Assembly: GCF_014697105.1 (NCBI RefSeq)
Contig: NZ_JACJRF010000001.1
Coordinates: forward strand, 286,008 to 318,007
Length of the DNA stretch: 32,000 nucleotides
Reading direction: 5' to 3'
Source of the DNA: Anabaena subtropica FACHB-260
Lineage (GTDB): Bacteria; Cyanobacteriota; Cyanobacteriia; Cyanobacteriales; Nostocaceae
Shown here: positions 1 through 32,000 of the stretch, piece after piece
Layout of the letters: the number at the start of each line of letters is the position of its first letter
How positions within the stretch are numbered: the stretch's first letter is position 1
Made by a program: the position numbers and the translations under genes
The notes under the pieces: model-generated
Told to the model about the DNA's origin: nothing
The model's input: only the letters and a program-made list of their open reading frames with translations
The model's database searches: none

Positions 1-5
1 TGCTT

Positions 6-150
6 ATACCATTGCACTAAAATTCTGATACAGATCCAAATCCAGAAACCTTTGCAAAATATAGGTTTCTTAATTTTGAATTTTGCGGAAAGTTCTGTAG
101 GCGGGTTTCCCGCCGTAGGAAACTTTTCAAGACGAATTTTGAATTGGTAT
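6..150. repeat. Hairpin-rich MITE-like / small dispersed repeat element
   Basis: The ends ATACCATTGCACTAAAATTC (6-25) and GAATTTTGAATTGGTAT (134-150) are imperfect inverted copies. Internal stems are AGAAACCT/AGGTTTCT (44-51/63-70) and GGCGGG/CCCGCC (100-105/109-114). An 11-nt direct repeat AATTTTGAATT occurs at 72-82 and 135-145. The reverse complement of 135-150 (ATACCAATTCAAAATT) recurs at 22988-23003. Confidence 0.3.
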
Positions 151-157
151 TACATCC

Positions 158-694
158 TTACCTAAAGCGATAACCTATGCCACCATTGATGCTAACAGCA
201 GAAGCCCCATCATTTTGGTAAGAACGGAGTCCTACCTTGGCGTTAGTGTAAATCAAAAAGTTATTAGCAATTTCTGACTCCACACCAGCACCCAACACTA
301 CAGCATCTCTGTTGCCTATGGGAGTGGCAGAACCATTCTTCTCCACAAAGGAATAGCCAGCAGTAGCGAAAGCGTTGGTACGATTAGCAATTGGCACATC
401 GAAGGACACTTCTGGAATGATCGCACTAGTTTCATTAGTCCAGATCACATTACCGCGTGCAGAAAATGGTGTATCTCCTAGTTTTAAGCGGCCTGTGAGA
501 TTACCACCGAAGTTATTTGAGTTATTATTGGCTCCACCATCGGTAACACCCACTGCTATACCAGCACCAACATAACTAGCATCAGTACCTTTCTGAACTT
601 CCGCAGATGCTTGACCAGCGTTAAGTAAAATAGGTGCAATTATTAAGGAAGACAATGCAGAGATTGTCAGCAAAGACTTGAGTATATTTTTCAT
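158..694 (-). CDS. Secreted small beta-barrel outer-membrane-protein-like protein
   Basis: 178-aa ORF with an N-terminal signal peptide (MKNILKSLLTISALSSLIIAPILLNAGQASA/E). It has a Gly/Asn/aromatic-rich alternating pattern and a C-terminal GIGYRFR typical of OMP barrels. Confidence 0.6.
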   Translation of the reverse strand: MKNILKSLLTISALSSLIIAPILLNAGQASAEVQKGTDASYVGAGIAVGVTDGGANNNSNNFGGNLTGRLKLGDTPFSARGNVIWTNETSAIIPEVSFDVPIANRTNAFATAGYSFVEKNGSATPIGNRDAVVLGAGVESEIANNFLIYTNAKVGLRSYQNDGASAVSINGGIGYRFR

Positions 695-1098
695 AAATTT
701 GAAAATCTTTTTGTGTTTTCACTGTTACCTTCTTAGTCGAAAAATATACGAAAAGGTTCCAGATATTTTTTTGAATTTATCAGCTATTTGGAAAATGTAT
801 GAAGCAGGAGTTAGAGAGCAGTTTGTGGTAGCTTTGCGCGGGATAGAGAATGAAAAAAATTTTAAAAATCAGTACTCATAGCTTAATCTTAATTACTTTG
901 AAATCACCGTATGCAGTTTATTAACTGTCACAAAATAAATGTTTATTTTTAGTAGATATAACTTTCAAAATTATGAATTACAAATTAAAAACATTGTGCT
1001 TCACATAGACATCAACTGTGAGATGTAGCAACTATGGCAACAAGCTTTCAAGGAAATCTATAAAGTGGATTTTTGATAGTCTACATGGAGATTAGATA

Positions 1099-2040
1099 AT
1101 GCTAACCGCGCCAAAAACTTTATCTGGTTTGATGGGTTTGTGTGTCGGTGATGCGTTGGGTGTACCGGTGGAGTTTACTAGCCGTGCCGAACTAGTTAAA
1201 TCTCCTGTGACAAAGATGCTGGGCTACGGTACATGGAATCAGCCCCCAGGAACTTGGTCTGATGACAGTTCGCTGACGTTTTGCCTGGCAGAAAGTCTAT
1301 GTAGAGGGTATTCGTTAGATGCGATCGCTCATTCTTTCTGGCGCTGGTACAAGCAGGCTTACTGGACACCCCGTGGAGAAATATTTGGCATTGGTGAAAG
1401 CACTCATGCAGTGATTATGCGTCTCAAACAGGGAATTTCCCCGTTACACGCAGGAGGAATCAGTGAGATGAGCAATGGCAATGGTTCTTTGATGAGAATT
1501 TTGCCAATGGCTTATTGTCATAAAAACTTAACTTTCCCTGAGTTAATTCAGCGTGTGCATGAAGTTTCTGGCATTACCCACGCTCATCGTCGTTCCCAAA
1601 TGTCCTGTGGCATTTACATTAGTGTTGCAGTTGAGATGCTTCAGGGAGCAGATATTCTTACAGCTTATTTACAAGGGCTAGAAAATATCCAAAAAATTTA
1701 TTCGACTGAGGAATATATTCGAGAACAGCCACACTTTCATCGAGTCTTCAGTGGAGAAATTGCTCAGTTACCAGAAGCAGAGATAAATTCTGGTGGTTAT
1801 GTGATTGATACCTTAGAAGCGTCTCTTTGGTGTTTGTTAAATAGTTCCTCTTACTCTGAGGCTGTGCTGAAAGCGGTCAACTTAGGAGGGCATACAGACA
1901 CAACGGCGGCGGTAACAGGGGGGTTAGCCGGGATTTACTACGGAATGGAATATATTCCCCAACAGTGGGTCAATCAAATTGCTCGTAAGCAAGACATTAT
2001 TAATTTGGCGAATCGTTTTGCGGCGGCTGTTTATATATAG
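1099..2040 (+). CDS. ADP-ribosylglycohydrolase family protein (DraG/ARH-like)
   Basis: 313 aa. N-terminal GLCVGDALGVPVEF and C-terminal GGHTDTTAAVTGGLAGIYYG are the characteristic metal-site motifs of the family. GGAG lies 8 nt upstream of the ATG. Confidence 0.85.
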   Translation: MLTAPKTLSGLMGLCVGDALGVPVEFTSRAELVKSPVTKMLGYGTWNQPPGTWSDDSSLTFCLAESLCRGYSLDAIAHSFWRWYKQAYWTPRGEIFGIGESTHAVIMRLKQGISPLHAGGISEMSNGNGSLMRILPMAYCHKNLTFPELIQRVHEVSGITHAHRRSQMSCGIYISVAVEMLQGADILTAYLQGLENIQKIYSTEEYIREQPHFHRVFSGEIAQLPEAEINSGGYVIDTLEASLWCLLNSSSYSEAVLKAVNLGGHTDTTAAVTGGLAGIYYGMEYIPQQWVNQIARKQDIINLANRFAAAVYI

Positions 2041-2064
2041 GGGCGCACAGCTAGTTGTGCGCCC
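2041..2064. terminator. GC-rich hairpin between convergent genes (bidirectional terminator candidate)
   Basis: GGGCGCACA-GCTAGT-TGTGCGCCC forms a perfect 9-bp stem with a 6-nt loop. It starts right after the stop at 2040 and lies 7 nt from the stop of the minus-strand gene. The U-tract is weak. Confidence 0.45.
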
Positions 2065-2070
2065 TTACAC

Positions 2071-3309
2071 TTATACCAAAGACAAAGAGTAGACCTGACC
2101 ATCAATTAACAGGCGGGTGATACCTTTGGCTTGCAGATGGGTACGAGCTTTGTGCAGCATTTTGCTATCGGGGACTTTAATCACGCGATCGCGCTTGGTA
2201 GAAAAGCGTTTAGCAACACGGTGATTATCAAATATCGGTAGCGTTCTTTGCTGGGTTTCTAGGTTAGGAATTTGCCCCAAATCACCAAAGTCTTTGAGTG
2301 GTCGGGTAATTAATTCCGAGGAGCGATCAATTACTAGATAGCAGGTCTTAGGCAAAGATGCTACTGACAAGGGTAAAACTTGGACTGGCGCTTCTCCAAA
2401 TCTCCTTCTGGTGACTAGAGGTCTGGATTCCTCTAAGTCGTCTTCCTCGTCTTCGTAGTCTTCATCATCTAAGTCTTCCTCTAAATCGTCCATATCTTCT
2501 GATTCGTCTAGCAAGTCTTCGCCTAACATGGCGGCGATTGTTGTGACTTCAGAATTGTCATCTTCTAGTAAGGGACTGGAAATATTGGCGATTTCCTGGG
2601 GTTTGCCTACCGGGATTTCCAATTGCCGTGCTATTGGCTCGCCATCTTCTTCTTCCATTGAAGAACGCCGCCGCACCCTTCTAATCACTGGGGTAGGTTT
2701 GTCGTCATCAGCAAAAGACTCTGGTTTTGCTTGCCGCGTCCTTCTAATTACCGGGGTTGGTTGATCTTCTTCCTCAGAAAAGGCTCCGGGTTTGGCGACT
2801 TGCCGCGCCCTTCTAATCACTGGGGTAGGTTTTTCCTCCTCTTCTGGTAAAGGTTCAGGTTTGGCGACTTGCCGCGCCCTTCTAATCACCGGGGTAGGTT
2901 TTTCCTCCTCTTCTGGTAAAGGTTCAGGTTTGGCGACTTGCCGCGCCCTTCTAATCACCGGGGTAGGTTTTTCCTCCTCTTCTGGTGAAGGCTCCGGTTT
3001 TACTACTGGCTGCGGTAGCGCAACTTTCTGACTGCTAATGACAGGTACTTCTGGCTCTGGCTGACCCAAAAAAGGAATTTGGTCATAACTCACCTGCGCT
3101 CTGCCTTCAGGAGTTCTAGCAGCACGTTTCAAAGAAACGAGGTATTCGTACTCATCTTCTGGCAATGTGCTTTTAAGCAGGCGGCTAATTGTGGAATTGC
3201 TCACGTCATAGCGCTCTGCCAAAGTTGAGGTCGTTTCAGCAGTTTCTCGATATAGCTTGAGAATTTCTTGTTTGTCAGAACTTGTTAGTTTTCTCACGGT
3301 AGATACCAA
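2071..3309 (-). CDS. HTH-domain protein with 23-aa tandem repeats and an acidic tract (conserved cyanobacterial hypothetical)
   Basis: 412-aa ORF. N-terminal HTH-like segment (TLAERYDVSNSTISRLLK), five KPEP.PEEEEKPTPVIRRARQVA-type repeats, and a Asp/Glu-rich tract. The start is non-ATG: TTG at 3309 or GTG at 3297. It sits 6 nt downstream of the preceding membrane-protein gene. Confidence 0.7.
   Translation of the reverse strand: MVSTVRKLTSSDKQEILKLYRETAETTSTLAERYDVSNSTISRLLKSTLPEDEYEYLVSLKRAARTPEGRAQVSYDQIPFLGQPEPEVPVISSQKVALPQPVVKPEPSPEEEEKPTPVIRRARQVAKPEPLPEEEEKPTPVIRRARQVAKPEPLPEEEEKPTPVIRRARQVAKPGAFSEEEDQPTPVIRRTRQAKPESFADDDKPTPVIRRVRRRSSMEEEDGEPIARQLEIPVGKPQEIANISSPLLEDDNSEVTTIAAMLGEDLLDESEDMDDLEEDLDDEDYEDEEDDLEESRPLVTRRRFGEAPVQVLPLSVASLPKTCYLVIDRSSELITRPLKDFGDLGQIPNLETQQRTLPIFDNHRVAKRFSTKRDRVIKVPDSKMLHKARTHLQAKGITRLLIDGQVYSLSLV
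2789..2995 (-). repeat. Three near-identical 69-bp in-frame tandem repeats (degenerate units continue down to about 2665)
   Basis: GGTTTGGCGACTTGCCGCGCCCTTCTAATCAC.GGGGTAGGTTTTTCCTCCTCTTCTGGT.AAGG.TC. starts at 2789, 2858 and 2927. The period is exactly 69 nt with only a few substitutions. Confidence 0.9.
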
Positions 3310-3315
3310 TCTTTC

Positions 3316-4173
3316 CTATGCTCGTTTTCTTCCGCGCTCCCGCCGAGTCCGGCTTAATGATGCGTCATATTCTAGGGCAGCGCCCATACCAAATAACACT
3401 CCACTAAACACCCAAAACACTTCTAGTATTTCTCCACTTTGATAATTGGGACCTTGAGCGTATTTAAACCACATATCTGCAATGTAGAGCGAAAAGGCGG
3501 CGGCCGCAATCATTCTCCAGGATTGAGAAACACGTCCTCCCCAAAAAGCTAGTAACAGGGTGGTGGCGATGATTAATAGCAATACGTCACTCACGATGTA
3601 AAACCAGTTCAAAATCAGGACTATTGTTTCTTGAGAGTTTGTTGCTTGCTGCATAGAAATCCACCATGCCAACAAGCTACCAAATACTCCAATTGCCAAG
3701 ACAATGAGCCATTGCCATTTTTCTAGATTAATTCGCCTGGCAGCTACTGCTAAAATCATGCCTACGCCTAGAGATACATAACTTAATACAAAAAACACGT
3801 CGCCAATAGACGCATCCGGTTCTTCTTTTAAAACTATTTCTGTATAGCCAAAAAATATCCCCCCCAGGAAATAAGAAATCATCCCTATGGCGATCGCTAG
3901 CCACACATTACGACTGCTCACAATTTGTGGACTCCGCCAGTTCCGTAAGCACAATATGCCGGCGTTCAGGTAAGCTAAGGCTTCAAAAATATTTGTCCCC
4001 AAAACATACCACTCAGCCCGACTTTCAACACCATTTGGCCCTGGGACTTTGGCACTGAATAACAAAAAGTATAGCAGTGCCAGCACACCCCAACCAATGC
4101 TAGCCAAAACGATGTTCTGGGTGGTGAAAAACGATTTGGCTAGTTGAGAAGAATTTTTGTAAGAACTATTCAT
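3316..4173 (-). CDS. Polytopic integral membrane protein (function unknown)
   Basis: 285-aa ORF with about 7-8 hydrophobic helices and a basic C-terminal tail (RTRRERGRKRA). Probably co-transcribed with 2071..3309. Confidence 0.6.
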   Translation of the reverse strand: MNSSYKNSSQLAKSFFTTQNIVLASIGWGVLALLYFLLFSAKVPGPNGVESRAEWYVLGTNIFEALAYLNAGILCLRNWRSPQIVSSRNVWLAIAIGMISYFLGGIFFGYTEIVLKEEPDASIGDVFFVLSYVSLGVGMILAVAARRINLEKWQWLIVLAIGVFGSLLAWWISMQQATNSQETIVLILNWFYIVSDVLLLIIATTLLLAFWGGRVSQSWRMIAAAAFSLYIADMWFKYAQGPNYQSGEILEVFWVFSGVLFGMGAALEYDASLSRTRRERGRKRA

Positions 4174-4286
4174 AGGACTTGACTAAATGCACTCTGGCAA
4201 TATTTTGTGGTGGAGTAACTTGTAGACTCACAACTGTGAGTAGATAGCAACTACCAATAGTTACTTTTCTTTCAACAAGTTTTATG

Positions 4287-4946
4287 CTATTGCCACAGTT
4301 TACTCAGTGAAGATTGATTTAGCCAAGATATGAATAGCGATCGCTCACCTTCTGGCATATCTTGTAACTTATCAGCTACTTGACGGGCAAAGTTGGCGTT
4401 ACCAAAATACGTTTTTCCTAGTTTATGCAGTTCTTGCAAGAAGCTAGTCACATGATTTTCTTTCCAGGAAGGGAGTTTAGCGGCTTCCAAGGGATTATTC
4501 GCTACCCAATATTTGACTGCTTCAATAGAGGAAGTTTCTGGGAACTGCTGTTGTCGCATGACTTCAGCAATATCTTTTTCAAATAGTGCTGCTTGCTTAG
4601 TACCCAAAAAATCTTCAATATCCATGTGAACGGCTTGTAACAGCAAAATGCTAGCTTGAACAAAAACCCCATTTTTACTGTGACCACCAGTATCATTACC
4701 TAACTGGTCTAAACGTACCTTACCCCAGACACTAAAGCGATCGGGTTCTTCGAGTAAGACACAAGCTTTACCTCGGTTATCGGTTAACTCTCTCCATAAG
4801 GCTCTAGCTTCTTCCTCTTGTCCAGCTTTAAACACGCTAATCAAGCGAAAAGTCTGCCCCTGATAATGGAGGATCGGCACTTGCTGATCCTTTTTTGGGT
4901 GCTGAATGCTTGATATTTCAACATCCTGCCGTTTTAAAATAAACAT
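4287..4946 (-). CDS. Conserved hypothetical protein
   Basis: 219-aa uninterrupted ORF with host-like composition. I recognise no motif. Confidence 0.55.
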   Translation of the reverse strand: MFILKRQDVEISSIQHPKKDQQVPILHYQGQTFRLISVFKAGQEEEARALWRELTDNRGKACVLLEEPDRFSVWGKVRLDQLGNDTGGHSKNGVFVQASILLLQAVHMDIEDFLGTKQAALFEKDIAEVMRQQQFPETSSIEAVKYWVANNPLEAAKLPSWKENHVTSFLQELHKLGKTYFGNANFARQVADKLQDMPEGERSLFISWLNQSSLSKLWQ

Positions 4947-5243
4947 TGCACTAGCAAATAACTCCTCTCAGGGGCTTTGTAGATAAGCGATTTATAATCT
5001 GATTTGGCAGCATCGCCAAGAGTGCGATTACTTACGTGATGTGGGTTGAACTTGTCCGACACTTGTAAAATAATTTACTATAGAGTAACTTATCTAGTGC
5101 GCTTTAGGTTCAACAGGCAAATAACTATCTGTTGACCACACAATATAGCTAAACAATTGCCAATTTGCCGCATTTTTAATCTAAATCAACTGACTTGCGA
5201 CTAGCATCTTAGCCTTGCTATTGGTAAATCTGCAATTTTTTGT

Positions 5244-5272
5244 TTGCTTCTTAGTAGAGAGAACGATATAAT
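5244..5272 (+). promoter_or_regulatory. Candidate sigma70-type promoter for tRNA-Arg
   Basis: TTGCTT (5244-5249), a 17-nt spacer, then TATAAT (5267-5272), about 39 nt upstream of the tRNA 5' end. Confidence 0.35.
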
Positions 5273-5310
5273 AGTTTAGATGACTCCAATAGGAGCCTGG
5301 GTATTAACTT

Positions 5311-5383
5311 GGGCGCGTAGCTCAGTGGATAGAGCCACGGATTTCTAATCCGTTGGTCGCAGGTTCGAACCCTGCCGCGCTCG
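5311..5383 (+). tRNA. tRNA-Arg (anticodon TCT)
   Basis: Hand-folded cloverleaf: acceptor GGGCGCG/CGCGCTC (one G-U pair), D stem GCTC/GAGC, anticodon stem ACGGA/TCCGT with loop TTTCTAA, variable loop TGGTC, T stem GCAGG/CCTGC with loop TTCGAAC, discriminator G. CCA is not encoded. Confidence 0.9.
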
Positions 5384-5400
5384 TTTTAGTTAAAAATAAA

Positions 5401-5434
5401 AACTCCATCCCCTTGTGAGTGGAGTTTTGTTATT
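5401..5434 (+). terminator. Intrinsic terminator candidate after tRNA-Arg
   Basis: Stem AACTCCA/TGGAGTT (5401-5407/5420-5426, extendable by A-T pairs), followed by TTTTGTTATTT. Confidence 0.4.
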
Positions 5435-5502
5435 TATTTAGTGTTGGACATAGGTTAATTGTCTATGCCCAACACTCAGGTTTTATGCGCGTAGGTCGTC
5501 AA

Positions 5503-7296
5503 TTAATTTAACGTCTCTACAATGGTTCTTAAGCCACTACTGTTGAGGATTTTGAGCATTTCATCAGCGTTGCTGCGATCGCTAAAAACTCCTACTTGCA
5601 TGACTCTACGACCTTGCCTGATGGTGAAGAATGCACCAGGAGCTAGAGATTTCACTAATTCTTGCTCTCTGTCATTGGAGGCTTCTACTACCACGCGATA
5701 GCGTACAGATGCACTTCTGGTGGCTGATAAATAATTGCCACCATAACCTGTTGTATTAGTTTGAGGCACTGATACTTTTTGTAGATTGCGGGTGTTACCA
5801 AGGGGAATATTACCAGTGGGAACAAGTAGAACATTAGTATCACTAACTCTTGGTTGGGAGGAGACACCCAATGGCAATGATGGTTGTTGTGCTTGGGGTG
5901 CGACAAACTCAATGGTGTTCGAGTCAATCTGCACATAATTTAGCTGTGCTGTCTGACTTTTAACTGTTGGTATATCTTGGTTTGCTACTCGGTTGGGAAT
6001 CGGGGCTGGCGGTTGTTGATTGTATCTCGGTATAGATAGTGGGGCATCGGCTGATACTAGTGCTGGTAATTGGCTGTTACCTTGGTTACGAACCACACGC
6101 TGGCTGGGTTGATTAGTTGGATTAGATACACTAGGAGCGGTAAATATAATTTCCCCATTACTAGCGATTGTGGGCGGCGGACTATTGGATATAGCGGCAG
6201 GTTGGGCGTTATTAGCCACAGGTACATCTTGGGCGTTGAGAGCTACCTGACCAACAATCCGTTTGCTGTCAATCGTATTACCAACTGCGGCGATCGCCTG
6301 TTTAGCGGCACGAGCATTAATATCGTGACGGCCATTGTTACGAAATTCATTACCACCTGCTTCGGTAGCGTTACCCAAATCTGGCATTGCTTGAGCGATC
6401 GCTACTAAGCCATCTTCTTTATTGCCTTGAATTAAATTATGCCGTAAAACTGGGCGAGCATTAGCTTGGACAATAATTCCTGCGCGATTATTTTGAATTT
6501 GATTGCTCACCAACATTGGTACGGCATTTTGGGCTATATTGATGCCAAAACCTGTTTCCTCAAACACATTTTCTCGCACCTGGGCTGGGGAATTACCGCC
6601 AATAGTGATGCCGTTGGCTCCATTACGATAAAAATAATTTTTGGTAATGGTGGTAGCACTGTTACCAGTCACAGAAATGCCATCTTGGGTATTGCCTGTA
6701 AAGGTATTTTCGCTAATCACTGGATTAGTCGATTCAATCCACAAACCATAACCACGGGGATGGGAATTAGTGACTGTAACTCCTGTTAAGCCGGCTTGAT
6801 TAGCAGCGACGATGGTGACATTCTGCCCACCAAAGCTGCGGCTAAGAAATTGTCCTCCGCCTTGAATTGTGATTCCCTGTCCTTTGTTACTGGTGTCTCC
6901 CTGAATCGAAACACCTGGTTTGAGCATTAAAGGAAACATCTCTCCTGTTTCAGCACTGTAATTACCTTGTGTTAGTTTGATTACCGTGCCAGGGCTAGCA
7001 ACCTTTAAAGCTTGGGTAATCGTCTTTAATGGTGTGCTTTCATTACCGTTGCCAACTGTGTCATCTCCGGCACTTGGGTTGACAAACACTACATTAACCT
7101 GAGAAATTGTTCTTTCACTTAGGGGCATCTGAGCATTAACACTGCCAGGGATAGTACTCAGCACCGTTATGCTGCATACTGCCAGAGTAGACAGTATGGA
7201 CAGGCTAGAAACTGCATACCTTGCTAATTCCAGAGAAGTTGGCTTAACTCGCCAGGTTTTTAACCGATGATATCTAAACAAAATGGGGGAAATCAA
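5503..7296 (-). CDS. Secreted right-handed parallel beta-helix (DUF1565/pectin-lyase-fold) protein with C-terminal SPOR-like domain
   Basis: 597-aa ORF. Hydrophobic N-terminal signal or anchor ending in VNAQ. Repeated G.N.I.I....N-type beta-helix turns (NTFTGNTQDGISVTGNS, NYFYRNGANGITIGGNS, NQIQNNRAGIIV, NLIQGNKEDGLV). A Pro/Gln-rich linker. The last ~70 aa (YRVVVEA...MQVGVFSDRSNADEMLKIL) resemble a SPOR fold. Confidence 0.7.
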   Translation of the reverse strand: MISPILFRYHRLKTWRVKPTSLELARYAVSSLSILSTLAVCSITVLSTIPGSVNAQMPLSERTISQVNVVFVNPSAGDDTVGNGNESTPLKTITQALKVASPGTVIKLTQGNYSAETGEMFPLMLKPGVSIQGDTSNKGQGITIQGGGQFLSRSFGGQNVTIVAANQAGLTGVTVTNSHPRGYGLWIESTNPVISENTFTGNTQDGISVTGNSATTITKNYFYRNGANGITIGGNSPAQVRENVFEETGFGINIAQNAVPMLVSNQIQNNRAGIIVQANARPVLRHNLIQGNKEDGLVAIAQAMPDLGNATEAGGNEFRNNGRHDINARAAKQAIAAVGNTIDSKRIVGQVALNAQDVPVANNAQPAAISNSPPPTIASNGEIIFTAPSVSNPTNQPSQRVVRNQGNSQLPALVSADAPLSIPRYNQQPPAPIPNRVANQDIPTVKSQTAQLNYVQIDSNTIEFVAPQAQQPSLPLGVSSQPRVSDTNVLLVPTGNIPLGNTRNLQKVSVPQTNTTGYGGNYLSATRSASVRYRVVVEASNDREQELVKSLAPGAFFTIRQGRRVMQVGVFSDRSNADEMLKILNSSGLRTIVETLN

Positions 7297-7460
7297 GTTC
7301 GCACCACTCCTTAGAAGTAATAATAAAGTTTCATACTCGCAATATTCAGTATGTCGATAATGTTATCCGCTATATTGACCTATTGGCTATTTTGAATACA
7401 AAGTAATTAATAAAGGTATTGGGGACTAGGACTAGGGACTAGAAAAAAATGTTTCTCATA

Positions 7461-7504
7461 ACCAACACCCAATACCCAACACCCGATACCCAATCGCCAA
7501 TACC
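7461..7504. repeat. STRR-like heptamer tract (consensus CCCAATA, 6 units)
   Basis: ACCAACA CCCAATA CCCAACA CCCGATA CCCAATC GCCAATA. It is preceded at 7422-7442 by GGGACTAG GACTAG GGACTAG. Confidence 0.8.
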
Positions 7505-7505
7505 T

Positions 7506-8645
7506 ATGCAAATCCATGATGCGAGAAACATTGCAAATATGAAAGAGGCTGGCTATTACGATGAAAGCATCACTAATAGGGTAGTTGTAATGGTGGAGCC
7601 ATACAGCCAACAAAAGCAAATACAGCAGGTTGTTTACCGCATATTAGATGCCAATTTAGACCGCACTCGTGAAGGGTTGCGAATTATTGAAGAATGGTGT
7701 CGCTTTGGTTTAAATAGCGCTCAGTTGGCGGGGGAATGTAAGTACTTACGCCAAGAGTTAGTTATTTGGCATACGGAAGAATTGCGGGCAGCGCGAGATA
7801 CACCAGGTGATCCCGGCACTGATTTAAGCCATCCGCAGGAAGAACAACGCTCTAGCATTAAGGCATTGTTACAAGCTAACTTTTGTCGTGTAGAAGAAGC
7901 TTTGCGAGTGTTGGAGGAATATGGTAAGCTTTATCACCCAAAAATGGGACAGGCTTGTAAGCAGATGCGATATCGAGTTTACAGCCTGGAAACTAATTTA
8001 ATGGGTTATCAACGCCATCAATTACTGCGGCGATCGCGTTTATATCTTGTCACTTCCCCGTCAGAAAGTTTGTTGTCAACTGTCGAAGCTGCTCTCAAAG
8101 GTGGATTGACATTACTGCAATATCGTGATAAAGATGCTGATGATACTGTGCGTCTGGAACTGGCGACCAAACTCCGTCAACTCTGCCATACCTACGGTGC
8201 TTTGTTTATGATCAATGACCGGGTGGATTTGGCTTTGGCGGTAGATGCGGATGGGGTGCATTTGGGACAGCAAGATATGCCGATCGCCGTTGCTAGACAA
8301 CTACTAGGGCCACAGCGCTTAATCGGTCGTTCTACTACCAACGCTGATGAAATGCAAAAGGCGATCGCTGAAGGTGCAGACTATATAGGTGTGGGACCTG
8401 TATATGAAACTCCTACCAAAGTAGGTAAGGCGGCGGCTGGCTTAGAATATGTTAGTTACGCTGCTCAAAATAGTTCAGTTCCCTGGTTTGCTATTGGGGG
8501 TATAGATGCCAATAATATCAATGATGTGATTGATGCAGGAGCAGAAAGGGTGGCGGTAGTGCGATCGCTGATGCAGGCTGAACAACCTACCTTAGTTACA
8601 CAATATTTACTCTCTCAACTTAATCGGATCAAGCCAGAAACTTAA
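7506..8645 (+). CDS. thiE: Thiamine-phosphate synthase with ~180-aa N-terminal extension
   Basis: The C-terminal half carries ThiE motifs (LYLVTSP, LLQYRDK, INDRVDLALAVDADGVHLGQQD, GRSTTN, ADYIGVGPVYETPTK, FAIGGI). The ORF is open from 7449, but its first 19 codons are the heptamer repeat, so I chose the ATG at 7506. Later Met codons are also possible starts. Confidence 0.85.
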   Translation: MQIHDARNIANMKEAGYYDESITNRVVVMVEPYSQQKQIQQVVYRILDANLDRTREGLRIIEEWCRFGLNSAQLAGECKYLRQELVIWHTEELRAARDTPGDPGTDLSHPQEEQRSSIKALLQANFCRVEEALRVLEEYGKLYHPKMGQACKQMRYRVYSLETNLMGYQRHQLLRRSRLYLVTSPSESLLSTVEAALKGGLTLLQYRDKDADDTVRLELATKLRQLCHTYGALFMINDRVDLALAVDADGVHLGQQDMPIAVARQLLGPQRLIGRSTTNADEMQKAIAEGADYIGVGPVYETPTKVGKAAAGLEYVSYAAQNSSVPWFAIGGIDANNINDVIDAGAERVAVVRSLMQAEQPTLVTQYLLSQLNRIKPET

Positions 8646-8679
8646 TTAATTGACAATTTAAAGTTGAAGAATTAGTCCC

Positions 8680-8892
8680 ATGTCCGATCCAATTACATTA
8701 CAAGTAAATGGGGAAACACATAATTGTTTACCCCAAGTTCTTTTACCCGATTTACTCCGGCAATTGGGTTTCAATCCCCGATTAGTGGCAGTAGAATATA
8801 ATGGGGAAATTTTACACCGCCAGTTTTGGGAACAAACTAAAGTACAATCAGGCGATCGCTTAGAGGTGGTCACTATTGTTGGTGGTGGTTAA
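8680..8892 (+). CDS. thiS: Sulfur-carrier protein ThiS
   Basis: 70 aa with a ubiquitin-like pattern, ending in VVTIVGGG (C-terminal Gly-Gly). It lies immediately downstream of thiE. Confidence 0.8.
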   Translation: MSDPITLQVNGETHNCLPQVLLPDLLRQLGFNPRLVAVEYNGEILHRQFWEQTKVQSGDRLEVVTIVGGG

Positions 8893-10097
8893 TTGTTATA
8901 CAAGGAACGGTGTAGGGTTTTACGCTTGGCTAATTCTTTGCCTTGACGACCAAGTTGTTCGCGCAATTGCTGATTTTGGGACAATTGTTTGAACGCTTGC
9001 AAAACTTCGTAACCAGACTTGGGATTTACCAGCAGTCCATTTTCTTCGTGGCGTACTATATCAATTAAAGAAGCGTGACGAGAAGCAATTACGGGTTTAC
9101 CAAAGTAACTGGCTTCTAAAAAGACAATCCCAGACCCTTCTATCTGGCTGGCTTTAGTGTTTGATAAAGTCAGCATGGCAAATATGTCACAAGTTGCGTA
9201 ATAACCTGCTAGTTCCTGATTGGCTACGTATCCAGCAAAATGTACCCGCTTATCTACGCGCAAGCGCTCTGCTAAGGATTTTAATTGAGATTCACAAGGC
9301 CCTTGACCACAGATGATGTAGTGAACATCTACACCAATAGTTAAAAGTAGTGGTAAATTGTCAATGACGCGATCAAAGCCTTTTTGTTTAATTAAACGCC
9401 CTACGGAAAGGATGACTACTGCGGTTTGGGGAATATTGTAAACTTGACGAAGCCTATTACGTAATTCATTTAGTTTATTGTCGTTGCTCCCCAAACCAAA
9501 CTTTTCTGGTCTGATTACTGGATGAATGACGTGGGTAGGGGTTTGTAAGCGGAAGGTATTTTGTAGGTAATCTTGTGTTAAGGAACTGTTACACACAATC
9601 CCTTCAGCGCGTGTGAGTGTTAATTTAAAGAGCGATCGCCATAAAGGATTGCCTACAGCAGAAGCCAGATCATTGCCGTGTAAGTAAATGAAGAAGCGTA
9701 CAGGTAAGATATAGCTTAACAATAAGAGTGAGGGAAACTCGTAGCCGTGTCCCCATTCAATATAACGGTAATGATAGCGAAAATAGAGTTTAATGGCTAG
9801 AAAAAATGTCGCCACCAAATTAAACAAAGGTTGTAAATAACTTCCTAAAAAATTACCAAGCCAGTATTTCAGGTTTGGCCAGCGATAGATAGGAAACTGT
9901 TGCCCTTGGTCAAATAGTTTATCACCTCCACAACTAGCCGCCAGAACAATTACTTCCTCTGGATCTTGAAGACAGCGATTGTAGAGATATTCCCCAATTA
10001 CAGCTTCTTTAGGCAAGAAAAAACGTGATATTACTAAAATATCTGGGGATGCAGTCGTGTCTCTGATTTTTGTTGCCAGTTGCGAGATATGTTCCAT
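8889..10097 (-). CDS. Glycosyltransferase family 4 (GT-B)
   Basis: 402 aa. The C-terminal half has the typical GT4 pattern (SVGRLIKQKGFD, GQGP, ...E.SGIVFLEASYFGKPVIAS). Confidence 0.8.
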   Translation of the reverse strand: MEHISQLATKIRDTTASPDILVISRFFLPKEAVIGEYLYNRCLQDPEEVIVLAASCGGDKLFDQGQQFPIYRWPNLKYWLGNFLGSYLQPLFNLVATFFLAIKLYFRYHYRYIEWGHGYEFPSLLLLSYILPVRFFIYLHGNDLASAVGNPLWRSLFKLTLTRAEGIVCNSSLTQDYLQNTFRLQTPTHVIHPVIRPEKFGLGSNDNKLNELRNRLRQVYNIPQTAVVILSVGRLIKQKGFDRVIDNLPLLLTIGVDVHYIICGQGPCESQLKSLAERLRVDKRVHFAGYVANQELAGYYATCDIFAMLTLSNTKASQIEGSGIVFLEASYFGKPVIASRHASLIDIVRHEENGLLVNPKSGYEVLQAFKQLSQNQQLREQLGRQGKELAKRKTLHRSLYNN

Positions 10098-11174
10098 TTT
10101 AAGTGTAGTAAAGTTAGTTCAAATAAGTTGTAATAGTTCAAACTGCAACTAAAGCAAAGTAACTAGTGTCGGCTTGCTTGTTGTGATCAAAACTAAGAGC
10201 TACTGCATCTGTACTTATATTGGACAGTACTTACAAGTGAGTATCAATATGGTGTTATTATTCATACACTTTCTTTTGGAAATCATCAATCCTACTGGTG
10301 AATTTACTTAAAGGAATACTGCTCTTGTATCTAATTTTCTCCTGTTTTTTCTGTTTAGCCAATATTTAGGCTCAAAAATCTAAGTATTTACAGATTTTTT
10401 TAATAAAGTTTTACAAATTGTAATTAATTCAATCTGAAAAACTTATGGAGTTGTGTTATTCCATACTTCTTATTTTTAATAAAGGGAATGCAAGTATTCG
10501 ACCACAACTCTATTTTAAAATAGGAAATATAGATATTTATTTATTAATTTCGTGAAGTATATGTTAACTAGATATTTTATTTATTTTCTATTTTTATCTT
10601 TGCTCACAATCGTAGCAATGAACATCATTTTAAGAAAATGAAAATTAATAATTATATTTATAAAGGGAAAACTGAAGCAAAAAATACTAAAGTTATGACT
10701 TATGCCCATAATATCTTGAATACATAACAAGATCACGCCAGAATGCCCCATAGTGTAAATATTAGGGAATCTTGTGGTTTACGAAAATATACAGCGTTTC
10801 TTGGAGAGAGGCTAGAGGCGAGGGACTAGAAACTAGGATAATCTACCTCATCTAGATAAAACGTGCTGTATTTTGGCATTACATATAGTTTTGGAAATAT
10901 ACGTAGTTTGGGGATAATTATTAATTCATCCCAAAGTTCCCTCAAAGGGGATAACTTTTGAGGTACGGTTATCTACTACAGAAATCCCCCCTCGGTTTGC
11001 TGCCTAGCCAAGGCAAGACGCGCTAGATTGAATATGTAGCCAAAAAAGACACCGAGCTACTACCAATCATCAAACTCGCTGATTTAATTACTGGCTGGCA
11101 TCACATAAGCACTGTAATGCTTCTACCAAAGATAAGAATTAAATAAGTAATAACGTTTTCAAGCGAATGTGACT

Positions 11175-12152
11175 ATGCCTAAAAAACTACTACAAACTAT
11201 CAAACCTCTGTTAAAAACTGTCTTTACCCTGGGACTAGTGTTGGTTTTGGCGTTGGGAAACGCTGATGGCGCATTAGCCGCTCGTAGTGGTGGACGGATA
11301 GGCGGTGGTTCCTTTAGAGCGCCTTCTAGCCGCACTTATGCACCACGTTATGCGCCTCCTGGTGGTGGATATGGTTATTCTCCCTACCCTGGTGGTGGTT
11401 TTGGCTTTCCCTTCTTGATACCTTTCTGGGGTATCGGGGGAGGATTTGGCGGTGTATTTAGTATTTTAATATTTTTGGCGATCGCTAATTTCCTAGTACA
11501 AAGCTTCCGCCGTGCTTCCAGTGGTGAAGTTGGTGAAGATGTGGGTTACAGCAGCAACCCTACTGTAACTGTGTCTCGCTTGCAAGTGGGCTTGTTAGCG
11601 CAAGCACGAGATTTACAACCGGAACTCAACCACATTGCGGAAACGGCTGATACCAATTCCCCAGCAGGACGAGCAGAAATACTACAAGAAGCCAGCCTAG
11701 CTTTACTGCGTCACCCTGAATATTGGGTATATGCAGGTGCTGGTACACAACAAGCGAAGTTAAATTCTGCGGAATCCCAATTTAACCGCCTAGCCTTAGC
11801 AGAACGCAGCAAATTCAGCGAAGAAACCTTGTCTAACGTCAACAATCAGCTAAAAGCGGCTCGAACTCCAGATGCTTTACCATCGGCTGATGAACTAGAT
11901 AACCCAACCCGTCTAATTACTGAAGGCCCTGGCGAATATATTATTGTCACTCTATTGGCGGCGACATTAGGTAAGTTTGAACTCCCATCTGTCAACACCA
12001 CTGATGACTTGCGCCAAGCTTTACGGCAAATTGGTAGCATTCCATCTGAACAACTTTTAGCTTTTGAAGTGCTGTGGACTCCCCAAGCTGAAGGCGATAC
12101 TCTGACATCTGATGATTTGTTTGCTGAGTATCCCGATTTGAAATTGGTTTAA
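11175..12152 (+). CDS. DUF1517-family membrane protein (Gly-rich N-terminus)
   Basis: Signal/TM segment, then a GGRIGGGSFR...GGGYGYSPYPGGGFGF Gly-rich region, a second TM, and the conserved VSRLQVGLLAQARDLQ block. The ORF track starts at GTG 11169; the ATG at 11175 is more likely. Confidence 0.75.
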   Translation: MPKKLLQTIKPLLKTVFTLGLVLVLALGNADGALAARSGGRIGGGSFRAPSSRTYAPRYAPPGGGYGYSPYPGGGFGFPFLIPFWGIGGGFGGVFSILIFLAIANFLVQSFRRASSGEVGEDVGYSSNPTVTVSRLQVGLLAQARDLQPELNHIAETADTNSPAGRAEILQEASLALLRHPEYWVYAGAGTQQAKLNSAESQFNRLALAERSKFSEETLSNVNNQLKAARTPDALPSADELDNPTRLITEGPGEYIIVTLLAATLGKFELPSVNTTDDLRQALRQIGSIPSEQLLAFEVLWTPQAEGDTLTSDDLFAEYPDLKLV

Positions 12153-12176
12153 TTCCCCAGAATAGATGAATAAGTA

Positions 12177-12198
12177 GGGGCGCAAGGAATTGCGCCCC
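12177..12198. terminator. GC-rich hairpin between convergent genes (bidirectional terminator candidate)
   Basis: GGGGCGCAA-GGAA-TTGCGCCCC forms a perfect 9-bp stem with a tetraloop. It lies 25 nt after the stop at 12152. Confidence 0.5.
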
Positions 12199-12289
12199 TA
12201 TAGATTTAGGGCGTTGCATAAATGCAGGATGATTTCAATATTTGGTGTTGATGAATCGAGGGATGATTTAGCAAGTTATAAAATTTCTC

Positions 12290-12316
12290 CCCCTGCTTCC
12301 CCTGCTTCCCCTGCCT
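12290..12316. repeat. Tandem 9-mer CCCCTGCTT x3
   Basis: CCCCTGCTT CCCCTGCTT CCCCTGCCT in the intergenic DNA downstream of the GNAT gene. Confidence 0.8.
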
Positions 12317-12369
12317 GCCTAAATTCATCCCCCTGTTCTGCAATGCCAGATTTAGATTCTCATGGGGTG

Positions 12370-12879
12370 TTATGGGCTTTTCAAATCGGTTTTTAAAATT
12401 ACATCTGATAAATGATGTGTTTTCCCTGGACATACTTCAGCCGCCGTACCTAATTTAATGAATGCAGATTTTTCATAAAATGAAATGGCAGGCAAGTTAT
12501 CATAATTTGTGAATACCCAAAGTTCCTGAAATCCCAATTCTTGCGCGTAGGATTTTAATTTTTTCATCATGATTGAACCCCATCCCTCTCTACGAAAGTT
12601 GGGACGCAAACCAAACCAGCCCACCCAAACAACGCTAGATGGGCTATCGATACACTGATAAAGACCCATGACACCTATAGGTTCTTCATCTAGTTTTACT
12701 AGATAAACTTGCCAAAAAATTAGTGTTTTATCCCACTGACCAATGCCGCACCAATTAAGCATTGCTAGACTAAATTTATCACCAAATTCTAACTCTTTTA
12801 AAAGAGGTACAAAATCTGTAATTTCTTTTGTTTGGGTGATTTTTAAGCGATTTTGTGAAAGATGTGCATGATTTTGCAT
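12370..12879 (-). CDS. GNAT-family N-acetyltransferase
   Basis: 169 aa with an acetyl-CoA-binding motif-A-like block (FGLRPNFRREGWGSIMMKKLKSYAQELGF). Confidence 0.75.
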   Translation of the reverse strand: MQNHAHLSQNRLKITQTKEITDFVPLLKELEFGDKFSLAMLNWCGIGQWDKTLIFWQVYLVKLDEEPIGVMGLYQCIDSPSSVVWVGWFGLRPNFRREGWGSIMMKKLKSYAQELGFQELWVFTNYDNLPAISFYEKSAFIKLGTAAEVCPGKTHHLSDVILKTDLKSP

Positions 12880-13137
12880 ACTTATTTTTTTAATTTAAAT
12901 AAAGTAGAATAGGCTAAATAATTAAAGTTCTCTCTGCGTTCTCTTTCGAGAGGCTACGCCAACGCATAGCGTGTCGTAGACAGACGCTCCGCGAACCAAA
13001 AAGGACTAAAGTCCTTACTACGAAACGAATCTTATTATTTTTACATTACTTAATATAGTTTTTTTCCAGTCGTTCTATTAAACACTAAGTGAACTGCTAT
13101 TGCAGGTCATTTATCATCTTGAACTATTTAGTCAAAT

Positions 13138-14988
13138 TTAACCTGGGGAAAATACCACCCGAAACCCGCATATCCTCAAGCCGCCATCTGACTCATTCCA
13201 ACTGCGGCTGGCGCTGCGACACAGTTCTGCACCAAAGTTCCAAGAACCACCACGCAGTACCCGGCGATATATATCACCGCCTGCTTCCCACACACTACCA
13301 TCTGTGGGTGCGCCATTGTAGTTATTGTGCCAAGGGTCAGCGCACCATTCCCAAACTAGCCCGTGCATATCGTACAATCCAAAGGTGTTGGCTACGCGAA
13401 AACTGCCGACATCGGTAGTTTCTTTGCGGTATCTGCTTTTGGGTTCAATATGATGACTATCGCTGTCGCTAAAGTTGGCTAAGTCAGGTGTAATGGTTTC
13501 GCCGAAGTGGAAAGATGTGGTAGTTCCAGCACGACAAGCATATTCCCATTCCGCCTCACTAGGTAGGCGATATTCTCGTCCAGTTTTCTCTGATAGTCTG
13601 GCACAAAATTCTAATACCTCGTGCCAAGAGACGTTTTCTACTGGTCGATTTTGACCTTTGAATTTTGAAGGGTAGGGATTTAAGGCTTGTTTAATTTTGG
13701 GTAAGCCAGCGACAGCTCGCCATTGAGCCTGGGTTATTGGATATTTTCCCATAAAAAAGGGTGCGATCGCTACTTGATGTTGGGGGCGTTCGTCAGCATC
13801 CCCTTCAAAGTTGGGTGAACCCATCAGGTATGCACCACCGGGAATGGACACCATTTCTAGTGTGATGTCTTTATTTAATTCTTCTACCAGAAATTGGGCA
13901 TTGGTGCGATCGCGGTTCACCACTCGACCGGCTGTATCTACTGTAACTACTTCATACTCAAAGGTTTGTAAGGGGGGTAATGGTCGTTTGGTTTTTTGTG
14001 TTGCAGGTGGTAATGGGACTAATGTTGGTTGAGTTGTTGGTAAAATTTGGGTTTCTACCGCAATGGTTGTGGATACTTTTAAATCAGAGAGAACTTCTGC
14101 TGCTGATTGATATCTTTCACTAGGCAAATGCTTCAGCAATTTATCTAAAATTTGACTTAAATCATCGCTAATCGTAATACCCCTTTCCTGCAAATACTCT
14201 TGCCATAACCATTTACCATTCATGGGATCATAAAGACCATCGTCAATATGTCCATAAGGATTTTGTTGTGGTAAGCATTGTGTTAATAACCGGATACAGG
14301 TCACACCCAAAGCATACAAATCACTAGCATGACAAGCAAAACCCGCCATTTGTTCGGTTGGTGCATAACCAATAGTATAAATAGCTGTTGCTTGTCTAGC
14401 TATACTCGTTTGGGTGACTTGTTTTGCACCACCAAAATCAATCAATACTAATTTGTTATCACCATCACGCCGGATGATATTTTCTGGTTTGATATCGCGG
14501 TGAATGACGTTATGAAGATGAATAAAATCGAGAATCGGTAATAAATCAATTAATAGTTGCCGAATTTTTTCTTCATTAAAAGTTTCTTGCTGGACTTCTT
14601 GTAAAAGAGTTAGTCCTTTAATAAATTCTTGGACGAGATATAAGCTAGAACCTTGTTCAAAATAAGCCAACAACCTCGGTATTTGACTATGATTTTCTCC
14701 TAGTTCATACAACCGAAAGGCTTCTTCTTTAAAGAATTCTGCGGCTTTACTGCGTTGTCCGGTTCCTTGAATTTGTGGGAAGAACTGTTTGATGACGCAA
14801 GGCGCGTCTAGTCTGTCTGCGTCTTCAGCTGCGTAGGTTTTGCTAAACCCACCTTCACCTAATAATCCTAGTACGCGATAGCGATTTCTCAGTAATTTGC
14901 CAAAGTTGCTTTGTCCGCAACTCATACAAAATCTATTGCCATCAGGATTGAATGGGTTTGAGCAATTGGGATTTTGGCAGATTTGCAT
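13138..14988 (-). CDS. Zinc-ribbon / Ser-Thr protein kinase / FGE-sulfatase (SUMF1-like) fusion protein
   Basis: 616 aa. N-terminal CxxxxC...CxxC. Hanks kinase motifs (GEGGFSKTY, VIKQ, HRDIKPENI, DFG, APTE). A Pro-rich linker. C-terminal FGE-type domain (NVSWHE, YRLPSEAEWEYACRAG, LRGGSW, ICGFRVV). Confidence 0.85.
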   Translation of the reverse strand: MQICQNPNCSNPFNPDGNRFCMSCGQSNFGKLLRNRYRVLGLLGEGGFSKTYAAEDADRLDAPCVIKQFFPQIQGTGQRSKAAEFFKEEAFRLYELGENHSQIPRLLAYFEQGSSLYLVQEFIKGLTLLQEVQQETFNEEKIRQLLIDLLPILDFIHLHNVIHRDIKPENIIRRDGDNKLVLIDFGGAKQVTQTSIARQATAIYTIGYAPTEQMAGFACHASDLYALGVTCIRLLTQCLPQQNPYGHIDDGLYDPMNGKWLWQEYLQERGITISDDLSQILDKLLKHLPSERYQSAAEVLSDLKVSTTIAVETQILPTTQPTLVPLPPATQKTKRPLPPLQTFEYEVVTVDTAGRVVNRDRTNAQFLVEELNKDITLEMVSIPGGAYLMGSPNFEGDADERPQHQVAIAPFFMGKYPITQAQWRAVAGLPKIKQALNPYPSKFKGQNRPVENVSWHEVLEFCARLSEKTGREYRLPSEAEWEYACRAGTTTSFHFGETITPDLANFSDSDSHHIEPKSRYRKETTDVGSFRVANTFGLYDMHGLVWEWCADPWHNNYNGAPTDGSVWEAGGDIYRRVLRGGSWNFGAELCRSASRSWNESDGGLRICGFRVVFSPG

Positions 14989-15183
14989 AATGAAGGGATA
15001 ATAGCATCTTGTCCAAACTTAACCCCAATATTATCGAATTGAAAAGCGATATCTAGACAAATAAATATTAATAATTATCACCTGTATGAATACTGAAAAG
15101 GCGGATACAGATGAAATTATTTAGTTAATCTGTTACTTGTTACTGGGTAGTTTTTGAAGATACATTTGCAGGTGGATAGGTTA

Positions 15184-15283
15184 ACTTAAATTTTATTTAA
15201 GTTTGTAGCGAGTGATTCATAACTCATAGTAGAGGCAACTAGGAATGAAGTCCTAACTACAAACTTTAACTCACTTAAATTTT
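15184..15283. repeat. MITE-like hairpin element flanked by 11-nt direct repeats
   Basis: Inverted arms TTAAGTTTGTAG (15197-15208) and CTACAAACTTTAA (15257-15269). The direct repeat ACTTAAATTTT occurs at 15184-15194 and 15273-15283. The interior AGTCCTAACTACAAAC resembles AGTCCTTACTACGAAAC at about 13005. Confidence 0.35.
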
Positions 15284-15375
15284 GCCTACTTACTATGTAT
15301 GAGTTAACAGATATTCCTTACAAAAATGATAATAGAATTAAATTATTGAGTTTGTCAAGTATGTTTATATTTTGT

Positions 15376-16176
15376 TTATTTTCGCTCTCCTAATGAGCGA
15401 ATTGATTCTGCTATAACGGCGACAATTGCAGATATTAAAATTAACAACATACTGAGGGCATTAATATCAGGTTTAACACCACTTCTAATGCGACTAAAAA
15501 TTTCCATTGGGAGGGTGTTGTAACCGCTACCTGAGGTAAAACTAGCAATAAGGAAGTCATCCAAGCTGAGGACGAATGCTAGTAGACAGCCAGCGATAAT
15601 TCCTGGCATTAACTGAGGTAGTAATACTTGAATAAATGCTTGTATAGGTGTAGCACCTAAATCTAGTGCAGCTTCTTCCAAGTGGGGGTCTAAATTAGTC
15701 AGTCTTGATGAGACTACTAAACCGATATAAGCTAAACAAAATACTATATGAGCAGCCACAATTGTCCATAGGCTAAGGGGGATAGCGAAAGTAGCAAGGA
15801 AGACAAGAGTCGCAACTGCGATCGCAATATCGGGAATAATTAATGGTAGATAAGCAACACCACGATACAATTTCTTCCCAGGGAACTGATAACGCGCCAA
15901 ACCTACTGCCATTAAGGTTCCTAACACGGCGGAAATACTCACAGCACAAAAGGCTACTAGCAAACTATTTCTCAAAGCTGAGAGGATGCGATCGTCGCTT
16001 AATAATTTGTAATACCAATCAAGGGTGAAGCCTTGCCAAGTCGCACTGTAAGGTGATTGATTAAAGCTATAAAATCCCAGTACCAGAATAGGTAGGTACA
16101 TGAATATAAATAGGATTATGGAGAAAACCGCCTGCCAAGAGACAAGCGGTTTATTATGCGATGGAGAAATATTCAC
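15376..16176 (-). CDS. ABC transporter permease (PotC/spermidine-putrescine-type, MetI-fold)
   Basis: 266 aa with 6 TM helices and the EAA-type loop (LEEAALDLGATPIQAF) typical of binding-protein-dependent permeases. Confidence 0.8.
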   Translation of the reverse strand: MNISPSHNKPLVSWQAVFSIILFIFMYLPILVLGFYSFNQSPYSATWQGFTLDWYYKLLSDDRILSALRNSLLVAFCAVSISAVLGTLMAVGLARYQFPGKKLYRGVAYLPLIIPDIAIAVATLVFLATFAIPLSLWTIVAAHIVFCLAYIGLVVSSRLTNLDPHLEEAALDLGATPIQAFIQVLLPQLMPGIIAGCLLAFVLSLDDFLIASFTSGSGYNTLPMEIFSRIRSGVKPDINALSMLLILISAIVAVIAESIRSLGERK

Positions 16177-17140
16177 GTTTTTGTGATTTTATAATGTTGC
16201 CAAGTTTAAAATATATGCGACTAGATATTAAACGTCAATATCATAGCCAAAATTTAACCTAGTAGGCTACAAGAACTATCTAATACAAAAATATATAACT
16301 GCTATAGCTTACTTTCATAACGAAGAGAATAAATGATTAAAAATCTCCACCCATAAGGGAATGGAAATTTTGTCAGTGGTCAGTAGCATTCGCGTGGCGT
16401 ATTCCCTTGGGACAAAGAGGTTTTATAATCGCTCACTAAGAGCTAATTTGTAAACTAAAGTAAAATACTTACCATGTAAGGGTTTCAGGAATTCGGGTTA
16501 ATACAGCACTTATTCGCTGAAACTTAGACCTAGTAATGATTTGAATCTCCTTAAGATTTTCTTTACGAATCAGCTCTAAGAAAGCATTAGGACAGAACAA
16601 AAACAACTGGCAAATCACAAGCGCAAGGCAGCAAATCAGAGCAAATGTATAAATAGCCGTGTAACCGACAAAAGAAAATATAAAATTGCTTACTTCTGGA
16701 GCTTTTAGTGATAAAAATTGCAAAAATATTCCTCTAATTATATATATATCAGATTTGATTATTGAGGAAATCTTAGTATCTCTAGGAATGCTCACCAAAA
16801 TCACTACAAGGTGGGCAATGCGATCCTACACATATTTTCCAAATTAAGTATGAATAATATAGATTTATTAACTCTGATAATGCAATAAATGATCTTTGAT
16901 TGCCAATTTAGATGTAAACATTACGTAAAGTATAAGATAAAATTTATCTCTTGGGAATAGAGTGATTTCTCTACTAGGATAGACAAGTAATCAAGAATAT
17001 AAAGCATAAGATGATGAGGTAGTTAGTTTAAAAATTGGTGTTAAAACTAGTTTCTAGTGCAAACTTATTTATTTGTTAAGCACTCTGGAAACAAAAAACA
17101 AACACACCTAATTCAAAGCTTAGTTTGTAGGAGGTTTGTG

Positions 17141-18226
17141 ATGCGAATTGCTCAAGTAGCCCCATTATGGGAGAGAGTACCCCCGTCAACTTATGGCGGT
17201 ATAGAGTTAGTGGTGGGGTTACTAACAGATGAGTTAGTCCGACGTGGACATGAAGTCACACTGTTTGCATCGGGAGATTCTGTCAGTTTAGCAAAGCTAG
17301 TATCAGTTCATCCCCGTGCGCTAAGACTTGATTCTAGTATCAAAGAAACTGGCATTTATGAAATGCTACAACTCGGTACAGTATATGAACGTGCAGACGA
17401 GTTTGATATTATTCACTCACATATGGGCTGTGCATCACTACCTTATACAAACCTAGTGAAAACACCCACTGTTCACACCCTACACGGCATTTTTACCCCT
17501 GACAACGAAAAGATGTTTCAGTTTGCCAAGGTTCAGCCTTTTGTAAGTATTTCCGATGCACAACGGGAATTGGAATTAGGACTGAATTATGTGAAAACAG
17601 TTTACAACGGCATTGATGTTAGTAGTTATCAATTTTATCCCCAACCAGATGAGTCTCCGTATTTAGCCTTTTTAGGTCGAATATCTCCAGAAAAAGGTAC
17701 ACATCTAGCGATAGAAATTGCTAAAAAAGCTGGTTGGCGCTTAAAAATAGCGGGTAAAGTAGACGTTGTTGATGTGGAATATTTTGAACAAGAAGTTAAA
17801 CCATTAATTGATGGTAAGCAAATAGAGTATTTAGGTGAAGCCAACCATACACAAAAGAATGTACTGATGGGAGGTGCAGCAGCAACCTTATTCCCCATCA
17901 CCTGGAGAGAACCGTTTGGTTTGGTAATGGTTGAGTCAATGGCATCAGGTACACCAGTTATTGCCATTAAACTTGGATCAACTGTAGAAGTAATTGATCA
18001 CGGTAAAACAGGTTTTCTGTGCAGTAATGTAGAAGAGTGCGTCAGTGCGATCGCTAAAGTTGCAGATTTAGACCGTTATGCTTGTAGGGAGTATGTAGAG
18101 AATCGTTTTAGCTTGCAAGCAATGACTGACGGTTACGAAGAAGTTTATCGGCAACTTCTGCAACAGCGTTTTGCTAATAACGGGCATTATCGTAGTACGT
18201 ATGATTTGAGTAAAATTCGCGCCTAA
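17141..18226 (+). CDS. Glycosyltransferase family 4
   Basis: MRIAQVAPLWERVPPSTYGGIELVV... N-terminus, plus C-terminal GRISPEKG and EPFGLVMVESMASGTPVIA motifs. The ATG at 17141 is preceded by GGAGG; the 28 codons upstream in the ORF track look non-coding. Confidence 0.85.
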   Translation: MRIAQVAPLWERVPPSTYGGIELVVGLLTDELVRRGHEVTLFASGDSVSLAKLVSVHPRALRLDSSIKETGIYEMLQLGTVYERADEFDIIHSHMGCASLPYTNLVKTPTVHTLHGIFTPDNEKMFQFAKVQPFVSISDAQRELELGLNYVKTVYNGIDVSSYQFYPQPDESPYLAFLGRISPEKGTHLAIEIAKKAGWRLKIAGKVDVVDVEYFEQEVKPLIDGKQIEYLGEANHTQKNVLMGGAAATLFPITWREPFGLVMVESMASGTPVIAIKLGSTVEVIDHGKTGFLCSNVEECVSAIAKVADLDRYACREYVENRFSLQAMTDGYEEVYRQLLQQRFANNGHYRSTYDLSKIRA

Positions 18227-18360
18227 GTAAGTTTTGTGGATGATGGGTAATGGATGCTGGGAGTATCTGTTACCTATGATTTTTAATTAGGGAGAAAAAC
18301 GCAAAGGAACGCTGAGGAAAGCGCGGAGGTACGCGGAGAGTTTGAGATGAATGAGGATGG

Positions 18361-18759
18361 TTAGTTAAGTTCGCTGAATTTGGCTCTAATTGTTTCAATT
18401 CTTTTACGGTTAACGCCTAAATCACTTTGACCTAAGCGGGATGCAGAACGCACTTGAATTAAGTTGGTATTTCGGTCTAGATAAAACTCTACATCATCGA
18501 TAAATCCCATTAAGGCGCTTTTAAATTCAGCATACAAATAATCTGGATTTTCGGTGATGATTTTAGTCCTTGGTAAGGATTGAATCACATTTTTGAGATT
18601 GGCGATCGCTTCTTCTGGAGTCGAGGTGAAATTTAGGGGTGCTATTTGGTGGACTGCATCGGTACTTTGGCTAGAAACGCAATTAGGAGAGTTAGGACAG
18701 GGTGCTAATTTGCCGTCACGCACACCTAGATTATTTGGGCGTTTACCTGTAAAAATCAT
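18361..18759 (-). CDS. DUF1499-family protein
   Basis: 132 aa with the characteristic LAPCPNSPNCVSSQ N-terminal motif. Confidence 0.7.
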   Translation of the reverse strand: MIFTGKRPNNLGVRDGKLAPCPNSPNCVSSQSTDAVHQIAPLNFTSTPEEAIANLKNVIQSLPRTKIITENPDYLYAEFKSALMGFIDDVEFYLDRNTNLIQVRSASRLGQSDLGVNRKRIETIRAKFSELN

Positions 18760-18921
18760 AATTGGGTACTATTACTTAAATATGTAAGATTTTTGAGCGA
18801 TGCTGTTGGTTAACTTTAGACTACATCTTTAGGTGACAGAGGAAAATAATTCTCTAGACTGAGTAAAACATGGGTGATGCGATCGCTTTATGATGCGGTA
18901 AGTATTATATAGGCGATCGTT

Positions 18922-20067
18922 ATGGCGCAGATAATCTCAATCAATGACAATCAACGCTTACAACTTGAACCTCTAGAAGTCCCCTCCCGTCTGCTGTTGG
19001 GGCCTGGGCCATCAAATGCCCATCCAGCCGTCCTGCAAGCGATGAATATATCACCAGTGGGACATCTTGACCCCGCTTTCCTGGCGCTGATGGATGAAAT
19101 TCAATCTTTACTGCGCTATGTTTGGCAAACCGAAAACCCCCTTACCATTGCTGTTAGTGGTACGGGTACAGCCGCAATGGAAGCAACCATCGCTAATGCT
19201 GTAGAACCAAATGACGTGGTTTTGATTGGTGTAGCTGGTTATTTTGGCAATCGCTTGGTAGATATGGCAGGCAGGTATGGCGCAGACGTTCGCACCATTA
19301 CCAAACCTTGGGGACAAGTATTCTCATTGGAAGAACTCCGCACCGCTTTAGAAACCCATCGTCCAGCGATTCTGGCTTTGGTTCATGCGGAAACTTCCAC
19401 AGGCGCACGTCAACCTTTGGAAGGTGTCGGTGAATTGTGTCGAGAATTTGGCACTCTGCTATTAGTAGATACAGTCACCAGTTTGGGCGGTGTCCCCATA
19501 TTTCTGGATGCTTGGGGAGTAGATTTAGCCTACAGTTGCAGTCAAAAAGGTTTAGGTTGTTCTCCTGGTGCTTCACCTTTTACCATGAGTCCCCGCGCAG
19601 TTGAGAAGTTGCAGCAACGCCGCACCAAAGTAGCAAATTGGTACTTGGATATGAATTTGCTGGGTAAGTATTGGGGTAATGAAAGAGTATATCACCACAC
19701 AGCACCTATCAACTTGTATTATGCTTTGCGGGAAGCGTTGCGTTTAATTGCCCAGGAAGGGTTAGCAAACTGCTGGCAACGTCATCAAAAGAACGTAGAG
19801 TATTTGTGGCAAAGCTTAGAAGATATTGGATTGAGTCTGCACGTAGAACGAGAGTACAGACTACCAACCTTAACTACAGTTTGCATTCCCGCCGGAGTTG
19901 ATGGTAAAGCAGTCGCCCGTCAGTTACTCAATGAACATAACATTGAAATTGGCGGTGGTTTGGGTGAATTAGCCGGTCAAGTCTGGCGCGTAGGACTAAT
20001 GGGTTTCAATAGTCGTAAAGAAAGTGTAGACCAATTGATACAAGCCCTACAGCAAGTTTTAAGTTAG
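18922..20067 (+). CDS. Class-V pyridoxal-phosphate aminotransferase (alanine-glyoxylate / serine-pyruvate type)
   Basis: 381 aa with GTGTAAMEA, DTVTSLGG, and the SCSQKGLG PLP-lysine motif. Confidence 0.85.
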   Translation: MAQIISINDNQRLQLEPLEVPSRLLLGPGPSNAHPAVLQAMNISPVGHLDPAFLALMDEIQSLLRYVWQTENPLTIAVSGTGTAAMEATIANAVEPNDVVLIGVAGYFGNRLVDMAGRYGADVRTITKPWGQVFSLEELRTALETHRPAILALVHAETSTGARQPLEGVGELCREFGTLLLVDTVTSLGGVPIFLDAWGVDLAYSCSQKGLGCSPGASPFTMSPRAVEKLQQRRTKVANWYLDMNLLGKYWGNERVYHHTAPINLYYALREALRLIAQEGLANCWQRHQKNVEYLWQSLEDIGLSLHVEREYRLPTLTTVCIPAGVDGKAVARQLLNEHNIEIGGGLGELAGQVWRVGLMGFNSRKESVDQLIQALQQVLS

Positions 20068-20249
20068 GAATTGGGCGCTGGGGACTAATCAATTCCTAAT
20101 TAAAGAATTCCTGCTCCTCAGCCCCCTACCCAATCTATCTGTCGCCTTTTTTCCAACTGATATTAAGAATTAAGTAATTTTGGCGGGAAAAGTTTGTGAT
20201 CATCTCCGCTTGGTGCGTAAGTTATTTGGCTGATGATATAGATCCGAAA

Positions 20250-20357
20250 TTATTGCCAGAAGCCAGCAAATAGCAGAGGTAAGAGTATTAAGGCTGAAGC
20301 AATGAGAACCAGGGTTCCTGGATCAATTTTGATGTGGTTTTTATCTGGGTTAGACAT
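20250..20357 (-). CDS. Candidate 35-aa single-TM micro-protein (below the ORF-track cutoff)
   Basis: Hand translation gives MSNPDKNHIKIDPGTLVLIASALILLPLLFAGFWQ*. AAGGAA lies ~8 nt upstream of the ATG. It is 63 nt downstream of, and co-directional with, the STAND gene. Confidence 0.3.
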   Translation of the reverse strand: MSNPDKNHIKIDPGTLVLIASALILLPLLFAGFWQ

Positions 20358-20420
20358 TTGTTAGTTCCTTATCCATTGAGTTTATAATGTCAGTCTATTA
20401 AGCTTTGTTAGTGATGAAAT

Positions 20421-22772
20421 TTAACTGTTTTCCAGACTTGCCATTGCTGTTTGTACTTTTTCTACTTGCTTGGGTGCAGGCATATCATTGAAAATAGCGA
20501 TCGCCTGACTAAATGTCTCTCTACTTTGATTAATTTCACCCATTCTTTGATAAGTTATTCCTAACTGATAGTATGCTTTGGCTAAATTGCATTTATCAGA
20601 CACCGTATTCATATTAGCGATCGCTTCTAAATGTTTATCTACCGCCATTGTAAACTCCCCCCTTTCTCGATATAACGATGCTAAACAAGATGTAGCCCTC
20701 GCTTCTAAAAAACTAAACTGATTTTGCCGACAATGGTTAATAGCCTGGTGACACATTTCCAAAGCAGTTTCTATCAAACTTAAATTCTTATAAGTCAAGC
20801 TGAGAAATAGTAAACTAGTTCCCATGCCCCACGAAGTTAATCTGTGATTTGATAGTCCTGCCTCCGCTTCTCGTAGCATATAGGTTACATTTTGATTCTG
20901 CCCAATAGAAGAATCTAAATAGGCTAAACAACACAGAGAATAAACAACATATTGATAATAATTTCTGTCTGTTGTTGCTAAATTCTTCACGTAGTAAAAA
21001 ATCTGACTTGCTCTGTCAGTTTCCCACAAGTCTGTGTAACAAAGACCTAAATTAAAGCTACTAGATATTCTTTCTTGTAGAAAGTCAGACTTTTCCGCAA
21101 TTTCTTTAGACTTGTGGTGGCATTCCAAGGCAGATTTAATATTACCTACTTGGTGATAAGCTCTACCTAAGAGGTTATAAAGTATGTTCAAATGGTAGTC
21201 GGAGTTTAAGTTTTGAATTAGGGGATTAATTACAGAAATCAGTGTTTCTAATAAACCCAACCTGTTAAACAAAACTCCTAAAGAGATACTGTTATCCCAT
21301 TTATTTGGTCTACCACGAATAATTACATTAGCTGCTTGTTCAAAATCCCCAATTTCCATATAGTGATGATAAGCCTCCAATGCCATTAAAGCATCCTGAG
21401 GATTTTCAACTTGCACAGCGCTATTATTCCAAAAAATGGCAGCTTTTTGATTAGATATTTGCCATTCACAGCTTTGCTTCAAACGAGCGATCGCCTCTGT
21501 ACAAATTACTGGATGTAGCCAATATTTTCCCTTCCGAAATTCTATCAATAAGCGGTCAGTCAGGTATTTAATTACTCGTCTAGCTTGTTCTTCAGGGACA
21601 TCCCAAAGTAAACATTGCAATCCCTGAAGACTCACATGAGTTACATCTTGATAGCGATAGCATCCCAATCGGCAAAGCAATCGATATGCTTGACTATCCA
21701 TTTGTTCTAAACGGTCAAACTGACTAGCAACTAAATTCTTGAGTTCTGGTTCAATTAATAAATCATTCTTATTTTCTCGCCAATAAATATCAGCATCTCC
21801 TTCAAAATCTGTAGTGATTGCACCACTAATAATTTGCATGGCTTTAGCATTTCCACCAAAAGCCTTGCACATTTCACCGAGTGCTGTTGAATCAGATTTA
21901 ATTTGACAACTAGTAAAAAATTGTTGCCAAGTACACTCATCTAAACCTCCTAGAGGATAGAAAGTCACATCTACCCCTGATTCATACAGGCGTTCACGGC
22001 TAGTAATCAGGGTGATAGATTGGATGGTAGGGTCTGCTAATACTCGTAACAGTTCTACATAAGGACGACGAGAAGCAATAATTTGACCGTTTCTATCTAA
22101 AGCTGATTCAAGATTATCAATCAGAACTCCTATCTTACGAGTTTCGTCCCGCAGCTTGCGCCGTAGCCTATCTAAATTGATCCCGAACTCTTTACCTGGT
22201 TCTTCGTTAAAATCAACCCTCAGCCATTCCTCAACTACACTTTCTACAGAAACAATATGTTGACTTTCCTTAGCCATCCACAACTCTAGGAAATAAAAAC
22301 CTTGAGTTTTAAAATACCTACGCGCTAAAGTAGTTTTGCCAACACCGCCTTCACCTTGGATGAGGATAATTTTTGCGCCTCGAACAATATAGCTATTGAG
22401 TTCAGCTATTTCGCGATCGCGCCCCACAAAGTTATAATCCAGTTCTTGTGGCTTGCCATTATCGAGGACTGGATTTAAAATAGGCGACATCCTTTGTAGT
22501 CTCTGCAATCGCCAACATCTCTGAACTACTGAGTAAAAATTAGATTTAGAGACTTTTTCGCCCAAGACATTGGTCAGTAGTTGCCACAATTCTGCACCAA
22601 CTGCTTTTAAATGCGCTTCCGTATAACCACAAATGTCAGCTATATTTTGATAAGTCTGTTTTCTATCCTCCCATAAATTACGTAAAATTATTCTTTGAGT
22701 AGTATCTAAACGTTCTCCTGTTGTCTGAAAAACCAAGCTATCCAAAAGCTCTAGAGCTTCTTCTGCACCCAT
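20421..22772 (-). CDS. STAND NTPase: N-terminal HTH-like module + NB-ARC ATPase + C-terminal TPR array
   Basis: 783 aa. Walker A is GEGGVGKTTLA (nt 22332-22355 region), Walker B is IGVLIDNLE, followed by LITSRE and YPLGGLDECTWQQFF NB-ARC-type motifs. From aa ~450 onward there are TPR-like repeats (A..YY.LG..Y...G....A...F..A). aa 1-90 resemble the LuxR/sigma-region-4-like head of many cyanobacterial STAND proteins. Confidence 0.85.
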   Translation of the reverse strand: MGAEEALELLDSLVFQTTGERLDTTQRIILRNLWEDRKQTYQNIADICGYTEAHLKAVGAELWQLLTNVLGEKVSKSNFYSVVQRCWRLQRLQRMSPILNPVLDNGKPQELDYNFVGRDREIAELNSYIVRGAKIILIQGEGGVGKTTLARRYFKTQGFYFLELWMAKESQHIVSVESVVEEWLRVDFNEEPGKEFGINLDRLRRKLRDETRKIGVLIDNLESALDRNGQIIASRRPYVELLRVLADPTIQSITLITSRERLYESGVDVTFYPLGGLDECTWQQFFTSCQIKSDSTALGEMCKAFGGNAKAMQIISGAITTDFEGDADIYWRENKNDLLIEPELKNLVASQFDRLEQMDSQAYRLLCRLGCYRYQDVTHVSLQGLQCLLWDVPEEQARRVIKYLTDRLLIEFRKGKYWLHPVICTEAIARLKQSCEWQISNQKAAIFWNNSAVQVENPQDALMALEAYHHYMEIGDFEQAANVIIRGRPNKWDNSISLGVLFNRLGLLETLISVINPLIQNLNSDYHLNILYNLLGRAYHQVGNIKSALECHHKSKEIAEKSDFLQERISSSFNLGLCYTDLWETDRASQIFYYVKNLATTDRNYYQYVVYSLCCLAYLDSSIGQNQNVTYMLREAEAGLSNHRLTSWGMGTSLLFLSLTYKNLSLIETALEMCHQAINHCRQNQFSFLEARATSCLASLYRERGEFTMAVDKHLEAIANMNTVSDKCNLAKAYYQLGITYQRMGEINQSRETFSQAIAIFNDMPAPKQVEKVQTAMASLENS

Positions 22773-22855
22773 CGATCGCCTGACTGTATCATTTGTGCTT
22801 AATTATAACCATATTTTCACGATTTCTCCCTTGGCAGCACTACCACAAACTACTT

Positions 22856-22874
22856 TTTCCTACTGAGTAGGAAA
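22856..22874. promoter_or_regulatory. Perfect 9+1+9 palindrome TTTCCTACT-G-AGTAGGAAA (operator candidate)
   Basis: Read directly from the sequence. It lies 84 nt upstream of the STAND start codon. Confidence 0.4.
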
Positions 22875-22987
22875 TTAGATGTCTTACTTTATCCAACTGC
22901 AAATTCCGTAAGATTGTATTACTCTTGTAATTAATACAGGCGAAGTTAAGTTAACTGCCAGGAGATACACGGTTGAGGAGAGATGTT

Positions 22988-23069
22988 ATACCAATTCAAA
23001 ATTAAGTAAGCCCGATTTCACAAGGGCTTCTAAGTTTGGATCTGCTACTGAATTTTGGATAATTGGTAT
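22988..23069. repeat. MITE-like hairpin element, same terminal family as 6-150
   Basis: ATACCAATTCAAAATT (22988-23003) against GAATTTTGGATAATTGGTAT (23050-23069), inverted. Inner stem AAGCCC/GGGCTT. Confidence 0.35.
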
Positions 23070-23131
23070 TAGTGGTAAAGCTAAAACCTTTGGCTTACTA
23101 CATAACATATATAGCTGAATAAGTCGTCATT

Positions 23132-23156
23132 CCTACTCAATATTTATTTAAGTAGG
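23132..23156. promoter_or_regulatory. Inverted repeat CCTACT-N13-AGTAGG (second operator candidate)
   Basis: It uses the same hexamer half-site as the 22856 palindrome. It lies 91 nt upstream of the ATG at 23247. Confidence 0.3.
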
Positions 23157-23246
23157 TTCTAATATATAGGCGGTAGGCATTAACTAACTAGATTCTGTAG
23201 AGCGTGCAAATAGTTATGTTCCTCTCCACCCTACAGGAGTTCAATA

Positions 23247-23495
23247 ATGTTGAATAAAGATTGTCATCATGACTGCAATCAGAGTTATTGCCCATTTGCT
23301 CAAGATAATAACAATGCCAATAGATATGTCTGTCTCAAATGTGGTACTGAGCGAGAAATAAATAGATATTCTTCTGGTTTTGGCTCATTTTTAATGTTGT
23401 TGTTGAGTTTGTTTATTGCCTTCCAACTATTAGTTACCTATGAAAGACAAAACAATCAACCACAGCAAGAGTCTCCCATCTCTTCACAGAGTTAG
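23247..23495 (+). CDS. Small Cys-rich (zinc-ribbon-like) single-TM protein
   Basis: 82 aa with C6/C10/C15 and C29xxC32, then the TM helix FGSFLMLLLSLFIAFQLLV and a Gln-rich tail. Confidence 0.5.
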   Translation: MLNKDCHHDCNQSYCPFAQDNNNANRYVCLKCGTEREINRYSSGFGSFLMLLLSLFIAFQLLVTYERQNNQPQQESPISSQS

Positions 23496-23546
23496 ACAAT
23501 TAATTCCTTGTCAAAAGATATTTACCCCTGAATTGTGAGGAAAATT

Positions 23547-23774
23547 ATGACCACAAATGAAGATACCCTGCTATTTCGCTTAGTTTCTAAATTGTTGAAA
23601 TACTTCTTGTTGATGCTGTTTGGCGTGGCGATCGCCTATGTTCTCTCTAAAGCTTTAGGTGCTTTACACATCATTGAGATATTGGTTGCTGTTTTACAAA
23701 CTGTGTTTGTCCCTCTGGGAGTTATTCTCCTGTGTTTAATTACAATTATGGTCATTTTTGAATCTGTGCGCTAG
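23547..23774 (+). CDS. Small 2-3 TM membrane protein
   Basis: 75 aa from the ATG preceded by GAGGAAAATT; the ORF track starts 4 codons earlier at GTG. Strongly hydrophobic. Lies 51 nt after the previous gene. Confidence 0.5.
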   Translation: MTTNEDTLLFRLVSKLLKYFLLMLFGVAIAYVLSKALGALHIIEILVAVLQTVFVPLGVILLCLITIMVIFESVR

Positions 23775-23848
23775 TAAATAGAACATAGGATGTAAGAGTT
23801 CAAGGATGAAAAATCTTTGTACTCCTACATTATTTTCTTGCAGCTAAC

Positions 23849-23956
23849 TCATTTTTTCCCAGGCCATTTAGTACCCATTTCAGTCAATGCAGAAAAAACG
23901 AGGTACACAATAAGCAAACCCACACCTACAAAAAAAGCTAGTAAGTCATTATCCAT
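23849..23956 (-). CDS. Candidate 35-aa single-TM micro-protein
   Basis: Hand translation gives MDNDLLAFFVGVGLLIVYLVFSALTEMGTKWPGKK*. No clear SD. Confidence 0.2.
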   Translation of the reverse strand: MDNDLLAFFVGVGLLIVYLVFSALTEMGTKWPGKK

Positions 23957-24093
23957 ACAAACAATAAAAAAGCCCGCATGAGCGGACTAAAGTAGAAGGG
24001 TCAAATGATCGAAATTGACTATGAGATTTTTAAATCCCTTCTTTATTTTTAGCAATTCGTTCTTCAAATGCAAGCATTAAACAACAAATTTTT

Positions 24094-24118
24094 AGACATA
24101 ATTACGGTAATTATGTCT
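24094..24118. repeat. Perfect 12+1+12 palindrome AGACATAATTAC-G-GTAATTATGTCT
   Basis: Read directly from the sequence. It lies in an AT-rich ORF-free region. Confidence 0.6.
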
Positions 24119-24370
24119 TTTGATATATATATTTTCTCCTAATTGAATAGGAAAAACAATATTTTTTAATTTTGTCAATATCCACAAGAAGTATTTATAT
24201 TAGGAGATGATTAATTGTTATGTTTCAATAGAAGTCACAAATTCAGTAGCAATTTAAAAGAATTATTTTTTATTTTTTAATTGTTATTCTCTACTCCCAG
24301 TCTACGCAAGTCATACCGAATTTATGCAACGCCTAAATATCAGGAACTTCAAGATAAAAAATATCCAACC

Positions 24371-24436
24371 TGTAGGGTGCGTCAGTGCGATAGAACCTAA
24401 CTATACTCAGAAATTATTCATACTGACGCACTCTAC
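24371..24436 (+). repeat. 66-nt hairpin dispersed repeat, copy 1
   Basis: TGTAGGGTGCGTCAGT...ACTGACGCACTCTAC. It differs at about 6 of 66 positions from the copy at 30365-30430 and has the same orientation. Confidence 0.8.
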
Positions 24437-24667
24437 CTAACCATCAATTGCGGATAATTTATTTTTTGGTGTTCCCTTAAACAATTGCAGATATAACAGC
24501 CATAGCTAATCTCTGATTCGCTATAGAAATAGGATGATTCCAGAGAGAGCGATCGCATTGCTGTTGCGGAATTCGGATTAAGCGATCGCAATAACTTTAC
24601 TGGTCGTCTACGATGAGGGGGATGAGGGAGATAGCAATTCTTCCTCAGATCCTCTCAATCCCCAGTT

Positions 24668-25963
24668 TTAAATATCCAGCCTTTGGTAAACCTGATCCAA
24701 ATGCTTGAGATGTTGCTGTGGGTCAAAACACAGGGCAATTTCTGCTGGTGACAAGTTTTGAGTAACACGAGGATCTTGAATTATCAAGTCGTGGAAGTTA
24801 CCTTCTGGCTTATTCCAAGCAGCATGGGCGTTTTGTTGCACAATCGCATAGGCTTCTTCCCGGCTTAATCCTTTGTCTACTAATGCCAGCAGCACTTTTT
24901 GGCTGAACACAACGCCACCATAGCAGTTGAGGTTCCGCGCCATGTTTTCTGGGTAGACTAACAGGTTTTTCACCAAATCGGTGATTTCCTTTAGCATGAA
25001 GTGGGTCAAAATACAAGCATCTGGCAGAATTACCCGTTCTACAGAACTATGGGAAATATCTCGTTCGTGCCATAGTGCCACATCTTCTAAAGCTGCGCCG
25101 GCATGACTTCTAATTAACCGCGCCATCCCCGTCAGTCGTTCTGAACGGATGGGGTTACGTTTGTGTGGCATTGCACTAGAACCTTTTTGCCCTTTCGAGA
25201 AAAATTCCTCGACTTCCAGAACGTCTGTTTTTTGTAGATTGCGGATTTCTACAGCAAAGCGTTCAATAGAGGCGGCGATTAGGGCTAATTGCTGCACAAA
25301 GTCAGCATGGATATCGCGGGAAATGACTTGTGTAGAGGCTGTATCAGGCTTGAGTCCGAGTTTTTGACAGGCGATCGCTTCTACGCGGGGTTCGATGTTG
25401 GCGTAGGTTCCTACTGCGCCAGAAATCTTACCCACCGCGATCGTTTCGCGGAGAATCGTCAGCCGTTGTTGGTGACGTAACACTTCAGCCAACCAACCAG
25501 CCAGTTTAAATCCAAAGGTGATCGGTTCGGCATGAATCCCATGCGATCGCCCAGCCATGACTGTATAACGGTGTTCCCGTGCTTTTTGGCGAATCACCTC
25601 AATCAAATCTTCTAGGCGTTGCGCCAAAACATCCAAACTAGCAACCAATTGTAAAGCTAGAGCTGTATCTAGTACATCTGAACTAGTTAATCCCAAGTGA
25701 ATGTAACGTCCAGCATCACCTACGTACTCATTGACATTAGTCAAAAAAGCAATGACATCGTGACGGACTTCCGCCTCTATTTCCAGTACCCGTTGCGGAT
25801 CAAAATTAGCTTTAGCTTTGATTTCCTCAACAGCAGCAGATGGAATATAACCCAATTCCGCTTGGGCTTCACAAACTGCAATTTCCACCTGAAGCCAGGT
25901 TTTTAGTTTATAAAATTCAGTCCACAGGTTGCCCATTTCGGGCAGAGTATAACGCTCTATCAA
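24668..25963 (-). CDS. purB: Adenylosuccinate lyase
   Basis: Fumarate-lyase signature GSSAMPHKRNP, and a canonical N-terminus (M)IERYTLPEMG if the TTG at 25963 is the start. The 19 codons upstream in the ORF track (ATG 26020) are atypical for PurB. Confidence 0.9.
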   Translation of the reverse strand: MIERYTLPEMGNLWTEFYKLKTWLQVEIAVCEAQAELGYIPSAAVEEIKAKANFDPQRVLEIEAEVRHDVIAFLTNVNEYVGDAGRYIHLGLTSSDVLDTALALQLVASLDVLAQRLEDLIEVIRQKAREHRYTVMAGRSHGIHAEPITFGFKLAGWLAEVLRHQQRLTILRETIAVGKISGAVGTYANIEPRVEAIACQKLGLKPDTASTQVISRDIHADFVQQLALIAASIERFAVEIRNLQKTDVLEVEEFFSKGQKGSSAMPHKRNPIRSERLTGMARLIRSHAGAALEDVALWHERDISHSSVERVILPDACILTHFMLKEITDLVKNLLVYPENMARNLNCYGGVVFSQKVLLALVDKGLSREEAYAIVQQNAHAAWNKPEGNFHDLIIQDPRVTQNLSPAEIALCFDPQQHLKHLDQVYQRLDI

Positions 25964-26179
25964 CGTTCGCGGCAGAATACAACTGTCATATTTTAACCCG
26001 CATTGGCAGGCAATGGTCATGATAGTTCAGTCAGATACTCAAGTCCGGTGTTTGGGGTGGGTGGAGGTTTCGCCTTTTAGTCGTTTTCCCATTTGTTACT
26101 AACAGTAACAATGGTGGATTCAAGAAACGCTGAAATATAGCAACCAGTTCATAATTTGTAATTATCTAGTTTCTAGTCC

Positions 26180-27127
26180 TTAGCTTCTCCGATTCTCATT
26201 GGCAGAATTTTTATTATTCAAAGGCATGGCGTGACGATCTGGAACAATGCGTCTGCCATATTTCCTAGCATAAACTTGAGTAAATTCAGCACCAAAAAAT
26301 AGAATTTGGGCAGTATAATAAACCCAAGCCAAAATCAACACCACTGAACCAGCAGCGCCGTAAGCTGAACCAAAACCAGCATTACCTAAATACTGTCCTA
26401 ATAAAAACCTACCAATAGAAAATAAAATTGAAGTAATAATCGCTCCAACTAAAACATCACTCCAAGTAATCCTCACATCGGGTAAGACTTTAAAAATTAA
26501 TCCAAACAGCAACGTAGTAACGACAAAAGAAATAATAAAGTTAAGAATTTGCCAGAGAAAATCTACACCCGGTAATAAGCCACCAAAATAATTTACTACC
26601 GTTGATAATACTGTACTAACTACTAAAGAAACTAAGAGCAGAAAGCCAATACCTAACACCATCCCAAAAGATAAAAAACGCTGGCGAAAAATAGTTTTAA
26701 CACCGCGTCCGGGTTTTGGTTGTACTTCCCAAATCGTGTTGAGGGAATCTTGTAACTCGATAAAAATACCAGTTGCACCCAGTAGTAAAAGGGCGATACT
26801 AATCAGGGATGCTATAGTACCTGTTTGTGGTCTATCTACATTTTGGATGGCAGTTTCAATAAATTCTGCCCCTTCTCTACCGACTAAACCTTGAATTTGT
26901 TGAACAATTTCACCCCTAGCCGCGTCTTGACCGAAAATTGCACCGGCGATCGCAATTACAATAATTAACAACGGTGCAATAGAAAATACCGTGTAGTAAG
27001 CTAACGCAGCCGCTAAACGTGAGGCTTTATCATCACTCCATTCTTGAAACGCCTCTTGAAAAAGTTGCCAAATCGCTTTTAAATTCATTTCCTCATTCTC
27101 CCTTTTAGGAAGATGCCGCTTTATCAC
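26180..27127 (-). CDS. YihY/BrkB-family membrane protein
   Basis: 315 aa with AAALAYYTVFSIAPLL, six TM helices, and SVVLILAWVYYTAQILFFGAEF. An alternative start is MNLKAIW at 27088. Confidence 0.8.
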   Translation of the reverse strand: MIKRHLPKRENEEMNLKAIWQLFQEAFQEWSDDKASRLAAALAYYTVFSIAPLLIIVIAIAGAIFGQDAARGEIVQQIQGLVGREGAEFIETAIQNVDRPQTGTIASLISIALLLLGATGIFIELQDSLNTIWEVQPKPGRGVKTIFRQRFLSFGMVLGIGFLLLVSLVVSTVLSTVVNYFGGLLPGVDFLWQILNFIISFVVTTLLFGLIFKVLPDVRITWSDVLVGAIITSILFSIGRFLLGQYLGNAGFGSAYGAAGSVVLILAWVYYTAQILFFGAEFTQVYARKYGRRIVPDRHAMPLNNKNSANENRRS

Positions 27128-27402
27128 CTGATATATTTGATACTGATTTGTCCAGTATTGGCATCTTTCCCTGGGTACTTATGCAGTTACCTTGAGGAAT
27201 AATTTTCTGATCTAGATTTAAAACTTAGTGCGATCGCACTGAAATTACATAATTTATGCCATTTACAACTTTCTTTCAAATGTAAGTATGTAGCTTAGGG
27301 GTTAGGGGATGAAAATCAAAACACCTAAATCATATATTAAATTAACTGCGTTCTCCTACACCCTGATACCCCTATACCCTTAGCCATAACCACACTCAAA
27401 CT

Positions 27403-27639
27403 TTAAATCGCTGCTTCTTCACGCTGACAGTCAAACACAACCATAAAGGAAGCATTCGGTATTACTTGACGTAGATGCTGTACATAACCATCAGCATCAG
27501 AACGACTACGAAAGCGAGCCACAATCTCACGTTGTGTATCGGGAAGTAAACGCGCAATAGCCCAAGAATTTAGACGTTGTTTATAGGCGATTGGCTGAGT
27601 TTCGGACTTTGTTGCTGTGTATTCGGTGTTTTGTGGCAT
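27403..27639 (-). CDS. Small hypothetical protein (78 aa)
   Basis: Uninterrupted ORF of host-like composition. I recognise no motif. Confidence 0.5.
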   Translation of the reverse strand: MPQNTEYTATKSETQPIAYKQRLNSWAIARLLPDTQREIVARFRSRSDADGYVQHLRQVIPNASFMVVFDCQREEAAI

Positions 27640-28147
27640 GATTATCTTAACCGTATTAAGTTTCAGTAAGGGTGTTAGTAAATATCTGAGCAGAAATTTA
27701 CTAGCCCCTTTTTTTTATGATCTGCCACCTTGTTATTCCATTATTAAAAAATTGTCAACACTGAGTGATACATTTTAGACTGAACTTAAGTTATAAATTA
27801 CAAATAGCACTGAATTTACAATCTCCAATAAACTATGCCTTGTCGTCAGTGAAAAGAAAAGTAAAACTTAAAATTCAGTTTATTTAACTGAGGGTTACTA
27901 AAATCTTTTGTATAAAATTTATCGAACAAACCTAGTACTGGTATTAGAAAAATATGTGTTGTATTAAATCTTACGATAAGGTCAAAATTTTTGTAAATTT
28001 TCAGCGCTTGTGTAATTATTGAGTGTTTAATATTACTAAAATCTAGCTAAAATTTCTCAAGTAATTTCTTAGGATTTACATAAATCTTGACCAATGTTTA
28101 GAGGTTAGTTAAAATTTCTGCATTAAATTATACTTTTAAATCATCAA

Positions 28148-29149
28148 ATGTCATTAGTAACATCAATAATTCAGAAGATAGCGCCCCAAATAGGTGCAGT
28201 TGTCGTCATAGATCCAGAATATGAATTAGTAGGACATATTACATTTAAAAATGGCAAAAAATCCCTTTTTAGTACTAACAAATTAAATATTAATGGTTTT
28301 GGTTCGGCAGAGATAGCAAAAGATAAAGGTTATTCTAAATTTTTTCTGAAACATTTTGGCTATAAAGTCACTGAAGGGCAAACATTTTTTAATCATAAAG
28401 TGTGTGCAAGAATAGGTAATGGGAAAAATATTGATGCTGGATTTGAGTATGCTAAAAATTTGGGCTTTCCTGTAATTATTAAACCCATCAATCTCAGCCA
28501 AGGAAAACTAGTTACAAAAATTCATAATAAAACAGAATATTATCAGGTAGCTAAAAAGATATTCCGAATTAATGCCGGACTAATTATTGAAAGATTCTAC
28601 GTTGGTAGAGACTACAGAATTGTTGTTATAGATGATGAAATAATAGCAGCATATCAAAGGCTACCCCTATCTGTAATAGGAGATGGGAAATCGAGCGTTG
28701 CTGAGTTAGTCCAAAATAAACAAGAAAGCTTCATTAGAAGTGTGAGAAAAAAACTTATAGATGTTGACGACTTTCGGATAAAACGCAAATTACAGAAACA
28801 AAATCTGAATTTTAACAGTATTATTCCCAACGGGAAAATAATTTATCTTTTAGATAATGCTAATTTATCGAGTGGTGGTGAGGCAGTAGATGTTACAGAT
28901 AGTATCCATCCTGACTTTCAAAAATTAGCTTTAAATGTCACAAAAGATATGGGTCTGAGATTAATGGGGTTAGATATTATTACTCAAGATATCACCAGGC
29001 CAATGGTAGATTATGTCATCATCGAAGTTAATGGTTCTCCTGGCTTGACTCACTATGCCTCAATTGGAGATGTTCAAACTAAGAGAGTAGAATATTTATA
29101 TCTTAAAGTTTTAAAAGCATTAGAAATAGGGTATAACAACGAAAATTAA
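28148..29149 (+). CDS. Stand-alone ATP-grasp ligase resembling the G domain of cyanophycin synthetase
   Basis: 333 aa with IAKDKGYSKFFL, FPVIIKPINLSQG, DYRIVVIDDEIIAAYQR, VIGDGKSSV, NANLSSGGEAVDVTDSIHPD, GLDII, and IIEVNGSPGL. There is no Mur-ligase-like domain. The gene is very AT-rich. Confidence 0.75.
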   Translation: MSLVTSIIQKIAPQIGAVVVIDPEYELVGHITFKNGKKSLFSTNKLNINGFGSAEIAKDKGYSKFFLKHFGYKVTEGQTFFNHKVCARIGNGKNIDAGFEYAKNLGFPVIIKPINLSQGKLVTKIHNKTEYYQVAKKIFRINAGLIIERFYVGRDYRIVVIDDEIIAAYQRLPLSVIGDGKSSVAELVQNKQESFIRSVRKKLIDVDDFRIKRKLQKQNLNFNSIIPNGKIIYLLDNANLSSGGEAVDVTDSIHPDFQKLALNVTKDMGLRLMGLDIITQDITRPMVDYVIIEVNGSPGLTHYASIGDVQTKRVEYLYLKVLKALEIGYNNEN

Positions 29150-29309
29150 AGAGACTTATATTTAGAAGATAAAATGATGTACTTCATCCAGATAAAAAGC
29201 TCTGTAGTAGTAGGGAATAGAAAATACATTGGACAGAATATAAAGTAAATCTCACTAAAAACTATGATGAGAAAAATAAAATTTTAATTATCAATGTATT
29301 AATTCAAAT

Positions 29310-30332
29310 ATGAAATTTTTAAGCCACACTCCTATCATTCACATATCCAAGCCAAGTGCTGATTTCTACTCTGTTTTTTCTCAAGCAGAAATTCTAGAAA
29401 TAGTTCAGACCTTAGAAGTTCAACGAGAAATACCTCTTAAGTATTCTTATAAAGGTAGAGGGGCAAAAATTTGGGATAATTTTTATCTAAAATATATTAT
29501 TCCCACATGGTATCGGAAATCAAATATAGAGATTGACTTGTTAGAAGCAAATTTTGAATATATTAATGGTAACTATCAGAAATGTGAAAAAATTAATATT
29601 ATAGATGTAGGTGCAGGTAACTCCTATCCGGTAAAATCATATATTGATAGACTGAATAAAATAAATAAAATTAACAAATATATTGCTTTAGATATTAGTG
29701 AAGATTTGCTTAAGGTATCTAGCAAAAATATAAAAAAATGGTTTCCCTTAATTGATTGTGCCAATTACAGAATTGATATAGAAAATACTTGTGTGCCAAA
29801 AAATATTTTAGAAAATCAACATAAAAAAATAGCTAATATATTCTTACATTTAGGTGTAACGATCGCCAATCATCAAAATAGAACTCAGGTATTCAAAAAC
29901 TTTCGAGACAGCATGAATGAAAATGATTTACTTGTCTTCACTAATGAGATTGGTTCTAGTTCTCAATGGGATGGGATAGCTAGGGGTGGTTGTAAGCATC
30001 ATGCAGACCAAGTATATAGATGGATTACAAATAATATTGGGATTAGAAGAGAAGACTGTGAACTTGTAAGAAAATATGATCTAGCAACAGATAGTATAGT
30101 TGCTAATATGAAATTTCGGCAGAATTACACAATAAATTTCAGTTATTTAGGAATAGATAAAAATATCGAAATATCGGCAGGTGAAGAAATTACTATTTGG
30201 AGACATCATAAGTTTGAAATAACCGCACTCATACAAGAAATTGAAGAAGCTGGATTAAAACTTGTCCACTATAGTACTAACAAGTATTCATCTCATCTCA
30301 TGATGATTTGTGAGATTGAAAATAATTCGTAA
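29310..30332 (+). CDS. Class-I SAM-dependent methyltransferase, distant EgtD/Methyltransf_33-like
   Basis: 340 aa with SAM motif I IIDVGAGNS and motif II YIALDIS. It is collinear with the EgtD layout (PLKYSY..G..IW, LGVTIAN, AGEEI....HKF, EEAGLKL C-terminus). The EgtD YYPTRTE block is not conserved. Confidence 0.6.
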   Translation: MKFLSHTPIIHISKPSADFYSVFSQAEILEIVQTLEVQREIPLKYSYKGRGAKIWDNFYLKYIIPTWYRKSNIEIDLLEANFEYINGNYQKCEKINIIDVGAGNSYPVKSYIDRLNKINKINKYIALDISEDLLKVSSKNIKKWFPLIDCANYRIDIENTCVPKNILENQHKKIANIFLHLGVTIANHQNRTQVFKNFRDSMNENDLLVFTNEIGSSSQWDGIARGGCKHHADQVYRWITNNIGIRREDCELVRKYDLATDSIVANMKFRQNYTINFSYLGIDKNIEISAGEEITIWRHHKFEITALIQEIEEAGLKLVHYSTNKYSSHLMMICEIENNS

Positions 30333-30364
30333 TTAGGGATTTCCAGATAAAAAAGTATCTAAAA

Positions 30365-30430
30365 TGTAGGGTGCGTCAGTGCAATAAAACCTAACTGTAC
30401 CAAGAAATTATTCATACTGACGCACCCTAC
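30365..30430 (+). repeat. 66-nt hairpin dispersed repeat, copy 2
   Basis: Perfect 15-bp terminal inverted repeat GTAGGGTGCGTCAGT / ACTGACGCACCCTAC around a ~34-nt loop. Confidence 0.8.
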
Positions 30431-30449
30431 TAACTTTCAAACAGCAAAT

Positions 30450-31121
30450 ATGAATCCTAGATTTATACAAATATCTGAATTAGAATTGCTCACACCAGTA
30501 AGTTTTAACCATGCTTTGATAGTGCTGGCAAATCTTGATAGTGATTTGGCGCGGGTTTTAGAGACCCTGGGAACTCCTCCCTTATGGAAAAGGGAAGCGG
30601 GGTTTCCTACACTAGTGCAGATAATTCTGGAACAACAAGTTTCCTTGGCTGCTGCAAAGGCTGTTTTTAATCGTTTATTGGAAATTGTTAAACCCCTAAC
30701 ACCAGAAAATTTTTTGCAATTCGATGATGAGCAATTCAGATTAATTGGTTTTAGTCGGCAAAAAAGTTTATATTGTCGAGGATTGGCAAATGCTATTGTC
30801 AGTAATCAACTTGATTTAACCAAATTGCCAACAATGGATGAAAATGCCATTAGAACTCAGTTAAAGCGAATTAAAGGCATTGGTGACTGGACGGTTGATA
30901 TTTATCTACTCATGGCGCTACAACACCGTGATGCCTTTCCTAAAGGCGATTTAGGGCTGTTAATTGCAGCACAGCAGGTTAAAGGTTTGGCAACACGTCC
31001 TACACCTGTACAATTAGAAGCGATCGCTCAAAATTGGCGACCGTGGAGAGCAGTAGCAGCCAGAATACTCTGGCACTACTATTTAAATAATCATGGTAAA
31101 GCCGTTACAGTTTACCAGTGA
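30450..31121 (+). CDS. DNA-3-methyladenine glycosylase II-like (HhH-GPD family)
   Basis: 223 aa with the helix-hairpin-helix [20 protein letters not shown], followed by FPKGDLGL carrying the catalytic Asp. Confidence 0.8.
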
Positions 31122-31953
31122 ACACCCGATCAGCCGGGCCAGTCATGTAAATTCGTTGGTCTGTTTCTGACCATTCAATTTCTAAGCAGCCACCAGGTAA
31201 TTCTACAGTAGCCAGGCGATCGCTTCTGCCAGTCAACACAGCAGCCACCAACGCAGCACAAGCACCAGTACCGCAAGCTAGAGTAATCCCCGCGCCTCTT
31301 TCCCAGACACGCATTTTTAAATAATCACGACTCACAACTTGAATAAATTCGGTGTTCGTCCGTTGGGGAAACGCTGGGTGATGTTCAAATTTAGGGCCGA
31401 TGCTTGCTAAAGGAATCGCTGCTACATCTTCCACAAAAGTAATACAGTGGGGATTCCCCATGCTCACACAGGTAACATCCCAAGTTTGCCCCTCTACATC
31501 TAGAGGTTGGTTCACTACTTTAGCATCAACAGCAGCCAGATTTGTAGGAATTTCCCCAGCCAGTAACCGAGGTAAACCCATATCCACCTTGATTTGTCCA
31601 TCGGGGGTGAGTTGGGGCGTAATCACACCAGCCAAGGTATGAATGCGATAGGTATCTTTGCTGCGAGACATCCCTTCCAAGTCAGCCAGGAACGCAGCTA
31701 GACAGCGAATACCGTTACCACACATTTCCGGTTCTGAACCATCAGAATTAAAAATCCGCATCGTGTAATCAGTACCGTTTTCTCCAGGTAAAGCAAAAAT
31801 TACACCATCAGCCCCGATACCAAAGTGGCGATCGCACCACTGCACAGCTTGCTCTGGAGTGATTGCAGGCGTTTTAGCAGAGCGATTATCAATGAGAATA
31901 AAATCGTTGCCTAGACCGTGATACTTAGTAAATTCGATTGCCATTTTTCCCAT
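31105..31953 (-). CDS. dapF: Diaminopimelate epimerase
   Basis: 282 aa with [32 protein letters not shown], and a second catalytic-Cys block [16 protein letters not shown]. The start is either ATG 31953 or 31941. Confidence 0.9.
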
Positions 31954-32000
31954 GATGAATTATCAATGATTAGGTATTGGTGATTGAGAAGAAATTTTCC

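Follow-up and report, generated by a model that had tools for sequence, protein, structure and literature searches.

Adjacent ATP-grasp ligase and EgtD-fold methyltransferase genes in Anabaena subtropica are very probably chance neighbours

In the genome of Anabaena subtropica FACHB-260, the gene of a stand-alone ATP-grasp ligase is followed by the gene of an EgtD-fold methyltransferase, both in DNA that is more AT-rich than its neighbourhood. Do these two genes form a functional unit, and were they acquired together? The original prediction, made for the window (the whole stretch of 32,000 nucleotides that was analysed), saw in them a candidate small-molecule pathway and took their composition to suggest horizontal acquisition. 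We suggest that this "cassette" is, very probably, a lineage-specific chance juxtaposition of two independently inherited genes, i.e., neither a conserved pathway nor a recent island. The lead is corrected accordingly: ligase and methyltransferase should not be followed up together as an orphan pathway. The features of the locus are the following.

27403-27639, minus strand: p78, a 78-aa gene, orthologue of Anabaena PCC 7120 asl1778
27640-28147: divergent intergenic region between p78 and the ligase gene, 508 nt, GC 0.266
28148-29149, plus strand: ligase gene, 333 aa, stand-alone ATP-grasp carboxylate-amine ligase, orthologue of PCC 7120 alr1779
29150-29309: spacer between the ligase and methyltransferase genes, 160 nt, found only in the A. 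subtropica genome, a synteny breakpoint
29310-30332, plus strand: methyltransferase gene, 340 aa, EgtD-fold, SAM-dependent, Pfam Methyltransf_33
30366-30430: hairpin element, 65 nt, with 15-nt perfect arms and a 35-nt loop

The open reading frames agree with the layout first described, in which the two genes are co-directional and 160 nt apart with an AT-rich gap of 508 nt to the left of the ligase gene. Co-occurrence in other genomes was the test set for the pairing, and it came out against it. When 56 ligase-centred loci were searched by tblastn within ±10 kb, a methyltransferase match was found in none of them, while p78 was found in 52. In the other direction, the ligase is present in 0 of 13 methyltransferase-centred loci. 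The p78, AlkA-like and dapF genes are also absent from these 13 loci, whose surroundings are of four or more distinct types. This second sample is small, with about 9 independent loci that have useful flanks; four loci come from a metagenome scan and further ones from exact-protein look-ups. One chromosome carries both genes in Aliinostoc HNIBRCY26, about 1.45 Mb apart, and in A. minutissima they are on separate contigs. Since none of the other genomes examined has the two families side by side, we regard them as chance neighbours here and not as a two-enzyme pathway.

The nucleotide alignments locate the junction. Homology to the ligase locus of the relatives runs up to the stop codon of the ligase gene (29149) and no further, and homology to the methyltransferase loci begins only inside the coding sequence, at 29321, and covers the methyltransferase CDS alone. 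Both methyltransferase junctions are, like the spacer, unique to the A. subtropica genome. In Nostocaceae the ligase gene is inherited vertically and keeps its place opposite the divergently oriented small-protein gene asl1778/p78 of the heterocyst lineage. The methyltransferase, in relatives a lone gene at varying locations, often changes its genomic address, and in A. subtropica it would have landed directly 3' of the ligase gene, in a rearrangement junction. Relocation would then be the cause of the adjacency.

What are the two enzymes? The first protein had been described as an ATP-grasp enzyme similar to the G domain of cyanophycin synthetase (CphA1) but without its Mur-ligase-like domain, and both profile and PDB searches bear this out. 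The best profile match is cyanophycin synthetase (TIGR02068, 183 bits, model positions 207-449), and the best PDB match is 7wac (E 1e-34). Residues 47-303 of the ligase align to 207-460 of CphA1, i.e., to the G domain (PDB 7wac, 7lg5). Two Pfam ATP-grasp thresholds are also passed, RimK-like PF08443 with 56.4 bits (cutoff 21) and Dala_Dala_lig_C PF07478 with 33.5 bits (cutoff 24). Using the roles assigned to the CphA1 G-domain residues (PMC9427784), K261, R309, D431, E450 and N452 of CphA1 correspond to the catalytic K112, R157, D276, E293 and N295 of the ligase. All five are invariant among 34 orthologues, so the ATP/Mg-binding and acyl-phosphate residues are kept, as is the large-loop motif ANLS(S/T)GG. 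From these invariant residues the ligase is predicted to be an active enzyme, which by homology would convert a carboxylate to an acyl-phosphate and then couple it to an amine.

However, the ligase is not a cyanophycin synthetase by score or by build. CphA1 consists of three domains (N-G-M) and about 870-900 aa, while the 333-aa ligase lacks both the N domain and the MurE-like M domain, and its 183 bits are far below the TIGR02068 cutoff of 850 bits. The position of CphA1 E215, which binds the Arg of the primer, is variable in the ligase (E55; E in 22 of the 34 orthologues, otherwise Y, H or other residues). Further, the P-loop residue H267 is replaced by Q, L or K, and R458, which binds the alpha-carboxylate of Asp, by T, S, D or others. 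With a score so far under the cutoff, with both domains missing and with the equivalents of E215, H267 and R458 variable or replaced, the public name "cyanophycin synthetase" is unjustified. Judged by its residues, the ligase is without the primer- and aspartate-specific features of CphA1 and falls outside the namesake family.

Other ATP-grasp families are more distant. The C-terminal ATP-grasp module of GshAB/GshF (NF002688; PDB 3ln7) matches ligase residues 20-303 at model positions 451-734 with 135.6 bits, and the identity is about 28% over residues 1-322. The Mg ligands are common to both proteins, but GshAB has a GshA domain that is missing in the ligase, whose score is far below the cutoff of 425 bits. 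An Asp-like nucleophile was considered from the invariant R171, N239 and S241 (CphA1 R323, N394 and S396). This was rejected because the same trio is present in the glycine-adding GshAB and thus is uninformative on Asp specificity. N-acetylglutaminylglutamine synthetase (TIGR03103), RimK and D-Ala-D-Ala ligase have the ATP-grasp fold in common with the ligase, but the scores are 115 against a cutoff of 569, 62.3 against 143.4 (rimK_fam) and at most 43 against Ddl cutoffs of at least 243, respectively. An ordinary RimK or Ddl was rejected on these NCBIfam scores and on the PDB matches, which for both reach only E ~2e-4. The family of the ligase is a large one, made up of stand-alone proteins of about 330 aa that form over 100 clusters at the 50% identity level. 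This G-domain-like family is uncharacterised and widely mis-named "cyanophycin synthetase", and a search of the literature on alr1779 found no function.

The constant neighbour of the ligase gene is p78, which is adjacent and divergent in 52 of the 56 ligase loci, with no other synteny retained. The real unit could therefore be ligase and p78, in which the ligase would extend the disordered C-terminus of p78, in a manner similar to RimK and S6, or p78 would regulate the ligase. We find this reading quite unlikely. It is in its favour that CphA G domains and RimK extend the C-termini of peptides or proteins (PMC9427784). In the AF2 model of p78, residues 25-70 form a beta-beta-alpha-beta core of high confidence (pLDDT 86-95) between disordered tails, and a conserved D70...R73.E75 precedes the C-terminal one. 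However, conservation does not extend to the final three residues of p78, and each gene is also found alone. In Nodularia, Fischerella and Heteroscytonema p78 has no adjacent ligase, while Microseira, an Acidobacteriota MAG and Rhizobium plasmids have the ligase without p78. Heteroscytonema has c2 directly beside p78, which makes the ligase gene appear as an insertion/deletion polymorphism between the two. Expression in PCC 7120 also separates the two genes. After nitrogen step-down asl1778 is induced 3.3-, 18.8- and 11.8-fold at 6, 12 and 21 h (PMC3141674), while alr1779 changes at most 2.3-fold, against about 19-fold for asl1778 (PMC3141674).

Induction of asl1778 is also reduced in a sigC mutant (PMC4390870). 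The p78 family comprises 239 clusters, all from heterocyst-forming cyanobacteria. It contains no Pfam domain, and the "SPOR domain" label of a few of its UniRef members was rejected, being unsupported by Pfam. A Foldseek search against the PDB gave no match to the p78 fold below E 0.86. Specific to the heterocyst lineage, induced by nitrogen step-down and with no fold relative found, asl1778/p78 may be the more interesting gene of the locus.

In the intergenic region upstream of the ligase gene, a palindrome of the NtcA type, GTATTAAATCTTAC, is found at 27961-27974 (a predicted site), and a promoter-like site, TTGACC-17-TAAAAT, at 28087-28115. Among 50 orthologous intergenic regions, 13 contain the exact NtcA consensus with 8.8 expected, i.e., the enrichment is marginal. 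The blocks 27640-27800 and 28076-28147 are conserved at the nucleotide level in relatives. Rfam gave no match in the window or the intergenic regions except one tRNA elsewhere.

The second protein had been read as a Rossmann-fold SAM enzyme collinear with EgtD, and this assignment of the fold holds. Methyltransf_33 (PF10017) matches residues 30-329 with 90.7 bits (cutoff 23) over model positions 4-297 of 304. In a Foldseek search with the AF2 model (pLDDT 74.6), EgtD is the closest solved fold, with a full-length alignment and a best E of 1.4e-20. EgtD structures make up all of the top 15 PDB matches (E 1e-18 to 1e-20, with TM-scores of only 0.46-0.49), and generic methyltransferases follow at 1e-11. 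Thus, the two-domain fold of EgtD (TIGR03438; PDB 4pim) is shared. At the sequence level the match is far weaker: the protein scores 63.2 bits against an equivalog cutoff of 290.9 for TIGR03438, and phmmer against the EgtD entries of the PDB gives only E 2e-4.

The active site divides into a kept and a replaced part, given the residue roles reported for EgtD (PMC8593015) and a mapping that rests on a low-scoring HMMER alignment, with model residues 215-227 at low confidence. The alpha-amino-binding Tyr39, Thr163 and Asn166 of EgtD correspond to Y47, T184 and N187, which are invariant among 30 orthologues together with D99, G101, G103 and D128 of the SAM motif. In contrast, the carboxylate-binding Tyr56, Tyr206 and Ser284 are replaced by W67, W220 and H299, the imidazole-pocket residues Glu282, Thr213 and Met252 by W297, C228 and A265, and Phe47 by W55. 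The replacing pocket residues are invariant or nearly so in the 30 orthologues. Since the histidine- and carboxylate-binding residues of EgtD are replaced, the substrate is probably one other than histidine. This Nostocales clade, with the SAM site and the alpha-amino-binding Asn, Thr and Tyr kept, would then methylate a non-histidine substrate.

By its residues, the methyltransferase therefore has the EgtD fold but lies outside the L-histidine N-alpha-methyltransferase (EgtD) family. The public name of the clade, "L-histidine N(alpha)-methyltransferase", is over-specific on both residues and score. It is the second widespread annotation at this locus, after "cyanophycin synthetase" for the 333-aa protein, that says too much. 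The EasF-type dimethylallyltryptophan N-methyltransferases (TIGR03439) belong to the same Pfam family and are collinear over residues 30-324, but with 52 bits the cutoff of 205.55 is missed, and a prenyltransferase context is lacking. Neither the window nor any of 8 methyltransferase loci with annotation has an egtB-type neighbour (FGE-sulfatase/DinB-type), and the literature on EgtD-like clades and PF10017 gave no function. It is very unlikely, in our judgement, that this Trp-lined clade makes a betaine-type metabolite and, jointly, that a new class of C-terminal ligase acts on Asl1778/p78. If true, the stand-alone CphA-G/GshF-like ligases would be a new class of peptide/protein C-terminal ligase.

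Could the two enzymes still work together, with amide formation and N-methylation leading to an N-methylated amino-acid conjugate? The genes are adjacent in the same orientation and share the same odd composition, and both encode enzymes of a small-molecule type with intact catalytic residues. No terminator-like site is found in the 160 nt between them. Given this spacing and orientation, co-transcription in A. subtropica is possible as read from the sequence, and a strain-specific functional coupling may exist there. As an explanation of the pair, such a pathway is nevertheless highly improbable. Besides the counts of 0/56 and 0/13 loci and the junctions seen in this genome alone, each gene persists alone in many genomes, and the stand-alone ligase homologues of Rhizobium plasmids and Microseira have no methyltransferase partner.

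We return to chance juxtaposition, and to the composition that both genes share. Both had been described as far more AT-rich than their neighbours, and the computed values agree. In a sliding window GC is 0.288-0.326 over 27501-30500 and 0.38-0.49 on either side. The ligase and methyltransferase genes have GC 0.320 and 0.297, compared with 0.429±0.033 for the 19 other long ORFs in the window, and GC3 0.231 and 0.223, compared with 0.353±0.046. Both proteins are also rich in Asn, Lys and Ile, as had been noted (27.9% and 30.6% in sum, against 15.2±2.7%). The longest stretch of the window without HIP1 does cover both genes, from 27237 to 31020 (3790 nt start to start). On its own this gap is not significant, as 33 uniformly placed sites give such a length with P = 0.44, and it was rejected as stand-alone evidence.

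The same composition is found in the relatives. The ligase orthologues have a mean GC of 0.325 with 0.395 in their surroundings, and in 51 of 57 loci they are more than 0.05 below; the methyltransferase orthologues have 0.31-0.34 against 0.39-0.44. HIP1 is absent from 56.2 kb of ligase orthologues (0.69/kb outside) and from 7.4 kb of methyltransferase orthologues (0.90/kb outside). Across Nostocales, AT-richness, proteins rich in Asn, Lys and Ile and the absence of HIP1 sites are thus long-standing traits of both families. As low GC and HIP1 absence are common to all sampled orthologues, they are no mark of a recent acquisition in A. subtropica, contrary to the original prediction. In these genomes, neither AT-richness nor a lack of HIP1 should be taken as a sign of recent horizontal transfer.

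Nor is the proposal of an acquired segment supported for the ligase gene. The alignment to the PCC 7120-type locus has about 79% nucleotide identity and continues through the p78/ligase intergenic region. Between the ligase and its orthologues in the closest relatives the identity is 82-88%, and the synteny with p78 is retained; the closest genome compared has about 88% ligase identity. The ligase, present beside p78 in 52 of 56 relatives, speaks against acquisition, and only the methyltransferase is locus-specific. Vertical descent is indicated for the methyltransferase as well, since an NJ tree groups it with its counterparts in Nostoc NIES-3756 and MS1. No mobility genes or integrase and no convincing flanking repeats were found around the gene pair, the only tRNA of the window is at 5311-5383 (Rfam) and not near it, and the PADLOC defence-system models gave no match. 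A phage or plasmid origin was rejected, as the methyltransferase has no phage or plasmid matches and those of the ligase are distant gshAB/cphA genes and Rhizobium plasmid copies (best 41% identical) with uninformative neighbours. A recent horizontal acquisition of the complete AT-rich segment of 2.8 kb as an island is therefore scarcely credible, even with GC, GC3 and amino-acid composition that depart by 3-6 sd from the remaining genes of the window and 3.8 kb without any HIP1 site.

The hairpin repeat reported to the right of the methyltransferase gene is also present, with arms at 30366-30380 and 30416-30430. The element is absent from the 73 loci compared. A second, near-identical copy lies at 24372-24436, so that the window contains two copies of a dispersed repeat.

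The ligase and methyltransferase genes are co-directional and separated by 160 nt, exactly as originally predicted. The features of the region are:

27403-27639, minus strand, p78, a 78-aa gene orthologous to PCC 7120 asl1778, divergent from the ligase
28148-29149, plus strand, ligase (CphA-G-like ATP-grasp), 333-aa ORF
29310-30332, plus strand, methyltransferase (METHYLTRANSFERASE, EgtD-like), 340-aa ORF
30366-30430, hairpin element of ~65 nt with 15-nt perfect arms, GTAGGGTGCGTCAGT-N35-ACTGACGCACCCTAC
30450-31121, plus strand, AlkA-like gene, right of the methyltransferase
31105-31953, minus strand, dapF, right of the methyltransferase
5311-5383, tRNA gene, the sole tRNA in the window and its sole Rfam match at the gathering threshold

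A 508-nt intergenic gap with a GC content of 0.266 lies between the ligase and p78. The AlkA-like gene and dapF converge and share 17 nt at their 3' ends (31105-31121).

The two genes were proposed to form a functional pair, an idea that was to fall if the families were never found side by side elsewhere; in the other genomes examined they never are. With each species represented by a single genome, 56 loci with ligase orthologues of 58-88% identity were obtained. Nearly all belong to Nostocales, apart from two Microseira genomes and an Acidobacteriota-labelled MAG. Using tblastn, the methyltransferase is found within ±10 kb of the ligase in 0/56 of these loci, and none of 13 methyltransferase-containing loci has a ligase, p78, AlkA-like or dapF gene. 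Some 1.45 Mb of the same chromosome separate the two genes in Aliinostoc HNIBRCY26 (L002, L059), and different contigs carry them in A. minutissima FACHB-250 (L003, L069). At least four contexts exist among the 13 loci: (i) a PAS-histidine kinase followed by the methyltransferase; (ii) MotA/ExbB, MMADHC, methyltransferase, TrkA-type channel and aminotransferase; (iii) an alpha/beta-hydrolase followed by the methyltransferase; and (iv) an ABC exporter followed by the methyltransferase.

At the nucleotide level, the similarity shared with ligase loci of other genomes reaches precisely to the stop codon of the ligase (29149) and no further, and homology to methyltransferase loci is limited to the CDS (29321-30330), i.e., both methyltransferase junctions are unique to the A. 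subtropica genome. We conclude that the two genes were very probably brought together by chance in this lineage, where a rearrangement junction lies between them and their relatives' loci. The predicted hairpin is real and borders the methyltransferase gene at its right-hand junction. A second, near-identical copy is found at 24372-24436, both copies lie in AT-rich intergenic DNA, and none exists in 73 loci from other genomes. The hairpin is a small dispersed repeat of the A. subtropica lineage.

The unusual composition of the segment is evident. GC is 0.288-0.326 over 27501-30500 compared to 0.38-0.49 in the flanks (500-nt windows), and both genes deviate clearly from the 19 other long ORFs of the window in GC (ligase 0.320, methyltransferase 0.297 vs 0.429±0.033), GC3 (0.231 and 0.223 vs 0.353±0.046) and Asn+Lys+Ile content (27.9% and 30.6% vs 15.2±2.7%). 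The longest HIP1-free run among the gaps of the 33-site series, 27237 to 31020, does span both genes; alone, this gap is unremarkable, because P = 0.44 under uniform site placement. Further low-GC patches (0.29-0.35) are found at 501-1000, 10001-11000, 15001-15500, 16001-17000 and 24001-24500.

From this composition, horizontal acquisition had been proposed. However, the orthologues are equally AT-rich and HIP1-free. Ligase orthologues have a mean GC of 0.325 compared to 0.395 in their surroundings, with GC3 mostly 0.15-0.30, and are more than 0.05 below the surroundings in 51/57 loci, while methyltransferase orthologues have 0.31-0.34 compared to 0.39-0.44 around them. There is no HIP1 site in 56.2 kb of ligase orthologues, where ~39 are predicted from the flanking 0.69/kb, nor in 7.4 kb of methyltransferase orthologues (0.90/kb outside). 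AT-richness and HIP1 absence are thus traits of each gene family and no transfer scar. Across all Nostocales genomes sampled (L001-L070), both families have zero HIP1 and very low GC3, although they seem to be inherited vertically; the cause could lie in weak selection on codons, in the amino-acid composition or in a selective advantage of AT-rich DNA.

Other evidence also points to vertical descent. The ligase retains its position beside p78 in relatives, with ~79% nucleotide identity to the PCC 7120-type locus in an alignment running through the intergenic region. In an NJ tree, the methyltransferase clusters with other Nostocaceae copies, NIES-3756 and MS1. The segment has no integrase genes, nearby tRNA or convincing flanking repeats, defence models give no matches and a phage/plasmid comparison no close relatives. 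Given the family-wide composition, the kept synteny, the tree and the missing mobility signs, a recent acquisition is not supported.

Profile, PDB and fold searches show that the predicted family calls are right at the superfamily level. The ligase and methyltransferase are uncharacterised members of known superfamilies, and their public names are over-specific. The ligase, orthologue of PCC 7120 alr1779 (BAB73478), passes Pfam ATP-grasp models. Among the profiles, the cyanophycin synthetase G-domain segment scores best (TIGR02068, 183 bits, positions 207-449 of 862), ahead of the C-terminal module of GshAB (136 bits) and of N-acetylglutaminylglutamine synthetase (115 bits), with every score by far under its curated cutoff; RimK and Ddl models score much lower. 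The PDB sequence ranking agrees (CphA1 7wac, E 1e-34; RimK and Ddl ~2e-4). On the PCC 7120-type contig, CbiJ and DUF1636 genes lie downstream of the ligase, in agreement with the literature, which describes all1780 and all1781 as genes for B12 synthesis.

Residues were mapped onto Trichodesmium CphA1, with roles from PMC9427784, and 34 orthologues were aligned. The ATP/Mg/acyl-phosphate set K112, R157, D276, E293 and N295 is invariant, so the protein should be an active carboxylate-amine ligase. In contrast to CphA1, it lacks the N and M domains, and the positions of E215 (touching the primer's arginine), H267 (P-loop) and R458 (holding the aspartate alpha-carboxylate) are not conserved. The equivalents of R323/N394/S396 are invariant; aspartate specificity was considered from this trio and dropped, as a control alignment finds it also in glycine-adding GshAB and a Rhizobium homologue, and it is therefore uninformative on specificity. 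We infer that the enzyme would phosphorylate a carboxylate with ATP and then join it to an amino-acid amine, the carboxylate probably being the alpha-carboxylate of a small peptide or acyl-amino acid, as in the nearest relatives.

Exhaustive HMMER searches place the ligase in a large family of ~320-360-aa stand-alone proteins with end-to-end alignments and identities of 31-57%. At E ≤ 1e-30 there are 392 cluster representatives, and the 150 best are mostly stand-alone. None of the traced stand-alone relatives has a name or an informative context. The Acidobacteriota-labelled MAG (L050 9923-10990) carries a 59%-identical orthologue with a higher GC (0.418), next to ORFs resembling DNA-methylase or defence genes, either through inter-phylum transfer or a binning error. 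Two tumour-inducing-type plasmids of Rhizobium, one of them pTi6.2 of R. rhododendri (L074 7962-9011), encode a full-length stand-alone homologue with 41% identity, annotated "cyanophycin synthetase", amid hypothetical genes and IS elements.

The methyltransferase passes Pfam Methyltransf_33 (90.7 bits) but scores only 63 bits with the EgtD equivalog model, whose cutoff is 290.9, and 52 bits with EasF. EgtD is the nearest solved fold to its AlphaFold model (pLDDT 74.6) by nine orders of magnitude in E-value. Residues were mapped by HMMER alignment to M. smegmatis EgtD (chain index = residue number + 2), with roles from PMC8593015 and conservation judged over 30 orthologues. The SAM motif D99, G101, G103 and D128 is invariant. 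In this low-scoring alignment, and with model residues 46-71 and 215-227 of low confidence, the alpha-amino-binding Asn166, Thr163 and Tyr39 are kept as invariant N187, T184 and Y47, while the carboxylate ligands Tyr56, Tyr206 and Ser284 are replaced by W67, W220 and H299, and the imidazole pocket Glu282, Thr213, Met252 and Phe47 by W297, C228, A265 and W55, all (near-)invariant. No locus has an egtB-type gene beside the methyltransferase. From the replaced ligands and the missing egtB neighbour, it is an EgtD-fold enzyme and probably an N-methyltransferase, its aromatic-lined pocket accommodating a substrate different from histidine.

A functional link of the ligase to p78 instead is suggested by their divergent pairing, kept in 52/56 loci, but we consider it very unlikely. 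p78 exists without an adjacent ligase in Nodularia, Fischerella and Heteroscytonema, the ligase exists without p78 outside Nostocales, and the two PCC 7120 orthologues are not co-regulated: asl1778 is induced 3.3-, 18.8- and 11.8-fold at 6, 12 and 21 h of nitrogen step-down, whereas the change of alr1779 stays at 1.4- to 2.3-fold (PMC3141674 Additional file 8). Furthermore, all-against-all ORF clustering reveals c2, a ~116-aa ORF family absent from the window and without a Pfam match, convergent and just 3' of the ligase in 29 Nostocaceae loci (within L007-L055, e.g. L036 1580-1930), and besides p78 and c2 no widely shared neighbour. In these loci the ligase sits between c2 and p78, while in Heteroscytonema the ligase is missing and c2 (L073 4234-4584) is directly upstream of p78 on the same strand. 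The ligase therefore resembles an old insertion/deletion polymorphism, suggesting a c2-p78 tandem that either gained the ligase gene by insertion or lost it by deletion.

The p78 family (239 clusters) is confined to heterocyst-forming cyanobacteria and has no Pfam domain; its model combines a confident beta-beta-alpha-beta core with disordered tails, and PDB contains no fold relative. In a sigC mutant, asl1778 is among 58 under-induced genes (PMC4390870). A perfect NtcA-type palindrome (GTATTAAATCTTAC) at 27961-27974, in the divergent intergenic region, agrees with the induction of asl1778; the exact consensus is found in 13/50 orthologous regions compared to 8.8 expected, a marginal enrichment. 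The ~120 nt 3' of p78 (27284-27402) are conserved at the nucleotide level in relatives and could represent either a 3' UTR or a small ORF that is co-transcribed. In PCC 7120 this position holds a small annotated ORF, asl1777, whose co-induction amounts to 23-fold 12 h into nitrogen step-down.
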